From positions 80,206 to 144,205 of the forward strand of contig JBDHWW010000003.1 of the NCBI GenBank assembly GCA_039810425.1: 64,000 bases of DNA, written 5' to 3'. This document shows positions 1 through 64,000 of this stretch, in pieces (position 1 is the stretch's first letter; each line of letters starts with the position of its first letter). A model generated the notes under the pieces. That model was not told the DNA's origin and did not search any database. It worked only from the letters and a program-made list of their open reading frames with translations. Position numbers and translations under genes: made by a program. The stretch comes from Pseudobdellovibrionaceae bacterium. GTDB lineage: Bacteria; Bdellovibrionota; Bdellovibrionia; Bdellovibrionales; Bdellovibrionaceae.

Positions 1-1036
1 CAAAATTAGGGACGTAATAAGCCTTACCGCCACCATCAGGAATATCCACGGATAGATTCGGCATCGCAAGACCGGACAGATTTCCCCAAAGCTCTTTTTG
101 AATCTCGAGAGAATCTTCGATGCTCGTACGCAAGTGATCCGTTCCACGTGATGGATCACACTGGAACATGTAATAGGGCTTCGCACGCAGATACAGCAAT
201 CGGCGCGATAGAGCTTGCACGATCGCCGGATGATTGTTCACGCCGTTCAATAGCACCATCTGATTCATCACCGGTATGCCGTTGTCCACAAACATCTCAA
301 CAGAAGCCGCCGCCTCTTCGGTGATTTCACGCGGATGATTGAAATGCGACATCAAAAACACCGGCTTATGTTTCCTCAAGATTTTTACGAGGTCCTCACT
401 CACGCGCATGGGGCACACCACCGGCATGCGAGTTCCCACACGGATAATTTCAACGTGATCAATCTTACGCAAATCAAACAGCGTTCGATCCAATTGGGCA
501 TCACTGACTGTTAGCGGATCCCCACCGGACAGGATCACTTCGCGAATCCCCGTATGGGACTTGATATACGCTAAGGCCTCCGTGTACTCGTTTTGTTTAA
601 TGAACGCCTGCTCTTGGCCGGTGAAGTGTTTACGAGTGCAATAGCGGCAGTACACGCTGCAAATATCAGTGATCAAAAACAGCGCGCGGTCCGGATAACG
701 ATGAATAATTCTTGGCGCGGGAGTATTTCGGCGCTCGGCCAAAGGATCGAGCATCGCCTGCGTTGGCGTCGCAAGCTCCAGAGTGTTCGGCATCAGGATT
801 CGGCGAACCGGGTCAGCAGGGTGCGCACCAGCAAGGCTCGCATAGTACGGCGTCGTGCGGATATTAAACATCTCCGCACCCTCACGAAAGGCTTCACGCT
901 CTTCCAAACTTAAATCAAACATCGCCGCAAAATCCGCCTGGGATTTCAAGCTCTTTTGCAACTGCCAGGTCCATCGGCTCCAATCAGAAGTGGCGATAGC
1001 GTCAGGTTTTGGAGCTCGATTAAATTGCAGTTTCAT
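1..1036 (-). CDS. KamA-family radical SAM protein (lysine 2,3-aminomutase/EpmB-like), 3' end runs off window
   Basis: Manual translation from ATG at 1036: MKLQFNRAPKPD...HRYPDRALFLITDICSVYCRYCTRKHF; CxxxCxxC motif in the KamA context. Not in the ORF track because it lacks a stop in the window. Confidence 0.9.
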   Translation of the reverse strand, partial: MKLQFNRAPKPDAIATSDWSRWTWQLQKSLKSQADFAAMFDLSLEEREAFREGAEMFNIRTTPYYASLAGAHPADPVRRILMPNTLELATPTQAMLDPLAERRNTPAPRIIHRYPDRALFLITDICSVYCRYCTRKHFTGQEQAFIKQNEYTEALAYIKSHTGIREVILSGGDPLTVSDAQLDRTLFDLRKIDHVEIIRVGTRMPVVCPMRVSEDLVKILRKHKPVFLMSHFNHPREITEEAAASVEMFVDNGIPVMNQMVLLNGVNNHPAIVQALSRRLLYLRAKPYYMFQCDPSRGTDHLRTSIEDSLEIQKELWGNLSGLAMPNLSVDIPDGGGKAYYVPNF

Positions 1037-1225
1037 AGGCGCTTTCAGTCCTTTGCGTGGAGGTCTTTATAACAAACCTAAGACCCTTAAACCACAGTGA
1101 TTTTCGCGTTTTCCTAAACTGAGACACCAGAAGTTCAACAACTGTCTAGGCTCGTTTCAAACCGAGACAAGACTTTTTCACTTGAAAAACCAAAGGCTTA
1201 GAGCGGTTTCGCAGCTGGAGCACGT

Positions 1226-1241
1226 TGGCGTGGGCCTCGCT
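1226..1241 (+). promoter_or_regulatory. Putative sigma54 (-24/-12) promoter
   Basis: TGGCGT-GGGCC-TCGCT; GG and GC separated by exactly 10 nt, ~50 bp upstream of the 1294 ATG. Confidence 0.55.
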
Positions 1242-1293
1242 TTACACATTGTTAGCAACAAGGGCCAAGATGGCTCATTTTTAGGAGGATGAT

Positions 1294-2676
1294 ATGAAAA
1301 AACTCACAGATACCCAAAGAAAGTGGGCTCTGACGGCATGTTTAGCTTCCGTACTTAGCTTCAACATGGTGTTAAGCCTGTCCGGTTCCAGTTATGGTTC
1401 GATGAGCCTGGCTTCAACTGAACCACGATACGTATCGATAATCTCTAATAAAGGAGAAAAACTCGAAGTTAAGTACGTAAAAGGCGAAAAAGGTGAAGCC
1501 ATCGCGTACATACCCAAGAAGTCGGAGAGCGGCTGGTGCTATGATTGCGGCGAGAAATATCTCTTGCCAAAAAATTTCGATTCAAACACCGAATCACTGG
1601 AAGCAGCCCTTCGCATTGCGATGACCGAACGCAACGAGGCCGCAAAAGACACCTCTAAAGAAAAAGATTTGGATGCAAAACCAGCTAAGGAGGTCGCTGA
1701 AAAAGCTCCTCTTCGCCCTGAAAAGGAAGAAGACGACTTCACGGCTCTTCGCGAGCGTTGCGACAAGAAAGACGACGGCGACGAAAAAACTCATTGCTAT
1801 GCAAGTGGCTTGACGACGCTTTTGACAAACAAAAAGAAAACTTATGACCGCGATGAAGTTTTGGACCTCTATCGCACAAAGATTGAGCGGGGTCTCAAAG
1901 CTGCTTTGATGGATATTTCCGACCTCGTTCCAAGCAGAAGAAGTCTTGGCCGTAATAACTTCGACTTCGACTTCGACTTCGACCTCAACACTCGTCGTAA
2001 CGACGCTCAGAAATTGATTGAGGACATGACCGCGAAAATCACTGGCCGCTATAACTACCTTCGTGAAAGTTTGACGAAATTGGCAGCAAACTCCGTGTTA
2101 CAAATACAAGAAATTGCCCAAATGAAGTTGAAGCAGGCTGATCAACTCAAAAATAGAGACCCACAAACTGCATTGCGCTTGCAACAAGAGGGTACGGCGG
2201 GTCTCCACGCAGCGAACCAAGTTGCTAACAACTTTGGTGGTTCATTGTACGACAGTTTAGAAAGTGCTCGATGGAGCACTTTCATTACGGGCAATCAGTT
2301 CGATAGCTTGTACTATACAAACTACGCTGATGTTGTGAACCAAGCGATCCGTGGCTTGGCTCAAAATCCGTTGAACTACAATCTTCCAAACGTCACTTTG
2401 ACTGATGGTTCGACAATCGTTGATCAAAATGGTCAAACATACATTGTGACTTCAACGAACAATCGTAACAACACGACGATTCAAAGTGGTGGCCGTAATA
2501 TCACGGTGATGATGAACAACTTAACGCCAGCAAATGTCGTGACCGCGATGACTCCGCGTCTTGCTATAAACGGCATTGGTCAGCCAGGCTCTGCAACGAT
2601 CCACGCGATCCAAGGTGTCTCTGCCCCCGTGAATCAAACGACATTGCCGGCCATCCGCGGCGGTCGTGGATACTAA
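1294..2676 (+). CDS. Hypothetical exported/membrane-anchored protein (460 aa)
   Basis: AGGAGG RBS; N-terminal hydrophobic segment; CxxC (WCYDCG); Asn/Thr-rich C-terminal tail. Confidence 0.8.
   Translation: MKKLTDTQRKWALTACLASVLSFNMVLSLSGSSYGSMSLASTEPRYVSIISNKGEKLEVKYVKGEKGEAIAYIPKKSESGWCYDCGEKYLLPKNFDSNTESLEAALRIAMTERNEAAKDTSKEKDLDAKPAKEVAEKAPLRPEKEEDDFTALRERCDKKDDGDEKTHCYASGLTTLLTNKKKTYDRDEVLDLYRTKIERGLKAALMDISDLVPSRRSLGRNNFDFDFDFDLNTRRNDAQKLIEDMTAKITGRYNYLRESLTKLAANSVLQIQEIAQMKLKQADQLKNRDPQTALRLQQEGTAGLHAANQVANNFGGSLYDSLESARWSTFITGNQFDSLYYTNYADVVNQAIRGLAQNPLNYNLPNVTLTDGSTIVDQNGQTYIVTSTNNRNNTTIQSGGRNITVMMNNLTPANVVTAMTPRLAINGIGQPGSATIHAIQGVSAPVNQTTLPAIRGGRGY
1960..1983 (+). repeat. In-frame hexamer tandem repeat (TTCGAC)4 encoding FDFDFDFD
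   Basis: Read directly from the sequence. Confidence 0.9.
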
Positions 2677-2717
2677 TTGAATTGCTTTTAAAATTGAAAG
2701 CATGAATGTGTCATCCT

Positions 2718-2742
2718 CGCCGAGCTCAGGAAGAGCTCGGCG
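2718..2742. terminator. GC-rich hairpin, probable terminator between convergent genes
   Basis: CGCCGAGCTC-AGGAA-GAGCTCGGCG, perfect 10-bp stem; weak U-tract. Confidence 0.55.
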
Positions 2743-2842
2743 CCTCTATTTGTGCCGATCCACTTTGGAACCAGCCTGAGTCCAAAAGAGATTTTTTAAG
2801 CTGATTCCCCTAGCGATCTTTCTCGTTTCAGAAAGTTCGCAA

Positions 2843-3253
2843 TTAAACAGCCTTCAAGAAGTAGCCAGTTTGTTTTGTGGTCGCAGCCGTTCTGGTTTTC
2901 TTCATTTTCATGTAGCGTTTGAAATCTTTCGAGTAAGCTTTTTTGAAAGTTGTCTCGTGCTTGTTGAACATTTTATCCAACCAAGTGTAGTAGCAAGTGT
3001 ACATGTGGTTAGACAAAAAGTTGCAATACCAAGAGAATGGCATCTGTTGCGTAAAGTTGAATCTTTTAGAGAATGTTACGATCTCTCTATTGAACATGGC
3101 CCACCACTTCGTTGCTTCTGTCCTATGTACGAAGTTACCAACCCAGTATGTACGGTTGCCATGTGTAAAGCCCACTTCCCAGCCGTTTCCTACCGGTTTG
3201 AAGTATGATTTAAAAGTATGTGGGCCATATTTATATGTTTTTGTCTTTGTCAT
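2843..3253 (-). CDS. Hypothetical basic, aromatic-rich protein (~136 aa)
   Basis: Likely start MTKTKTYKYG at 3253 behind a GGAAGG RBS (track start 3397 is probably too long). Confidence 0.7.
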   Translation of the reverse strand: MTKTKTYKYGPHTFKSYFKPVGNGWEVGFTHGNRTYWVGNFVHRTEATKWWAMFNREIVTFSKRFNFTQQMPFSWYCNFLSNHMYTCYYTWLDKMFNKHETTFKKAYSKDFKRYMKMKKTRTAATTKQTGYFLKAV

Positions 3254-3541
3254 CGTTGCCTTCCTTTTTATTGGCGTTGAAACAGACTCTATCTTGAGCC
3301 CGATTTTTTTTATGCTAAACGACTTTTTTGCGAGCCTAAAACTGGCAGATTTAGGAAAAAAAACTGGGCCGTGGTCGCACCTTTTTTCGACCTGCATCAG
3401 GACCTTTCTCCCCAGATTATTGTTCGATTCTGTGAAAAAACTATATGCTCTAAATGGTTCTTAATTCAGTGAGTTCTCAGATAGACTTATTGCCAAAATT
3501 CTTTGGACTTAAAAACACATTTTTGATTATAAATAAAGTCT

Positions 3542-3769
3542 ATGTCTGCACTGGCCAACTACTTGGAGACCCTCCGGGTCAAAAAAAATCTCACTCTTGA
3601 GGAATCTGCAAAAAGGTCAAATATGGCCCCTGCATCCTATAGACAAAGAGAAAAACAGCCAGAAAAAGTGCCACTTTATATTTTGGTTTCCATAGTAAAT
3701 GCATTGGCTGTGAAGGATGAAGAATTCGTCGAATTCAGTATGCTGACTTCCCGACAATTACGGGACTAG
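3542..3769 (+). CDS. XRE-family helix-turn-helix protein
   Basis: LETLRVKKNLTLEESAKRSNM...YRQREK pattern of HTH_3 domains. Confidence 0.7.
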   Translation: MSALANYLETLRVKKNLTLEESAKRSNMAPASYRQREKQPEKVPLYILVSIVNALAVKDEEFVEFSMLTSRQLRD

Positions 3770-3789
3770 GGCCTCAAAACCGACGCACT

Positions 3790-4428
3790 TTAGAGCTCGA
3801 TAAACTTATTCGACTTCTCTGAGTATTCCCAAAGCTTACCGACTTCGAGATCGAAGTACCAGCCTGACAACGCCAAATTACCCTCGTTCAAACGCTTTTG
3901 AATAAATGGAAATGTCTTCAAGTTTTTCACCGAGACCTTTACAGCCTCAAGCTCACAACAGTGGCAAAACTTTTTGAAATCATGGATAGGAACCTGCTCA
4001 AGAGACTTCTCACGTGCTTCATCGGCAATCGTCACCCACTTACGGATAAATGTTCCTTGATCCGCCTGACTTGGGCCTGCTGCCAACGCCGCAATGCCAC
4101 CACACTGGGCGTGACCCAAAACAATCACATTCTCTACTTTGAGAACGTTCACGGCAAACTCGATCGCCGCGCTCGTACCGTGATGACCGCCGCCTTCTTC
4201 ATACGGAGGTACAAGGCTTGCCACGTTGCGGATCACGAAAAGATCTCCGGGTTCCGCCGACAACAAGATCGCGGGGTCTACGCGCGAATCACTGCACGCA
4301 ATCAAAAGCGTTCTTGGGCTTTGCCCTTCGCTGCTGAGATTCAGATAGAGATCTTTCTCAAGTACAAAGTACTTGCGGCGAAATTTTCTAAATCCATCAA
4401 TAAGGTCGAGTTTTTTTGTAAGTGACAT
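3790..4428 (-). CDS. can: Beta-class carbonic anhydrase
   Basis: CSDSR, GDLFVIRN and HAQCG zinc-ligand motifs. Confidence 0.95.
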   Translation of the reverse strand: MSLTKKLDLIDGFRKFRRKYFVLEKDLYLNLSSEGQSPRTLLIACSDSRVDPAILLSAEPGDLFVIRNVASLVPPYEEGGGHHGTSAAIEFAVNVLKVENVIVLGHAQCGGIAALAAGPSQADQGTFIRKWVTIADEAREKSLEQVPIHDFKKFCHCCELEAVKVSVKNLKTFPFIQKRLNEGNLALSGWYFDLEVGKLWEYSEKSNKFIEL

Positions 4429-4451
4429 GTTTAAACCGCCCGATTTAAATT

Positions 4452-4475
4452 ACCCGGGAGCTTTCACTCCCGGGT
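4452..4475 (-). terminator. Hairpin between OMP gene and carbonic anhydrase
   Basis: ACCCGGGAG/CTCCCGGGT 9-bp stem followed by AT-rich sequence. Confidence 0.4.
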
Positions 4476-4539
4476 CCTGCGCCATTGCCATTGAATCTAA
4501 GATGCCTTCACAGTTGTCGTACGAGATGAGTGCAAAATA

Positions 4540-5967
4540 TCAAAAGCTGATAGCGGCTTTCGAGGCAAATCCATATGTGCTCGCGTTTTCAAGGTTCGCA
4601 GAACCGTTCTTGAAAGCCGCGCCTGGGAACAAAAGCCCCAATTGATTCACCCACTGAATTCGTTCCGTGGGCTTGTAAACTAGTTCAATATCCCACTCCA
4701 AGCCGAGATCCTTTTTGAAATCAGCTTTACCCGTTGGATTCGTCATCAATTGAGCATAAGTCAAAGTGTTATTAAGATCCAAACGGTCGTTCCACGCGTA
4801 AGAAATTTTTGGCGAGATGTAGATTGCATTGCTGATATACTCATCGTCCAACGAGTTTGCAACATCGTGGTTTACAGTTTCTTTGTATCTATTGGTTGTA
4901 AGGAAATCCGCCAGACCCAAACGATGGTTGAACATCAACATCGCCACATCGTAGTTGCGACTGAACTGATATCCTTCAAACGCGTTTGTTGTCGCAGGGT
5001 CATCACCTGTCGCCATACCCAAACGGATATTCCAATCAAATTTAGAATCTTTGCGAGGGAAGTAAATTTCCGCAGCGATTCCGTAACCATTTGACTTGAT
5101 ATCTTCACCCGTTGCATTTTGCGCGCCGACGTTACCACTTGTAAAACCCGCCTCTAATTTGAAAGCGAACTTTTCCCACTCGCGGCCAAGGATGAAGCTT
5201 GTTGTAGAAACGCTGTACTCACCCGTCTTTGTCTGGCCGATTGCCGGCGGACTGTTCAATGGAACATCGTTCGCACCCAAGCTCGCTTTGCGCACTTGTT
5301 GCATCAAACCGATCATCGAACCGGATTCTTTGCTTTCGTATTGCAAATGAAGGATCGTGTCTTGAACCGTGTTGCCCTGGGATACATTTTCGTCGTAAAC
5401 ACGGCCAATGATCGGCATCAAGAAGAAGTTGTCAACGATGAACTTGTAACCAACCATGTCTTCCGTATCGCCCCAATGGTCGAACATGCCATTGCCCGCA
5501 TTATGAGTAATACCAAGACCGAACTCAAGAGGCGCACGACCCAACACGAGAGCGCCATACTCTTGATTCACGTTCAAGTATAATTGAGAAACGCGCATCT
5601 GTGTGGAAGGATGATTTCTAGAATACACATTGGATTGGCCGGCCGTATTGGTTGCATCCCAGCCCTGGCCCCACATTTGACCGACTTGAGCGTCCGCATA
5701 CGCGGGATCTTGATTCGCCAAAACATCAAAGCGGGAAACGATATTCACACCGTCTGTTGCAATGATTTTTGGGCTCAAAGAAAGATAATTCAAACCATAG
5801 GATTTCATTCCGTAGGGAGTCGCCAGTGTCGGCCGGTCTACTTGGGTCCATTCAAAACGGTACGTCCCTTTCCAATCGATGCTAAGAGCGCTGGCTGTTG
5901 AAGCCGCCACCGAAGTCAAAAGAGCCGCTGCAGAAAGAAGTGCTTTATTTTTCAACGTCATATTCAC
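4540..5967 (-). CDS. Outer-membrane beta-barrel protein
   Basis: Signal peptide, amphipathic beta-strands, ATGDD motif as in alginate-export-like barrels, C-terminal Phe. Confidence 0.75.
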   Translation of the reverse strand: MNMTLKNKALLSAAALLTSVAASTASALSIDWKGTYRFEWTQVDRPTLATPYGMKSYGLNYLSLSPKIIATDGVNIVSRFDVLANQDPAYADAQVGQMWGQGWDATNTAGQSNVYSRNHPSTQMRVSQLYLNVNQEYGALVLGRAPLEFGLGITHNAGNGMFDHWGDTEDMVGYKFIVDNFFLMPIIGRVYDENVSQGNTVQDTILHLQYESKESGSMIGLMQQVRKASLGANDVPLNSPPAIGQTKTGEYSVSTTSFILGREWEKFAFKLEAGFTSGNVGAQNATGEDIKSNGYGIAAEIYFPRKDSKFDWNIRLGMATGDDPATTNAFEGYQFSRNYDVAMLMFNHRLGLADFLTTNRYKETVNHDVANSLDDEYISNAIYISPKISYAWNDRLDLNNTLTYAQLMTNPTGKADFKKDLGLEWDIELVYKPTERIQWVNQLGLLFPGAAFKNGSANLENASTYGFASKAAISF

Positions 5968-6464
5968 CTTTTTTGAAATGAGCCAAGAACACCGAGAACA
6001 TCGCTTTCGCGAAGAATCAGAACATCTTGGTCTTGAACTTTTAGTTTGGAACCCGCGTACTCTGAGAAAAGAACTTTATCGCCGACCTTCAAATCCATCG
6101 GACGAACATGGCCTTTTCTGTTGCGGTGGCCGCGGCCCACGGAAACAACAAAACCCTGCAAGTTTCCGGAAACATCCGCCACTGTGTCAGGGATGTACAA
6201 ACCGCCGGCGGTCATTTTTTCGGCACCCGTCAATTGAACCATCACACGGTCGTCCAACGGAGTGACAAAGTTGCTGAAGTCTAATTTCTTCTCTATGGGT
6301 TTAGAAAAAGGTTTCGCTGAAGCCGCCTTCTTCGCCGTCTTTTTCGGCGCACCCGTTGCTGCCTTTTTCTTCGGCATTGCCTTCTTCGCCGTCTTTTTCT
6401 TGGCAACGGCCTTTTTCGCGGCCGTTTTTTTAACCGGAGCTTTTTTTATTTTACCTTTGGCCAC
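5964..6464 (-). CDS. groES: Co-chaperonin GroES paralog with Lys/Ala-rich N-terminal extension
   Basis: PLDDRV, TAGGLYIPD, VVSVGRG, VGDKVLF.EYAG, ILRESDVLG; first ~60 aa are KKTAAKK-type repeats. Confidence 0.92.
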   Translation of the reverse strand: MAKGKIKKAPVKKTAAKKAVAKKKTAKKAMPKKKAATGAPKKTAKKAASAKPFSKPIEKKLDFSNFVTPLDDRVMVQLTGAEKMTAGGLYIPDTVADVSGNLQGFVVSVGRGHRNRKGHVRPMDLKVGDKVLFSEYAGSKLKVQDQDVLILRESDVLGVLGSFQKR

Positions 6465-6723
6465 GTTTAGCCCTTTCTTCTTCGTAGTATTTTCTGTACA
6501 TCACGTCCCACTCCGGAGTGCCTTCCATCACATTGCGTTTCAAGGAAGCCACTTTTTCGCGGGCCCGCTGATCGAGAGCTTCGTCGTCTTTGACGAATTC
6601 GGCAATCGCGAGCTTTGCCGCTCGCAAGGCTTGGTCATCGTCTGAGAAGTCCACGATGTCATCGCCCCAAACGCCGTCCGTTACGATGTGTGCCAGATGA
6701 TTCTGGCGATCTGCGGAAATCAC
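6451..6723 (-). CDS. DUF507-family protein
   Basis: GTPEWDVMYRKYYEEE motif; tandem partner upstream. Confidence 0.8.
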   Translation of the reverse strand: MISADRQNHLAHIVTDGVWGDDIVDFSDDDQALRAAKLAIAEFVKDDEALDQRAREKVASLKRNVMEGTPEWDVMYRKYYEEERAKRGQR

Positions 6724-6998
6724 AAGATCACCTTTCTCTCTTTCGCGAGCTTTTGTTTTAGAATGGGAAACATTTTAAAACGCTGAAACTCGCCAGGATT
6801 GCTCTTTTCGAGCTGGTCCAGCATCGCATTGACGTCCTGGTCTAAAGCCGCCTCTCGGTTGTAATCTTCTTTAATGATTTCCACGACTCGAGCAAGCACA
6901 ATCTTTTCATCTTCTTTAAAAACAATAAGATTTTGCTTTTTCCACTGAGCCAGAATTTTTTCAGCTAGAGCTTGAATTTGTTGGGAGGATAATTTCAT
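6720..6998 (-). CDS. DUF507-family protein
   Basis: MKLS..QI...KMF.ILKQKLAKERKVIL pattern; 4-bp overlap with partner. Confidence 0.8.
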   Translation of the reverse strand: MKLSSQQIQALAEKILAQWKKQNLIVFKEDEKIVLARVVEIIKEDYNREAALDQDVNAMLDQLEKSNPGEFQRFKMFPILKQKLAKERKVIL

Positions 6999-7007
6999 AA
7001 TGGTGTC

Positions 7008-9329
7008 ATGCCTCGCCCAGGATTAAAGAACATTTTCATCGTATTTACAATCGTTGTGACGCTCGCAATCATCACTCTGTGCGCGGGTATTTCTTACGCT
7101 TTCTTCACACTCGAAGACGAGATGAATCAAAAGCTCGAAGCCAAGCGCATCCTCCTCCCAACGGAGTACTATGCCGCCCCATATCGCTTCCACACCCCGT
7201 CGCTTCAGACCGTGGATAAGTCCGAGCGAGTGCTTCAGAGCCAGAATTATCGCGCCCGCGATTACCAACAACGCCTTTTACCTGGGGACTATCTTAAGGC
7301 AAATGCCCCCGAATGCCGCGCCCTGTTTCGAATTGCCGAGGACGTGAATTTCACCTCTTGCTTGGCCTTCGTAAAAAAGGACATTGATCCTGGCCAGGCG
7401 CAGAATGATGTTCGTATCTTGCTCTTTGACCCCGAAGGCAAAATACAGCAAATTTTTAAGGCCTTTCCTCTCGAGGTTGTTAACCAAGTGCATCTTGAGG
7501 CCCCATTAGTGGCTCAATACGTGGGCATCGACCCTATCATGCAAGAAGAAGCTCCTCTCGGAAAGATTCCCCCGTACTGTTCCAATGGCGTGATGGCCAT
7601 CGAAGATCCACGCTTCTTAGAGCATCAAGGCGTCAATTACCGTGGGATTTTCAGAGCCATCATCAAAAATGTGACCTCGGGCCGCATGGTTCAAGGCGGC
7701 AGCACAATCACCCAGCAGTTGGTGAAGAATTACTTCCTGACCAATGAAAAAACCATCAAGCGTAAATTGCAAGAATTCGTTATGGCCTACATGCTCGAGT
7801 CGAAATTTACCAAAGATCAAATTCTCGAAACCTACCTGAATATTATCTACATGGGGCAGAACGGTCCGTTCCAAGTGCGTGGTTTTGGTGCTGCGGCACG
7901 ATTCTATTTCAACAAAGACATTTCGACCTTGAATTTAAGCGAATGTGCGTTGTTGGCCGCAGTTGTGAATGGTCCGGGCGTGTACGACCCGTTCAAGCAA
8001 CCCGTGAAAGCCTTCAGCCGCCGCGGCCTTGTTTTGGATAAAATGCTGGAGCATCAGTTCATTGCCGCAGCCGATGCCGAGACCGCGAAGGATCAGCCCC
8101 TGCCGACCGCACAGCCGCGCCTGGCGACAGAAACCGCTCCTTACTACCTCGATGCTGTTCGCAAGCAGTTGCAGGCGCAAAACATCGAAATCGCCGGCGC
8201 CAAGATCTACACGGCGATGGATCTCGAGTCCCAGCAATTTGCGCAAGAGGCTTTGAAAAACCATCTTTCCAGATTGGAAGAACAAAACAAACTGGTGAAG
8301 TCGCAAAAAGAAAAGGGCGTCAGCCTCGAAGGCGCGATTCTGTCAGCCGAGGCCAGCACAGGTCTGATTCAAGTGGCCGTGGGTGGACGCAATTACCGTC
8401 TGACCCAGTTTAACCGCGCGATTGACGGTCACCGCCAAGTGGGCTCAACGATGAAGCCATTTGTTTATTTGGCGGCTCTTGAGTCAAAAGACAAAAACGG
8501 CAAAGACTTTACCCCGATCACACCGGTGAAAGATGAGAAATTCACGGTCAAGTACGAAGGGCAAACATGGTCTCCAAGCAATTATGGCAACGAATACTTC
8601 GGCACGGTGCCGATGTTCTTTGCGCTAAAAAGCTCTCTGAATGCGGCGACGGCTTCCATCGGTTTGGAAGTCGGACTTGATAAGATCATCAACATTACGG
8701 AGTCTCTCGGCGTGACTTCGCAACTAAAACCATTTCCTGCGGTGACTTTGGGGGCGTTCGAGCTTTACCCGAAAGAAGTTCTGCAGGCTTACTTGGCGCT
8801 CTCGAAAATGGGTCAAAAAACGGACGTTAGTTTCGTCGACCACGTTGTGAATATGCAGGGCGAAGAAGTTTTCAAATTCACCCCGCACTCCGAGCAAGCT
8901 CAAGATGCCGTGGCCGTCGCGAGCCTGGTCAGCATGATGAAACAGACGATCGCCTCAGGAACGGCGAAGTATGTGAGCGCCAGTGGTTTTACCCGCCCCG
9001 CAGCTGGTAAAACCGGGACAACTTCTGAGAGTCGAGACGTTTGGTTCTCGGGCTTTACCCCTTATCGCACAACGATTGTTTGGATCGGTTATGATACCAG
9101 CACACAAAACAAACTCACGGGTGCCAGTGGTGCCGTGCCTATCTGGACGGATTTCATGAAGCGCGTGACGGTGGATGATCCTCCGGATGATTTTCCCTGG
9201 CCGGAAGACACCGTGAAAGTCACTTTTGATGAAAAGAAACTTCAAGAGATGAACACGCCCATGAAAGAGCCGATGAGTGTTGAACTCGTTTTCAAAAAAG
9301 GCACGGAGCCTGGTATTTTCGGATTTTAG
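7008..9329 (+). CDS. mrcB: Class A penicillin-binding protein (PBP1b-like)
   Basis: Glycosyltransferase EDPRF.EH.G and GGSTITQQLVKN; transpeptidase STMK, SLN, KTG. Confidence 0.9.
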   Translation: MPRPGLKNIFIVFTIVVTLAIITLCAGISYAFFTLEDEMNQKLEAKRILLPTEYYAAPYRFHTPSLQTVDKSERVLQSQNYRARDYQQRLLPGDYLKANAPECRALFRIAEDVNFTSCLAFVKKDIDPGQAQNDVRILLFDPEGKIQQIFKAFPLEVVNQVHLEAPLVAQYVGIDPIMQEEAPLGKIPPYCSNGVMAIEDPRFLEHQGVNYRGIFRAIIKNVTSGRMVQGGSTITQQLVKNYFLTNEKTIKRKLQEFVMAYMLESKFTKDQILETYLNIIYMGQNGPFQVRGFGAAARFYFNKDISTLNLSECALLAAVVNGPGVYDPFKQPVKAFSRRGLVLDKMLEHQFIAAADAETAKDQPLPTAQPRLATETAPYYLDAVRKQLQAQNIEIAGAKIYTAMDLESQQFAQEALKNHLSRLEEQNKLVKSQKEKGVSLEGAILSAEASTGLIQVAVGGRNYRLTQFNRAIDGHRQVGSTMKPFVYLAALESKDKNGKDFTPITPVKDEKFTVKYEGQTWSPSNYGNEYFGTVPMFFALKSSLNAATASIGLEVGLDKIINITESLGVTSQLKPFPAVTLGAFELYPKEVLQAYLALSKMGQKTDVSFVDHVVNMQGEEVFKFTPHSEQAQDAVAVASLVSMMKQTIASGTAKYVSASGFTRPAAGKTGTTSESRDVWFSGFTPYRTTIVWIGYDTSTQNKLTGASGAVPIWTDFMKRVTVDDPPDDFPWPEDTVKVTFDEKKLQEMNTPMKEPMSVELVFKKGTEPGIFGF

Positions 9330-10306
9330 ATTTTAATTGTCAGGCCTTCGTAAGCAAAATCCCATTGAACCGCGCTGAGTGCCTCACTGTTTTCTTTCGC
9401 GGCGTTGAGACGCCAGTCATAGTATTCCAGCGTTTGGCGTTTTAACTCTTGCACTTGCTGAATTGTCGCCCCCGGATCGTGATGGGCGAAAAGAACTTGC
9501 TTAATGCCTTCACGGAAAGCGATGTCGAGTCCCACTTGCGCGGCACTGTGTCCCCAGTTCGCTTTTTCCGCTAACTCCGGAAAAGTGTACTGAGCATCGT
9601 AGTACATCAAGTCCACACTTTGATAAAGCGGCAGGTCCGGACCCAGCTCTTCACGGGATACGCGAGTTCCTTCAGTATCCACGCAGTGCGAATAGACCTT
9701 ACCATTGCTTTCGATACGGAAACCCCAGCAAGGATCCGGATGGTCCAGCTTATATGGAGTGATCATCATATCATCAATTTCAATCGTCTGCCGAGGTTGC
9801 AATACATGGAAGTGAATCTTTGCCGCCAGTGACTCAAACGGCACGGGAAAGTACGGCTTCATGAAAACACCACGGATGAGTTTCTCCATCTCTTCCTGAA
9901 CCGCGTAATAGTGAATTTGCACGCCCGGAACAAAGTGGGGAGTAAAGAAGGGCAATCCGATGACGTGATCCCAGTGAAAGTGGGTCATGAAAATATGGAA
10001 AGGACCTTTACTCGCTCCGGCTTTACCGCTCATGATCTGCTCACTCAGAGAGCGAATGCCGCTGCCGCCATCAATGATGAGCCTGTTCTTGGGGCTTTTA
10101 ACTTCTACACAAGTCGTGGCAGCTCCGTAACCACCCAAATGGGAGGCACCTAAAGAATCAATGTACTTTGAAACTGCAGTAGTATCACGATGGCCAGCAT
10201 TGAAAAACCCTCGTAAGAGCCCTTCAATATGATTGGTCCAATCCGATGGAGATGGGGATGAGGGCAATGAACCGCGCACTCCCCAATACTTCATTGTTAA
10301 CGACAT
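9326..10306 (-). CDS. MBL-fold metallo-hydrolase (possible phosphodiesterase)
   Basis: WGVRGS, THFHWDH, GHS and HHDP motifs. Confidence 0.9.
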   Translation of the reverse strand: MSLTMKYWGVRGSLPSSPSPSDWTNHIEGLLRGFFNAGHRDTTAVSKYIDSLGASHLGGYGAATTCVEVKSPKNRLIIDGGSGIRSLSEQIMSGKAGASKGPFHIFMTHFHWDHVIGLPFFTPHFVPGVQIHYYAVQEEMEKLIRGVFMKPYFPVPFESLAAKIHFHVLQPRQTIEIDDMMITPYKLDHPDPCWGFRIESNGKVYSHCVDTEGTRVSREELGPDLPLYQSVDLMYYDAQYTFPELAEKANWGHSAAQVGLDIAFREGIKQVLFAHHDPGATIQQVQELKRQTLEYYDWRLNAAKENSEALSAVQWDFAYEGLTIKI

Positions 10307-10375
10307 ATGGGACTAGAATGACGGGGGAATAGGTTGCTTGCAAATAAAATTTATTGACGGCCTACAAGACTCTAC

Positions 10376-10660
10376 TCAGGTATTTGCCTTGTCATAATTC
10401 ACTTTCAAAAACTTGGACTTAGGTTGAGCCATACATGTTTTAAATGTTCGATCCAATGAGTGTTCGTTCACTCGGCCTTCAATCGAATCGACTTCTCCCT
10501 GTTCAAGCAGCGCAGAGCATGTTCCACAAACTCCTTCCAAACAAGAGTAAGGCGGGTTTATTTGCAGTCTCAAGGCCGCCTCAAGGACAGATTGGTACTC
10601 CGTCATCGTGGCTTCATGCTCTTGACCGTTAATTATGAAAACTACTTTCACGTCAGACAT
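10376..10660 (-). CDS. 2Fe-2S ferredoxin
   Basis: PYSCLEGVCGTC...TC plant-type cluster motif. Confidence 0.9.
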   Translation of the reverse strand: MSDVKVVFIINGQEHEATMTEYQSVLEAALRLQINPPYSCLEGVCGTCSALLEQGEVDSIEGRVNEHSLDRTFKTCMAQPKSKFLKVNYDKANT

Positions 10661-11907
10661 TAGAATGAAAAGGCCGTACCCACGAGCATTGTAAACACGT
10701 GCTGAGTTACGACCACCTCCTCTGTTGTTTGATTGATTTGCTGAATCGATTTGCCCCGACCGCCAGTGTAGTAACCACCAAACGTATAGTCGATTTTATC
10801 TCCGGACGTAAACGCCAAGTTCGCACTGAATCCAAGTTGGTCCACCTTATCCGGTTGGGCGCCCGCGATTGTCGCATCCGGATTGGGATGTGATGAGAAG
10901 TTCGTGAATGCGCCCATACGTACTTTCAACCAAGGCATCACTCGCTTCTCGACTCCCGCCGAGACATTCCAAATTGCCCGATGCTTCCAATGAGTCGCAA
11001 GGGCTGGATCGTTAAAATCGTTGTACTCCATGGCTTGATAAAGACTCGCATCGGCTGACACGTTTAGATCTTCGCTTTCATGATAAGCCACCCCGATAGA
11101 AAGCTTGCCGGGAATATTCACATTAGTCTTTTCATCCGGACGATTCACCGTAGTGACCGTGTAAGGATTGGTATCAACCTTCGAAGAAAAATAAGAACCG
11201 CTGCCTTTCACCGTCAGATTCGGTGTCCGTAAACTGGTACCGAAAGACCATTTATCCGACAATTTCCAGTGATACCCAAGAATCGCAACAATGGCATTTT
11301 CGACCAAGGTTTTCTCTGAGCTGAACAACACCGCTTCGCTGGCCGTTGGGAAACTGCTGTCATTCAGCGAACGCGTATAGCTTCGCGCGGTGTAATACAT
11401 CGTCAACCCCAAAGACTCAGTGTCTGAGATCGGCTTTGCCACCGCAGCGCCGACCCACAAAGACTCATCGACGTAAGCCAACGTCGTGGTATTTTCAGTA
11501 CTGGCACGCAAGTCGCCCTTGTAGTTATCAAAATCAGGAACCACGATCGAAAATGCGATCGTATAGCCCGCCCGGCGAATCACACTGCCGGTGGAGGAGG
11601 GGATCGCGCGAAAGAAACCCTGATTGATTCGCAGAGGCGCCTTTGTGAAGTCCTCTTCTTTGCCAAAGGTCGTATCAAATTTTTTGTAAATGCCCACGGC
11701 GGCTGAAAATGAATGCCCTTGCAAGAAGGCCAGCCCCGCGGGATTGTAATAAGCCAATGCCGACGCATCGCTAGTCATCGCGGTGTATGCTCCCCCCATC
11801 CCCGCCGCCTGATCGCCGATCAAAATGGAATTATAGTTTGAAAAGGCCGCCGTCGCTGGCTGGACCAAAACTAAGAGCAATAAACCGCTGAAGTATTTTA
11901 ATGACAT
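10660..11907 (-). CDS. FadL/OmpP1-like outer-membrane transporter
   Basis: Signal peptide, GMGGA..A...DAS...YNPAGL hatch motif, C-terminal Phe. Confidence 0.85.
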   Translation of the reverse strand: MSLKYFSGLLLLVLVQPATAAFSNYNSILIGDQAAGMGGAYTAMTSDASALAYYNPAGLAFLQGHSFSAAVGIYKKFDTTFGKEEDFTKAPLRINQGFFRAIPSSTGSVIRRAGYTIAFSIVVPDFDNYKGDLRASTENTTTLAYVDESLWVGAAVAKPISDTESLGLTMYYTARSYTRSLNDSSFPTASEAVLFSSEKTLVENAIVAILGYHWKLSDKWSFGTSLRTPNLTVKGSGSYFSSKVDTNPYTVTTVNRPDEKTNVNIPGKLSIGVAYHESEDLNVSADASLYQAMEYNDFNDPALATHWKHRAIWNVSAGVEKRVMPWLKVRMGAFTNFSSHPNPDATIAGAQPDKVDQLGFSANLAFTSGDKIDYTFGGYYTGGRGKSIQQINQTTEEVVVTQHVFTMLVGTAFSF

Positions 11908-11983
11908 TCCCTTGCGTCTCCACTAGCTAGTACTGCAAAATTAAATGATTATTGACGGCAAAAGTCCACCAGAAGGTTCTCCA

Positions 11984-13693
11984 ATGAACTCTCAAACTGC
12001 AAAAACATCTCCGCTTCGAACAGTTCTGAAAGAACTCGTGCTGCCTTATTGGACACGTTCGGAAGATCGCTGGCGCGCGCGCGGATTGTTGGCTCTCACT
12101 TTGGTGTTGATCGTCGGTATGGTTTACGCCCTAGTTCTACTGAATCGCTGGAATCAAGCGTTCTACGACGCCCTTCAGAACTTGAATAGAGAGGAGTTCA
12201 TCAGCCAGCTATGGCGTTTTTTCTTTATTGCGCTTTTTTACTCCGTGATCATGGCCTTGAAGTTCTATGTTTTGCAGAGCCTCGCCATCAACTGGCGTCA
12301 ATGGATCACCGAAAAAGGCCTGCACCGCTGGCTCAGCGACAAGAACTTCTATTATTGGCAATTCAGCGGACATGAACACGATAATCCCGATCAGCGCCTC
12401 TCTGAAGATATTCACGAACTCACCGACTTGAGCCTCGAAATCTCAGAGAAGGTGATCCGTGAGTTCATCACCTTTGTGTCGTTCATCGGCATTCTCTGGA
12501 GCCTTTCAGGCTCGGCCAAATTCACGGCGTTTGGTTATAACATTGAGCTTTATCGTTACCTTGTTTGGGTTTGCTTGCTTTACGCGGTGGTCGGGACTTT
12601 CATCGTTCACAAGATTGGTCATCCGCTTTCAAAACTCAACTTTATGCAGCAAAAACTCGAGGCGGATTTCCGTTACTTCTTGGTGCGCCTGCGTGAAAAC
12701 AGCGAAAATGTGGCTTTACTCAACGGCGAAAAAGCCGAACAGCAAAAGCTTTCGACCAAATTCTCCCAGGTCGTGGGTAATTTCAAAGCGCTGATCTCGC
12801 GCCAGAAGAAACTGATTCTAACGACGAATATTTACGGTCAGTTGGCTTATATCTTTCCGTTTGTGGTTGCGTCACCAAAAGTGTTCACCAAAGAGATCAC
12901 TCTGGGGCAGCTTTTCCAGATCAGCAGTGCCTTTGGCCAAGTGCAAGGGTCGGTCTCGGTGTTTGTGGATATGTATGCGAAGATCGCGCGACTGCATTCG
13001 GTCGCTCTGCGTTTGGGCGGATTCTTAGGTTTGCTCGAAGAAAATCACGGGCTTCGCGAAAAAGGCCTAAATGGAAAACTCCATGCAACAGAGGGCGCGG
13101 GTCTTTCCGCCGAAGATTTGCGGGTCCTAACGCCACAGCAGCAAACTTTGTTGACCGCCGTAAATCTAAAACTCACCCCAGGACAGAGCTTGCTAATCAC
13201 AGCTCCTTCGGGAAAAGGCAAAACCACCTTGCTTCGCACTCTGAACGGCATTTGGCCTTTCATTGACGGACAGATTCATCTGCCTCGTCACAGCCACCGT
13301 CTTGTGCTCACACAAAAAGCCTACTTACCGATCGGCACCCTGCGCGCGGCTCTGGCCTACCCGCTTTCCGCCGAAGCCTTCAGCGATCAAGACATGGTTA
13401 CAGCTTTGGCCGGCACGAAATTGAACTCACTCATTCAGCATCTTGATGACGAAGACTACTGGTCGCAACGTCTTTCTTCCGGCGAGCAACAGCGTTTGGC
13501 GCTGGCGCGTGCCTTCTTGCAAAAACCCGAAGTTTTGTTTTTAGACGAAGCCACTTCCGCCCTCGAAAAAGACACCGAAGCCGAGATCTACCAAGCTCTG
13601 ATAAAATCCTTCCCCAAGATGATTCTTATCAGCTTCAGTCACGAAGCTGGCCCTCTCGCGGCTTTCCACCAAAAAACTCTGGCATTGCTCTGA
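11984..13693 (+). CDS. Fused ABC transporter, ABC_membrane_2 (YddA/BclA/ABCD-like)
   Basis: DNPDQR, EADFRY, Walker A APSGKGKT, LSSGEQQR, LDEATSAL; track start 11945, alternative start 11984. Confidence 0.9.
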   Translation: MNSQTAKTSPLRTVLKELVLPYWTRSEDRWRARGLLALTLVLIVGMVYALVLLNRWNQAFYDALQNLNREEFISQLWRFFFIALFYSVIMALKFYVLQSLAINWRQWITEKGLHRWLSDKNFYYWQFSGHEHDNPDQRLSEDIHELTDLSLEISEKVIREFITFVSFIGILWSLSGSAKFTAFGYNIELYRYLVWVCLLYAVVGTFIVHKIGHPLSKLNFMQQKLEADFRYFLVRLRENSENVALLNGEKAEQQKLSTKFSQVVGNFKALISRQKKLILTTNIYGQLAYIFPFVVASPKVFTKEITLGQLFQISSAFGQVQGSVSVFVDMYAKIARLHSVALRLGGFLGLLEENHGLREKGLNGKLHATEGAGLSAEDLRVLTPQQQTLLTAVNLKLTPGQSLLITAPSGKGKTTLLRTLNGIWPFIDGQIHLPRHSHRLVLTQKAYLPIGTLRAALAYPLSAEAFSDQDMVTALAGTKLNSLIQHLDDEDYWSQRLSSGEQQRLALARAFLQKPEVLFLDEATSALEKDTEAEIYQALIKSFPKMILISFSHEAGPLAAFHQKTLALL

Positions 13694-13812
13694 GACCGTT
13701 CTTTCACCGTTCACAGCAGAGCCCAGAGACCTATGAAGCTCACGCAGGTCCATTCAGCCAGCGTGAAAATAATGTTGAGCAAGCAAGAATAAAAAAAGCA
13801 TCCAACCGGCTG

Positions 13813-14031
13813 CTAACGGAGACGACCGAGGGTCACGCCTGTCTCTTTGGCGATGAGGGCGGCGGAAATTTTCGCAACTCCCCCACCGAAACTCCTACCC
13901 AGCAAAATACAATCTGGCCGGCGCCCCTGCCACTCGGATGCCAAGAACTTTCCGGTACGATAAAGGCCTGACTGAATCTCATCACAAATCATCGGAATAT
14001 GGCGCGGTTTAAAAAGAAACCCGACTTTCAC
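13813..14031 (-). pseudogene. Fragment of class III PLP-dependent aminotransferase
   Basis: ICDEIQSGLYRTGKFLASEW...PDCILLGRSFGGG matches the DE(I/V)QxGxGRTG...PD...GKxxGGG signature; only ~50 aa; catalytic Lys position is Arg. Confidence 0.75.
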
Positions 14032-14343
14032 CGATCATGCTTTGGCTCGGAGATCATGGCGATTTCCAGACTTTGCTAGCCGTGCCTGAAAAAATCTCCG
14101 CGAGCTCCCAAGTGGACGCTTTTCCGTGATTGGGCCGCTGGCAAAGCAAAGAACACTATTCGCCTTCGAGCGCCTCATCGAGTCCGTGCAAGAGTTTAAA
14201 AAATCAAATTTGAAGGCCGAAGTCTTCGACAAAGAGGTAATAGTTACATTGTGCCCCTACACGGGGTTCTGGCGCCAAGTTTGATACTTTATTCTAACTA
14301 CTTATTTTTACTTGTCTTTTAAGCGTGGTGGCAAAATAAAAAT

Positions 14344-14359
14344 TGGCCCTTGAATTGCA
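14344..14359 (+). promoter_or_regulatory. sigma54 (-24/-12) promoter of the rSAM-peptide-HK-RR operon
   Basis: TGGCCC-TTGAA-TTGCA, one mismatch from TGGCAC-N5-TTGCW with correct spacing. Confidence 0.75.
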
Positions 14360-14424
14360 TATTTTTAGCCTTGGAAGTGGATGGTGACATAAGGTCACCA
14401 GTTGGCCACTATTGGGGACGACTC

Positions 14425-15732
14425 ATGGAACTACGACGCTACAAAGACATCCTAGCGCTAAAATCAGAAGAGGGCACTCTTCTGGCGTTTCATTCGCGCA
14501 ACATGGAGGTCGCTCAAATCTCAGAAAGCGCCTGGGTGAACATGAACCCAACAACGTTGCTGAATTCGAACCCTTCGAAGGTTGTGCTCCAAGAATGCGA
14601 AGCCCTCGAAGAGCTCAAAACTTGGAACCAGGAAGACAACGCTCAGGTTAAAACCAGCAAGATCAGCAACAACATCCGCTTTCTTACAATCAACGTGACT
14701 CAAATCTGCAACCTCCACTGCTCCTACTGCGCGGCGGGCGGCGACGGTACGTTCGGCGATAGCATCGCCAAAATCTCTATCGAAAAAACCTTACCGCAGA
14801 TCAAGTTCTTCCTCGATCGTTTGCCACAAGGCTTAAGCTTCAACGTAAGCTTCCTCGGTGGCGAGCCTTTGCTTTATGCTGAAGGCCTCGAGATGATTGC
14901 GAAATATATTGCTGACATCGCCCCTGAACGCAGCGTGAATTACACGATCATCACGAACGGCACATTGCTGACGGACAAAAATGTTGATTTGCTGGCACGC
15001 ATGAAAGCCACCGTGACGATCAGCCTTGACGGTCCTGCGGAGATCAACGATCGCATGCGTCCGACCAAGAACGGAACTTCATCAACGGCGATGATCGTGA
15101 AAGGCCTTGAAAAAGTCCTCGCACGCAAATCAGAATTCAGCCACGTGATGATTCACGGAGTTTTCGATAGCCAAAACATGGCGCTTGTGAAAGCTTACGA
15201 GTTCTATTCCCAATTCAACGTGGACAGCTATGATTTTTCATTCTCGGTTTCTGACAACAATCCCCGCGCGACTCAAGAGTACATGGAACAAATGACTCAA
15301 GTCGCCGCGCTGGCTTACGCTCAAGGTGGCGAGAGGGCTCTCAGAAAGATCCGCGCGTTTGAACAGCATTTTCAGTCGTTGGACCAACAACGCCGTACCG
15401 AAAACTATTGCGGCGCCGGCAAGTCCTTCTTGATGATTGATGCCCGCAATCAGATCTACACCTGCCCTTGGGATGTGAATGAAAAGAAAGAGCAAGTTGG
15501 CCAAGGAACAGAGTTAAGCGAAAAGGCTTTGGAAGCGTACCAAAAGCCGATTCTCGAACAGAACAAATGTGAAACCTGCTGGGCGCGATTCCTATGCGGC
15601 GGCGGCTGTATGTTCGCCCATAAGCATGGCTCAGGATCTAAGAACGTTAAAAATACGCTGTTTTGCGAAAGAACAAGATTTATGGTAGCGCTGGCATTGA
15701 TCTACTATGAGCGATGCCGAAGCGCCGCCTGA
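14425..15732 (+). CDS. Radical SAM/SPASM peptide maturase (CteB/PapB/QhpD-like) with RRE-like N-terminus
   Basis: CNLHCSYC; GGEP; SPASM CGAG...YTC...CETCWARFLCGGGC...FC; start ATG 14425 after GGGGA RBS. Confidence 0.9.
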   Translation: MELRRYKDILALKSEEGTLLAFHSRNMEVAQISESAWVNMNPTTLLNSNPSKVVLQECEALEELKTWNQEDNAQVKTSKISNNIRFLTINVTQICNLHCSYCAAGGDGTFGDSIAKISIEKTLPQIKFFLDRLPQGLSFNVSFLGGEPLLYAEGLEMIAKYIADIAPERSVNYTIITNGTLLTDKNVDLLARMKATVTISLDGPAEINDRMRPTKNGTSSTAMIVKGLEKVLARKSEFSHVMIHGVFDSQNMALVKAYEFYSQFNVDSYDFSFSVSDNNPRATQEYMEQMTQVAALAYAQGGERALRKIRAFEQHFQSLDQQRRTENYCGAGKSFLMIDARNQIYTCPWDVNEKKEQVGQGTELSEKALEAYQKPILEQNKCETCWARFLCGGGCMFAHKHGSGSKNVKNTLFCERTRFMVALALIYYERCRSAA

Positions 15733-15763
15733 ACCACAACCACCAGGACATGATGGAGCAATA

Positions 15764-15931
15764 ATGATGAAATTCCTAACTCTACTAAAGGAAAAGATGA
15801 TGGAAAAAATAGAGAAAAAACACATTAAGAAGCTGAAGCCACAAACATCTCAGCCTTCGCATTTTGGGCCTGGTAACGGCGGCAATCCGTGCCCTCCAGT
15901 CGGTGGCGATATTATGGTACCAAACAACTAG
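15764..15931 (+). CDS. Putative RiPP precursor peptide (55 aa, or 44 aa from ATG 15797)
   Basis: MMKFLTLLKEKMMEKIEKKHIKKLKPQTSQPSHFGPGNGGNPCPPVGGDIMVPNN; GGAG RBS at 15755 and AAGGA before 15797; fills the gap between maturase and kinase. Confidence 0.7.
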   Translation: MMKFLTLLKEKMMEKIEKKHIKKLKPQTSQPSHFGPGNGGNPCPPVGGDIMVPNN

Positions 15932-15950
15932 TTTGAGGAACTGACTAACG

Positions 15951-17828
15951 ATGGCACTTCCTCCTTCGCAGACTAAAACAAAAGGCCCTTTCAAAGGTGG
16001 AATCTTGTATTCCGTCTTGCGCCTTGTTTTGGCTTGCGCGATGGGCGTTTTCATCAGTCAGCTCAAACTCGATTCTTGGGAATCCATGCTCTACGACATG
16101 CGCGTTCGCTTGTTGCCGGAGCCCGCTCCTTCGGGTCAGATTGAAATGATTTTGACCACATCGCGGACGGTAGAAACCCTCAAAGGGATTCCTACTGCGA
16201 AGGAGCAATTGGAACTCCTTAAGAACCTCGAACGCGAAGAGCCTCTGGCGGTTCTTTACATCCAAAACCTCGGCGAGCTTGAAGGAAGTGCTGAAGAAAA
16301 AAAAGCCTTCGCCGCTGAAGCTTTGAAGCTCAACAACCTGTACATGGCCAGCCAGGATCTTGAAATGAAAGGCGAAGAGGGAAAGCTCCGCCTGGCGGAG
16401 CCACTCAATACGATTGAACTCTTCCCCGGCCCACGCACCAGTGATGGCGATGTGCTTGCCCAGGATAAGGTGACCCGTCGTATGATGATCACTTACCAAG
16501 ACCGCCAGATGATTCACCCCTTTATTGCCAGCCTTGTGAATCCTGAAGTTTCCAAAAAGGAAAATATCCGCGGTCTGTTTGAGTTCTTTGACTCTGAACA
16601 GGTATATATCAGTTACCGCAAAGCTGACACGTATCCAATGACGGCATTTGAAGACGTCATGGATAAACGTTTTGAACCGGGTCACTTTAAAAACAAAATC
16701 GTTCTGATCGGTAACGATCACGGCGGCTCCGTGCGTGACTACGTGAAGACGCCATTTTCCAAAGACGCGAAGGCCATGACCCTCGTGGAACTTCACGCCA
16801 ATATGCTTGATACTTTGATTCAAAATAAAGCGCCGATTCAGGCGGCCCCCTGGTTGAACGTATTGGTGACGATACTAACGTCCATCATCACCGTTTACGT
16901 TCTCTTCACAATGAAACCAATTCGAAGTCTCACGATTCTGGCGGCGACCGGCGGTGCCTTACTCGTATTCAGTGCGATCGCTTTCTGGCCCATCGGCTAT
17001 TGGGTGAAGATGGCGCATCCCTTCCTGGCGATCTTCTTGTGCTATTACTTCTTTATCCCCTACCGCTTGATCATCGAAAATCGTCGCAGTTGGGAATACT
17101 ACCAGAAAAATAAGCTGCTTTCCCAAGTTGAGGAACTCAAAGGCAACTTCATTTCGATGATGTCGCACGATTTAAAAACGCCGATTGCCCGTATTCAAGG
17201 CATGACCGATGTGATTCTCAAGGACCAACAACCCTTGAGCACCCAGCAACGCGAAGCCGTGGATACGATCCGTCATTCCGGTGACGATCTTTTGCGGTTC
17301 ATCAATGCGATTTTGAACTACGGTAAGATCGAGAGCCAAGGGGTCCAACTGCATATGCAAAGTCGGGACGTTAATTCATTGCTGAAAGACGTTATCCATA
17401 AGCATGAGTTCCTGGCTAAGGTAAAACGTATTCCGATTAAGTTTGAATCCGAGCCTTTATTTCCGATCCAGGTGGACCCCGAGCTCATGAAGCAAGTGTT
17501 CTCGAACCTTATAGAGAACGCCATTAAGTACAGCCCTGAGGAATCTCAGGTGCAGGTTCACAGCGAAGAGGTTAACGGCAAAGTGATCGTTCGCGTCCAA
17601 GACAGCGGACCTGGAATTCCAGAGGACGAAGTGAGCAACATTTTTATGAAGTTTTTTAGAAGCAAGAATGCGAAAAGTTCTCCGATTAAAGGATCGGGAC
17701 TCGGGTTGTACCTTGCTAAATATTTTACAGAATTGCACCAGGGCAGAATCTTTGTTGAAAGTACCTATGGAAAAGGATGTACTTTTACTGTAGAACTGCC
17801 TCTGGAACAGGGGAGGTCACATGCTTAG
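15951..17828 (+). CDS. CHASE2-domain sensor histidine kinase
   Basis: N-terminal TM, CHASE2 signatures (DKVTRR, FKNKIVLIG, VELHAN), 3 TMs, H-box SHDLKTP, NLIENAIKY, DSGPGI, GSGLGL. Confidence 0.93.
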   Translation: MALPPSQTKTKGPFKGGILYSVLRLVLACAMGVFISQLKLDSWESMLYDMRVRLLPEPAPSGQIEMILTTSRTVETLKGIPTAKEQLELLKNLEREEPLAVLYIQNLGELEGSAEEKKAFAAEALKLNNLYMASQDLEMKGEEGKLRLAEPLNTIELFPGPRTSDGDVLAQDKVTRRMMITYQDRQMIHPFIASLVNPEVSKKENIRGLFEFFDSEQVYISYRKADTYPMTAFEDVMDKRFEPGHFKNKIVLIGNDHGGSVRDYVKTPFSKDAKAMTLVELHANMLDTLIQNKAPIQAAPWLNVLVTILTSIITVYVLFTMKPIRSLTILAATGGALLVFSAIAFWPIGYWVKMAHPFLAIFLCYYFFIPYRLIIENRRSWEYYQKNKLLSQVEELKGNFISMMSHDLKTPIARIQGMTDVILKDQQPLSTQQREAVDTIRHSGDDLLRFINAILNYGKIESQGVQLHMQSRDVNSLLKDVIHKHEFLAKVKRIPIKFESEPLFPIQVDPELMKQVFSNLIENAIKYSPEESQVQVHSEEVNGKVIVRVQDSGPGIPEDEVSNIFMKFFRSKNAKSSPIKGSGLGLYLAKYFTELHQGRIFVESTYGKGCTFTVELPLEQGRSHA

Positions 17829-19353
17829 AGTTTTGGTGGTCGATGATGATCAGGGATTAAGACTCTCAGTCAAAACAGCGCTCACGACGTCGAATCGTTT
17901 TGAAGTTGAAGAGGCCTTTGACGGCCTGAATGCCATCGAGAAAGTAAAGGCACCTGAGAACTCAGGCGTAAAGAAGTTCGATGTTGTTATTCTTGATGTC
18001 GACATGCCACGTATCAACGGTCTGGAAGCACTCAGACTGATCAAAGAACATGATCCAGGAATCATCGTATTGATGATCACGGCCCATGCAACTTTAGACC
18101 ATGCGGTTCAAGCGGTCAAAGACGGCGCTTACAACTATCTTTCAAAACCTGTTTCCGGCGATGAACTCTTGGCCCTGGTGGATAAAGCAGTTTCCGCGCA
18201 CACGATGATTTCAAACATCGCGGCATCGGCACCCGTGCTGGTGGAAGCGGGACGCAAGATTATCGGTAACACCCAGCAAATGCAGAAAGTTTTCAACATC
18301 ATTCACCGTCTGGCGAAGGTTGATACTCCCGTGTTGATTCGCGGCGCTTCTGGTTCTGGTAAAGAACTCGTTGCGAAAGCGATCCACTACAATTCTGCCC
18401 GTAAGGATGAAAAGTTCGTGGCCATCAACTGTTCTGCGATCCCGGAGAACTTGTTTGAATCAGAACTCTTCGGTCACGAAAAGGGTTCTTTCACTGGCGC
18501 GGATCAGCGCAAAATTGGTAAGTTCCAGTTTGCGGAAGGCGGAACATTGTTCTTGGATGAAGTAGGCGATATGCCACTCATGATGCAAGTTAAGATCTTG
18601 CGCGTCCTCCAAGAGAAAATGTTCACCCCGGTGGGTTCAAACCGCGAGATTTCAACAAACGTAAGAATCGTGGCGGCGACAAACCGTCCTTTGGAAGACA
18701 TGATCAAGGCCGGCACGTTCCGCGAAGACTTGTTCTATCGCTTGAATGTGGTCCCTATCTTCTTGCCCGCTTTGGCTGACCGCAAAGACGACATCGAGAA
18801 CTTGATCAACATCTTCATCAAAAAGTTCAATGCAGCTCATGGCAAACGCATCTCTGGTGTGGCTCCAGATGCTTTGTCAGCGCTCAAGAAATACCAATGG
18901 CCGGGCAACATCCGTGAGTTGGAAAATGTGATTGAACATGCTTTCGTTCTTGAGACCCACAACATGATCACATTGGCGTCACTCCCAGAAGCGGTTTTGG
19001 CCGCAGCGGGTGTAAACTTGATTGATGCGTTGGCTCAGCCTGCGGTTGTTGATACGAAAGCGGCGGCTTCTATGTCCACAGACCTCGGTGACGATGAGGA
19101 TTTAGGCGTTGTTGATAGCGAAGACCTCGCGTTGGACAATGACGAAGGCGAAGTTGCAACTGTTTCTATTTCAGCTGGCAGCCTCGATTTTAACGCCCAA
19201 AAGGAAGCTTTCGAGAAAGAGTTCATCATCAAGGCTCTGAAGACCTTTAAAGGCCGCATCAACCAAACGGCTTTGCATGCTAACATTCCAAAGAAGACCC
19301 TGCTCCGCAAGATCGAAAAATATGGAATCATCGCAAAGGATTACTCTGTTTAA
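17821..19353 (+). CDS. NtrC-family sigma54-dependent response regulator (REC-AAA+-Fis HTH)
   Basis: VVDDD/LDVDMP receiver, GASGSGKE, ESELFGHEKGSFTGA, LDEVG, WPGNIREL, C-terminal HTH; overlaps HK stop. Confidence 0.95.
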   Translation: MLRVLVVDDDQGLRLSVKTALTTSNRFEVEEAFDGLNAIEKVKAPENSGVKKFDVVILDVDMPRINGLEALRLIKEHDPGIIVLMITAHATLDHAVQAVKDGAYNYLSKPVSGDELLALVDKAVSAHTMISNIAASAPVLVEAGRKIIGNTQQMQKVFNIIHRLAKVDTPVLIRGASGSGKELVAKAIHYNSARKDEKFVAINCSAIPENLFESELFGHEKGSFTGADQRKIGKFQFAEGGTLFLDEVGDMPLMMQVKILRVLQEKMFTPVGSNREISTNVRIVAATNRPLEDMIKAGTFREDLFYRLNVVPIFLPALADRKDDIENLINIFIKKFNAAHGKRISGVAPDALSALKKYQWPGNIRELENVIEHAFVLETHNMITLASLPEAVLAAAGVNLIDALAQPAVVDTKAAASMSTDLGDDEDLGVVDSEDLALDNDEGEVATVSISAGSLDFNAQKEAFEKEFIIKALKTFKGRINQTALHANIPKKTLLRKIEKYGIIAKDYSV

Positions 19354-19385
19354 TCAAGTCAAGTATAGTGAGCACATTTCAAAAC

Positions 19386-19414
19386 CCGGCCGCAAGAAAA
19401 CGGCCGGTTTTTTT
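19386..19414 (+). terminator. Rho-independent terminator
   Basis: CCGGCCG-CAAGAAAA-CGGCCGG followed by T7. Confidence 0.85.
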
Positions 19415-19523
19415 ACCTCAACGATGATGAGGCTCAGGTTTCGACAAATAAATAACTAAATTATCATTAGCCCTTCACTTAGTTTCTAGATACGGTTTAA
19501 TAGTTAAAACCATAAAAACAAGG

Positions 19524-20654
19524 ATGGCTACAATGAAAACTCTTCTGACACTATTAGGTGCAGCGCTTGTCTCCGCCAGTGCACATGCAAACTCTTTGGG
19601 CTTTGATTTTCGCGGTGATGTTCAAAGCATCGATTACAACGACGCCGCGGGCGCTTCTGACTACACCCGCTTTTACCTGAAAACCGGGCGGTTGTACTAC
19701 AAAGGCACCGTCAATGACCGCTTCAGCTATGATCTCCGCCTGGGTTTCTATAAGCCCGCCGCCGACAATGTTTCAGCCGCAGGAGTGCCCGCCAATAGCC
19801 GACGCGATTCTGTCAATAGCTCCGTTGAGTATGCCTTCATGACCGACAAGATGAGTGACAACTTTGTCTTATCCATTGGTAAGCTCAATTCAGAAATCGG
19901 CGGCTTTGAAGGGGCTTCATCCGGCGCGGACCTCTACATGGTTTCTCCTTTTTACCAACACAGTGCTGCTGTCGGCCTGTCGGGCGGCAACATCGGCATC
20001 AACGAATCGGGCACGCGCAATCTTCTCTACACGGCGGGCCTTAAAGGCGATATCAGCTTTTCGGACCAACACATTTACCTGGTAGCGGTGAATAATATCA
20101 CGGATGCGACGGACTCAAGCTCGGCAACCGGCACCTTTAACCAAAATCGTGGTATGATGGGTGTGATTTGGAAAGGCTCTTTCATGGATAAAGCCCTGAC
20201 CGGCCTGCTCAGTTACCACACCGTCAGCCCGCAAGGGGCCGGCGCTGGCGGCCAAACAAACCCGGATAATAAGCATGACTTCATTTCTGCAGGCGCTAAA
20301 TATGAAGATGCCACTTGGGTCGGCAGCCTTGAGTACAGTACGACGACATTTAAAGACGGAGCCAGTGGCAACAAGGACCAAGTCTATGCGGCCATTGCAA
20401 AATTTGGCTACAAGCTCGATTCATGGACTCCACGTTTAGAAGTTTTCACCTCTGAGGAAAAACGCGAAGTTGGAGTCACTGAAACCAACAAGTTCATGGG
20501 GGTCGGCGCGGTTGTTGAATACAAACCCACCGCTGAAAATGTCCGTTACCATTTGGCCTACAATAGCATCACGACAGACCCGGAAACCGGCGATAACAAG
20601 ATCCGAAATGAACTGGTACTGGGCGCACGCCTGTACGGCGATTTCCTGAAATAG
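19524..20654 (+). CDS. Outer-membrane porin (OprO/OprP-like)
   Basis: Signal peptide AHA cleavage; beta-strand pattern; EYAF...LSIGK...GGFE segment typical of these porins. Confidence 0.65.
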   Translation: MATMKTLLTLLGAALVSASAHANSLGFDFRGDVQSIDYNDAAGASDYTRFYLKTGRLYYKGTVNDRFSYDLRLGFYKPAADNVSAAGVPANSRRDSVNSSVEYAFMTDKMSDNFVLSIGKLNSEIGGFEGASSGADLYMVSPFYQHSAAVGLSGGNIGINESGTRNLLYTAGLKGDISFSDQHIYLVAVNNITDATDSSSATGTFNQNRGMMGVIWKGSFMDKALTGLLSYHTVSPQGAGAGGQTNPDNKHDFISAGAKYEDATWVGSLEYSTTTFKDGASGNKDQVYAAIAKFGYKLDSWTPRLEVFTSEEKREVGVTETNKFMGVGAVVEYKPTAENVRYHLAYNSITTDPETGDNKIRNELVLGARLYGDFLK

Positions 20655-20695
20655 TTGAGCGCGAACTTCCAGGCCGGAGCGATAACTCTTGCTAT

Positions 20696-20732
20696 GACCC
20701 ACATCTTTTACTGGATGTGGGTCTTATTTTTT
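20696..20732 (+). terminator. Rho-independent terminator
   Basis: GACCCACATC-8nt-GATGTGGGTC followed by T-rich tract. Confidence 0.8.
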
Positions 20733-20956
20733 AAAGTAGAGTGTTGGGAGCATACCGCCTCGATTCAACCCTTCCTTGTTGCGAAAACCTGTGACTCGTG
20801 GGTCAAAGACGTCACCTGAGCAAAGTGACTTTTTAATTCAAGTGAAATACCGCCGGTTATCGCGATGTGTATAAAAATATATTTCGTGAAAATCAGTTCT
20901 GTTGCGGGACTCGAGAATTGACTGAGTGACACAAGGACAATATCTTTCTTTCCCTC

Positions 20957-21442
20957 ATGACGATGAACCCCCTACCACCTCAGGCATATACCAAGGACAC
21001 GCTGACAAAAGCCTACATGTGGCTTGTGCATCAGAGTGACGCTATCAAGGAGCTCGCGACGACTCCTGATATTTTGGTCAGTCTTTTTCTCAAGGCGCAA
21101 CGGAACGGGGATGAAGCCCTGGAGACTCCGAGCATCCAAAATTTCAAAAAAGAGCTTAAAAGTTTAGCAGGTATGATGGGCGAACTCGACGGTGGCAAAC
21201 CTGCGCCCGCCGTTTTTACCCAGCCTCCGCCCCAAACCGCTCCGCAGGTTGTCGTTCAACAAACTAAACAGGTAAATATCCAGAATAATCATATGCCTAT
21301 GGATCTGGCTGGACAGATGGATGCAAAAAGCCGCGCGATGATTGCCGAAGTCCGCGAACAGTTAAATTTGAGTTCAGACCTCGAAGTCATCCGCCTTTTG
21401 GTCTCATTGGGCTATCACAAAGCCAAAAACCTCTATTCTTAA
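20957..21442 (+). CDS. Hypothetical protein with two small domains joined by a Pro/Gln linker
   Basis: 161-aa ORF with coding-like composition; C-terminal helix pair resembles a ribbon-helix-helix tail. Confidence 0.75.
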   Translation: MTMNPLPPQAYTKDTLTKAYMWLVHQSDAIKELATTPDILVSLFLKAQRNGDEALETPSIQNFKKELKSLAGMMGELDGGKPAPAVFTQPPPQTAPQVVVQQTKQVNIQNNHMPMDLAGQMDAKSRAMIAEVREQLNLSSDLEVIRLLVSLGYHKAKNLYS

Positions 21443-21572
21443 GAGGATTCATCCCGACGAAGCTTGGGCGAGGAGATGACCGTCTGCTTCCAATACAAAA
21501 ACTCCAGTCAAATGGCTTAAATATTTAGCATTTTTCGAATATACTGGCCCCTTCAATTTCGAGGAGGCCCTG

Positions 21573-24353
21573 GTGTCTAGCACACTTCCTGACTACAAAT
21601 CCACAGTGCGATTGCCGCAAACTGATTTTCCGATGAAGGGAAACCTTCCGACGAAAGAGCCTGAAATTCTAAAGCAGTGGGATGACAAAAAGATTTATCA
21701 AAAGATGTCGACGAAAAACGCCGGCAAAAAACCTTTTGTGTTTCCGGATGGTCCTCCTTACGCCAACGGTTCGATCCACTTAGGTCATGCACTTAATAAA
21801 AATTTGAAAGACATCATCGTTAAATACAAAAACATGAAAGGCCAACCGACTGTCTTTATTCCCGGTTGGGACTGTCATGGCTTGCCTATCGAACACAAAG
21901 TTTTGAAAGACTTGTCCGCGAAGAAGGTCTCAAAGACTGATCAAGAGATCATGGCTCTTTGCCGTGCGGAAGCTCAGCATTGGGTGAATCACCAACGCAC
22001 GCAATTCCGCCGCTTAGGTATCTTGGCAGATTGGGAAAATCCTTATCTCACGATGTCCGCGGACTACGAAGCTGAAGAGGTTCGTGAGTTTGCGCGCGCT
22101 TATAAAAACGGTGATATCTATCGCGGTGAAAAACCGGTTTATTGGAACTGGACTCTGAAAACCGCTTTGGCGGAGGCCGAAGTGGAATATCACAACCACA
22201 AGAGTCCGTCGATCTATGTGAAGTTCAACATCTCTGACAAAATGACCTTGGAAAAGCTCGGCAACCCGGGCAAACCCACCAGCATGGTGATCTGGACAAC
22301 GACCCCTTGGACCCTTCCTGCGAATTTGGGTATCTCTTTGCATCCTGATTTTGAGTACAGCGTTTTCGACGCGGGCTCTGAGAACCTTGTTATCGCCAAA
22401 CCGCTCAAAGAATTCTTTGAGAAGGATACGGGCGTGACTTTGAAAGAAGGCAAGACCGTTAAAGGAAAAGACCTCGAGTTCGGTAAAGCTCGTCATCCAT
22501 TTATGGATCGCGATTCATTGATCATCCTTGGCGAGCACGTGACCGCGGATGCCGGTACTGGCGCCGTGCACACAGCTCCGGGCCATGGTGTGGACGACTT
22601 TAACGTCGGTGCTCGTTACAAACTCGGTGTTTTGAATCCAGTGAACGATGCCGGCGCTTACACAGAGGAAGTGCCTGAATTCCAAGGCATGAACATCTTT
22701 AAAGCAAATCCTTTGATCGTAGAAAAGTTGCGCAACTCAGGCCACTTGATCGCGATGAAAGAAATCGAGCATAGCTATCCTCACTGCTGGAGAACAAAGA
22801 CGCCGTTGATCTTTAGAACGACACCGCAATGGTTCATGGGTTTGGATTTGGAACATTCTCAAATCCGCAGGAAAACCATGAAAGAAATCGAAAAAGTTCA
22901 GTTTATCCCTGAGTGGGGCCGCGCGCGCTTCCAAGCTATGATGGAAAACCGTCCTGACTGGTGCGTGAGCCGTCAACGTATCTGGGGTGTACCAATCCCG
23001 ATTCTGATGTGTAAAGCCACTGGTGAACCGTTTGCTGATTACGATGTGATGATGAAAGTTGCTGATATCATTGAAAAACAAGGTGGTATCGAGGCTTACT
23101 ATCGTGTGCCGGCTGACGAAATCGTTGGCACGGCTTGGCAGAAATCTCCGCAAGCAAAAAGCGATTCTAAATTCGGCTCTGAAGGCTTCCGCCATGGTCG
23201 CGATATCTTAGACGTATGGTTCGACTCTGGCATCTGTCACGCGGCTGTACAAAAACGCCGTGAAGGCATGGCTTTTCCCGCGGATATTTACCTTGAAGGC
23301 AGTGACCAGCATCGTGGCTGGTTCAATACTTCGATGTTGTCCTCCATGGCGACTAACGGTCAGTCTCCTTACAAAGCGTTGTTGACCCATGGTTTCGTGG
23401 TGGATTCACAAGGCCGCAAGCAAAGTAAATCTTTGGGCAACGTGATCGATCCGAACGAAGTATCCGCGAAGTCCGGTGCGGAGATCATCCGTCTTTGGAC
23501 TGCGTACGAAGATTACGGCAAAGACGTCAGTTGCGGCAAAGAAGAGCTCGATCGCGTGACTGAGACTTACCGCCGCATCCGCAACACCATGAGATTCTTG
23601 TTGGGCGCAGTGTCTGACTTTGATCCGGCGAAAGACATGATGGATTATGAGAAACTCACGGCGATCGACCAATGGGCGTTGCATGAACTTTATGAACTGA
23701 CGGAGAAAGTAACTCAAGCGTACGACTCTTACGAATTCTACAAAGTTTATCACTTGCTCAATAACTTCTTTACGGTGGATTTGTCCGCGACGTACTTGGA
23801 CGTGTTGAAAGACCGCCTGTACACCTGGAAGGCCGATGGAGTTCCCCGCCGCGGTTCTCAGACGGTGTTATTCTTGACCACGGACTACCTCGTGCGCATG
23901 ATGGCTCCGATCCTTTCATTCCTATCCGAAGAAGTTTATGGCTATGTCAAAGGGACTAAAGCGGAGAGTGTTTTCTTGTTGGAGTTCCCGGAAGCTCCGA
24001 TGAAATGGAACAACCCGTCCCTAAATCAAAAATTTACGGGCTTGCTCAAAGTTCGTGGCGATGTGCAGAAGGTTCTTGAAAACCTCCGCGCACAAAAAGT
24101 CATTGGCGCGAGCCTAGAGGCATCCGTGACTATTAAGGCGGAAGGCGATCTTTTAAAAGACCTAAAGGGCTTTAAGGATTTGCGTGAATTCCTGATTGTC
24201 TCTAAAGTAGATGTAGTCATGGGTTCTTACGAAGTTTTGGCGGAGAAGGCTCCTGGCGAAAAATGCGTGCGTTGTTGGACTTACTCGACTGAAATCAGTC
24301 AGGTTCCAGCAACTCTCGGTATCTGTCCTAAATGCGTTGAGGCACTAACATGA
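21573..24353 (+). CDS. ileS: Isoleucine--tRNA ligase (type 1)
   Basis: DGPPYANG, HLGH (HIGH), GWDCHGLP, WTTTPWT, KQSKS (KMSKS), C-terminal CVRC...CPKC zinc finger. Confidence 0.98.
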   Translation: MSSTLPDYKSTVRLPQTDFPMKGNLPTKEPEILKQWDDKKIYQKMSTKNAGKKPFVFPDGPPYANGSIHLGHALNKNLKDIIVKYKNMKGQPTVFIPGWDCHGLPIEHKVLKDLSAKKVSKTDQEIMALCRAEAQHWVNHQRTQFRRLGILADWENPYLTMSADYEAEEVREFARAYKNGDIYRGEKPVYWNWTLKTALAEAEVEYHNHKSPSIYVKFNISDKMTLEKLGNPGKPTSMVIWTTTPWTLPANLGISLHPDFEYSVFDAGSENLVIAKPLKEFFEKDTGVTLKEGKTVKGKDLEFGKARHPFMDRDSLIILGEHVTADAGTGAVHTAPGHGVDDFNVGARYKLGVLNPVNDAGAYTEEVPEFQGMNIFKANPLIVEKLRNSGHLIAMKEIEHSYPHCWRTKTPLIFRTTPQWFMGLDLEHSQIRRKTMKEIEKVQFIPEWGRARFQAMMENRPDWCVSRQRIWGVPIPILMCKATGEPFADYDVMMKVADIIEKQGGIEAYYRVPADEIVGTAWQKSPQAKSDSKFGSEGFRHGRDILDVWFDSGICHAAVQKRREGMAFPADIYLEGSDQHRGWFNTSMLSSMATNGQSPYKALLTHGFVVDSQGRKQSKSLGNVIDPNEVSAKSGAEIIRLWTAYEDYGKDVSCGKEELDRVTETYRRIRNTMRFLLGAVSDFDPAKDMMDYEKLTAIDQWALHELYELTEKVTQAYDSYEFYKVYHLLNNFFTVDLSATYLDVLKDRLYTWKADGVPRRGSQTVLFLTTDYLVRMMAPILSFLSEEVYGYVKGTKAESVFLLEFPEAPMKWNNPSLNQKFTGLLKVRGDVQKVLENLRAQKVIGASLEASVTIKAEGDLLKDLKGFKDLREFLIVSKVDVVMGSYEVLAEKAPGEKCVRCWTYSTEISQVPATLGICPKCVEALT

Positions 24354-24865
24354 TGAAGAAGAAGTATTTGTATCTAGCCGTTATTACCGGACTCCTCGTT
24401 GCCGCTGACCAGTTGGTGAAAATGTATATCCATACACAATTCCACCTGGGCGAATCCCTCGTGGTGATTCCGAACTTCTTTAACCTGACTTACGTGCGCA
24501 ACTTCGGCGCGGCTTTCGGATTCTTGGCTGAGAGCCACCCGGCATTCCGCGCAGCTTTCTTCTTGGCGATGCCGCCGATTGCTTTAGTGATTATCCTGAT
24601 GATCCTGCGTGGGGTGAAAGACAACGACACAAAACAGATCATCGCCTTGTCTGCGATTTTCGGTGGTGCAATCGGTAACTATGTAGACCGTTTACGTTTC
24701 CGGTACGTGATCGACTTCTTGGATTTCCACCTGAACAACAAGTACAGCTGGCCGGCATTCAATATCGCCGATAGTGCGATTGTCTGCGGAGTTGGCCTAT
24801 TGCTGTTTATGATGGTCATGGAGGCACGGCAGAAGAAATCCCAAGAAAACGCCGCGAAAGCTTAA
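24350..24865 (+). CDS. lspA: Lipoprotein signal peptidase II
   Basis: DQ..K, N.GAAFG, GN.VDR, VIDF, FNIAD. Confidence 0.97.
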   Translation: MMKKKYLYLAVITGLLVAADQLVKMYIHTQFHLGESLVVIPNFFNLTYVRNFGAAFGFLAESHPAFRAAFFLAMPPIALVIILMILRGVKDNDTKQIIALSAIFGGAIGNYVDRLRFRYVIDFLDFHLNNKYSWPAFNIADSAIVCGVGLLLFMMVMEARQKKSQENAAKA

Positions 24866-26301
24866 ATGAAGAAGTAGTGGAAAGACGGCTTGTGTTCTTT
24901 ACGGCCGGCCTCGATGTTGAAAAGGCTGATCACTTCAGTTTTGACACCTTTTTTGACATTGAAGATTGTTAAGTCTGAATTCTCGATAATTTGGTGGAGG
25001 CCGCGACCCGCCCCGCCCTTATTGGTATTTAGGGATCCCGCTTTACCTTGGTAGCAGCTCTCAAGGTAACTGATGATGATGTCCTTTGTAAGAGCACCGA
25101 ACGGATCTTCGACTGAAACTGCGATCATTGTGCCATCGAAAGCGTAACGAAGATTGGGTTCCTGGCCCGTCACGAGATTCACTTCTGTTTTCCTTGGCAA
25201 GTGATTGAAGAGTGCCTGACCCTTGTCGTCTGTTGGTGCATCGTAAATTGCGTTCATCAGCATTTCTTCGGCAACCAAGTAAACCCGGTCCAAAATGGAC
25301 GAACGGATGCCACTTTTTTTGAAATGCGCCACCATATCGTCTTTCAGGCTATCGCGGTCTTTGCTGGCTTTGACGCACTTCAACTGAACGTCGGCCCCCC
25401 AAGAAAGATACTTTTCAATACCGAAGATATTCTTATTTAGGACCTTCGTGAGGGTCGTCAAAAGGCTGCGCACCGTAAAGCTGCGATCTTCCGGATCACG
25501 AGACATGATATTGTCGACAAAAGGAAGACCCTTCATGGTTTCTAAGTTTTCAGTGACATTAGGATTCGTTAACAAAACCAAATGCGAGCTGACTTTGTCT
25601 TTATGAGCTTGAACGAGGATATCCAAGAAAGCTTCTTCGCAGAGAATCACATCGTATTTGCGCTCTTGAATGAAGTTTTGCGCTTCCTCTTTATTATTTG
25701 CGATATCCAACCGGACACCGGTTCCACCGACGGCCATACGGGCTACAACTTGCTGTTTTTTATCGGACTCAACAAGAAGAACGTGTTTGTCACCGACGGC
25801 TTGGAGGTCCGCCTGCACGCGCTGAAGCTCGCGATTCGCGATCTCAAACAGGCGCGCTTTTTCATTGGTCCTCATTAGACGTTCAGCGAGAATAGAAGAA
25901 TAAAGACGATAGAGAAGAGCATCAAAGTGGTCTCGGTCCTTAGGGTGGACATGGTCAAAGTCTGAAGCTTGAACCGTGAAGCACTCCACGTCATTCGCCG
26001 CGCGCACGGAGGTCGTCGTCGGATTTTCACTGATCACACTCATTTCCCCGATCACTTCGCCGACCTGGTCCAGTTCCGCGACGACTTCACCTGATAAAAT
26101 GATTTCAACTTTGCCCGAGCGGAGGAAGTAAAGAGACTGGTTCGGTTGGCCCTGACGGAGAATGAACTCGCCTTTTTTAAAAGATTTTCCAGTCATCATG
26201 GTAGATACTTGCAAAAGCAGATCCTCGCTGAAGCTTTTGAAGAAAGCGAACTGTTTAATTTCTCGCGCGACTTCCGCGGGATGTAATCTCATAGAAATCA
26301 T
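24862..26301 (-). CDS. cNMP-binding / receiver-like / HATPase_c multidomain signalling protein
   Basis: N-terminal cNMP fold (GEVIGEMS), middle REC-like (VLLVESD...YDVILCE), C-terminal EEMLMNAIYD, VEDPFG, GGAGRGL. Confidence 0.8.
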   Translation of the reverse strand: MISMRLHPAEVAREIKQFAFFKSFSEDLLLQVSTMMTGKSFKKGEFILRQGQPNQSLYFLRSGKVEIILSGEVVAELDQVGEVIGEMSVISENPTTTSVRAANDVECFTVQASDFDHVHPKDRDHFDALLYRLYSSILAERLMRTNEKARLFEIANRELQRVQADLQAVGDKHVLLVESDKKQQVVARMAVGGTGVRLDIANNKEEAQNFIQERKYDVILCEEAFLDILVQAHKDKVSSHLVLLTNPNVTENLETMKGLPFVDNIMSRDPEDRSFTVRSLLTTLTKVLNKNIFGIEKYLSWGADVQLKCVKASKDRDSLKDDMVAHFKKSGIRSSILDRVYLVAEEMLMNAIYDAPTDDKGQALFNHLPRKTEVNLVTGQEPNLRYAFDGTMIAVSVEDPFGALTKDIIISYLESCYQGKAGSLNTNKGGAGRGLHQIIENSDLTIFNVKKGVKTEVISLFNIEAGRKEHKPSFHYFFI

Positions 26302-26392
26302 TATGAATTTTGATTTCTGGGTTGACTAGTTTGCGCTTGAATAATTTTGGAATTGTTTGAAAATTAAGTCCTAGGTCTATCAAGGAGTAAAT

Positions 26393-27163
26393 TTGTATCC
26401 TTCAATTCACTTAGCCGAAGGTCTAGATATTCCAACGTACTTTCTGGTTATCAGTCTGGTCGTCTCGTCCGGGCTTTTCTGGATCGTTCGCCGTAGCGAG
26501 ATCTACGGCCTTTCTAAGAAGAATACTTTAGACTTGAGTTTATTGCTCATGCTGTCCGCGTTGTTGGGTGCGCGGGCCTTTCATGTCATTTACGAGAACT
26601 TCGATTTTTACCGTCAATATCCTGTCCGCATTTTCTATCTCTGGGAAGGCGGTTTTGTATTCTATGGTGGTATGATCTTTGCTTTTATCGCGACCTTTAT
26701 ATATCTTCATCTTATTCATGCGCCCCAAAAAGGCGATTACTTCGATGCTTTTGCCCCGGTCCTGTCCTTCACCTACGGATTTGGCCGCATCGGCTGCTTC
26801 ATGGCCGGCTGCTGCTACGGAACAAGCTGCGATCTTCCATGGGCCGTCGCTCATCGCCATCCGACGCAGCTTTATGCCACTTTCTGGGAAATCGGCGTGA
26901 TCTTACTCTTATTGGGTCTTGAAAAAAAACCTCGCAACGAACGCCTGAAGGCGCTTTCCCGCCCAGGCGATTTATTCATCTTGTGGTTGTTCTTGCATGC
27001 GATCGGCAGAATCCTGATGGAGCACTATCGCGAAGACTTCCGCGGCGAACAGATTTTGGGTCTGTCGGTCTCCACGGTCTTCAGCTTTGGCTTATTGCTC
27101 GTCTCAGTGATTCTCTTAGGCGGCTTTGCGAGACGCCGGAGCTTTCCTTTTTTCAGAAAGTGA
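26393..27163 (+). CDS. lgt: Prolipoprotein diacylglyceryl transferase family protein
   Basis: LGAR, GGFVFYGG, GRIGCF, HPTQLY motifs. Confidence 0.88.
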   Translation: MYPSIHLAEGLDIPTYFLVISLVVSSGLFWIVRRSEIYGLSKKNTLDLSLLLMLSALLGARAFHVIYENFDFYRQYPVRIFYLWEGGFVFYGGMIFAFIATFIYLHLIHAPQKGDYFDAFAPVLSFTYGFGRIGCFMAGCCYGTSCDLPWAVAHRHPTQLYATFWEIGVILLLLGLEKKPRNERLKALSRPGDLFILWLFLHAIGRILMEHYREDFRGEQILGLSVSTVFSFGLLLVSVILLGGFARRRSFPFFRK

Positions 27164-28654
27164 CGGAACCTCCACGCCGGACGCAGCGCTCTGAGTCGTG
27201 CCACCCAAAACAATTGTATTTAAAAGTACGACCGCATTCTGCATTTGCTTTGCTTGAGCGGCGATTTCCTCCGCAGTTCCGGCGATCTCTTCCGACGATG
27301 CCGCGTTAGACTGCGAGGACTGATCCAGGGTATTCATCGCTTTATTGATTTGAACTATACCGCCGCTTTGCTCTTGGCTGCTCATGGAAATCTCTTGATT
27401 CAAATCGGCGACCTTCTTAACGGAAACAACGATCTTGGAAAGAACTTCGCCGGAACGATCAGCGATCGCTGTGCCATTTTCAATTTTACTGACGCTTTCC
27501 TTAATAAGACCCGTGATGTCTTTTGCCGCCTCGGCACTCTTATGGGCCAAAGTTCTGACGGCATCTGCGACAACCGCAAAGCCCTTGCCTTGTTCACCCG
27601 CACGGGCGGCTTCAACCGAGGCATTCAAAGCCAACAAGTTTGTTTGAAATGCAATGTCCTCAATCACTATAATAATCTCTTCGATTTTCTTAGAAGACTC
27701 CGAGATGTCATGCATGGAGGAAATCAGCGACTGGATTTCTTTTTCACCTTCTTGCGCTGAAGCGCTTGAAGTCTGTGACAATGCCGAGGCTTGGCTTGCA
27801 TGATCTGATGCTAATTTAATCATGCTGGTCATTTCTTCGAGCGAGGCGGCGGTTTCTTCCAAAGAGACGGCGGTTTCCACAGAGGCTTGCGATAAGCCGC
27901 TCCCCGCTTCAGAAAGCTGATTAATGGCTCGAGAAATTTCCTGGCCGGATGTTTCAAGGATTTTGGCCGTTCCACCAATGGCGGATGAAACACGATGTGC
28001 AATGACGGCCATCATCGTGAATAGCAGCAAACAAGAGATCGCGCCCACACCGACTATTAATTGTGTCACTCGGGTCGTAAGTTCCTTCTGCTTGACATTT
28101 TTCTCATCCGACATCGTTTGGTAATGCTTGATGTTTTTCTCGATGGATTTACGGAACTCAATCGACATCTTATGCCAAGGACCGTAGTCGATCAAAGTAC
28201 GCGCCTGCGCCTGCGCCTCAGGAGTCTCAATGCCCAGTTTTGTAATCATCTCCTGAGTCGTGTCTATAAACTCTTTCTTATGCGCGGCCACATAGGAGTA
28301 GTTTTCCGTCTCTTGATCGTCGAAAGCACCGGATTCGTATTTAGTTTGGACTTCTTTAAACTCGTCCAAGGCGGCTTGGGCCTTACTAATGAACTCTTTT
28401 TTCCTTGTCGCATCAGTTGCGCCAATCGCCGCCCAGCTGAAGTAACCGACACTCGCACGGAGCGTCGTCATACGGCCGAGTTCATCCATCGTAGGCACCA
28501 CGTCAGTATAGGCGTCACTCAGCATATAACTAACTTCAACTAAGCCCTTATAAGAACCGCCAACAACAATGACGAAAGCAATGACCGGCAGAAACGCCGT
28601 GACTAACAGTTTGCCTTTAAGGCTACGAAACCAAGAAGTATTCAAAGTATTCAT
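27116..28654 (-). CDS. Methyl-accepting chemotaxis protein (four-helix-bundle sensor)
   Basis: Two TMs; [30 protein letters not shown]. Confidence 0.95.
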   Translation of the reverse strand: MNTLNTSWFRSLKGKLLVTAFLPVIAFVIVVGGSYKGLVEVSYMLSDAYTDVVPTMDELGRMTTLRASVGYFSWAAIGATDATRKKEFISKAQAALDEFKEVQTKYESGAFDDQETENYSYVAAHKKEFIDTTQEMITKLGIETPEAQAQARTLIDYGPWHKMSIEFRKSIEKNIKHYQTMSDEKNVKQKELTTRVTQLIVGVGAISCLLLFTMMAVIAHRVSSAIGGTAKILETSGQEISRAINQLSEAGSGLSQASVETAVSLEETAASLEEMTSMIKLASDHASQASALSQTSSASAQEGEKEIQSLISSMHDISESSKKIEEIIIVIEDIAFQTNLLALNASVEAARAGEQGKGFAVVADAVRTLAHKSAEAAKDITGLIKESVSKIENGTAIADRSGEVLSKIVVSVKKVADLNQEISMSSQEQSGGIVQINKAMNTLDQSSQSNAASSEEIAGTAEEIAAQAKQMQNAVVLLNTIVLGGTTQSAASGVEVPSLSEKRKAPASRKAA

Positions 28655-28678
28655 GATGGATTCTCCAATTCACTTTAT

Positions 28679-28705
28679 GGATCGGCACAGTATGTAATTT
28701 CTTGA
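28679..28705 (-). promoter_or_regulatory. sigma28 (FliA) promoter of MCP gene
   Basis: Minus strand TCAA-N15-GCCGATCC just upstream of the GGAG RBS. Confidence 0.65.
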
Positions 28706-28739
28706 TTAAAAACCGGTCAAATAAGACCCTCATTAATCT

Positions 28740-30806
28740 ATGAAAACAACATCGTATGGAAATCCGCCCAAAGCCTCAAAATATCCTCAAACATTCAACC
28801 ACCATGGCGATCAGCGTGTAGACCCTTATTTCTGGCTCAAGGACGTCAAGCACCCGGAAACAAAACCTTATTTAACGGCCGAGAACGCTCATACTGAGGC
28901 ATTCTTCGCGGACCACAAAGACCTTGAAAATAAATTGTATGAAGAAATGAAAGCGCGAATCGCCAAAGATGATTCTTCACCGCCGGCAAAGAGTGACGAC
29001 TATTATTACTACACCCGCACGGAAGGTGATAAGGAACAGGCTATTTACTGCCGTCGTAAAGGGTCGCCAACCGGCTCTGAAGAGATCGTTCTGGACTGCA
29101 ATGAATTAGCGGCGGGCCACAAAAGTTTTTCTCTGGGAATCTATAATGTCAGCCAAAACCACGAAGTTTTGGCTTACGCATCGGACACCGACGGCGCCGA
29201 GATTTACACTCTTTATTTTAAAGATCTCCAGAGTGGAACGCTTTATCCTGAAGTGCTTAAGAAGATCTATTACAGCAGCGCCTGGGCGAATGATCATAAA
29301 ACTTTCTACTACGTCACTCAGGATGAAAACCAACGCCCTGATAAGCTCTGGCGCCACACGCTCGGCACGCCGGTGGAGCAGGATGAAGTCTTATTTGAGG
29401 AAAAAGACAATCAGTACTTTATCTCGTGCGAACTCTCGGAGAATGAGGAGTACGTTTTTCTCAATCGTCAAAGCCATGCGACGTCTGAGTTTTATTTCTT
29501 GTCCGCGAAAGATCCGAAAGCATCTTTGCAATTGTTCTCGAAACTTGAAGAAAAGGTCGAGTACGATATCACTCACCGCGGAAATTATTTCTACATCATG
29601 ACGAATAAAAATGCGCAGACCTTCAAGCTCTGTCGCACGCCCGTAGGCAGGACTTCCAGCGAAAATTGGGAGACCCTCATTGAACCGACTCCCGAACGCA
29701 CTTTGAGGTCCATTGCCGCATTTCAGGATTTCATGATCGTTTCCGCAACTGAACAAGCCCTGCAGACTTTGTACAAGTTTAATTACGAGACTTTTAAAAT
29801 GGAGCCCATCGAATTTCCAGATCCGATTTATCAAGTCGGTCTTGGTTCGAACCTCGAGTTTGCAACAGACTGGGTCCGACTGAACTACAGCTCGTTGGTA
29901 CAACCTAATCAGACTTACGATCTGAATATGAAAACCAAAGAGAAAATCGTGCGCAAAGTTCAAAACATCCCATCCGGCTATAATGCGGACGAGTACAGTT
30001 CAGAACGCGTGTGGGCGACTTCTCACGACGGGATCAAGGTTCCCGTGTCTTTGGTTTACAAAAAATCACTTCGCAAGCAAGGTCCTCAACCAATGTTGCT
30101 GTATGCGTATGGCTCTTACGGCTATTCGATGCCGACGGCGTTTAACGCACAAAAAATCAGTCTGTTGGATCGTGGCTATATCTACGCCATCGCCCACATT
30201 CGTGGCGGCGCGGATATGGGGCGCCAATGGTACGAAGAAGGAAAGTTCTTGAAAAAGAAAAACACCTTCTTGGATTTTATCTCGAGCGCCGAGTATCTGA
30301 TTCAACATAAATATGCAGAGCCAAAAACGCTTTCGATTATGGGCGGTAGCGCCGGCGGCATGTTGATGGGCGCTGTGGTGAATATGCGCCCGGAACTTTT
30401 CAATGCCTCTTTGGCGATTGTTCCATTCGTAGATGTTCTGAACACGATGCTCGATGCGTCCTTGCCCCTGACGCAAATGGAGTACCAGGAGTGGGGAAAT
30501 CCTGAGACTTCGAAAGAGTACTATGACTACATCAAGAGCTATTCGCCTTATGACAACGTGAAGGCCCAGAACTATCCTAATATATACATCAAAGCCGGTC
30601 TTAATGATCCACGTGTGACTTATTGGGAACCGGCAAAATGGTGTGCAAAATTGCGTGAGACAAAAACAGACCATAATGTTTTGCTTCTAGAAACGGATAT
30701 GCAATCAGGGCATGCCGGAGCTTCTGGGCGATTTGAGTATCTGAAGGAAATTGCCCGTCAGTATACTTTTATTTTGGCAACCAGCACACCGGAGCTCTGC
30801 AAGTAG
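28740..30806 (+). CDS. ptrB: Oligopeptidase B (S9A)
   Basis: DPYFWL, HIRGG, GGSAGG, NDPRV.YWEP, GH catalytic triad motifs. Confidence 0.95.
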   Translation: MKTTSYGNPPKASKYPQTFNHHGDQRVDPYFWLKDVKHPETKPYLTAENAHTEAFFADHKDLENKLYEEMKARIAKDDSSPPAKSDDYYYYTRTEGDKEQAIYCRRKGSPTGSEEIVLDCNELAAGHKSFSLGIYNVSQNHEVLAYASDTDGAEIYTLYFKDLQSGTLYPEVLKKIYYSSAWANDHKTFYYVTQDENQRPDKLWRHTLGTPVEQDEVLFEEKDNQYFISCELSENEEYVFLNRQSHATSEFYFLSAKDPKASLQLFSKLEEKVEYDITHRGNYFYIMTNKNAQTFKLCRTPVGRTSSENWETLIEPTPERTLRSIAAFQDFMIVSATEQALQTLYKFNYETFKMEPIEFPDPIYQVGLGSNLEFATDWVRLNYSSLVQPNQTYDLNMKTKEKIVRKVQNIPSGYNADEYSSERVWATSHDGIKVPVSLVYKKSLRKQGPQPMLLYAYGSYGYSMPTAFNAQKISLLDRGYIYAIAHIRGGADMGRQWYEEGKFLKKKNTFLDFISSAEYLIQHKYAEPKTLSIMGGSAGGMLMGAVVNMRPELFNASLAIVPFVDVLNTMLDASLPLTQMEYQEWGNPETSKEYYDYIKSYSPYDNVKAQNYPNIYIKAGLNDPRVTYWEPAKWCAKLRETKTDHNVLLLETDMQSGHAGASGRFEYLKEIARQYTFILATSTPELCK

Positions 30807-31485
30807 CTTCGGTCAGGCAAGCTGCCCCAGCTTTGAAGGTGTCTAACCGGCACTGATCGCTGGGATAAGAGTGGCGATTTAATTCTATCGCGACTTCGGG
30901 CGCAGTTTTCTCAAGAGAAACTGAAACTTGGTCCGGGGTCGCGTACTTCTGGGAAATTAGAAAAAAGCCCAAAGCCGCCAGCTCGATTTTTTGTTTGAGT
31001 TGCACGTTTGTCAGCCTAGGCTGCAGCATTTGGAAATAGCGGGGCAAACATTTCGATGCCGCAAAAAAATCAGACTGCCCTTCGACCGAAGTCCACTCGG
31101 CATCTATGACGTCTTGGTAAGGTGCTCCGCCGATAACGTGACCGATCTCGTGGCACATCACTGCTGCTAAAATATCTTCTGTCATTTCAGGATTTCGAAT
31201 CATTCCACCAAAAACTTTGATCGCGATCACAGGCCCTGCTTCTTCGACAACGCCTGCTCCAAAATACGGCATTTCCCACAGAACTTGAATCATCATCGGC
31301 TTTTGCGTCTTTTGAAAGGCTTCGACAAAATAGAGCCGGATTAAGTCCGCCGAGATTTTTTCAGCATTGGCTTGAGTCACAGGCCCCACATTGGCGGCAT
31401 CTACTGGAATGCTAAAGTACTCCGCCGCACTCGCTGAGGTAAAACTGAAAACCAGCACAATAAGCATGAAGAGTGTTTTTAACAT
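30769..31485 (-). CDS. Secreted zinc metalloprotease (M48-like)
   Basis: AVMCHEIGH zincin motif, EGQSDFFA; signal peptide begins MLKTLF at 31485 (track start 31743 probably too long). Confidence 0.75.
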   Translation of the reverse strand: MLKTLFMLIVLVFSFTSASAAEYFSIPVDAANVGPVTQANAEKISADLIRLYFVEAFQKTQKPMMIQVLWEMPYFGAGVVEEAGPVIAIKVFGGMIRNPEMTEDILAAVMCHEIGHVIGGAPYQDVIDAEWTSVEGQSDFFAASKCLPRYFQMLQPRLTNVQLKQKIELAALGFFLISQKYATPDQVSVSLEKTAPEVAIELNRHSYPSDQCRLDTFKAGAACLTEATCRAPVCWLPK

Positions 31486-31616
31486 CCGATGAATATATCT
31501 TTTTTGCCGATGGCCGCGGGCAAATTCATCATATTGTGAATTAATTTCCTCTGTGCCTAAAAGTTCCTCAAAGCCGTTTAAAACCCCGCGAACTCCCTTG
31601 ATAATTTGATAAAGCC

Positions 31617-31683
31617 GGAAGGTCCCCCAAGACAAAATCTTAGTAAAAGGGCGAAGATCAAAAAGGCCCTTGAGGGACCTTCC
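31617..31683 (-). other. 15-bp inverted repeat / candidate structured RNA in long intergenic region
   Basis: Minus strand GGAAGGTCCCTCAAG-37nt-CTTGGGGGACCTTCC; the sole mismatch is a U-G wobble on the minus strand. Confidence 0.55.
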
Positions 31684-31980
31684 TTTAAACTTTGATAATA
31701 GGCTCACTGAGAGTAAGAAACTTATAGCATGGGTTTTTCGCATGAATTTTAAAGAGCAGCTCTAACGCAAATCACATTGCCCGTAAGAGCGCCTAGCCCC
31801 TTCGCCCCGAAGCAAAGCTCCACACACAAAAATCACGTCAACAGGAAATTACACAATTATTTTGTATCTGTTTGCAGTGCATTTGACATTGGAATGACGT
31901 TCGCACTTTAAAAATCTGAAACACTGTTCCCGTTGATCAAAAGGAAACTAATCCTACCACCAATGGAGTCCATTACGGCC

Positions 31981-32118
31981 ATGAAAGCTCTTTTACTGAT
32001 TATTTTCCTTTTCAGCGCTTCCGGTGAAGCCATGGGTTGGTACGATCAGATCCATGGCGTTTTGTCTTTAAAAGACGATACTAAAATCATGGTGTTGACA
32101 GTAACTTCTTGCGGGTAA
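31981..32118 (+). CDS. Small ORF with signal peptide (45 aa), possibly a truncated gene
   Basis: MKALLLIIFLFSASGEA signal peptide followed by only 28 aa. Confidence 0.35.
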   Translation: MKALLLIIFLFSASGEAMGWYDQIHGVLSLKDDTKIMVLTVTSCG

Positions 32119-32194
32119 AGTCTGTTCTTCTAATGAACAAAATAAAATTTAGGTTCCTGGTTCTCACAAAGTTTTTCTTATCTTTGGAGGGTCT

Positions 32195-33655
32195 ATGAAA
32201 TCCGGTTTTTCTTTGGTTCTAAGTTCTCTGACGGTCTTGACTCTGACCGCCACTGCCGCCAGTGGGAAGAAAATCGATAGCCTGGAGGATCTCAGCCGCG
32301 ATGCCTATATCTGGGGCTATCCGGCAGTCTATTTGAGTAAAGCGCGCGAAGCGATGCTCAGCAAAACCAAAGGTGGTCTGGAATCTATCAATCACTTTTA
32401 TCACTCCAGTAAAATTCCTGACCCGTTTGTTGGCCACTTTTTAAATGTGAATCCCGAGAATCTCTATAGCTGGGCCTGGGTTGACCTGAGTAAAGAGCCC
32501 TTGATCATGACCCATCCGGCAATCAGTGCCCGGTACTATTCAGTGCAGTTCGTAGATGCCTATTCCACCGTATTTCATGCGATCAGCAATGTGAACTTTG
32601 GCGAAAAAGCAGGAACCTTTATTTTAACCGGACCAAGCTGGAAAGGCGAGGCGCCGAAAGATCTTCATCAAGTGCGCGCTTCGACGCCTGAAGTGCTGAT
32701 CGTTGCGCAGACCTTTGTGAAAGATGCTAAAGAGCTTTCGAGCGCCGCAAAACTTGCGAGTCAGCGCCAACTGATTCCACTTTCAAGCTGGCAAAAAGGC
32801 ATTCAAGTAGATACTTTTAAAGGCGCTTATCCAACGGCGCCACTGAAAATCAGTAAAAATATCGCCGCTAGCGGCACCCAATTCTACGAAGAGCTTCGCC
32901 GGGTTGTGGAAAAAAATCCACCGCCCACTCAAGCGAACGTAAAAGAATTCAATCGCTTTAAACCACTTGGTTTGCAAGATGAAGCAACACTACAGGCGGC
33001 TTTAGCCGGCGAAACCACCGGAAAAATGATGGAGCACGGACTCTTCGAAGGCGAGCGAGAAATTCAACAGCGCCTTGCGACCGGCTTTGGTGCTAGAATC
33101 AATGGCTGGGTCTATGAGCTGAAGGCTCCTCCCTTTACCGATGACTACATGATCAGAGCTGCGGCATCACAGAGATATCTCTTTTCACAGCCTCCGGAAG
33201 AAAGCGTGCAAATGGCCCTTGAGGCCGACAGCGAGGGCCGCCAGCTCACCGGGAGTTATCGCTATGTGCTGCACTTTGAAAAAGATGATTTTCCACCGGC
33301 CCGGTACATGTGGTCACTCCGAGTGCACGAGCTCAAGAGTAAAAACCTCGATGATTTAAGCCGGGCGATTTCTTTCTTGAACGACAAGTCGTCGTCGCTC
33401 AAATACAATATGGACGGCTCGATGGATCTGTTGCTGCAAGAGGAAAAACCGGCCAAAATCTATCGTTCCAACTGGCTTCCTATCACCAGCAATGCGAATT
33501 TCTACGTGGTATTGACGCTGTATAACCCCAGCAATTCAGTGCTAAACCGCAAGTATATTGCACCTTCTCTGGTGCGAGTGGATGAGAGCACCATTCCTAA
33601 GCAGCGCGTGACTCACACAATGATGGCGGATGCCACAGAGCCTGTTTCAAAGTGA
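32195..33655 (+). CDS. DUF1254/DUF1214 exported protein
   Basis: AYIWGYP, NPENLYSWAWVDLSKEP, RYYSVQFVD, YVLHF, WSL, DGS.DL, NWLP motifs; GGAGG RBS. Confidence 0.88.
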   Translation: MKSGFSLVLSSLTVLTLTATAASGKKIDSLEDLSRDAYIWGYPAVYLSKAREAMLSKTKGGLESINHFYHSSKIPDPFVGHFLNVNPENLYSWAWVDLSKEPLIMTHPAISARYYSVQFVDAYSTVFHAISNVNFGEKAGTFILTGPSWKGEAPKDLHQVRASTPEVLIVAQTFVKDAKELSSAAKLASQRQLIPLSSWQKGIQVDTFKGAYPTAPLKISKNIAASGTQFYEELRRVVEKNPPPTQANVKEFNRFKPLGLQDEATLQAALAGETTGKMMEHGLFEGEREIQQRLATGFGARINGWVYELKAPPFTDDYMIRAAASQRYLFSQPPEESVQMALEADSEGRQLTGSYRYVLHFEKDDFPPARYMWSLRVHELKSKNLDDLSRAISFLNDKSSSLKYNMDGSMDLLLQEEKPAKIYRSNWLPITSNANFYVVLTLYNPSNSVLNRKYIAPSLVRVDESTIPKQRVTHTMMADATEPVSK

Positions 33656-33734
33656 GACGGGCTCAAAAAGGGCACTCTTCTCAAGAGTTTGACAGGTAAT
33701 TTTTCCTCACTCCCCCCTAAATTGTCTCTGTCTG

Positions 33735-33750
33735 TGGCACAGGCTCTGCT
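33735..33750 (+). promoter_or_regulatory. Putative sigma54 promoter
   Basis: TGGCAC-AGGCT-CTGCT, 70 bp upstream of lipoprotein ATG. Confidence 0.7.
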
Positions 33751-33819
33751 ATTGACCTCATATGTAGGCTTCTAATGAAGAAGCGTAATAACCATGGCCG
33801 CCCTGAAAAAGAGGACATT

Positions 33820-34569
33820 ATGAAAAATTTCATTTTCTTAATCGCTGGTTTTCTAGTTTCCGCTTTCATCGTTGCCTGCGGCTCAGGAAGCAGCGATAAC
33901 AACGGTGGCAACCCCACAGTCCAATGCCCGGCTGGAACCACCTTCCAAAACGGCTACTGTGTTGGACCTAATGGCAATGTGATACAAACTGGATCCGTCG
34001 GTTTCTACTCAGAAAACTGGTACAATCGATCTTTGACGGTGAGTTCCGGCAATGGGATGAGAGAATTCCTGAAAAATGCCATGGGCGTATGTGACCGCAA
34101 CCACTCTGACGGCGGCCTTGCGGACTGTTCCGCGTGGTTGTCAGGTTCCTTTGATGTCGTGATGCAATCTCCGAACACACAAACAAACACGGTTCAAGTG
34201 ACTTTCAGAGCAAAACCAAAAACAAGTCCGTATGGTTACTATTCATACTCATTCCCATCAGGAGGTCAGTTGGCGGGTGCGCTGTTAGGTTTCCCAGTTG
34301 TATCAAACCCGAGCGCTGTTCGAAATCCTTTGCAGCTCAATCTGACGGTGTCTGTAACGAATAACTACCAAGGCTTTGAAACACGCGGCTACGGCGACTT
34401 CTACACAAATGCCAACAGAAGCTTGATCCAAATTCAAGTTGCTAAAGGAAAACTTGAAGATCCAAGTTTCGATTATCGTATCGCATACCGCGGCGAAATT
34501 ATTGTTACGGGAACTTTTGTCCGCTGCAACACTGCAGATTGCGGATTGTCCTCTCCTATCGGATATTAA
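33820..34569 (+). CDS. Cys-containing lipoprotein of unknown function
   Basis: GAGG RBS; lipobox FIVA-C; several paired Cys. Confidence 0.8.
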
Positions 34570-34634
34570 TTCGGGCGCTGTGCGCAGGATGCGGAGGGCC
34601 CGAGGCCCGCAACTTGCCTTGGCCCGGAGCTGAC

Positions 34635-34868
34635 ATGAAAAAAGAAAATCAAAACCATTTTAACCCTAAACGCAAAATCAAATGCCCACAATGTGGGCGT
34701 TTGACGGTTTTCTCCTCTGAAAATCCCTTTCGACCTTTCTGTTCTGAACGCTGCCGCATGATCGATCTCGGACAGTGGGCGGATGAGTCGTATCGCATTC
34801 CGATTGAACAGAGTTCTGTCTCTAGCGAACTCGAGATTCCTGAAGAAGATGCTGATAATTATCAATAG
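34635..34868 (+). CDS. yacG: DNA gyrase inhibitor YacG
   Basis: CPQC...[20 protein letters not shown]. Confidence 0.93.
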
Positions 34869-34963
34869 GTCTTACTTTTTGATGTTGACGAATTCTTGTT
34901 TTTGTCTTTTCATTGTGCTCATTAGAGGAAGAGTTAACAACATTGACACAATGAGGAGTCAAA

Positions 34964-35236
34964 ATGAACAAAGCTCAATTGATCGAAAAGATCGCTACTG
35001 AAACTAAAACTTCTAAAGCTCAAGCTGAAGCAATCTTGGATTGCGCTATCGAGAACATCAAAAAAACTGTTAAAAAAGGTGATGATGTAAAACTCGTTGG
35101 TTTCGGTACTTTCACTAAAGCTAAACGTAAAGCTCGCACTGGTCGCAACCCACAAACTGGTAAAGCGATTAAAATCCCAGCTTCTTGGGCTCCAAAATTC
35201 CGTGCTGGCGCGGAATTCAAATCAATGGTTAAGTAA
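34964..35236 (+). CDS. hup: DNA-binding protein HU
   Basis: MNKAQLI, VGFGTF, ARTGRNPQTG. Confidence 0.97.
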   Translation: MNKAQLIEKIATETKTSKAQAEAILDCAIENIKKTVKKGDDVKLVGFGTFTKAKRKARTGRNPQTGKAIKIPASWAPKFRAGAEFKSMVK

Positions 35237-35258
35237 TTTATTACTGACTAATGATTCC

Positions 35259-35290
35259 AAAAAGGATCGCGAAAGCGATCCTTTTTTTTT
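35259..35290 (+). terminator. Rho-independent (bidirectional) terminator
   Basis: AAAAAGGATCGC-GAAA-GCGATCCTTTTTTTTT. Confidence 0.92.
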
Positions 35291-35404
35291 GGCGCTAACG
35301 CAGGCGCACAAAGAGCCCGCGCGAACACCAGAGGCCTCATGAAAATCGCCATCCTTGTGACTGGAACACTCTTGTGCTAGCCTCATTTCACCGAGGAATT
35401 CATC

Positions 35405-36379
35405 ATGAAGAAAATTGGCGTATATACATCTGGCGGAGACGCTCCTGGCATGAATGCGGCCATTCGAGCAGTGGTTCGGATGGGAATCGCGAAGGGCCTT
35501 GAAGTCTACGGAATCTTTCACGGTTACGCCGGTATGATCGAAGGAAACATTTCTCAACTGCAGCTGCGTGATGTCGCCAATATTATTCAGCGCGGAGGGA
35601 CCGTTTTAAAAACCGGCCGCTCTGCCGAATTCATGAAACCGGAGTACCGCAAAAAAGCGGCCGACAGTCTCCGCACACAGGGAATCGAAGGTTTGGTGTG
35701 CATCGGCGGTGATGGCTCTTACCGTGGGGCCCATGCACTTTGGGAAGAACATAAAATTCCTGTTGTCGGTATTCCCGGCACCATTGATAACGATATTTTC
35801 GGCTCTGATAACACCATCGGCTTTGACACGGCAGTAAATACCGCTCTCGATGCGATCGATAAAATCCGCGACACGGCCGCCAGCCATGACCGCCTATTCA
35901 TTGTTGAAGTGATGGGCCGAAACTCCGGTCACATTGCTTCTCATGTGGGCCTGGCCGGTGGTGCGGAGGAAATCTTCACACCCGATGCGAACACCACTGT
36001 TGATAAAGCTGTGGAAAGAATTAAAGCGTCCATGAAACGCGGAAAAACCAGCTCGATTATCGTGGCTGCAGAGGGGCAAAAGCCCGGCCGAGCTTACGAT
36101 TTGGCCGAAGCCATACGTAAAAAATCGGGTCTTGATGCCAAGGTCTGCATTCTTGGTCACATTCAGCGCGGTGGCAGCCCGACGGCGAGTGACCGTATTC
36201 TGGCTTCACGCATGGGAGCGGCCGCGATTGAAACGCTGCTGGCAGGCCAATCCGACGTCATGGTCGGGACTGAAGCTGATAGATTGATCACGATGTCTCT
36301 GGAAATCGTGACCAAATCAGAGAAAAAGAGCACGAGTTCGATGGATCTCGTGAATCTCGCGGTGGCGCTGTCGATTTAG
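35405..36379 (+). CDS. pfkA: ATP-dependent 6-phosphofructokinase
   Basis: TSGGDAPGMN, GGDGS, PGTIDND, EVMGR, LGHIQRGG. Confidence 0.97.
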   Translation: MKKIGVYTSGGDAPGMNAAIRAVVRMGIAKGLEVYGIFHGYAGMIEGNISQLQLRDVANIIQRGGTVLKTGRSAEFMKPEYRKKAADSLRTQGIEGLVCIGGDGSYRGAHALWEEHKIPVVGIPGTIDNDIFGSDNTIGFDTAVNTALDAIDKIRDTAASHDRLFIVEVMGRNSGHIASHVGLAGGAEEIFTPDANTTVDKAVERIKASMKRGKTSSIIVAAEGQKPGRAYDLAEAIRKKSGLDAKVCILGHIQRGGSPTASDRILASRMGAAAIETLLAGQSDVMVGTEADRLITMSLEIVTKSEKKSTSSMDLVNLAVALSI

Positions 36380-36550
36380 CCGCTTTCTTGGCGGTCCTCC
36401 GGGGCCATCAGGTTCTTGTGTCTCGGGATACGCACGCACTTTTTTGGTACTTGCACATACCTGCTCCTTCTTGGTCTCAGCGTAAATAAAAATTGACCGA
36501 ACCTCTTGTGATTGCAATTATTTGCAATATAGAAACAGGAGTCTAAAAAT

Positions 36551-37672
36551 ATGAAAAAAATGATCGTCGCTCTCCTCATGGTTTTGCCGTTGATGGGTGC
36601 CTGTACTAAAAAAAGCAACGAAATCCTTGTCGGGGAATACGGTTCTTTGACTGGTAACGACGCCACGTTCGGCCTTTCCACGAACAAAGGCTTGCGCATG
36701 GCCTTTGAAGAAATAAACGCTGCCGGTGGAATCAATGGCAAAAAAATCAAGCTTATCACTATTGATGACCAAGGCAAAAGCGATGAAGCGGCCGCGGCCG
36801 TAACCCGTTTGATCACTCAAGATAACGTTGTTGCGATTATCGGTGAAGTTGCCAGCGGGCGCTCTAAAGCCGGTGCTCCGATCGCTCAAAAGCACCAGAT
36901 CCCGATGATCACTCATGCTTCAACAAATCCAACGGTGACTCAAGTGGGCGATTATATCTTCCGTACTTGCTTCATTGATCCATTCCAAGGTTTTGTGGTT
37001 GCCAAATTTGCCAACCAAAACTTGAAAGCTAAAAAAGCAGCTGTGCTTCGTGATGTGAAATCTGAATACTCTGTGGGTTTGGCCGATGTTTTCGTGACTG
37101 AGTTCAAAAAAATGGGCGGCGAGATCGTAACAGACTTGAGCTATCAAGGAAACGATATCGATTTTAAAGCCCAATTGACTCAAATCCGCTCTAAGAATCC
37201 AGATGTGATCTTTATTCCTGGTTACTATACTGAAGTGGGTCTGATAGCGCAGCAAGCACGTCAGCTTGGCATCAAGGCAACCTTGCTAGGTGGTGACGGC
37301 TGGGATTCTGCCCGTTTGAGCGAAATCGGTAAAGACGCGATCAATGGCAGCTACTACTCAAATCACTACACGACTGAATCCACGGATCCATTGGTTGTGG
37401 ATTTCGTTAAAAAGTTTAAAGAGAAATACAACGAGACTCCGGATGTGATGGCGGCCTTGGCATACGATGCTGGCAAGATCTTGGCGGCGGCAATGGCTCG
37501 CACGAAAGAAGTGACTCCTAAAAACATCCGCGACGAAATTACTAAAACCAAAGATTTCCCCGGTGTGACTGGAAAAATCAGTTTGAATGCTGACCGCAAC
37601 GCGGATAAGAGCGCCGTGATCGTGCAAGTTCAAGGTCCTGAGCGTAAATACGTCACCACGATTGCTCAGTAA
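36551..37672 (+). CDS. livK: Branched-chain amino acid ABC transporter substrate-binding lipoprotein
   Basis: Lipobox MGA-C; EINAAGGING; YIFRTC; heads the liv operon. Confidence 0.9.
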   Translation: MKKMIVALLMVLPLMGACTKKSNEILVGEYGSLTGNDATFGLSTNKGLRMAFEEINAAGGINGKKIKLITIDDQGKSDEAAAAVTRLITQDNVVAIIGEVASGRSKAGAPIAQKHQIPMITHASTNPTVTQVGDYIFRTCFIDPFQGFVVAKFANQNLKAKKAAVLRDVKSEYSVGLADVFVTEFKKMGGEIVTDLSYQGNDIDFKAQLTQIRSKNPDVIFIPGYYTEVGLIAQQARQLGIKATLLGGDGWDSARLSEIGKDAINGSYYSNHYTTESTDPLVVDFVKKFKEKYNETPDVMAALAYDAGKILAAAMARTKEVTPKNIRDEITKTKDFPGVTGKISLNADRNADKSAVIVQVQGPERKYVTTIAQ

Positions 37673-37680
37673 GGATCGGC

Positions 37681-38583
37681 ATGCAGGATTTCATTCAGCA
37701 CTTGATTAACGGCATTAGCCTCGGAAGCATTTACGCATTAATCGCTCTTGGCTATACGATGGTGTATGGAATCATGCAGATGATCAACTTCGCCCATGCA
37801 GATGTTTACATGGTGGGCGCGTTTACCGCGTATTATACGGCAAAATGGATGGGCCTGGAAAATTCGCCCGGCCTTTCCACTTTTGCGATCTTGTTGGCCG
37901 CGGCCATGGTTGTTTGCAGCCTCTTGGGGGTTGCGATTGAACGCTTTGCTTATCGTCCTCTCCGTCACTCTCCGAAGCTGAATGTTTTGATTACTGCTAT
38001 CGGTGTGAGTTTACTTTTAGAATTTTCTGGCCAAGTTATTTTTGGCGCCGATCCCAAAGTCTTTCCTGAAGTCATGAAAGATTTTGTGATCAGCAGCTTC
38101 GGCGGCATCGACTTGAAATCGTCTGATATCACCGTTCTCGGAGTCAGCCTCATTGCCATGGTGGCTTTGACCTTCATCATTCAGAAAACTAAAACCGGAC
38201 GCGCAATGCGCGCTGTGAGCACAAATGCCCCGGTAGCAGCGATGCTTGGAGTCAATACAAATAGAATTATTTCTTTCACTTTCATCGTGGGCTCTTCGCT
38301 TGCCGCGATTGGCAGTATCCTTGTCGGCATGAAGTATCCCAAGATCGAGCCGCTCATGGGAATGATGATCGGGATGAAGGCTTTTGTGGCCGCAGTTCTC
38401 GGCGGCATCGGCAATATCCAAGGTGCGGTTCTCGGCGCATTGATCATGGGGCTTTCGGAAGAAATGGTTGTCGCTTACTTATCCAGTACGTATCGTGATG
38501 CTTTGGCTTTCGGTATCTTGATCATTATCCTGATTCTGAAGCCGGCAGGCCTTCTCGGAAAGTACACGGTGGAAAAAGTATGA
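37681..38583 (+). CDS. livH: BCAA ABC transporter permease
   Basis: INGISLGSIYALIALGYTMVYG, NFAH, AAVLGGIG. Confidence 0.93.
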   Translation: MQDFIQHLINGISLGSIYALIALGYTMVYGIMQMINFAHADVYMVGAFTAYYTAKWMGLENSPGLSTFAILLAAAMVVCSLLGVAIERFAYRPLRHSPKLNVLITAIGVSLLLEFSGQVIFGADPKVFPEVMKDFVISSFGGIDLKSSDITVLGVSLIAMVALTFIIQKTKTGRAMRAVSTNAPVAAMLGVNTNRIISFTFIVGSSLAAIGSILVGMKYPKIEPLMGMMIGMKAFVAAVLGGIGNIQGAVLGALIMGLSEEMVVAYLSSTYRDALAFGILIIILILKPAGLLGKYTVEKV

Positions 38584-39545
38584 TTCGCGCTTTTAAAGCC
38601 CCTCTGGCTTCGCTAATCATATTACTTGTTCTTGGTTTGATTCTCGATTTTGGTTTTAACGCCTATATTCAACTGATGACTCTGTTTGTAATCATCAATG
38701 CGATCATGGCCATGAGTCTAAACCTCGTCAATGGTTATACCGGTCAGTTTTCCCTGGGCCACGCGGGCTTTATGGCGATCGGTGCTTATGTGGCTGCTTT
38801 CTTGAGCACCACCTACCCGTTCTTTGCCACTCCGTTTGGGATCATTTTTACTTCTATCGGTGGCGGTTTACTGGCGGCCTTTGCGGGCTGGCTTGTGGGC
38901 CTGCCTTCTTTACGCTTAAAAGGCGACTACCTTGCGATCGTAACCTTGGGCTTTGGTGAAATCATTCGCGTCGCACTTTTGAATATGGAATCGCTGGGCG
39001 GCGCGCGCGGGATTTCGGGTATTCCTTCCTTTCCGAATTTTCTCACAAGCTATAGCTATGCAACTATTTGGGCTTTGATTTGTTTTTTTGTGATTTGGCG
39101 CTTGGTTCAAAGCAGCCACGGCCGGGGGTTCTTGAGCGTACGCGAGGACGAAATCGCCGCCCAAGCCATGGGCATCAACACGACGCAAATGAAAGTGCGT
39201 GCTTTCGTTCTTTCAAGCTTCTTTGCCGGTGTGGCCGGTTCTTTGTTCTCATACGTCACTAATTTCATTAGCCCTTCGACGTTTACATTCCTATTGAGCG
39301 TGAATGCGGTCATCATGGTGGTTCTCGGTGGCATGGGGAGTATGACGGGCTCGATTGCCGCGGCGGTGTTTATTACAGCGATGCCGGAGCTTTTGCGCTC
39401 TTTGCAAGACATTACCAGCATTGACTTGCGCATGGTGATTTATTCTTTATTGCTGATTCTCGTAATGATTCTTCGACCTAAGGGCCTCTTCGGCGAAAAT
39501 GAAATTACCGACATTTGGAGAAAATATGTCCGCAAATCTGCTTGA
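38580..39545 (+). CDS. livM: BCAA ABC transporter permease
   Basis: GYTGQFSLGHAGF, LRLKGDYLAIVTLGFGEI. Confidence 0.93.
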   Translation: MIRAFKAPLASLIILLVLGLILDFGFNAYIQLMTLFVIINAIMAMSLNLVNGYTGQFSLGHAGFMAIGAYVAAFLSTTYPFFATPFGIIFTSIGGGLLAAFAGWLVGLPSLRLKGDYLAIVTLGFGEIIRVALLNMESLGGARGISGIPSFPNFLTSYSYATIWALICFFVIWRLVQSSHGRGFLSVREDEIAAQAMGINTTQMKVRAFVLSSFFAGVAGSLFSYVTNFISPSTFTFLLSVNAVIMVVLGGMGSMTGSIAAAVFITAMPELLRSLQDITSIDLRMVIYSLLLILVMILRPKGLFGENEITDIWRKYVRKSA

Positions 39546-40296
39546 AGTGAAAAACATCACCATGCAGTTCGGCGGCCTGAAGGCCGTGGAATCGCTTTCG
39601 TTTTCAATTCCAAAAGGACAGCTGGCTGGTTTGATCGGCCCTAACGGCGCTGGTAAAACAACGGTTTTTAATATGCTGACCGGTGTTTATCAGCCAACAA
39701 AAGGTGAAATCCTTTTGAATGGCCAGAACCTTGTCGGCAAGAAGCCTTACCAAATTTCCCACTTGGGGATGACCCGCACGTTTCAGAACATCCGCTTGTT
39801 TAAAAACCTGACCGTGCTAGAAAACGTTTTGATTGCGACGCATCAGCACGTCAGCTATGGCTGGCGCGATTCTGTTTTGCTGAACAAGAAATTCCAAATA
39901 CAAGAAGCTGAAATGCATGACAAGGCGAGGTCGTTGTTAAAAATCTTTCATCTTGAAAGCAAAGCTCGGGAAAAGGCCGGTTCACTGCCTTATGGTGAAC
40001 AGCGAAAACTGGAGATCGTGCGCGCGATGGCAACCGATCCAAGCCTCATTTTGCTGGACGAGCCCGCCGCTGGCATGAATCACTCTGAGACCCATCATTT
40101 AATGGAGACCATCGCTAAGATCCGTCAAGATTTCAAACTGACGATTCTTTTGATTGAACACGATATGAAACTTGTCATGGGTATTTGTGAAAATATCACG
40201 GTGATTGATCATGGAGTCAAAATCGAAGAAGGCGTGGCCAAGAAGATCCAAACTTCAGAAAGAGTGATTCAAGCCTACCTAGGGGTTGAAGCATGA
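39526..40296 (+). CDS. livG: BCAA ABC transporter ATPase
   Basis: GPNGAGKTT, RTFQN, LPYG, LDEPAAG. Confidence 0.93.
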   Translation: MSANLLEVKNITMQFGGLKAVESLSFSIPKGQLAGLIGPNGAGKTTVFNMLTGVYQPTKGEILLNGQNLVGKKPYQISHLGMTRTFQNIRLFKNLTVLENVLIATHQHVSYGWRDSVLLNKKFQIQEAEMHDKARSLLKIFHLESKAREKAGSLPYGEQRKLEIVRAMATDPSLILLDEPAAGMNHSETHHLMETIAKIRQDFKLTILLIEHDMKLVMGICENITVIDHGVKIEEGVAKKIQTSERVIQAYLGVEA

Positions 40297-41006
40297 GCCG
40301 CGTCCTAATGAGTGTCCAGCATTTGGAAGTCTACTACGGCGCCATTCACGCGGTGAAAGGCCTTGATTTTGAAGTCCATGAAGGTGAAATCGTTTCTTTG
40401 ATCGGCAGCAATGGGGCGGGCAAAACCACCACCCTGCGTGCCATCTGCGGGTTGGCAGAGGCTCAAGGCAAAGTGATACTCGATGGAAAGCCTTTATTGG
40501 ATATCCCCGTGCATGAGCGTGTTCACCATGGAATCGCACAATCCCCTGAGGGGCGCGGTATTTTTCAGAACCTCACCGTGCTTGAGAATTTGCAAATGGG
40601 TGCTTACTCGCGCAAAGACAAGCCACAAATCCTTAAAGACCTTGAGTATTGCTATACGCTCTTTCCGCGCTTGAAAGAACGTGTACACCAGGTGGCCGGA
40701 ACTCTTTCTGGGGGCGAACAACAGATGCTGGCGATTTCACGCGCCATTATGTGTAAACCGAAATTGTTGCTGCTGGATGAGCCTTCTTTGGGCCTGGCTC
40801 CCAAGATCGTTTCTCAGATCTTTGAGATTATTAAAAAGCTCAACTCCGGAGGCATGACGATCTTGCTGGTCGAACAAAACGCCAATCAAGCGTTGAAGAT
40901 CGCTCATCGTGCGTATGTGCTTGAAACCGGCCGTATTACTCTCAGCGGCTCGGGCCAGGACCTTTTAAAGAACGATGAAGTTCGTAAGAGCTACCTCGGC
41001 GTCTAA
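40293..41006 (+). CDS. livF: BCAA ABC transporter ATPase
   Basis: GSNGAGKTT, PEGR, LSGGEQQM, LDEPSLGLAP. Confidence 0.93.
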   Translation: MSRVLMSVQHLEVYYGAIHAVKGLDFEVHEGEIVSLIGSNGAGKTTTLRAICGLAEAQGKVILDGKPLLDIPVHERVHHGIAQSPEGRGIFQNLTVLENLQMGAYSRKDKPQILKDLEYCYTLFPRLKERVHQVAGTLSGGEQQMLAISRAIMCKPKLLLLDEPSLGLAPKIVSQIFEIIKKLNSGGMTILLVEQNANQALKIAHRAYVLETGRITLSGSGQDLLKNDEVRKSYLGV

Positions 41007-41065
41007 CCGATATTTTTTTGCAAACCCGGCCATCTATTCAGAACAGAGCTCTTTCACTCGGCCGG

Positions 41066-41482
41066 CTACTGGATTTCCGTCTTTTCGACGATGCCCCAAG
41101 TGCCGCCCGTCTTTTTCAGCTTCAGGTTGTAATGCTTGGTTTCCATTTTTTCAGCGATTTTAGCTTTCCAGTCTTTGCCAGAAATAGCCACGAGCTCAGG
41201 ATAAACGGACTTCGAGAACGTCACAACCGTAAGTTTTGCGGTGGCATCATTGTCGCCTTGCAACTCAACGTCGCTGACATCAATTTGCGTATTCAACTTA
41301 ATGAAATCAGCAAAAATTTTCTGCTGTTCTTGATCGGCGAAGGTTGTTTTCGCGGCGCTTTGAGCTTCATTATCAAAGGCCTCTGCAGACATCACTAAAG
41401 CGCGGTTCTTCACGCCCATTTTAGTGCAGCCAGTGAAAGCCAAAAGAAAACCCATCGAAATCAGTGCAATAAGCTTTTTCAT
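41066..41482 (-). CDS. Small lipoprotein, unknown function
   Basis: Lipobox FTG-C; C-terminal LKK.GGTW.I typical of NTF2-like lipoproteins. Confidence 0.75.
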   Translation of the reverse strand: MKKLIALISMGFLLAFTGCTKMGVKNRALVMSAEAFDNEAQSAAKTTFADQEQQKIFADFIKLNTQIDVSDVELQGDNDATAKLTVVTFSKSVYPELVAISGKDWKAKIAEKMETKHYNLKLKKTGGTWGIVEKTEIQ

Positions 41483-41527
41483 GGCCCCAAACTAGGCCTA
41501 TCCGGGGGGATTTTCAAGCGACAAAAC

Positions 41528-41562
41528 AAAAAAACCCCTCGAGTCATCACTCCCGAGGGGTT
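41528..41562 (-). terminator. Terminator after flgE
   Basis: Minus strand AACCCCTCG...CGAGGGGTT followed by T-tract. Confidence 0.8.
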
Positions 41563-41605
41563 GAGGTCATTACTTACTTATTACCTACGAACTATGTGCT
41601 GCTCA

Positions 41606-42889
41606 CTATCTCTTCAACTGAATCACTTCGTTCAGCAATTCGTCAGTCGTCGTGATCGTTTTCGCGTTGGCTTGGAAGCCACGTTGGTTTTGGATCATGT
41701 TTACGAACTCTGTTGCCAAGTCGACCGTAGAACGCTCCAGAGACTTCGCGAAGAGCTTACCGCGGCCTGAAGAACCTGGAGCGCCCATTGATGGACCACC
41801 AGAATCACGGGACTCTTTCAAGCGGTTGTTACCAACTTTAAAGAGAGCTTCTGGATTCTCGAACTTGGCCAGTGCGATCTGTGCCAAGTCAGAGGCCTGG
41901 CCGTTTGAGTAAACTGCCGTCAAATTCCCTTCGTCATTGAAAGACAATGAAGTGATCGTACCGGCCGCCGCACCATCTTGATGCCAGCTGATCAAGTCAG
42001 AGTTCTTACCGTACTGCTTAGTACCGTCCAGACCCTTGCCGCCTTCCGCAATCGCATCACCGAAGTTTAATTTAATTTTTTGATTTTGCAGGGCGCCGCC
42101 TTTGAAGTTGAACTGAGAGTCCGTCACTTCTTGGCTGTCAAGTTTGCCGTCAACCGTGAATTTCAATTTACCTTCACAAACTTGGGACAAAGCACCCTCT
42201 TCACCACCAGAAACCTCTTTGCCGTCAACCATGCCGTGGAAAGACCATTCTCGGTCCGCTGTCTTATTGAAGAACATGCTGAGCAAGTGCTTGTTACCCT
42301 GCGAATCGTACATCTCAACGCCCGTAGAGTAGTGAGACGTCGAATACGGATCTTTGCTATCGAATTTCTTAGTGGCCTCCATGCGGGAATCCAAGTTCAG
42401 ATCCAACTTCACTTCCGTTGTGCCTTTTGCCGGAATGAGAGCGCGTGGGAACTTGATATCAGCCATTTTGTTCAAGATATTGCCTTTTTCGTCCGCTTGG
42501 AAACCTTGAACACGTTGATTGTCATTTGTTACGAGGTAACCTTCTTTATCAAAGTGGAAAGAACCATCACGAGTGAATGAGTCACCATCCGAACCACGAA
42601 CTTTGAAGTAACCGTCGCCAGAGACCGCCAAGTCAGTAACCTTTTCCGTCGCATCCACGTTACCTTGGGAAAGGATGGGATTCACCGCGCCGATCTTCAC
42701 ACCACGACCGATTTGGTTACCGCCGAGAATACCTTTTAAGTTCTTAGAGATAATATCTTGGAATTCCGCGCGGCTTGCTTTGAAGCCAATCGTATTTGCA
42801 TTGGCGATATTGTCAGAGATGACCCCCAAGGCTTCACCTTGAGCGGACATACCAGAGACACCTGTGTACAGTGATGAAAGAATACCCAT
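41606..42889 (-). CDS. flgE: Flagellar hook protein
   Basis: NIANANTIGFKASR, DLAVSGDGYF, TRDGSF, LERSTVDLATEF..MI..QRGFQANAK. Confidence 0.96.
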   Translation of the reverse strand: MGILSSLYTGVSGMSAQGEALGVISDNIANANTIGFKASRAEFQDIISKNLKGILGGNQIGRGVKIGAVNPILSQGNVDATEKVTDLAVSGDGYFKVRGSDGDSFTRDGSFHFDKEGYLVTNDNQRVQGFQADEKGNILNKMADIKFPRALIPAKGTTEVKLDLNLDSRMEATKKFDSKDPYSTSHYSTGVEMYDSQGNKHLLSMFFNKTADREWSFHGMVDGKEVSGGEEGALSQVCEGKLKFTVDGKLDSQEVTDSQFNFKGGALQNQKIKLNFGDAIAEGGKGLDGTKQYGKNSDLISWHQDGAAAGTITSLSFNDEGNLTAVYSNGQASDLAQIALAKFENPEALFKVGNNRLKESRDSGGPSMGAPGSSGRGKLFAKSLERSTVDLATEFVNMIQNQRGFQANAKTITTTDELLNEVIQLKR

Positions 42890-42965
42890 ATGACCTCCAT
42901 GTCATTCGACGTCTTCATTCGGAATCCGTCGTATTTTGGAGGGCCCCCTCAATGAGGTCCGGCCC
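42890..42965 (-). promoter_or_regulatory. Three-hairpin cis-regulatory RNA leader of flgE with the SD in a CsrA-type loop
   Basis: GGGCC-GGA-CCTC-ATT-GAGG-G-GGCCC; CGACG-GA-TTC-CGAAT-GAA-GA-CGTCG; ATGAC-ATGGAG-GTCAT immediately before ATG. Confidence 0.65.
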
Positions 42966-43021
42966 TATTATTAAATTTTTCTCAAGCCAGCGATATTCGA
43001 CCGCCCGCCTGTTTTCTTATT

Positions 43022-43447
43022 TTACATTACAATCGTGCTGTCGATGTTTGTGAACACGTTCTCTTTAAGCGCATTCTTATCCATCACGGTCACGACTGTA
43101 TTGTTCTTCACACTCACGATCAAAGCTGAATCGTTCATCAAGATCAGCGAGTCTTTAGAACCTTTTGCAGCTGCCTTGCCAACCGCTTCACTCAGTCTTG
43201 AGATATCCTCAGGACTGAAAGTGATCCCACGCGTTCTCATTCTGTCCACCGCGTGATTTGAAAACTTAATCCCTTCCTTGATCGCCGTTTGCGCGGCTCC
43301 TTGTTGAGCGGGGCCCTGTAAATTGCCCAAACTGTTCAAGGTGTCTTGGAAGGAAGGCCCGACATTTTTTCCTACAGGGGACTTGAGTCCTCCCGTGGTC
43401 GTCGGCTGTGTTAAGCCTTCAAAGCCTTGTAGCTTCTTCAAGTCCAC
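43022..43447 (-). CDS. Flagellar operon protein (TIGR02530 family)
   Basis: KFSNHA..R...RGI, KGSKDSLIL, NNTVVT, ENVFTNIDS; located between flgD and flgE. Confidence 0.9.
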   Translation of the reverse strand: MDLKKLQGFEGLTQPTTTGGLKSPVGKNVGPSFQDTLNSLGNLQGPAQQGAAQTAIKEGIKFSNHAVDRMRTRGITFSPEDISRLSEAVGKAAAKGSKDSLILMNDSALIVSVKNNTVVTVMDKNALKENVFTNIDSTIVM

Positions 43448-44482
43448 TTACTTCATCTCCTTCGTTAGCTTCGCCATCATCTCTCTGGAGAGCCCCACAT
43501 TATCCATGATGTTGCTCTTCATCGGTGCGGCGGTGTTAGCTGCAACAGAAGGAGCTGCTTTGGTCGCAGACTCTTTACTTGCCTCTTTTTTAGTTTCTTC
43601 TGTTGGAGCGCCTTTCTTCAAGTCCTGTGCAGTAACATCTGTCACTTTCTGGTCGTTACTCATAAGGCTTGGGTCTGTAATCTTACGAACGTCGCGCATT
43701 TTTATCGATTGATTCCCGACCATTAGCACAGGGCCCTCAGGCGTGTAGTTGATACCCGTGATGATTCCATCGAAATCCGTTTTCACTGCAATCTTCTTTT
43801 CGCCTTGCTTGGCTTCGACCGCAAAACGATAGTCACCAGGATTCTGGTTCACGCCTTTGTCATTCTGACCATTCCAAGAAATTTTGTTCTCACCTTTCTT
43901 GAGGCCCTTCAGGTCGTAAGAGCGAACCACTTCACCATCCCCGTTGTACACCTTAACATTGACGTCAGTAGCATCCATCGGCAGATTGAATTTAAAATCA
44001 TGGTCTTTGTCATTCACGTTGCGAGTCACTTTCGATGAATCACCCGCCACCGCTTTTCCTATCAGGTTCAGCGCTTGATAGTTCTCTTGCGGCTTCATGC
44101 CGTTTTTCATCTCGCTCAATGTCGAATTCATATTCTGCATTTGCTCAAGACTTGAGAAGTTCGCCAGCTGCGCCGCCATTTCATGGCTCTTCAAAGGATT
44201 TGTCGGATCCTGATTTTTCATCTGGGCAATCATCAATTTGAAAAAAGCGTCTTTATCCAATTTGTCATTGCCGGCCGTTCTCATTTTCTTGGCAGGATCC
44301 ACCCAATTTGGATCCGCCAATTTGTTGAGCATATCTCCGACATTGCCATTTTGATCACCAAAGGCTTTTTGCTGGTCACCAACAGATAAATTACGGGTCT
44401 GATTATTCATCTCCGCCGTTGGCACCGTCCCTTGGATGTCACCAAACGCCTTCGTTCCTAATTTCACTCCCATTGTACCCAT
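43448..44482 (-). CDS. flgD: Flagellar hook capping protein
   Basis: LDKDAFFKLMIAQMKNQDPTNP, AQLANFSSLEQ. Confidence 0.95.
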   Translation of the reverse strand: MGTMGVKLGTKAFGDIQGTVPTAEMNNQTRNLSVGDQQKAFGDQNGNVGDMLNKLADPNWVDPAKKMRTAGNDKLDKDAFFKLMIAQMKNQDPTNPLKSHEMAAQLANFSSLEQMQNMNSTLSEMKNGMKPQENYQALNLIGKAVAGDSSKVTRNVNDKDHDFKFNLPMDATDVNVKVYNGDGEVVRSYDLKGLKKGENKISWNGQNDKGVNQNPGDYRFAVEAKQGEKKIAVKTDFDGIITGINYTPEGPVLMVGNQSIKMRDVRKITDPSLMSNDQKVTDVTAQDLKKGAPTEETKKEASKESATKAAPSVAANTAAPMKSNIMDNVGLSREMMAKLTKEMK

Positions 44483-44508
44483 TTAAAACCACCCTTCCTT
44501 GGATGTTA

Positions 44509-46401
44509 TTACGCTACGAGATTCAGGCCCTTACCTTTGCCAGCCGCCGCGTATTTATTTACGCTCGCAGTTTCAACCGGCTCGATGCCTTTATCAGAAC
44601 GTGGACGCGGGTAGCCCCTCAAGCTTGGAATATCTACGAATGAACTGCGGTCTTGGTTGCCCGAGCCGAAGTTGTCACCGAAATTATTCCAGAACTGGCG
44701 AGTTTGTTCTCGCGAGCCAGAGTTATTCTGATTCATCTGGTTTTGCGCACTGTTGTCGGTATTGGCATTACCCACAACATCTATCTTAACATGATCCATC
44801 GAAAGTTTGTGAGCCGCCAAGCTATTTTTCAGATCGGAAAGGCCGCTTTCCAGAGTTTTCTTGGCCTCTTGCGTATCTGCCGCCATCTGAACATTCACCT
44901 TGCCGTCTTGAACCAGGACTTTCATATTGATCTTGCCCAAACCCTCTGGAGTCATCTCGACGTTCATCTCACCGCCACCCTTTTTAATCAGGTATTGGGC
45001 TTGATCCATAATCTGCTTGATGTTGGCTTCATTCTCCGTTTTCGTCGCTACCGGGGCAGCTTGGGCTCCTGCGACCGCCACACTCCCCACTAAAGCTTCT
45101 TGCTTCAACGGAACGTGCTGAGATTGAAGTCCTTCCAGTCCGAGAGTTTGCTTAAAGTCAGCCTTCTCTGCAGATTTGGTTTTTGCTTCGAGCCCCCCTT
45201 TCGCAGTCCGGGCTGCGGAAGGATGACCTTCGCCTTGCCCTTGCATATTCTGCTGAGAATTCTTGCCAAACTCAAACCCCTTGGCTTGGTTTTGCGATGT
45301 GGCCTCGATGCTTGTCGCATCGGCTTTCATCGGCATTCTACCATGAGCGTTCTCGCTGCTTGGCGCGGCGCTGGATGTGTCCTCAAATTCTGAAGCCATA
45401 TCCGTCATCTCGGCACGTCCCTTTGCCGCACGAGCCGTCGCAACGAGAGCGGCCAAGGCCACTTCTGGAGAGTTATCCCCCTCGCTGGTCTCCATCGTGC
45501 TCTGCGCCGCCGGGTTTTGCAATTCCACGACCGGCTGTTGCGGGCGCTGATTCATCAGGCTCTCATCAATCTGCAAACCTTGCGGCTGCATGATCTTGTC
45601 CTGAATACTCATCTGCGCGAGTTTGTCTGCAAGGGGCGTGTCCATGCCTGTCGCGACATGATCCACGGCCCCACCCTTCATCCAAAACTTCTGATTCATG
45701 CTATCAAGGGACTGATTCAAAGCATTGCGCTTATCCTGAGCCGACGCAAACCGGTCGCGCGAAAGCCCCATGGTGGCCGTCGCCCCGCCGAACATAGGTT
45801 GCGTCGCCTGCTCAGGTTTCTGAGGTCGTGGTTCCACCTTGGAAATTTGCGCAAGTTGAGCAAGCAAACCCATATACATAGACTTGGCCTGATCTTCTTG
45901 TTGATCATCCAAATCCAACTGGCCAATCACTTGGTCCGCTGTCGCTTCTGGGGATTCCACTTGGTCATCAGCTTTGAGATTTGCCATCGCCTCCACGATC
46001 TTTGTGGGAGGGACACCGAATTCACTCTCGAAAGAGTCCATGAAGTTCAGTATCGCATTTTCTCTCTGACTAGTCCCTTTGCTTTTCTTTTGTACCCCGT
46101 TATCTTTTGTCGCCGCTACTTTTTCGGCCTTCTCATCTGATTCTCGTCGCTCAGCTCTCGGTGGTCTCTCTGCCGTATCCGTCTTATCGGCTTTGAGTGG
46201 AACTCTTTCGCGCATCGGAACTTTTTCGTCCCTGTCTTTGGCTTTCGGTGCAACCGGTGCTGTTTTTGCACTCAGTACACTGCCAAAGGAATCAGACCCG
46301 GCTTTCTTCTCGTCTCTTGGGTTCTGCGCTTTCGCGCTCTCCTCAGGAGCCTTGAAGTCGGCGACACCCTTTAAGGGGGGTCCGACAATTGATGGTAACA
46401 A
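44509..46401 (-). CDS. fliK: Flagellar hook-length control protein
   Basis: Long disordered N-terminus plus C-terminal MTPEGLGKINMKV domain; lies upstream of flgD. Confidence 0.85.
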   Translation of the reverse strand: MLPSIVGPPLKGVADFKAPEESAKAQNPRDEKKAGSDSFGSVLSAKTAPVAPKAKDRDEKVPMRERVPLKADKTDTAERPPRAERRESDEKAEKVAATKDNGVQKKSKGTSQRENAILNFMDSFESEFGVPPTKIVEAMANLKADDQVESPEATADQVIGQLDLDDQQEDQAKSMYMGLLAQLAQISKVEPRPQKPEQATQPMFGGATATMGLSRDRFASAQDKRNALNQSLDSMNQKFWMKGGAVDHVATGMDTPLADKLAQMSIQDKIMQPQGLQIDESLMNQRPQQPVVELQNPAAQSTMETSEGDNSPEVALAALVATARAAKGRAEMTDMASEFEDTSSAAPSSENAHGRMPMKADATSIEATSQNQAKGFEFGKNSQQNMQGQGEGHPSAARTAKGGLEAKTKSAEKADFKQTLGLEGLQSQHVPLKQEALVGSVAVAGAQAAPVATKTENEANIKQIMDQAQYLIKKGGGEMNVEMTPEGLGKINMKVLVQDGKVNVQMAADTQEAKKTLESGLSDLKNSLAAHKLSMDHVKIDVVGNANTDNSAQNQMNQNNSGSREQTRQFWNNFGDNFGSGNQDRSSFVDIPSLRGYPRPRSDKGIEPVETASVNKYAAAGKGKGLNLVA

Positions 46402-46434
46402 AACACTTCCTCCTTCCTTGGAAAAAGACTCGTT

Positions 46435-47280
46435 CTATTTTCTTTTATACCCTGCAAACTTCTCAGAAAGGCTTTGAGCCTTATCTGGCTTTAACAGATT
46501 CATTATATCAGCGGCGTTTTTCTTTTTCATACGCCCAAGTATATCCACCGCCAAATCCTCGTCCATCGTCTCAAAGACTTTAGCCGCTTGTGGCGCCTTC
46601 ATATCCGAGTACATTTGGACCAAGGTGTCGATTTTCTTGTCGTCGCCTTTTACTTTCTCTTCAAGGACACTCGAGATGCCACGACGTACGTCCTCAAGAT
46701 CCTTCAAGCGTTTATCGAGCTCTTCTTTTTGCGCCGTCAGTTCCTGCTCCATGCGATTGAGTTCTTCTTCGCGCTCATCGAGTTCTTTTTTCCTGTCATT
46801 CAGCTTTGAAAGATGATCAATCTCTTCATCGCCAATGGCTTTCTTGCCGCCTTCGGCGAGAACAGCGTCATTCTTCGCAACTGCGGTTCCGCCCTCAGGA
46901 TTCGCAGCCGCTTTGTCTTTTGCCTCAGCAGCGGGCTTTGCTTTCGGCGCCTCTTCCGCGTTCGCAGACCCCAAGAATGAAATCTCGATGCGCTTTACGT
47001 AGTGCTCAACGAGTTCGTAGTTTTGAAAACCGTAAGCCGTCACCATCAAACCCATGAACGAAACGCCCATCATCTTCCAAGGAATGGATTTACGTTTTTT
47101 CTTTTTCTTGGTTGCCGTCGGCTTCATTCCCATGCGCAGCTTCAATTGTTTTTCGATATCTTCTTCTGAAAGTTCAAAGTGAACATTGGAAGTAGAGAAC
47201 TGACGAGTCGGTCGTGTGACTTCGCCGTCGTTCGCGGCTTTGCGGGCATTCTTGAAGAATTGATCGTATCCAGTTTTCAT
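46435..47280 (-). CDS. MotE/FlbB-like flagellar protein (coiled coil + MgtE_N-like domain)
   Basis: TM, coiled coil, LVQMYSDMKAPQAAKVFE.MDE.LAV.IL..M. Confidence 0.8.
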   Translation of the reverse strand: MKTGYDQFFKNARKAANDGEVTRPTRQFSTSNVHFELSEEDIEKQLKLRMGMKPTATKKKKKRKSIPWKMMGVSFMGLMVTAYGFQNYELVEHYVKRIEISFLGSANAEEAPKAKPAAEAKDKAAANPEGGTAVAKNDAVLAEGGKKAIGDEEIDHLSKLNDRKKELDEREEELNRMEQELTAQKEELDKRLKDLEDVRRGISSVLEEKVKGDDKKIDTLVQMYSDMKAPQAAKVFETMDEDLAVDILGRMKKKNAADIMNLLKPDKAQSLSEKFAGYKRK

Positions 47281-47501
47281 TACTTTCAGTTTATCGTTTG
47301 CTCACAATCTCCGCAAAAAATCCGCGCAAGACTCGACCAAATTGTTATTCCATACTCTGTCTATTTTACATCCCACCCAAGGTCTGGGAAAGCTCTCCCG
47401 TGTTGGCTTTCCAAGCCTTTGGTCATTTTATCTGATATCTGTCAGAATTTGCAAGCAAACCAATTAAAGTGTTTTTTAAAAACTACCGAGCAGAAGTTTA
47501 T

Positions 47502-49361
47502 ATGAAAACAACACTCGGCTTAAAGAAACAACTGGTCTTTGGTTTTACCCTTATCGCTCTCTTGGTGACAAGTCTGAGTGGCCTTATCGGCTTTCTCGGA
47601 ACGTCGAAAGCGGTCAATGATCTGACGATGTTAGACCTTGAACATCTTTTGGCCGGCAGCGAATCGGCTATTCAGATTTCAAATCAAGAAAATATCGATA
47701 GCCAAAAAGTTCTGATGGAGTATTGGCTGCCGCAAATTCAGAGCAACCTTGAAATTGCTAAAGAACCCGCGCACACCTATAAAATCACCAATCAAGTTAC
47801 CTCTCAAAGTATCACTACGGTTATTCCTCGCTGGCTTTATCTGGGGAAAGATTTGGAGAGCCACCAGGATATCGCGACCCAAATCTCGCAAGAAACCGGG
47901 CGCGCGGTGAGCTTTATGATGCTTTTACCCGAGGGGCTTGTGCGCATTGCAACCAGTGTCACCCGCGCTGATGGCACACGTACCACAGGCACCTATATTC
48001 CAGCAGAGTCTGAGGTCTATAAGTCGATCGCCGCGAACCAACACTATACCGGGCGCGCGCAGGTGTTAAACTCATGGTACATGACGAGCTACGAGCCACT
48101 AGTTAAAAATGGCAAAGTCATTGGTGCATTCTTTGTCGGACTGCCCGACACGTCCTCAGACAAGGTCAAAGAGTATCTTAGCAAACAAAAGCTTTTTGAC
48201 ACCGGCTACTTCTACATCTTGGATTCCAAAGGAACTTTCCTTTTGCATCCGTCAAAGACCGGCGAAAACGTTCTCGAAAAGACCGATCTTGATGGCAACT
48301 ACATCTTTAAGAATATCTTAGAAAAGAAAAACGGCACTATTCAATACCGCTGGCTCAATGCCGAAACCAATCAGCCCCAAGACAAACTGGCAGTCTTTCG
48401 CTATTACCCTGAACTCAACTGGGTGGTCGCGGCCAGCGTCAACAAGGCCGAAATGGAAGCTCCTGCCACCAAAATGGCTGGGTTCCAGGTTCTTTTAGCT
48501 CTCGGTTCTATTCTAACAATGTTGATTTGCTCTTGGCTCTTCGGTAACAGAATTGCGCGCAAACTTCATACCATCAGTGCTGGCTTAAGTGAAAGCGCTC
48601 AAGAGGTCCAAAGCTCTTTGCTCCAGCTTTCTTCCGCCGGAAACTCGTTATCCCAGTCATCAAATACCGCGGCGTCGTCTCTTGAAGAGACCGTAGCCTC
48701 TTTAGAAGAGATCAGTTCAATGGTTGGGACCAATGCCCAAAGCGCCAAGCAAGCCGCAGTTCTGGCGGTCGAGGCTTCGGACCTCGCTAAAAAAGGCGAA
48801 TCTGAAATCAAAGAACTCTTTAGCTCCATCAATCAGATGGCTAATTCATCTAAAAAAATTCAGGACATCAACAACGTGATTGACGACATCGCCTTTCAAA
48901 CCAATCTTTTAGCCCTGAATGCGGCCGTCGAAGCGGCCCGTGCGGGAGAGCAAGGCAAAGGCTTTGCCGTCGTTGCCGACGCCGTCAGATCCCTGGCCCA
49001 ACGCAGCGCCAACTCGGCCAAAGAAATTTCAGTGCTGATTCACCTCATCACGGAGCAGATGAATCAAGGGATTAAAATTGCGGATCGCTCCAGTGAGTCG
49101 TTGAACCAAATTGTCTCGGCGATCGCCAAGGTTTCACAAATTAACGGAGAGATCGCCCAAGCCAGCGGTGAGCAAGCGGCTGGCATTCAAGAAATCAACA
49201 AAGCCATGAATCAGTTAGATAATTCGTCCCAGGCAAATGCGGCAGCCGCAGAAGAGATTGCCGCCACCAGCGAAGATATAAAAACACAGAACAATAAAGT
49301 CGAAGGCAATGTCCGAGATCTTGAGTCCTATATGCGGGGCTCAAAAGCCAACGCCGCCTAA
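47502..49361 (+). CDS. Methyl-accepting chemotaxis protein with Cache-type sensor domains
   Basis: RIATSV...[49 protein letters not shown]. Confidence 0.95.
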
Positions 49362-49906
49362 AAGGGGGCGTTGGTCTTTGTCAGGGTAGTGGTCGTCCAG
49401 TTTCTTTGATCAATCACACACTCGGATGAAACGACACGATAGCGCTCAATCGGAAAACCATAGTTGGTTTCAACCCAACCCCAGCCATTCCAATCCACCA
49501 TGCGTTCGTGATAGTAACCTCCGTTGCCGTCAGGTACAGAGCGAGTCTCGCGGTGATAGGTCAGCAGTGGAAAATGAACCTTCAAAATTCCCGGGGATTC
49601 CAACTTCGCTTCGGCCTTTTCATCAAAGACGCAGCTGTAGTAACCATCCACACTGCGAACGCGACCCTTGATGGTTTCGCCCGGCTGAATATCATGACCC
49701 TGAGCGAGCTTGTAATCGAAGAACCAGGTCACCATTGCGCCGTTATTGTAAGACACCGACGTGCTCAGTGTGACCGAGCCATTAAACTCGTTAATACGGA
49801 TTTGCTTAGAGCCGTCCTCCGTGTTCCAAGCGCCGTCCAGGACACTGGCTGCCTGTGAGGCCATTGGAATCAATATAAACAGAAATAAAATTAAGTGCGT
49901 TTTCAT
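49358..49906 (-). CDS. Secreted hypothetical protein
   Basis: GAGG RBS, signal peptide ASQA, two Cys, beta-rich. Confidence 0.75.
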
Positions 49907-49968
49907 TGGCTCCTCGTTGTTGAGGTCTACCGGGTTAGCACTGGGATTTTACCTTGGCAAGATAGATA

Positions 49969-50424
49969 TTAGCCTTCGCGGCGTTCCGGAGACTTGTAGC
50001 GCAGGATGCTTTGTTCATCCATCTGCTTCTGCTCCTCTTTTTCCTCGGCTTCGCGGAACTCCGCGAGCTTCTTTTCTTTGAATTTACTAATGACTTTCGT
50101 CTCGACCGCGGCGGCCCTTAAAAGCTCACGTTTGTCTTCGACGGTCTTTTTCTGCTCTTCAATTTTTCCATGCTGACGTTGGATAAGAACCTTTTGGCCT
50201 CTTTGGAACTCATTGATTTGCGACAAGGCCGGTCCCTGAGCCCCCCCCTGCCCCTGGAGCAATCCCGCGCGCTGATGCGAGCCATGCAAGGCCTCTTCGA
50301 GGCGCTGCAACTGGCTCTCAAGCTCCACGAGGTCGTTCATCGCGAACTGAAAGTCTTTCTGAGCCAAGTTTTCCAAGGCCTTGCGATGATCTAAAACTTT
50401 CTGCAGCGGGAATTTGAATTTCAT
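49969..50424 (-). CDS. fliJ: Flagellar export chaperone
   Basis: FKFPLQKVLD.R, EQKQMDE; follows fliI. Confidence 0.9.
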   Translation of the reverse strand: MKFKFPLQKVLDHRKALENLAQKDFQFAMNDLVELESQLQRLEEALHGSHQRAGLLQGQGGAQGPALSQINEFQRGQKVLIQRQHGKIEEQKKTVEDKRELLRAAAVETKVISKFKEKKLAEFREAEEKEEQKQMDEQSILRYKSPERREG

Positions 50425-50445
50425 GTTTTCCTATTTACCGCGATC

Positions 50446-51774
50446 TTAGTAATTAGCTAAAAGGCCCTGCATTTGACGAAGGCACTGATTAAAGCTCGCA
50501 CCGTCTTCAACTGCCTGCTTCAAATACTGATTCACGCCCTCGATGAGCTTCACGGCCTTATCAATCCGCGGGTTTGAGCCCTGTTTGTACGCACCGATGT
50601 TGATAAGGTCTTCGGCCTCACGATAGGTCGCAAGGATCTCACGCATTTTCTGCGCCATCTTCACATGTTCAGGCGAACTCACATTTCTCATAACACGGCT
50701 GGCACTCTGAAGAACGTCGATCGCCGGGAAATGACCTTTTTGCGCGATACTACGACTCAAAACAATGTGCCCGTCAACGATGGAGCGAACCGCATCCCCG
50801 ATAGGATCGTTCATGTCGTCACCATCCACCAACGTCGTATAGAAGCCCGTGATGCTGCCTTCGCCCTCAAACGAGCCGGCACGCTCTAAGAGCTTCGGCA
50901 ATGTCGAGAACACACTTGGTGTATAGCCTTTTGAAGACGGCGGCTCGCCAGTACTGAGACCGATTTCCCGTTGAGCCATCGCAAAACGAGTGACGGAATC
51001 CATCATCAAAAGAACGTTTTTACCTTTTGCGGAGAAATACTCTGCAATCGCTGTCGCCACAAAGGCTCCACGCATCCGGAGCAGCGGGCTTTGATCACTG
51101 GTCACGCAAACAACGACTGACTTTTTCATCCCGTCCGGGCCGAGATCATGTTCAATAAACTCACGAACCTCACGGCCACGCTCGCCGATCAGGGCAATCA
51201 CGTTGACGTCCGCGGTTGTATAACGAGCCATCATGCCAAGAAGAACCGACTTACCGACACCCGAACCGGCCAAGATGGCGACACGTTGCCCTTGTCCTGT
51301 CGTCAAAAGCCCATTGATCGCACGCACACCCACATCGAGTGGTTGGCGAATCGGGCTGCGCCCGAGGGGATTTCTAACTTCATTGTAAAGCGGAACTTCT
51401 TTGAAATTTTCCAGCTCACCCTGTTGATCGAGCGGACGGCCGAGGCCATCGACAACCCGGCCAAGGAGTTCGTCTCCAGCCTTCACCGTCGCAATCTGGC
51501 GGGCCAAAACGATCTTAGACCCCAAGGCCACGCCCCGCATGTCACTGAGTGGCATCATTAAAACGTGTTTGTCTTTAAATCCCACAACTTCAGCCAGGAA
51601 CGACCGCTCCAGTCCTGAAGGCGTGATCTCGCAGATACTGCCGACGCTCGCGCCCGGCAAGTAGCCTTTGATAATCATTCCATTCACTTCTGTAACCTTG
51701 CCGCTGTCTTTCGTCAGATGCACAGTGCTCAAAAGCTCGGAATACTTTTCCAGATTCAACTCGTAGGCGCTCAT
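50446..51774 (-). CDS. fliI: Flagellar export ATPase
   Basis: AGSGVGKS, IGERGREV, MDSVTRFAMAQREIG, DGHIVL. Confidence 0.97.
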   Translation of the reverse strand: MSAYELNLEKYSELLSTVHLTKDSGKVTEVNGMIIKGYLPGASVGSICEITPSGLERSFLAEVVGFKDKHVLMMPLSDMRGVALGSKIVLARQIATVKAGDELLGRVVDGLGRPLDQQGELENFKEVPLYNEVRNPLGRSPIRQPLDVGVRAINGLLTTGQGQRVAILAGSGVGKSVLLGMMARYTTADVNVIALIGERGREVREFIEHDLGPDGMKKSVVVCVTSDQSPLLRMRGAFVATAIAEYFSAKGKNVLLMMDSVTRFAMAQREIGLSTGEPPSSKGYTPSVFSTLPKLLERAGSFEGEGSITGFYTTLVDGDDMNDPIGDAVRSIVDGHIVLSRSIAQKGHFPAIDVLQSASRVMRNVSSPEHVKMAQKMREILATYREAEDLINIGAYKQGSNPRIDKAVKLIEGVNQYLKQAVEDGASFNQCLRQMQGLLANY

Positions 51775-51788
51775 TCAACTCCCGCAGA

Positions 51789-52562
51789 CTAGACAGCGAT
51801 CTTCGGTTTCACTTTCGGAATATTTTCCACCAGCGTTTCCCACAGTGACTGGACACGCTGCTCGACACGGGCATCGACCTCACCGTAGTTCGTCTCTACG
51901 ATACAGCCACCCTTTGTGATCTCGTCGCTCGGCTCGAATTTGATTTTCTTTAAGAACTCAAACTGCCGGCCACTTTGTTTTTTCACTTCCTCGACGAACT
52001 CGAACTGGGACGTTGCCACGCGCACTGTGACGTTCTCCTCATCCTGCGCTAGTGTCACCGCACTACGAAGCACTTCAATCAAGCTTTGATCGTTCTTTTC
52101 TACTTCGACGTGAGCCAGTTTATTCGCAATCTGGAAAATCAACTGAACCATGTGAGCTTCATTAAAGTTCAAGACCTCAGTTTTAGCTTCTTCGAGAGAT
52201 TTCAACAAATTCTCGATGTCACCAAGCTTTTCTTCGATTTCTTTTGAGTACTTCATGAAAGCTTCTTCACGGCCTTCACTCAAACCGAGGTCATACGCTT
52301 CTTTATAGGCGTTCTCTTGAACGTCTTTCAAGAGCTCTAAAGCGCGCGCTTCGACTTTTTCTTCTTCGCTCGCTTTTTCGATCTCATCAACGCCGGTTTG
52401 GATACGGATGGTCTCGTTTAGACGGAAATCGCTGCCACGAGCCTTTTGCTCGAGGTACTGCTGGGCCTGCTTTGGGGTACCGAGTTCAAACTTCTTCGGC
52501 ACGTATTCCAGCACCACTTCTTTGGCCGCAATTTTAGGAAGAACCGCTCTAGACCATGGCAT
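51789..52562 (-). CDS. fliH: Flagellar assembly protein
   Basis: AxxxGxxxG repeats, GGCIVET..GEVDA; between fliG and fliI. Confidence 0.9.
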   Translation of the reverse strand: MPWSRAVLPKIAAKEVVLEYVPKKFELGTPKQAQQYLEQKARGSDFRLNETIRIQTGVDEIEKASEEEKVEARALELLKDVQENAYKEAYDLGLSEGREEAFMKYSKEIEEKLGDIENLLKSLEEAKTEVLNFNEAHMVQLIFQIANKLAHVEVEKNDQSLIEVLRSAVTLAQDEENVTVRVATSQFEFVEEVKKQSGRQFEFLKKIKFEPSDEITKGGCIVETNYGEVDARVEQRVQSLWETLVENIPKVKPKIAV

Positions 52563-53583
52563 CTTCTGAACCGCCTCTTGCAATCAAGATCTTTCCTTCG
52601 GCTTCCAAACGGCGAGCCGCATTCACGATCTCTTGTTGTGCCCCCTCTACGTCGGACAGACGAGAAGGGCCCATATTCCCCAAATCTTCGCGCAACATTT
52701 CGGCCGCGCGAGCGGAGATATTTTTGAAAATCTTCGTGCGAATATCTTCGCTGGCTGTTTTGAGGGCCAGCAAAAGCTTGTCGTTCGGAACTTCCTTGAG
52801 AAGAGCCTGAATACCACGATCGTCGATCTTGACGATGTCGTCGAAGACGAACATGAGCTTGCGAATCTCCTCCGCCAAGAGAGGGTCCTTCTCCTCGAGA
52901 CGAGACATGATCGAAGTCTCCGTGTTCTTGTCCATGACGTTGAGCATTTCGGCCACCGGCTGAACCCCGCCCAGAGCGGATTGCTCGACCGTCGCGGTGT
53001 TTGCCAACTGGTGTTTTAATACTTTATCGATTTCACGGATAAGCTCTGGATCCACGTGTTCCAAATTCGCCATACGCAAAACCACTTCGGCTTGCAAAGC
53101 TTCCGGAAGACGTTTCAGAACTTCGCCTTTTTTCTCTGGCTCTAAGTGCGCCAAGATCACCGCGACCGTTTGAGGATGTTCATTCACCAAGAAAGTCGCC
53201 AGTGATTTCGCATCGACCATCTCAAGCGACTCTAGGGAGCGCTGCCCCCCGGAGGTGATATTCAGCCCTCCAAGGATACCGCGGGCCCGTTCTTCACCCA
53301 AAGCATCGACGATCACGTCTTTGCTCGAAGTTTGTTCAGTGAAAATGTAATCTTCCGTCTCAGAAATCATTTCGTAGTACTCTTCAAGAACCCGTTTCGT
53401 CACGTGCACGGGCACCACGCGGAACTTCGTCATCTGATTGATCAGCTTGCGAATATCGCCGTCGTCCAAACGCTTCAGAAGAACGCGCAAAGCATCCTTC
53501 CCGAGGTAGTTGATCAGGATTGCGGCTTTATCAAATCCACGCAGACTCTCAAACTCCACATTATCCGCTTTTACGAGTTTCAT
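52549..53583 (-). CDS. fliG: Flagellar motor switch protein
   Basis: KAAIL, EHPQTVA, MFVFDD, RLSDVE.AQ. Confidence 0.97.
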   Translation of the reverse strand: MKLVKADNVEFESLRGFDKAAILINYLGKDALRVLLKRLDDGDIRKLINQMTKFRVVPVHVTKRVLEEYYEMISETEDYIFTEQTSSKDVIVDALGEERARGILGGLNITSGGQRSLESLEMVDAKSLATFLVNEHPQTVAVILAHLEPEKKGEVLKRLPEALQAEVVLRMANLEHVDPELIREIDKVLKHQLANTATVEQSALGGVQPVAEMLNVMDKNTETSIMSRLEEKDPLLAEEIRKLMFVFDDIVKIDDRGIQALLKEVPNDKLLLALKTASEDIRTKIFKNISARAAEMLREDLGNMGPSRLSDVEGAQQEIVNAARRLEAEGKILIARGGSEDAMV

Positions 53584-55232
53584 CGATCATCCTTTCTTAC
53601 CAACCACATACCAAACGCGTTACCGGCCTTTTCTTCATCTTGATTCAAGATGCCCATGATGCGGTCTTTAAGAAGCTCGCTTTCGGCTTTCTCGGGATCA
53701 ATAGACTCCTGCAACACCGGCAACGCGGAAGACATGCCCGGCAGAGTATTATCCACCGACTGCAACTCCTCGAGCTCCTCAATGGTTCGCGGCAACATTT
53801 CCTCCACCGAATCCTGGAAACTGTCTGTGATCCACTGCATGAATGGACGAACCACGATGAAGAAGAATAGTACGAGAGTAAATCCTAACAACGCCCATTT
53901 GAAGAGAGCGTGAATAAACTTCTTACGTTCCAAGTTCGTAAGCAGTTTTTCAGATTCCGAGAAATCTTCCGACTGGAACTGGATATTCTCAATTCTGACG
54001 CTGTCACCGCGGGCGGCGTTAAATCCGATCGCATTCTTTACCAGCGATTCGTATTTCTGAAGTTCTTCCGCCGAACGGGGAAGGTACTTCGTTTCTGTCG
54101 TACCGTCTTCTTTCGTCACTGTTTGAGTCATCCCATCAACGACAACCGCGACGCTTAAACGCTCAAGACTACCGGCACCTTCTTTTACGTTGCGAACTGT
54201 TTTAGGAACTTCGAAATTCGTTGTCTTGATTTCTTTTTTTACATCTTGTTTAAAGCCTACTTGACCGGCATCTTCAGCGCCAGGCAAATTTGCGCGGGAA
54301 CCGGGAACGCCTGCGGGATTTGTGCGCGCGCCATCCAAAGATTCCTCTTCGCTTTGTTGGGAACGGATGGCGGTCTTATCTGGATCCACCAGTTCTTCCA
54401 CTGAGCTCACCGTGCGGTGATTCAAAGTCGCATCGACTTTGGCGATGACTTTCGCATGGCCCACCACTTTTGAAAGAATTGATTCAATACGGTCTTGGAA
54501 CTCGTTTTCCACTTTCGCTTTCAAGTCCATGAGTTCGTCAGAACCACCGGTCGCACCATCTGATTTACGCGTTAGAACCTTGCCTCGCTCGTCCAAGACA
54601 GTGACTCTATCCGCATCCAGGCTTTCCACGGCGTTGGCGACCAAGTAACGGATACCACGGATTTGATCAGCACTCAGTTCTTTACCTTGATGAAGTTCCA
54701 AAACGACGGACGCGGTCGGTTGGCCGCCTTCTTCAAGAAAGGTTTTCTTGTTTGGCAATGCCAAGATCACTTTCGATTGTTTCACGGCGGTCAAAGTGTT
54801 GATGGCTCTCATCAACTCCCCCTGAAGGGCTCGTTGATAATTGATTTTCTGCGCATAGGAGTTGATACCGAAGTCTTGCTTTTCGAAAAGCTCAAGACCT
54901 ACGCTACCCATTTTTGCAGAACCCACTTCAGACATCAAAGTCATCTGGGTCGAGTGTAAAAGCTCTTTGGGCACGTTGATGGATTTGCCGTCTTCGCTCA
55001 AGCGATACGGGATATTTTTCTCGTTCAACTTTGCCGCCATGGTCGTGATTTGATCAGGAGCAATGTTTGTGAACAACGGGACAAAATCGCGGCCCGAAGC
55101 CATGAAGACCATTGTCAGCAACGTGATCAAAGCAATCACCGTGACAGCTACAATAGAGAGCTTTTTGGTTGGGCCCAGGTTCTTAAAGAACTCTCTGAAT
55201 TGAATTATGATTCCGCCGAAAATCTTATTCAA
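53580..55232 (-). CDS. fliF: Flagellar M-ring protein
   Basis: GLELFE, RALQGEL.R.I, PTASV, RLSVAVVVDG, RGDSV. Confidence 0.96.
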   Translation of the reverse strand: MNKIFGGIIIQFREFFKNLGPTKKLSIVAVTVIALITLLTMVFMASGRDFVPLFTNIAPDQITTMAAKLNEKNIPYRLSEDGKSINVPKELLHSTQMTLMSEVGSAKMGSVGLELFEKQDFGINSYAQKINYQRALQGELMRAINTLTAVKQSKVILALPNKKTFLEEGGQPTASVVLELHQGKELSADQIRGIRYLVANAVESLDADRVTVLDERGKVLTRKSDGATGGSDELMDLKAKVENEFQDRIESILSKVVGHAKVIAKVDATLNHRTVSSVEELVDPDKTAIRSQQSEEESLDGARTNPAGVPGSRANLPGAEDAGQVGFKQDVKKEIKTTNFEVPKTVRNVKEGAGSLERLSVAVVVDGMTQTVTKEDGTTETKYLPRSAEELQKYESLVKNAIGFNAARGDSVRIENIQFQSEDFSESEKLLTNLERKKFIHALFKWALLGFTLVLFFFIVVRPFMQWITDSFQDSVEEMLPRTIEELEELQSVDNTLPGMSSALPVLQESIDPEKAESELLKDRIMGILNQDEEKAGNAFGMWLVRKDDR

Positions 55233-55266
55233 GGTACGTCCTCCGCTGTCCTAAAATGGTCTTAAA

Positions 55267-55605
55267 TCAAACCTGCATCTTCATGATTTCTTGATAAGCA
55301 TCAATAATCTTATTTCGTACTTGCACCATCACGCGCAATGCGATGTCTGCTTTTTCAGTGGCAATCATCACATCAGCGACGTTGTCAGTTCGGCCTGTCG
55401 CTAAATCCTGTGCCGCTTTGTCAGATGATTTTTGCAATTGATTGACGTTATCGATCGCGGATTTCAGAGTGTCCGCGAAGCTTCCTTGAGCTTCACCAAC
55501 CGATCCACCAGGTGACATTGGTTGATCAATTGTCAGCGATTTTGAATCACGAATTGCACCCGTGTCTAAGAATTTGTTTGCGTTTGTAACTGTGAAACCA
55601 GCCAT
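55267..55605 (-). CDS. fliE: Flagellar hook-basal body protein
   Basis: VMIA.EKA...VQVRNK..DAYQEIMKMQV. Confidence 0.96.
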   Translation of the reverse strand: MAGFTVTNANKFLDTGAIRDSKSLTIDQPMSPGGSVGEAQGSFADTLKSAIDNVNQLQKSSDKAAQDLATGRTDNVADVMIATEKADIALRVMVQVRNKIIDAYQEIMKMQV

Positions 55606-55683
55606 GGTCTTTCTCTTTCCTTACTCTTTAATTCTACTCACAAGCCTAATTATCTACCACTCATTTCAAGGACTTAGCCCTAT

Positions 55684-56127
55684 TTACCGACCAATCTCGA
55701 GACTGCTCAGCGCGAGGTCCTTTGTCGCCTGCATTGCCGAGACGTTGGCCTCGTACGATCGAGTGGCCTGTATCATATTGGTCATTTCTTCCATCAAATT
55801 GATATTCGGATAAGCAACATACCCCTCGGAGTTTGCATCAGGATGATCCGGTTCATACTTGAGCAAGGGTGCTTTCCGGTCGGAAACCACATCACTGACC
55901 TGGACCCGTTGGAAGTTGGAATTCGCCGCTGTCGGAGAAACGATCTCACCGAAGCTTTTCGCATCGGGCATCGACTCGAAAACCACGTCCTTACGACGGT
56001 ACGGACCACCTTCCGGAGTCTGCGTCGTGTTGATATTGGCGATATTGCTGGAAATCGTATTCATGCGCATTCTTTGCGCCGCCATACCACTTCCGCTAAT
56101 TCTCATCCCTGTGAAAAAGTCAGCCAT
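55684..56127 (-). CDS. flgC: Flagellar basal-body rod protein
   Basis: SGM.AQR.RMN.ISSNIAN, PYRRK, P.HPDA, RSYEAN. Confidence 0.97.
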   Translation of the reverse strand: MADFFTGMRISGSGMAAQRMRMNTISSNIANINTTQTPEGGPYRRKDVVFESMPDAKSFGEIVSPTAANSNFQRVQVSDVVSDRKAPLLKYEPDHPDANSEGYVAYPNINLMEEMTNMIQATRSYEANVSAMQATKDLALSSLEIGR

Positions 56128-56174
56128 CTTGGCCTCCCCCGCTATGCGGGCGTCTATTTTCGACTACCTATTTT

Positions 56175-56579
56175 CTAACGTTCGCCGATCGCGTACTTCA
56201 GCGCCGCCATCTTTTTATTGATGAGCTGAAGCGCGGTTTTGTACAAGATCGCATTCTCAGACAACGCCGACATCTCTTTCTCGAGATCGACAGTATTACC
56301 GTCATTGTTAATCGCGCCTTCTGGATTTTCGTAGACATCCGGGCGGACCGCTGCGGATTGTCCACCCACCGCGATATGTTGACCATCGGTCGTGCTCATT
56401 CCACGAAGACCGTCGATATCCAACGCTCGCCCCAGCGCCGCTTCGAAATCCACTTTCTTCGCGTGGTATCCCGGAGTCTCCGCGTTGGCGATGTTGGACG
56501 CCGTCACCGAGTGGCGGAGCTGGCGCATTGCAAGCGACGTCTGAAGGGCATTGGTCGTTTTGTCGAATAAATTACTCAT
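56175..56579 (-). CDS. flgB: Flagellar basal-body rod protein
   Basis: NIANAETPGY, DGNTVD.EKEM. Confidence 0.96.
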   Translation of the reverse strand: MSNLFDKTTNALQTSLAMRQLRHSVTASNIANAETPGYHAKKVDFEAALGRALDIDGLRGMSTTDGQHIAVGGQSAAVRPDVYENPEGAINNDGNTVDLEKEMSALSENAILYKTALQLINKKMAALKYAIGER

Positions 56580-57439
56580 ACTAAACCTGCCTGTCTGTAC
56601 TCGTTAATCTTATTTCTCAGTGTGCGAATGCTGATACCGAGGATCTCTGCCGCACGGGTGCGATTTTGCTCTGTCATCTGCAACGTTTGCAAAATAAGTT
56701 TTTGCTCCACTTGCGACAACGTCATTCCGGCAAAGCCAATGGCGTCTTCGGTCCTATCTTTGGAATTTTCATTATTTTCGATCGCGATGTGCGCGGCTTG
56801 AACAACGCCATTCTCTGCCAGGATCACCGCGCGCTCCAGCACGTTTTCCAATTCGCGGATATTTCCCGGCCAAGTCCACATCTTCATTTTTTCAAACGCC
56901 TCGGGGCTAATGACGATATCTGATTTTTTATGAATGATCGCAAAGACACTAACGAGATACTTTGCGAGCGTCTCTATGTCATTCACTCTTTGACACAGAG
57001 ACGGGAGCTCTAGGTTAAGAACCGTGAGTCGGTAATAGAGATCCTCACGGAACTGGCCCTTCTGCGCCATATTCTTCAATACGCCATGGCTGGTGGAAAT
57101 AATACGCAATTTTTCAAGACCGGCGGACTCATCCAAAGCCTCAAAGAGACTCTTTTGCTGAGCGGGGTTCAAGCGGTCAATATTTTCAATCACGAAAACT
57201 TTAACGGGGCTTTTTGCAAAGAACGCCGAGAAGTCGAAATCCTCAACCAGATCCAAGGCACTCAAGCCGATATAATCCGTCGGGCCGAGGATATATTTCG
57301 CCAAAGTGCTTTTGCCGGTCCCCGCGGGACCGCTGACGAGCACATTGGCTTGCGATGAGCGCACGGCCGGCAACAGGGCCTGCAAGCGCTTCATTTTTTC
57401 ATCCGCAAATTCTAAATTCACAAAATCCATGACAGACAT
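56576..57439 (-). CDS. Degenerate sigma54 enhancer-binding-protein-like regulator (AAA+ plus Fis HTH, no receiver)
   Basis: GPAGTGKS, FREDLYYRL, WPGNIREL, NRTRAAEILGIS.RTLRNK; GAFTGA absent; likely start 57439 after GAGG. Confidence 0.85.
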   Translation of the reverse strand: MSVMDFVNLEFADEKMKRLQALLPAVRSSQANVLVSGPAGTGKSTLAKYILGPTDYIGLSALDLVEDFDFSAFFAKSPVKVFVIENIDRLNPAQQKSLFEALDESAGLEKLRIISTSHGVLKNMAQKGQFREDLYYRLTVLNLELPSLCQRVNDIETLAKYLVSVFAIIHKKSDIVISPEAFEKMKMWTWPGNIRELENVLERAVILAENGVVQAAHIAIENNENSKDRTEDAIGFAGMTLSQVEQKLILQTLQMTEQNRTRAAEILGISIRTLRNKINEYRQAGLV

Positions 57440-57446
57440 AGTTCCT

Positions 57447-60260
57447 CTACTGTTGTTTCGACATTGCGGGAATGCGTTGAATATATTTCTTATAGTCATC
57501 GCGCCACTCGGAGTTTCTCAATTGCTCCTGGGCGAGATTGTGCCAAAACTGATTTTTTTGCCCTTTCAACGGGCTCCAAACATCAGCGGCTTTTTGAACC
57601 TCTCCTTTTTTGAAGTAAATCTGTCCGAGCTTGTAACGAATCGAAGACAGCGGACGGGTTTCTTCGTAGGCGCTTAGCAACTTGTCGTAGGCGGCGATCG
57701 CATTGGGACCGTCCCCTTTTTCCAAAAGCAACTGACCCAAAAGCTCCAAAGACTTTGCATGCACGCTGATTGGAACTGCTTTTGAATCATTCATCAAAAT
57801 ATCGATTTTCTTCAAAGACTCAATGGCGGAATCCGGTTTACCTTGCTTCACCTCAAGCTGGGCCAAACGCAAGTACGGCTCAGCGACCAACGAAGCCTGG
57901 CCTTTCCAAGTTTTCAAAAGGTCTGTCAAGTATCGAACTGCCGAGTCAAGGTCACCGCGTTTTTCAAGAAGATCCACCGCCACACGAACGCGCTCGATTT
58001 GTTGGGCGTCGCTAAGGCTCTCGGGATTTTTGATATTTCTCAGGTAGTCATAGGCTTGATTGAACTTCTTTTCCTGGAATGTCGTGCTCGCTAAACGCAG
58101 GTTCAGTTCATCTTCGCTTGGCTTGCGCTTTGTCGCCGTCAGTTCCTTATCCGTTGTCGAGCCTTTGATCGCATACACCTGATTCAGAACATCGCGGTAG
58201 TATTTTTCCGCCTGCTCTTGCGCACCCGCCATTTCAAAGGCGTTTGCCAAGTAGAACTTCGTATCAATACGATCACTGTTTTTCAGCCAGCTCTCGGCGT
58301 ACTTGCTATGAGTCTTCAACGCCTTGATAAAGTCACCGGCACTGATCTGATCGCGGATTTCATCTGTGATATTGCCGACAATTCGACGCATGACTAAGTC
58401 GCGATCGACTGTTGTCGGATTCTGCTGATAGTATCTTGTTAAAAGACCGATGGCTTTTTCATGCTCGCCACGGGACGTATAGCCTTCAGAAATCATAATC
58501 GTGCCGAACTGTTCGATATTTGGGATATCAAGCTTTTTCACCAAAGAAAGAATCTCTTTCGTGGCCGCATCGGTTTCTTTTGCCTTCATGCCCTTCATTC
58601 GGGCGCTTGTTAAGCGCAGGCGGGCGATAATCGCATTGTTGCTTTCACCATAGCGGAAGTATGTTTCAAGGTATGCGCCGATCACGCGGGACTTATCCGC
58701 ACCCAGGATATCGAGCAACTCACCCATACGAGTCATTGCAAAAGCTGCATGCTCGTGCGAAGGGAACTTTTTCATGAAATCAAGGTAGGCATCCAAAGCT
58801 TGGCGGTATTGACCCATCCCAAACAAAGCCTCCGCTTGGTTATAAAAAGCGTTTGGATACTCGCTTTGGTACTCAGGGTATTTCTTAACCGCGTCTTTAT
58901 AGGTATCAACCGCTTTCTGGTAGTTTTTCGCCTGAACGTAAACATCGCCCTCGCGATACGCCGCTTCGGACTTGATCTCTTTATATGGGCTTTCCTTTTG
59001 CAGCTTGGTGAAAATATCAGCCGCTTCTTGGTAACGATTGAGTTTTAAATATCCGATGCCGGTTCCAATTTTTGCCAAATCATTTGAAAGCGCCTCGGCT
59101 TTGCCGGCGTGACCTTTTTCGATGTGTTCATTAAAAAGACGGATGGCATCCATTGAATCGCCCTTTTCAAGCGCCAGGTTGCCCAACATCAGAGAAGTTC
59201 TTTCCACCAAAGGAGACTTTGGGTGCTTTTGAATCGCTTGCTTGTACTTTACTTGGGCGATTTCGTAGTACTTTGGATCTTCTTTATCTTGCCAGAGATT
59301 TTTGTAAACATCCGCAGTCATGAAGTCGACTAAGTCATTGTACTCAGACTCTGGATACTTTTTCTGGAACCATTCCTCAGTCTTGAGGTAAACCGCATAG
59401 CGCTTGTTTTCAAACAAAGTCAGTAACAAGCGCGCCTGCTTGTTTTCTTCCGTTTGTTTCGGCGCGATTTCATATATTGGGGCCGCCGTCCTCATTTTCT
59501 CCCAGTAGTGATTTTCTGCGCGAATCATCGGGTACGGAATGAAGTAGCCTTCTTTACTGCGAAGCATGGCCTCTTCTTTAATTTCGTAGTCTTTAATCTT
59601 AAAGCGCTCAAAGTTCGGATCACCGCCATCAAAAAGACCCGAGCGACTTTCTGTAGAGTCATGCGAATTTGAACCGTCGTTTTTTATAACCAAGACGTCC
59701 GCCGTCGCCGGCTTACGAGTCTTGTTGTCTTTGCCCGTTTTTACGGCCTCAGTTTTAGCCGTGGTTGAAGCTTCTGCGGTCTTTGCCGCGGCTGCCGTTT
59801 TTTTAGTTTTTGTGGTTGTCGCCGGCGTTTGGTTTTGGGCGTTCATGTAGAAATCGACAATCAAGCGCGACGGTTGATCAGTCAGGTAGTCAAAACTTTC
59901 AATTTCATCACCGGGAACTTGGAAGCTCACGATGTATTTTCCATCCGGCCCCGCCTTATCCACGGACACGCCGGTCACCATATCGTTCTTAAACGATAGA
60001 ATTTTCTTCAAAGAAGCATCATCTATCGCATCGACGGTCAACTGTAGATAGCTTTTGCCGGATTTCTCGACGCGCCGGAGGTCGTAGTCCCAGTTTTGCT
60101 GGCCGGAAAGCTCCAAATGCACGGTGTCCCCTTGATCCGCCAGCAAACTGGAGATCTTTGCGGCGTTTGCAAACGGCGAGGAAACTAGACTAACGAGTAG
60201 GCTTACAACGATGAAACCGAATTTCAATTTGCTCACTCCTTGAACAAACTTTAAAGACAC
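57447..60260 (-). CDS. Large exported tetratricopeptide-repeat protein heading the flagellar operon
   Basis: Signal peptide, AMIN-like N-terminus (RLIVDF), many TPR helices (KKYP.S, KKFP.H); exact start uncertain (60227-60260). Confidence 0.85.
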   Translation of the reverse strand: MSLKFVQGVSKLKFGFIVVSLLVSLVSSPFANAAKISSLLADQGDTVHLELSGQQNWDYDLRRVEKSGKSYLQLTVDAIDDASLKKILSFKNDMVTGVSVDKAGPDGKYIVSFQVPGDEIESFDYLTDQPSRLIVDFYMNAQNQTPATTTKTKKTAAAAKTAEASTTAKTEAVKTGKDNKTRKPATADVLVIKNDGSNSHDSTESRSGLFDGGDPNFERFKIKDYEIKEEAMLRSKEGYFIPYPMIRAENHYWEKMRTAAPIYEIAPKQTEENKQARLLLTLFENKRYAVYLKTEEWFQKKYPESEYNDLVDFMTADVYKNLWQDKEDPKYYEIAQVKYKQAIQKHPKSPLVERTSLMLGNLALEKGDSMDAIRLFNEHIEKGHAGKAEALSNDLAKIGTGIGYLKLNRYQEAADIFTKLQKESPYKEIKSEAAYREGDVYVQAKNYQKAVDTYKDAVKKYPEYQSEYPNAFYNQAEALFGMGQYRQALDAYLDFMKKFPSHEHAAFAMTRMGELLDILGADKSRVIGAYLETYFRYGESNNAIIARLRLTSARMKGMKAKETDAATKEILSLVKKLDIPNIEQFGTIMISEGYTSRGEHEKAIGLLTRYYQQNPTTVDRDLVMRRIVGNITDEIRDQISAGDFIKALKTHSKYAESWLKNSDRIDTKFYLANAFEMAGAQEQAEKYYRDVLNQVYAIKGSTTDKELTATKRKPSEDELNLRLASTTFQEKKFNQAYDYLRNIKNPESLSDAQQIERVRVAVDLLEKRGDLDSAVRYLTDLLKTWKGQASLVAEPYLRLAQLEVKQGKPDSAIESLKKIDILMNDSKAVPISVHAKSLELLGQLLLEKGDGPNAIAAYDKLLSAYEETRPLSSIRYKLGQIYFKKGEVQKAADVWSPLKGQKNQFWHNLAQEQLRNSEWRDDYKKYIQRIPAMSKQQ

Positions 60261-60279
60261 TTCTACAAAAGATTTTCAA

Positions 60280-60295
60280 TGCACAAGCAATGCCA
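60280..60295 (-). promoter_or_regulatory. Putative sigma54 promoter of flagellar operon
   Basis: Minus strand TGGCAT-TGCTT-GTGCA with correct 10-nt GG-GC spacing. Confidence 0.65.
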
Positions 60296-60354
60296 GGTCC
60301 TTTTTTTCCTCCAGGGCAAATATTTTCCAGCTGGGCAAAAATGACCCATTGATT

Positions 60355-60373
60355 TTTGTCGGTGTCCGACAAA
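60355..60373. promoter_or_regulatory. Perfect palindrome, candidate enhancer (UAS)
   Basis: TTTGTCGG-TGT-CCGACAAA, ~60-80 bp upstream of the -24 element. Confidence 0.55.
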
Positions 60374-60459
60374 CTCATGACACTCCTCTAAAGTCCGTAT
60401 CGCCGAAAGTCGAGAATTGATTTTAACTACTGAGGATTTCTGATTTTTTAGCCGATGAA

Positions 60460-60966
60460 GTGATTATGAAAAACCATCACCTTCGCTATCTCATTTTCAT
60501 TTGGCTCGTGCTGACTGTGGGGGCCTGCGTCTCGGTTAAAATTCCGAGCGGGACAGGCACACCAGCAAAGGACCTCAAGTACGCAGATCCCGCGGCACCG
60601 TTTAAAGAAATCAAAGTCACTTCAGGTGATAAGGCTTGGTTGAGTGGTAAAACTGGGAACACGCTCTCCTTCCTTTCGGACTGCAACGGCAGTGCGGATC
60701 CAACGCTCCAGCAAATCGAAGGCGATTCACTCGTTGTTTTGGATAAGCTCAAAATTCTTTCGACACAAAACTTCGACTTCAACGGCCGCGATGCTCTTCG
60801 CACCGAGGCCCAAGGCGAGGTTGATGGCGTTCCCGTTAAAACTTCGCTCGTGGTATTTAAGAAAAATGGCTGCAACTTTACGCTGAGCTACGGTGGTGTT
60901 GCAAAGACTTTCGATTCTGAAAAATCTTATTTCGAAAAATTCATAGAAAGTTTCAAGGCGCCTTGA
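60460..60966 (+). CDS. Lipoprotein co-transcribed with mlaEFD (PsbP/Mog1-like fold suspected)
   Basis: Lipobox VGA-C; FNGRDAL...FEKFIESF pattern; overlaps mlaE start. Confidence 0.75.
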   Translation: MIMKNHHLRYLIFIWLVLTVGACVSVKIPSGTGTPAKDLKYADPAAPFKEIKVTSGDKAWLSGKTGNTLSFLSDCNGSADPTLQQIEGDSLVVLDKLKILSTQNFDFNGRDALRTEAQGEVDGVPVKTSLVVFKKNGCNFTLSYGGVAKTFDSEKSYFEKFIESFKAP

Positions 60967-61748
60967 TGGATTCACTACCCGTCACGGCATTCCTACTTGA
61001 AGTACTGAATTTCTGGGGAGGCCTCGGTATCCTCACCGGTCAGGTCTTCCGTGACACGTTTAAAGGTAAAATCTATTGGAAGCTCGTGATTGAGCAGGTC
61101 TTCCAAGTGGGTTACAAGTCTATTCCACTGGTTTTTGTGACGTCGTTTAGCATCGGCATGGTGATGGCGCTGCAATTTGGTCTAGGTCTCGAGAAGTTCG
61201 GCGGTAAGCTTTATGTTCCGAAACTCGTTGCAGCCACAATTCTTCGCGAAATCGGTCCGATGTTTACCAGCTTGATGTTCGCGGCCCGGATCGGCGCCGG
61301 TATGGCCAGTGAAATCGGTTCCATGACCGTCACCCAGCAAATCGATGCGATTCGCGCACTGGGTACTTCGCCGATTAAGAAGATCGTGATTCCACGTGTG
61401 ATTGCCTGCTTGATTGCGCTTCCGGTCCTGGTGGCTTTTGCAAATATCGTCGGCAATGCCGGAAGCCTGATCGTCGGTGCGACCGAACTCCGGCTCGATC
61501 CGAACTTCTATTACTTGAAGATTATGTCAACGGCGACTCTTGATGACTACCTCTCGGGTTTCGCCAAGTCTTTCTTCTTTGCTTGTTTTATCTCTCTGTC
61601 TTCTTGCTACTTCGGTTTGAACGTAAAGAACGGCGCCAAGGAAGTCGGTATCGCCACGACAAATGCCGTGGTGGTTTCTTCCATCATGATTTTAGTGGGC
61701 GACTTCTTCCTTTCAAAATTAATATGGATGCTGACTAAATGGGTGTAA
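60963..61748 (+). CDS. mlaE: MlaE-family ABC permease
   Basis: REIGP, ARIGAGMASEIGSM.VTQQIDA, VG.ATT.AVV. Confidence 0.93.
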   Translation: MMDSLPVTAFLLEVLNFWGGLGILTGQVFRDTFKGKIYWKLVIEQVFQVGYKSIPLVFVTSFSIGMVMALQFGLGLEKFGGKLYVPKLVAATILREIGPMFTSLMFAARIGAGMASEIGSMTVTQQIDAIRALGTSPIKKIVIPRVIACLIALPVLVAFANIVGNAGSLIVGATELRLDPNFYYLKIMSTATLDDYLSGFAKSFFFACFISLSSCYFGLNVKNGAKEVGIATTNAVVVSSIMILVGDFFLSKLIWMLTKWV

Positions 61749-62470
61749 TTGAAGTCAAAAACTTTAAAAAGTCTTTCGGCACAAAGGTGGTCCACAGGGA
61801 CGTCTCCTTTTACGTGCGTAAAGGTGAGTGCATGGGCCTGATCGGTGGCTCGGGTACTGGAAAGAGCGTGATCTTGCGCAGTCTGATCGGCCTTGAAAAA
61901 CCTGACGGTGGACAAGTCATTATCAATGGGGTTGACATTACTCATATGAACGAACGCGAACTCCTCGAGGTTCGAAAAAAAGTCGCGTACGCATTTCAGA
62001 ACGGCGCTCTTTTTGACTCGATGACCGTCTTTGAAAATCTTGCCTATCCTTTGCGTGAACACTTTCATCTTACTGAAAAGGAAATCAGCGATCGCGTGCT
62101 TGGCAGCCTCGACGAATTCGGTCTTGCCGGCAACGAAAATGTCTACCCTACAAGCCTTTCAGGCGGTATGCAAAAACGCGTGGGCCTTGTGCGTGCGATG
62201 ATGATGAGCCCCGAAATCATTCTATACGATGAACCAACAGCGGGTCTCGATCCGTTTAACACACGCAAAATTCAAGATTTGATTTTACGACTAAAAGCCA
62301 AAGGAGTGACCTCAATTCTGGTGACTCATGATATGCCGACAGCCAACGCTGTTTGCGATAAAATGGCTATGGTTCTTAACGGTCATATTGAAGCGCAAGG
62401 GACCATGTCTCAGCTGGCTCAAGACGGCCTTGGAGCCATTGCTAAATTCATCGCCGGAGAGGAACTCTAG
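61739..62470 (+). CDS. mlaF: MlaF-family ABC ATPase
   Basis: GGSGTGKS, FQNGALFDSMTV, LSGGMQKRV, YDEPTAGLDP. Confidence 0.93.
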   Translation: MGVIEVKNFKKSFGTKVVHRDVSFYVRKGECMGLIGGSGTGKSVILRSLIGLEKPDGGQVIINGVDITHMNERELLEVRKKVAYAFQNGALFDSMTVFENLAYPLREHFHLTEKEISDRVLGSLDEFGLAGNENVYPTSLSGGMQKRVGLVRAMMMSPEIILYDEPTAGLDPFNTRKIQDLILRLKAKGVTSILVTHDMPTANAVCDKMAMVLNGHIEAQGTMSQLAQDGLGAIAKFIAGEEL

Positions 62471-62478
62471 GAGAAACT

Positions 62479-63282
62479 ATGGAAAACAACGCAAAAGTAC
62501 AACTTCGGGTAGGTATTTTCCTTGTGGTGGGCCTTATTATACTACTGGGCTCGATTTTCTTGCTGGGTGCCGACAAGGCGTTCTTCCGCAGCTATACAAC
62601 CCTGCATGCACACTTTGAACAAGTCCAAGGTTTGGCGGAAGGTTCTGTTGTTTCATTCTCTGGCATCACGGTTGGCAACATCAAAAAAATCGACATCCTT
62701 CCTGAGCGCAATTTGATCGACATTGTTATGCAAATCGACAATCAGTTCATGCCTCGCGTGACAGAAGGTTCGCTGGTGGAAATCCGCACTCAGGGAGCCT
62801 TGGGCGATAAGTACATCTTCATCATTCCCGGCGATCCTAAGGCAAAGCCACTCACGGAAAATGCCGTGGTTGAAGTCGCAAAAGCAACTGATATCCTCGG
62901 TATTCTTTCCGAGCGCGGTAACGAAGCCGAAAAAATCTTTGATATCATCAATGAAATGCACCGTTTCTCAAAATCTCTCAACGCGGAAAATCGCGTGGAC
63001 AAAATCCTCGCAAATATGGCCAGTGCCACTGCAAAACTTGATAAGATGGCGGGGGCAGCCGAAAAAATCACTGAAGGCCTCAGCGACGGCAAGCTTAAAA
63101 ACACGGTGGATCGTTTGGACAGCGTGATGACAAAACTTGATAGGGGCCAAGGCACGCTGGGTGCTTTGATCAACGACTCAAGCCTGCATGACCAGCTGAA
63201 GTCAATGCTCGGTGGCTCTCCTCGTAAGAGCTACATGAAAAATCTGATGCGCACTTCGATTGAAAAGAACGAGGAAAAATAG
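62479..63282 (+). CDS. mlaD: MCE-domain protein MlaD
   Basis: VGIF TM, GL.EGS.V...GI.VG, T.G.LGDKYI...PG; helical extension. Confidence 0.92.
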   Translation: MENNAKVQLRVGIFLVVGLIILLGSIFLLGADKAFFRSYTTLHAHFEQVQGLAEGSVVSFSGITVGNIKKIDILPERNLIDIVMQIDNQFMPRVTEGSLVEIRTQGALGDKYIFIIPGDPKAKPLTENAVVEVAKATDILGILSERGNEAEKIFDIINEMHRFSKSLNAENRVDKILANMASATAKLDKMAGAAEKITEGLSDGKLKNTVDRLDSVMTKLDRGQGTLGALINDSSLHDQLKSMLGGSPRKSYMKNLMRTSIEKNEEK

Positions 63283-63350
63283 TCTAAAATAGACCCGGTT
63301 CGCTAAACTGATTGTTACACATGTCATTTACTGTATCGTGGGCCTTAGAT

Positions 63351-63385
63351 ACTGAGGGTGCTTTTTTACAGCACCCTCAGTTTTT
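63351..63385 (+). terminator. Rho-independent terminator
   Basis: ACTGAGGGTGCT...AGCACCCTCAGT followed by T-tract. Confidence 0.85.
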
Positions 63386-63394
63386 ATTCCGCAA

Positions 63395-63745
63395 CTACTT
63401 GCAATTAATCGCTTCAATACCACCAACGATATTTTCAATAGTTGGAGTACCGAGGTAGGCCACTTCACACTCGACAGTGTAGGAATGGCGTGAAGGACTA
63501 TTAAACTTCAATTTTCCACTGACCAAGCGAATGCCTTCAGTCACCAATTTCGAAGTGATGTTTGTGTTTGTTAAACACGCGCGTAAATCAATCGCCGCAT
63601 CAACGCTTTGTTCTTCCATCAACTGGTCGATTGCGGTACAAAGGAGCGTTCTCTCAGAACGCTTCGCTTTCTCAAAAGAAAAAGCGGAAGAAGATACTGC
63701 GGACAAAGCGAGAACTGCACCGAATACGACTTTTGAAATTTTCAT
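63395..63745 (-). CDS. Small secreted protein with four Cys
   Basis: GAGGAG RBS, signal peptide AFS, 116 aa. Confidence 0.75.
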   Translation of the reverse strand: MKISKVVFGAVLALSAVSSSAFSFEKAKRSERTLLCTAIDQLMEEQSVDAAIDLRACLTNTNITSKLVTEGIRLVSGKLKFNSPSRHSYTVECEVAYLGTPTIENIVGGIEAINCK

Positions 63746-64000
63746 TTTTAGCTCCTCATTTAGTTTTCATTTTTTAACGAAAACTGGGAGTTGCAAGATG
63801 AAGACCTGCCCCAGGTCATCTATAGACCAGTACATGCTTGTAAGTTGTCTGATTTGTGGCTGCCCGGCCCAAAAATGACCTTTCCAAAAAATGCCTCTCG
63901 GGTTTATTAGAAGGGGGTGTTTTGTGCCAAGCGGGCGGGAGCCTTTGGTGGAGAATGCGGAGTTTTTTATTGCCGCAAAGTCACTGCAAACAGACATCCT

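Follow-up and report, generated by a model that had tools for sequence, protein, structure and literature searches.

Four consecutive genes in the analysed window, a stretch of 64,000 nucleotides of a Pseudobdellovibrionaceae contig, encode a radical SAM/SPASM peptide maturase, a small precursor peptide, a CHASE2 sensor histidine kinase and an NtrC-type sigma-54 activator, and the view that they form one sigma-54-dependent operon is supported. We read the locus as an old autoregulated two-component operon that may have captured a RiPP module, so that the RiPP would be an output of the signalling system, with feedback on the kinase possible. This reading is tentative, and we give it a probability of about 45%.

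The initial annotation had described four co-directional genes with no obvious internal terminator and a strong one at the end, and the coordinates bear this out. The open reading frames are separated by 31 bp and 19 bp, and the last two overlap by 8 bp. Terminator-like sites number 10 in total, close to the shuffle mean of 7.8; the hairpin behind the regulator gene is the sole strong one, and the other plus-strand sites within the operon have poor T tails. Across 35 related loci, the median gaps are 9 bp between maturase and peptide, 15.5 bp between peptide and kinase and 26 bp between kinase and regulator, and a sigma-54 motif falls in an internal gap in one of these loci only. An Rfam search of positions 13600-19700 gave a spurious lncRNA match (E 0.43) and no credible one, and no known riboswitch or leader was found in that interval.

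Table 1 Features of the maturase-peptide-kinase-regulator operon and its control region (window positions).
Feature	Position	Strand	Remarks
Upstream dyad-like site, candidate enhancer/UAS	14238..14258		~-102 from the -24 GG; contains AATAGTTACATTGTG
Sigma-54 (-24/-12) promoter TGGCCCTTGAATTGCA	14344..14359	+	predicted transcription start ~14370
Perfect dyad GGTGAC-ATAAG-GTCACC	14383..14399		38 bp past the -24 GG; ~+13..+29 of the transcript
rSAM/SPASM peptide maturase gene	14425..15732	+	435 aa; Pfam Radical_SAM, NCBIfam maturase resemblance
Precursor peptide gene	15764..15931	+	55 aa; ORF in the same position in related loci
CHASE2 sensor histidine kinase gene	15951..17828	+	625 aa; Pfam domains
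NtrC-type response regulator / sigma-54 activator gene	17821..19353	+	510 aa; domain matches
Intrinsic terminator	19386..19417	+	7 G-C pairs, then T7

The -24/-12 promoter that had been proposed in front of the operon is present as TGGCCCTTGAATTGCA and conserved upstream of the maturase gene in relatives. It is the one match to TGGC-N7-TTGCW in the window, a count that is not significant by itself given 1.5 expected by chance. The assignment carries weight because the motif is conserved across loci, not because of this count: GG-N8-TTGCW occurs within 220 bp upstream of the maturase gene in 33 of 38 loci, against 1.1 expected.

This promoter is flanked on both sides by a conserved dyad. A Gibbs search without masking recovered merely the sigma-54 promoter, itself the selection criterion; the search was hence repeated with the promoter masked and converged on GGTGTCAAAATGACAC, and the dyad has the consensus GGTGTC-N5-GACACC (degenerate form GGTG-N-C-N5-G-N-CACC). 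Sites of at least 10 bits were found upstream, at -135..-46, in 19 of 32 loci (0.85 expected) and downstream, at +22..+57, in 20 of 32 (0.34 expected), with 13 loci at +37..+41; ten of the 32 have such sites on both sides. Since the position weight matrix was trained on one site per locus, the independent evidence in these counts consists of the second sites and the fixed spacing only. In the window, the upstream site scores 12.9 bits, and its AATAGTTACATTGTG block is nearly invariant in an alignment of seven sequences of the genus, with a single substitution, in locus L036. The perfect downstream dyad could be a second activator site, a hairpin in the 5' RNA or a repressor site; its place within the transcript is an unusual one for an enhancer.

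The same dyad recurs at other sigma-54 promoters of this genome. Around its 345 TGG-N8-TTGCW sites, dyads of at least 12 bits cluster at +30..+59 (11 position-hits versus 0.9 expected). A spacing of +38..+42 is shared by four promoters, and the three besides that of the operon precede genes for a lipoprotein, a DUF4360 protein and another signal-peptide protein, a distribution that fits a putative small regulon of secreted proteins. As the dyad flanks the promoter, self-activation of the operon by its own regulator is plausible, but the genome encodes 11 sigma-54 activators as candidate binders.

The claim that the first two genes form a RiPP pair stands, with radical SAM and SPASM cysteines invariant and a conserved adjacent precursor in all 37 loci. 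The maturase matches Pfam Radical_SAM with 65.6 bits. C95, C99 and C102 of its CX3CX2C radical SAM motif are invariant in 32 orthologues, as are C329, C347, C382, C385, C391, C395 and C414 of the C-terminal SPASM region, which would bind two auxiliary clusters. The best NCBIfam matches are nif11-like, PapB, SCIFF and CcpM maturases, each under its cutoff (SCIFF 139 of 425 bits, PapB 162 of 340 and nif11-like 162 of 519), and the best match among solved structures is 5wgg (E 7e-30), which we take to be CteB. As to a leader-binding (RRE) domain, the protein has an N-terminal extension of 85 residues; the NCBIfam alignments start from residues 1-50 and that with 5wgg from residue 53, and the Pfam search gave no PqqD match.

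In the precursor of the window, a Gly-rich linker joins a basic leader that includes KKHIKKLKP to the core NPCPPVGGDIMVPNN. All 37 loci with DNA between maturase and kinase contain a small ORF there that combines a K-H-I-K-K-V-K-P leader with a single G-C-x-P core. The cysteine and the proline at +2 are kept in at least 90% of them, and the core differs among genera. The peptide matches no Pfam or NCBIfam family; a profile search of 5.8 billion proteins returned 15 matches, all unnamed, and exact sequence look-ups gave generic protein names only.

The kinase carries a CHASE2 domain (82 bits versus a cutoff of 26.3; residues 29-313), followed by HisKA and HATPase_c. Its predicted topology comprises one transmembrane helix, the periplasmic CHASE2 domain at about residues 38-300 and three further transmembrane helices before the HisKA and HATPase_c domains. 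The regulator combines Response_reg, Sigma54_activat (PF00158, 243.8 bits), AAA_lid_14 and HTH_8 (26.8 bits) matches, and a GSFTGA loop of the GAFTGA type and a Fis-type helix-turn-helix can be read from its sequence. It is the most conserved of the four gene products (identity 60-96%), and CHASE2 is the fastest-evolving part (mean p-distance 0.62; kinase core 0.35, regulator 0.29). We know of no ligand for any CHASE2 domain.

Comparison of the window locus with 37 related loci shows that the four genes are a genuine unit. The kinase gene directly follows the peptide gene in all 36 related loci with DNA there, and the regulator gene lies on the same strand behind the kinase in 32 of 37. The cassette is core and vertically inherited in the Bdellovibrio family, including B. 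bacteriovorus strains. Among 61 relatives, kinase orthologues were counted in 53 and maturase orthologues in 40, and at ten loci (10 genomes, 7 families) an orthologous kinase-regulator-p161-IleRS block has no maturase within 4 kb upstream. The initial annotation had named frequent unlinking of kinase-regulator from the maturase in relatives as evidence against its model. This applies in part: the linkage is never broken within the family, but the kinase-regulator pair often stands alone in sister families. Because the kinase is commoner than the maturase and ten blocks are maturase-less, the two-component pair, judging from gene distribution, either predates the RiPP module or has a history independent of it.

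The maturase-less loci retain much of the control region. Six of the ten keep the sigma-54 motif, and five (L068, L069, L070, L075 and L077) retain the dyad at 16-18.7 bits; no Cys-x-Pro precursor was found upstream of kinase-regulator in these genomes. In a regulator tree rooted with paralogues, the maturase-less rows are basal, except that G019 is nested inside the maturase-bearing family and represents a clear loss of the maturase there; the presence and absence of the maturase require at least 3-4 state changes. At the 37 CHASE2 columns conserved to at least 85% alongside a maturase, the maturase-less kinases have the same residue at a mean of 0.80, and D49, D165, R176 and R177 are found in 10 of 10. 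Upstream of the maturase-bearing operon, the recurrent neighbours are genes for a class A PBP and a metallo-beta-lactamase-fold protein. An SbmA/BacA-type ABC gene was considered as a transporter of the system and rejected, as its upstream linkage is confined to the window's genus, where 4 of the 6 other genomes examined have it.

These observations can be combined into the following explanation. A RiPP module, composed of the maturase and the one-cysteine precursor, would have been inserted between the promoter and the kinase gene of a vertically inherited pair. The kinase would sense an extracytoplasmic cue via CHASE2 and, as its domains suggest, phosphorylate the activator. The latter is the presumed binder of the GGTG-N-C-N5-G-N-CACC sites observed on both sides of the promoter, where it would open the sigma-54 complex and raise the expression of maturase, precursor, kinase and itself; it would probably also drive a few other sigma-54 promoters for secreted or envelope proteins. 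The maturase may recognise the basic K-H-I-K-K-V-K-P leader and modify the core either on the lone cysteine of G-C-x-P or on a residue beside it, and family resemblance points to a thioether cross-link of the SCIFF/PapB kind as the most likely product. Since expression of the operon would depend on the activated system, the RiPP would be made only when the system is on, as an output. Nothing in this scheme requires it to act as the kinase's input as well, although feedback is possible.

A closer tie between peptide and kinase had been proposed: the modified peptide would reach the periplasm or the medium and bind CHASE2, and the activator would switch on its own operon in a loop serving density, autocrine or prey-cycle signalling. 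The gene order under one conserved promoter speaks for such a loop, as the peptide gene always stands directly before the kinase gene at a short median distance, as in agrB-D-C-A, which is the order expected of a ligand-receptor pair. The rapid evolution of CHASE2 and the differences of the peptide core between genera point the same way. Peptide-core and CHASE2 distances correlate over 32 loci (r 0.63; partial r 0.42 given the regulator), but this partial Mantel result is driven largely by seven near-identical members of the genus. With the genus collapsed, most of the correlation is lost (r 0.23; partial 0.17-0.19; p about 0.04-0.055), and a weak residual trend is left with CHASE2, whereas core distance shows no trend with the maturase. 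Against the loop, kinase and regulator persist without maturase or upstream Cys-x-Pro precursor in 10 genomes of 7 families, including one clear loss within the family, and their conserved CHASE2 residues are unchanged. The peptide is hydrophilic and basic and lacks a signal sequence, and neither an exporter nor a leader protease is encoded in the operon or conserved in the 3 kb upstream at the 31 loci outside the genus. The maturase-less blocks, the unchanged residues, the lack of a linked exporter or protease and the weak covariation somewhat weaken the case for the peptide as CHASE2 ligand, as far as sequence comparison can tell, and we consider the loop doubtful. A complex prediction that paired residues 38-300 of CHASE2 with the precursor, from alignments of 35 and 37 rows, scored 0.00 and, run without controls, is uninformative either way. 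Slightly more doubtful is the full version, in which the radical-SAM-modified one-cysteine peptide would be the first known CHASE2 ligand and an autocrine or quorum loop would switch on a sigma-54 regulon of secreted envelope proteins. If the peptide were the ligand, the loop could time attack or exit from prey in Bdellovibrio, and a different input would have taken over in lineages from which the maturase has disappeared.

The peptide, modified or not, might instead act on the kinase or regulator from the cytoplasm, like small connector proteins, with the oxygen-labile Fe-S maturase gating it by redox, iron or SAM status. The absence of an export signal and exporter would suit this arrangement, and in 4 of 10 maturase-less loci the interval from the sigma-54 promoter to the kinase gene still includes a small basic ORF preceded by a good ribosome-binding site; but 6 of 10 have no small ORF in that position, and we regard the arrangement as very unlikely. 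The leader profile finds none of these ORFs significantly (best E 1.9, in an unrelated frame; among the ORFs only that of L073, E 6.8), so their homology to the leader is unsupported and they were dropped as evidence. The operon might also be the target of a different sigma-54 activator's regulon and not self-activating. Eleven Sigma54_activat genes leave room for this, and because the same dyad recurs at several further sigma-54 promoters, it does not reveal which protein binds it; yet even in distant families the dyad stays beside the kinase-regulator operon, whether the RiPP module is there or not. This is the pattern expected for autoregulation, and we consider control by another activator unlikely. 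An autoregulated two-component operon with a captured RiPP module as its output is the reading we prefer.

If the peptide does feed back on the kinase, this Gram-negative bacterium would use a chemically new type of peptide-pheromone circuit; without feedback, the product would still be a physiological RiPP resembling SCIFF, with unusually readable expression logic. Through the dyad, a putative small sigma-54 regulon of secreted proteins becomes accessible. Relatives that naturally lack the maturase provide a ready comparison, and B. bacteriovorus strains are genetically tractable model predators. We found no paper on this cassette among open-access papers and bioRxiv, and we know of no characterised example that unites an unannotated RiPP family with a CHASE2 sensor and a sigma-54 activator.

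Several known systems share parts of this layout. The ranthipeptide systems SCIFF/CteB and PapB likewise have a CX3CX2C motif, a seven-cysteine SPASM region and a small adjacent precursor with conserved cysteine, and SCIFF and its maturase belong to the core genome, are inherited vertically and have no known transporter of their own. However, the maturase of the window is far below the curated cutoffs of SCIFF, PapB and nif11-like enzymes (340-519 bits). The SCIFF precursor has six cysteines in about 45 residues, whereas here a single conserved cysteine lies in a G-C-x-P core; neither the six cysteines nor the repeated C-x3-D of the precursors of the compared SCIFF/PapB maturases are found in the window precursor. 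The host is also different, an aerobic Gram-negative predator, and the pair shares its operon with a two-component system. Anaerobic sulfatase-maturating enzymes, which convert Cys/Ser-x-Pro-x-Arg to formylglycine, are SPASM radical SAM enzymes with a C-x-P substrate motif as well. Such chemistry, prompted by C-x-P-x-R in a few precursors, was rejected as a family assignment, as the maturase reaches 88.9 bits against a cutoff of 349, arginine at +4 occurs in only 3 of 37 precursors, and the enzyme would act on a peptide instead of a sulfatase.

On the regulatory side, the Gram-positive agrBDCA and comCDE systems have in common with this locus the order of processing enzyme, peptide, kinase and regulator in one operon that probably switches itself on. 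They differ in that the operon described here has no membrane protease or exporter, its maturase is a cytoplasmic Fe-S enzyme, its sensor a periplasmic CHASE2 domain and its regulator a sigma-54 AAA+ activator, not LytTR, and in that peptide-kinase binding is only putative. NtrBC-type operons (glnAp2-glnLG) share the -24/-12 promoter, a 6-N5-6 dyad resembling the NtrC site, and an activator encoded within the operon that it probably drives; in contrast, here one conserved dyad lies downstream, the sensor is CHASE2 and a RiPP pair is carried as cargo. Streptide of streptococci is a radical-SAM-modified peptide under Rgg/SHP control, produced as an output when a signalling regulator acts. Its loci have their own transporter, and the Rgg receptor is cytoplasmic and responds to a different peptide. 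The present RiPP may likewise be the output of a signalling regulator, with the difference that here the regulator genes share the operon with the peptide.

The cassette opens with the RiPP module, a radical SAM/SPASM maturase and a precursor peptide, followed by a CHASE2 kinase and a sigma-54 activator as the regulator. The ORF coordinates agree with the initial annotation, which described four co-directional genes separated by 31 bp, 19 bp and an 8-bp overlap. Its strong terminator at the end of the operon was identified as a hairpin followed by T7, the sole strong one; the other terminator-like sites occur at chance level (10 against a shuffle mean of 7.8). Across loci, the median gaps along the operon are 9, 15.5 and 26 bp, and a sigma-54 motif occurs in an internal gap of one locus only. 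In the 650-bp spacer between the upstream ABC gene and the operon, a 72-aa ORF matches a class-III aminotransferase model at positions 224-275 only, of 403 (Pfam E 1.9e-10), and looks like a gene remnant. The insertion of an outer-membrane protein gene between the regulator and the gene of p161, a 161-aa protein, is confined to the genus of the window.

Features of the operon and its surroundings (window positions).
Feature	Position	Strand	Basis
SbmA/BacA-type ABC gene (ABC_membrane_2, SbmA_BacA, ABC_tran)	11945-13693	+	
72-aa ORF	13813-14031	-	
Upstream dyad	14238-14258		
Sigma-54 promoter motif TGGCCCTTGAATTGCA	14344-14359		
Downstream dyad, perfect palindrome GGTGACATAAGGTCACC	14383-14399		
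Radical SAM/SPASM protein (maturase)	14425..15732	+	ORF listing and family scans
Precursor peptide ORF, 55 aa, GGAG ribosome-binding site	15764..15931	+	ORF listing
Kinase, CHASE2-HisKA-HATPase_c	15951..17828	+	ORF listing and family scans
Regulator, receiver-Sigma54_activat-HTH_8	17821..19353	+	ORF listing and family scans
Terminator hairpin	19386-19407		
376-aa outer-membrane protein, weak Porin_O_P match	19524-20654	+	
p161, without Pfam or NCBIfam family	20957-21442	+	

Of 61 genomes from the order, 40 carry the maturase, among them 34 of 36 further members of the window's family; a phylum sample yielded it in 19 of 151 genomes, nearly all of the same order. Its named relatives are Bdellovibrio species, among them four B. 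bacteriovorus strains at 49-52% identity. The synteny of maturase, peptide, kinase and regulator was compared by tblastn over 37 loci with wider flanks. All 37 loci with DNA there have a small ORF in the interval from maturase to kinase, and the kinase comes after the maturase, in the same direction, in 36/36, one further locus ending at the contig end. In 32 loci the regulator comes after the kinase, and three others are cut by contig ends. In locus L066 it was not matched within the remaining 1.5 kb, and in L063 (1169-2710, - strand) it has been relocated to the upstream side of the maturase, in divergent orientation, and stays linked to the cassette. The regulator is the most conserved component (60-96% identity), followed by the kinase (38-96%) and the maturase (33-95%). 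In most genera, p161 and then the IleRS gene lie downstream of the regulator, and a class A PBP gene and a metallo-beta-lactamase-fold gene recur upstream. Based on this synteny and these recurrent flanks, the cassette is a core chromosomal neighbourhood rather than a mobile biosynthetic island. In two Bdellovibrio loci, a second, larger kinase weakly similar to the CHASE2 kinase diverges from the cassette promoter region (L085:543-2840, -, in B. bacteriovorus strain Bd5, and L038:583-2787, -, in Bdellovibrio sp. HCB117).

The promoter motif is the sole TGGC-N7-TTGCW match in 64 kb, where 1.5 would be expected by chance, so the single match proves nothing alone. Conservation bears out the near-consensus -24/-12 promoter that had been proposed in front of the operon: 33 of 38 loci have GG-N8-TTGCW no more than 220 bp ahead of the maturase gene, against 1.1 expected from the remainder of the same loci, and degenerate versions are present in the other five. 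A Gibbs search of 29 loci with the promoter masked converged on a 16-17-bp dyad, GGTGTC-AAAAT-GACACC, whose 6-N5-6 form resembles NtrC-type enhancer sites. Counted from the -24 GG, dyads of at least 10 bits occur at -135..-46 in 19 of 32 loci (0.85 expected), at +22..+57 in 20 of 32 (0.34 expected) and on both sides of the promoter in 10 of 32; the downstream dyad stands at +37..+41 in 13 loci. Because each locus contributed one site to the training of the weight matrix, the independent evidence comes from the second sites and from the constancy of the spacing. The same motif is also found in untranscribed DNA, so we read the downstream dyad as more probably a site for protein binding than an RNA hairpin.

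Among the 345 TGG-N8-TTGCW sites of the window's genome, dyad matches of at least 12 bits concentrate at +30..+59 (11 position-hits versus 0.9 expected). A +38..+42 spacing is common to four promoters, those of this operon, C4:15002, one on contig C22 (- strand) and C66:2242, and the dyad is placed upstream instead at C36:5827, C5:14535 and one site on C1 (- strand). Behind dyad promoters lie genes whose products are secreted or belong to the envelope: a lipoprotein, a DUF4360 protein, an outer-membrane beta-barrel and other signal-peptide proteins, as well as a DUF2388 protein followed by a TonB_C protein. These sigma-54-like promoters may constitute a regulon; the genome encodes 11 sigma-54 activators, all of them candidate binders of the dyad. 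A sigma-54-like site that has a dyad at +56 also precedes a prolyl oligopeptidase (L142, C50:494-2580, -); its two ORFs, Peptidase_S9_N (410 aa) and Peptidase_S9 (285 aa), overlap by 4 bp and may reflect a frameshift or a split gene.

Alignment of the precursor peptides revealed a basic leader with the consensus K-H-I-K-K-x-K-P, a variable Gly/Pro-rich linker and a short C-terminal core, G-x-G-C-x-P-x-G, whose Cys and +2 Pro are shared by at least 90% of the peptides; only 3 to 13 residues follow the Cys. Examples are GCIPVR and CVPTGNAPDRD, with the close variants CVPSGNPPDRD and CIPTGNPPDRD; the core of the window's genus is NPCPPVGGD. Solely in L066 (4341-4609), two tandem precursor genes with the cores GCLPIN and GCIPIN lie between maturase and kinase. 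The peptide is matched by no model in Pfam or NCBIfam. Its profile, searched against 5.8 billion proteins, returned 15 relatives, every one unnamed, and exact look-ups of neighbouring proteins gave generic names only. The maturase has a SPASM cysteine pattern, with C95-x3-C99-x2-C102 and seven C-terminal cysteines invariant among 32 orthologues. Its closest curated families are the nif11-like, PapB, SCIFF, CcpM and QhpD maturases, all scoring far under the cutoffs, and its closest solved structure is 5wgg (E 7e-30), which we take to be CteB, the maturase of SCIFF; at 88.9 bits, the family of anaerobic sulfatase maturases is much farther. Given this family resemblance, our best guess for the product is a thioether cross-link made by the only Cys of the peptide, although the precursors share no conserved acceptor residue. 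Just upstream in one locus only, L043 (7646-9697, -), the operon strand encodes a protein of 683 aa that contains an FGE-sulfatase (formylglycine-generating enzyme-like) domain, a curious presence given the C-x-P core.

The N-terminal, CHASE2 half of the kinase has an orthologue in 53 of 61 relatives, more than have the maturase. Ten genomes, namely G019 of the window's own family and others belonging to six further families of the order, have kinase, regulator, p161 and IleRS as a block while the 4 kb upstream of it gave no match to the maturase; an eleventh candidate ending at a contig end was excluded. In most genera p161 accompanies the kinase-regulator pair, whether the maturase is present or not. 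Upstream of the maturase-less kinases, a dyad of 16-18.7 bits is present in five of ten and a sigma-54 motif in six of ten, with the dyad again at +38/+39 from the GG in L068 and L073. A regulator tree, built by a quick method, rooted with three paralogues and with many open forks, places one maturase-less family basally and intersperses the others, requiring at least 3-4 changes of maturase state. G019, 99% complete and lacking any maturase match in the whole genome, is nested within the maturase-bearing family and represents a loss; elsewhere gain and loss are not separable on this tree. Small basic ORFs between promoter and kinase in four maturase-less loci are not recognized by the leader profile and were left out of the evidence. 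Maturase-less L071 carries a different 499-aa radical-SAM-like ORF on the opposite strand about 1.5 kb upstream of the kinase (oriented coordinates 937-2436), which the window's maturase does not match.

The initial annotation proposed an autoinducing circuit in which the modified peptide feeds back on the CHASE2 domain. The kinase invariably has the peptide gene as its immediate upstream neighbour, CHASE2 is the fastest-evolving segment, and the expected covariation of peptide core and CHASE2 distances is seen over 32 loci (r 0.63, partial r 0.42 given the regulator). It drops to r 0.23, with partials of 0.17-0.19 (p about 0.04-0.055), once seven near-identical genus members are collapsed, after which no residual correlation is found for the maturase; Mantel-type tests overstate significance for related sequences, so we take it as a weak trend only. 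Against such feedback, the ten maturase-less blocks keep the same conserved CHASE2 residues: at the 37 columns at least 85% conserved in maturase-bearing kinases, the same residue is retained at a mean of 0.80, and D49, D165, R176 and R177 are retained in 10/10. Several lineages therefore run the pair in the absence of the RiPP module, and the conserved sensory residues do not follow its presence. We consider peptide feedback rather unlikely. The most economical reading is a self-activated, sigma-54-dependent two-component operon that would have acquired, as its two opening cistrons, a captured RiPP module; the modified peptide would then be made only while the two-component system is on.

The peptide lacks a signal sequence, and no exporter or leader protease was found in the operon or conserved nearby across the surveyed loci. 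SbmA/BacA-type transporters move proline-rich peptides, and the ABC gene directly upstream is of this type; it is linked to the cassette in the window and in 4/6 other genus genomes examined, and in no other genus. Full-text searches of open-access papers and bioRxiv found no paper on the cassette. Its nearest precedent is the link of SCIFF ranthipeptides to quorum sensing in clostridia, reported in a study that the review PMC8102284 cites.

Follow-up and report, generated by a model that had tools for sequence, protein, structure and literature searches.

What does the short open reading frame between a radical SAM enzyme gene and a sensor kinase gene encode in Bdellovibrio-type predators, and if it encodes the precursor of a modified peptide, which residues would the modification involve and what would the product be for? 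The window analysed here is the whole stretch of 64,000 nucleotides from a Pseudobdellovibrionaceae bacterium (contig JBDHWW010000003.1, positions 80,206 to 144,205 of the forward strand). A preliminary description had proposed that positions 15764 to 15931 of the window encode an easily missed precursor peptide with a ranthipeptide-type KHIK leader and a core carrying one Cys. The genes and peptide motifs concerned are the following.

14425..15732, plus strand: radical SAM/SPASM peptide maturase of 435 aa (Pfam Radical_SAM; RRE-like N-terminus, CxxxCxxC, seven-Cys SPASM)
15764..15931, plus strand: precursor peptide gene; product of 55 aa with the start at 15764, of 44 aa with 15797 or of 43 aa with 15800
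15815..15841, plus strand: leader motif K18-K-H-I-K-K-L-K-P26 (conservation in 84 peptides; contacts in the predicted complex)
15881..15904, plus strand: core motif G40-N-P-C43-P-P45-V-G47 (family pattern G-x-x-C-x-P-x-G/R/K)
15951..17828, plus strand: sensor histidine kinase with CHASE2 (6.8e-23), HisKA and HATPase domains
17821..19353, plus strand: NtrC-type response regulator and sigma-54 activator with REC, AAA+ Sigma54_activat and HTH_8 domains

The small gene is real, and it encodes a one-Cys precursor peptide between the radical SAM enzyme and the membrane sensor kinase of Bdellovibrio-type predators. A gap of 31 bases separates the stop of the enzyme gene from the peptide ORF, and a further 20 bases separate the end of the ORF from the CHASE2 histidine kinase gene. 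Translation of 15707-15931 on the plus strand gives MSDAEAPPEPQPPGHDGAIMMKFLTLLKEKMMEKIEKKHIKKLKPQTSQPSHFGPGNGGNPCPPVGGDIMVPNN followed by the stop, and the peptide is as first described: the sequence, the single Cys (C43 in the 55-aa form), the C-X5-D spacing, the His-Phe pair and the two GG pairs all lie where they had been placed. Neither the alignment of homologs nor codon bias decides between 15764 and 15797, the two starts considered originally, and the best conserved ATG is the one at 15800, which is invariant in all 12 aligned sequences and present in 7/7 loci of the genus. The ATG at 15764 is found in 6/7 genus loci and has GGAG five bases upstream, and another in-frame ATG at 15707 overlaps the enzyme gene in a region that is not conserved. 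In the codon-position test the N-terminal extension displays a weak third-position bias only (e.g. 6/3/6 and 8/8/12). Peptide residues 1-17 make no confident contact with the enzyme in the predicted complex discussed below, which fits a short start at 15797 or 15800, and the short start is also the one kept in all members of the genus.

We find the same kind of gene in the same place across the order. By eye, a small ORF with the same two motifs directly follows the enzyme gene in all 20 of the related loci fetched initially, and in 93 of the 100 Bdellovibrionales loci fetched altogether, pooled from two sets with about ten places common to both, the family profile finds a look-alike ORF immediately behind the radical SAM/SPASM ortholog; the conservation downstream of orthologous radical SAM genes on which the preliminary description had made its proposal depend is present. 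Four of the seven loci without a peptide call have at most 138 bases after the enzyme gene, weaker look-alikes are present in two others that the profile misses (L069 and L077), and no peptide was seen in L083, another profile miss in which the enzyme alignment ends early. Of the 1070 same-strand ORFs that lie in the gap following the enzyme gene, 93 score above 10 bits with the profile, compared with 3 among the 46,998 remaining ORFs of these loci; the test is partly circular because the profile seeds were chosen by a motif regular expression and some contained read-through of the enzyme gene. In a large protein database, 11 of 11 candidate proteins are 71-93% identical to the peptide.

The coding signals point the same way. 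Substitutions within the genus fall mostly on third codon positions of the motif region (e.g. 2/0/9), and Shine-Dalgarno-like 4-mers stand before the start codons of 53 of 72 family members, compared with 69 of 720 random ATGs. The gene is single-copy in its own genome (E 2.3e-10, next best E at least 1), where a search for second copies found none. Two other loci, L012 and L094, carry two tandem peptide genes, each with its own leader motif and C-x-P core. One metatranscriptome run (X12) contains a 213-base contig identical to 15693-15905, which we regard as a weak hint that the peptide gene is transcribed, as RNA libraries can contain DNA; two further runs (X4 and X5), whose RNA label is a guess only, yielded contigs that cover parts of the enzyme gene, or unrelated contigs, and stretches lacking such coverage carry no information on transcription.

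The enzyme is detected at E <= 1e-20 in 26 of 41 related genomes and at E <= 1e-60 in 26 of 201 genomes of a phylum-wide sample. The latter sample gives 20/20 genomes in the window's family and 3/12, 1/1 and 1/14 in three other families, with none in the rest of those searched, so that the cassette is in every sampled core-family genome of this set and in 22 of 24 genomes of the same family in the former. For the comparison of loci we used the best 80 of 524 relatives from a scan of species-representative genomes, and their titles read Bdellovibrio, Pseudobdellovibrionaceae, Bdellovibrionales and the like, with the exception of one contig labelled Streptomyces. This contig (L077, titled Streptomyces griseus) carries a full Bdellovibrio-type cassette with its flanks and is probably mis-binned. 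Two of the loci with the cassette (L033 and L037) represent Bdellovibrio bacteriovorus, a species available as a cultured laboratory strain. The genes of this peptide family, at 27-76 aa, are easily missed in annotation.

Conservation within the peptide was counted over 84 distinct sequences. The leader carries the motif K-H-I-K-K-V-K-P, with K in 53, H in 64, I in 72, K in 70, K in 66, V/I/L in 74, K in 51 and P in 57 of the 84, and the KHIK-type string that had been singled out in the window thus turns out to be a conserved leader element. The linker from the leader His to the Cys is variable, at 11-41 residues. Exactly one Cys follows the leader in 83/84 peptides, so that the single Cys of the window is the rule of the family; Pro stands at +2 from it in 82/84 and Gly at -3 in 55/84. 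Position -1 is a small residue (G in 34/84), +1 is often I (35/84), +3 is V, T or L, and +4 is G in 40/84, R in 11/84, K in 10/84 and D in 3/84. From these motif counts we conclude that the conserved target is C-x-P and not C-X5-D. The 84 peptides show no conserved acceptor side chain close to the Cys, which means that a bond from this Cys would go to a backbone carbon, to the Pro or to variable residues.

A small gene beside a maturase gene, a conserved N-terminal motif, a variable linker and a short core are the features of precursors in RRE-dependent RiPP systems, and all are present here, in agreement with the proposal of a precursor-type peptide for the adjacent SPASM enzyme. The further details proposed for this peptide are not family traits: the His-Phe pair, suggested as a cross-linking site, occurs in 3/84 peptides, and the GG sites are not conserved across the family. 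Homology to known leaders is likewise not supported. SCIFF precursors start with MKHIK and QhpC leaders with MKHLK, but the NCBIfam SCIFF precursor model (TIGR03973) gives no match to the window's peptide up to E = 10 and matches only one of 37 family peptides (E = 0.1). Pfam and NCBIfam contain no curated family that matches the peptide, no PDB chain matched the peptide profile, and a literature search with the string MKHIK returned unrelated papers only. The conserved C-x-P, the sigma-54 promoter and the fixed linkage to a CHASE2 kinase and a sigma-54 activator are absent from the preliminary description.

The enzyme gene starts at MELRR and not at an upstream TTG, as judged by the alignment of homologs, and its product has ten invariant cysteines, three in the CxxxCxxC motif (C95, C99, C102) and seven in the SPASM region (C329, C347, C382, C385, C391, C395, C414). 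It belongs to no curated family, because all NCBIfam matches score far below their cut-offs: 161.7 against 518.7 for nif11-rSAM, 161.6 against 340 for PapB (2.6e-47), 139 against 425 for the SCIFF maturase (TIGR03974) and 88.7 against 349.45 for the anaerobic sulfatase-maturating enzyme anSME (TIGR03942, 3.9e-25). Among solved proteins, the enzyme profile matches the SCIFF maturase CteB best (E 5.2e-45; anSME, 3.3e-14), and the AlphaFold model (pLDDT 85.9) agrees: Foldseek places CteB on top with a TM score of 0.76 over the full length, including the N-terminal domain, followed by ChlB, TigE and anSME (TM 0.64). The alignment with anSME begins at profile position 94, and the anSME chains do not cover the N-terminal leader-binding domain. 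Where anSME has C-x5-C-x-C, the window's enzyme and CteB have one Cys, and after the second SPASM Cys the enzyme family has an invariant Pro in place of Asp277 of anSME. We take this Asp277 to be the catalytic base of anSME. PMC5715301 gives Cys as all eight auxiliary-cluster ligands of anSME. According to PMC8326336, one auxiliary cluster of CteB has an open iron site, which contacted the Cys of a substrate, and the RRE of CteB takes up the leader as a beta strand. From its cysteine layout, the window's enzyme would likewise leave one auxiliary iron open.

The predicted enzyme-peptide complex is consistent with leader recognition of the CteB kind. Built on our own alignments, the prediction scored 0.85, 0.86 and 0.85, against 0.04 for the best of three controls, and the mark used for such scores is reached by 116 of 157 solved complexes and by 2 of 215 mismatched pairs. 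At least 32% of the contacts agree between runs, and the pLDDT of the partner is at least 53. The confident contacts join peptide residues 18-28 and 30-32 to enzyme residues 21, 28-36, 59-67, 317-322 and 428-433 only, and the docked part, KKHIKKLKPQT on the N-terminal domain, is the conserved leader motif; the prediction positions the leader and does not place the Cys. The N-terminal RRE-like domain is thus predicted to bind the leader, but the solved CteB-CteA complex (5wgg) exists, and the score may therefore partly reflect memory, so that the prediction would indicate a likeness of docking and not binding.

Taken as a whole, the locus is best explained as a RiPP-type system in which a precursor peptide, an upstream SPASM maturase and a small thioether ring belong to one sigma-54 operon, a reading that we consider probable. 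The ORF product would be a ribosomally made precursor and its maturase the radical SAM/SPASM enzyme encoded just upstream. In the in silico complex the leader KKHIKKLKP docks as an added strand on the RRE-like domain of the enzyme, as CteA does on CteB, and this docking would bring the core G-x-x-C-x-P, which is short and C-terminal, into the active site, where the invariant Cys may bind the open iron of the first auxiliary cluster and become joined by a single thioether to a nearby carbon, either of the backbone or of a residue within about three positions and not of the Asp at +6, giving a very small ring held by the invariant Pro. We infer the thioether from the enzyme's relatives only, and we rate at slightly under even the chance that the reaction takes place at the single Cys and closes one small thioether ring. 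The peptide, then, is a real precursor of an undescribed single-Cys "C-x-P" family, with a putative chemistry that most likely leads to a small thioether ring.

The ring that was proposed originally, a minimal ranthipeptide with one Cys43-Asp49 thioether or a ring to a nearby Asn in the manner of PapB or QhpD, is very improbable when the family is considered. Its Asp (D68) is conserved in at least 90% of 12 close sequences and is common in the window's genus, and PapB is one of the two best NCBIfam matches of the enzyme, although at less than half of its cut-off. Across the 84 peptides, C-X5-D is found in only 15 and any D or E after the Cys in 37, while 35 peptides stop four residues after the Cys; even within the genus one peptide (L003) ends in GCPPIGV and has no Asp. 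A ring to Asn fares no better, as Asn stands at -2 in only 11/84. The broader ranthipeptide idea survives in part, because the nearest solved relative of the enzyme is the SCIFF maturase CteB, whereas the C-X5-D ring and the homology of the leader to SCIFF are not supported. We regard as quite improbable that the enzyme acts like anSME and oxidises the Cys of C-x-P-x-(R/K/G) to formylglycine, leaving an aldehyde-bearing peptide. The sulfatase motif is C/S-x-P/A-x-R, and C-x-P is nearly universal here with R or K at +4 in 21/84; this reaction would not require a conserved acceptor residue, and anSME is a detectable relative. The enzyme is nonetheless much closer to CteB in sequence and in fold, it has an N-terminal leader-binding domain outside the anSME alignment, seven cluster Cys instead of eight and Pro at the site of Asp277, and the commonest residue at +4 in the peptides is Gly.

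Some other chemistry at the Cys-Pro pair, such as a bond from Cys to Pro or between two carbons, epimerisation, intermolecular cross-linking with a second peptide or with a protein, or the release of a small molecule derived from Cys-Pro in the manner of the PQQ and mycofactocin pathways, is improbable. In cofactor-type precursors the core lies at the extreme C-terminus and few residues are invariant, and in this family too only C and P are near-invariant and the core often ends the peptide, with the four-residue tail mentioned above; in addition, the enzyme falls in no curated family. The nearest characterised relatives, however, all make Cys thioethers, and no peptidase or further tailoring gene is conserved nearby. 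That the peptide is not a substrate of the enzyme at all, and is instead a small protein in its own right or an upstream ORF whose only role is to adjust how the kinase gene 20 bases further on is translated, is extremely unlikely. This explanation can draw on the three of five enzyme-less genomes, described below, in which the kinase and activator genes follow a sigma-54-like site without enzyme or Cys peptide, and on small ORFs, rich in Lys or in Gly/Asn/Pro, that precede the kinase gene there. Against it, amino acid motifs and not a mere open frame are kept across enzyme identities of 35-95%, the peptide gene is found only directly after the enzyme gene and was not seen in the three enzyme-less loci, and docking of the leader to the RRE is predicted with clean controls.

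Comparison with known systems sets the small-ring reading in context. The closest is SCIFF/thermocellin (CteA/CteB of Clostridia, a ranthipeptide system), since CteB is the best match of the enzyme in sequence and fold, including the RRE-like domain; the two have the seven-Cys SPASM layout at the same positions, the peptide gene lies beside the enzyme gene in both, and the short basic motif in the leader of the window's peptide is predicted to add to the RRE as a strand, as the leader does in CteB (PMC8326336). Unlike SCIFF, the window's family has one Cys and not six and no conserved Thr, Asp or Glu acceptor, its enzyme scores far below the SCIFF maturase cut-off, and it is found in aerobic Bdellovibrionales and not in Clostridia, in an operon fixed with a CHASE2 kinase and a sigma-54 activator. 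It also differs from the PapB ranthipeptides (C-X3-D/E), with G, R or K at +4 in 61/84. As described in PMC8326336, NxxcA/NxxcB of streptococci form a single beta-thioether with an acceptor three residues N-terminal to the Cys, and they resemble the window's family in having one Cys and one ring, with the conserved Gly of the family at that same position -3. The family has no conserved Asn at -3, however, and this likeness is one of layout, taken from the description and not from sequence. With anSME the family shares a SPASM enzyme and a Cys two residues before a Pro, and in part of the family C-x-P-x-R/K resembles the sulfatase motif, but the dedicated substrate is a small peptide and not a sulfatase, in addition to the weaker match, the cluster Cys count and the extra leader-binding domain noted above.

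The whole cassette appears to be read from one sigma-54 promoter, and the elements upstream of the enzyme gene are these.

14239..14253, plus strand: block AATAGTTACATTGTG, conserved in the genus (nearly invariant in 7 loci) and some 100 bases before the -24 element
14344..14359, plus strand: sigma-54 type -24/-12 promoter-like element TGGCCCTTGAATTGCA (pattern match; position conserved across loci)
14383..14399, plus strand: inverted repeat GGTGAC-ATAAG-GTCACC between the promoter and the enzyme start codon

The sigma-54 pattern is found 4 times in the window against 5.56 expected, which is at chance level, and for this reason only the conserved position of the site counts as evidence. In 82 of 90 distinct loci, a GG-N10-GC site with a score of at least 11 out of 15 is present in the 250 bases before the enzyme gene; such a site occurs in 215 of 1000 random pieces of 260 bases and, on the opposite strand, in 12 of the 90 loci. 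CTGGCCC-N5-TTGCAC is invariant in the genus. The block at 14239..14253 is a candidate binding site for the sigma-54 activator; a similar word stands at equal distance in L014 and L037, and no more than 9-10 of the 87 distinct upstream regions contain related words. The inverted repeat, a candidate 5' UTR hairpin or protein-binding site, is kept in the 7 genus loci as TG.CA-N4-G.C.C, and in L004 both of its sides have changed (TGTC/GACA for TGAC/GTCA). Downstream, the kinase has a first transmembrane segment (residues 17-38), a CHASE2 domain of about 260 aa that is predicted from hydropathy to be periplasmic, three more transmembrane segments and the HisKA and HATPase domains, and its gene overlaps the activator gene by 8 bases. 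Of 80 loci, 75 have the kinase gene downstream of the enzyme gene and 67 have the activator gene, with the shortfalls mostly at contig ends, so that peptide, kinase and regulator lie together in one operon preceded by the sigma-54 site. Because the genes for the enzyme, the peptide, the CHASE2 kinase and the sigma-54 activator would all be read from this one promoter, the cassette would activate itself once the kinase is stimulated, and the peptide may be the stimulus or an output only.

The kinase-activator unit can stand alone, which follows from three of the five enzyme-less genomes that we examined. Three genomes that are 98-100% complete (G019, G031 and G033) carry a full-length orthologous kinase (42-52% identity) and the activator, with a sigma-54-like site upstream, and their fetched flanks contain no enzyme gene and no peptide of the KHIKK/Cys type. 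As for the other two, the kinase match in G021 is cut by a contig end and G029 has a match at the level of a paralog only. The enzyme-peptide pair looks like a front module that was added to the kinase-activator unit. Among enzyme-less relatives, L101, L103 and L104 have small Cys-free ORFs between the sigma-54-like site and the kinase gene, that of L101 rich in Gly, Asn and Pro and those of L103 (with ...SKIKKEAVKKPK...) and L104 rich in Lys; these may represent the peptide in a decayed or unmodified form, or ORFs that arose by chance.

We know of no ligand for any member of the CHASE2 domain family, and the cassette offers a concrete candidate for the input or output of such a sensor. It is doubtful, but conceivable, that the modified one-Cys peptide is a self-made signal for the periplasmic CHASE2 domain of the co-encoded kinase, closing a sigma-54 positive-feedback loop. 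If this were true, a CHASE2 sensor would have an assigned ligand for the first time, and Bdellovibrio-type predators would have their first peptide signal between cells; the tail of the genus (GGD-x-x-x-x-NN) would be a lineage-specific dialect, and the neighbouring ABC transporter would be its carrier. The arrangement resembles the pheromone operons of the agr and com type in uniting a precursor and its modifying enzyme with a membrane histidine kinase and its response regulator in one self-activating unit, and it can be compared for its enzyme-plus-regulator unit with streptide, a radical SAM peptide linked to quorum sensing; SCIFF, too, is placed under 'quorum sensing' in PMC8326336. It differs from the agr and com types in that the sensor domain is CHASE2 and the output goes through sigma-54, that three genomes retain kinase and activator without the peptide, and that neither an exporter nor a leader peptidase is encoded in the locus: over the 80 loci no protease and no exporter is conserved, and the ABC transporter occurs in only two.

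Literature searches on Bdellovibrio with radical SAM or CHASE2, on single-Cys ranthipeptides or SCIFF, on Bdellovibrio ranthipeptides and on sigma-54 with histidine kinases returned no description of the cassette, and passages of PMC13642348 and PMC8692599 do not describe it. Bdellovibrio has long been studied as a model predator and is considered a possible living antibiotic. With one Cys and a core of about eight residues, the peptide would also be a minimal substrate for studying the choice of acceptor by CteB-like enzymes.

The wider flanks of the cassette are housekeeping genes (PBP1, an MBL-fold gene and IleRS). Upstream of the cassette in the window, 10660-13693 holds a gene for a FadL/PorV-like outer-membrane protein on the minus strand and a fused SbmA/BacA-type ABC transporter gene on the plus strand (11945-13693). 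We considered both as core parts of the cassette and rejected them as a genus-level insert, given that they are present in only 2 of 80 other loci; the pair could be a lineage-specific carrier for the longer peptide of the genus, or unrelated. The peptide variant of the window's genus combines the N-terminal extension, the core C-P-P-V-G-G-D with a 12-residue tail and this adjoining transporter. The transporter and enzyme genes are 730 bases apart, and between them lies a 72-aa ORF (13813-14031, minus strand) that matches only residues 215-273 of aminotransferases of the ornithine/acetylornithine type (4e-15) and looks like the remnant of a broken aminotransferase gene. On the other side, between the activator gene and IleRS, a 161-aa ORF (20957-21442, plus strand) has no Pfam or NCBIfam match, and its place is kept in 31 of 80 loci at more than half coverage and in more as partial matches.
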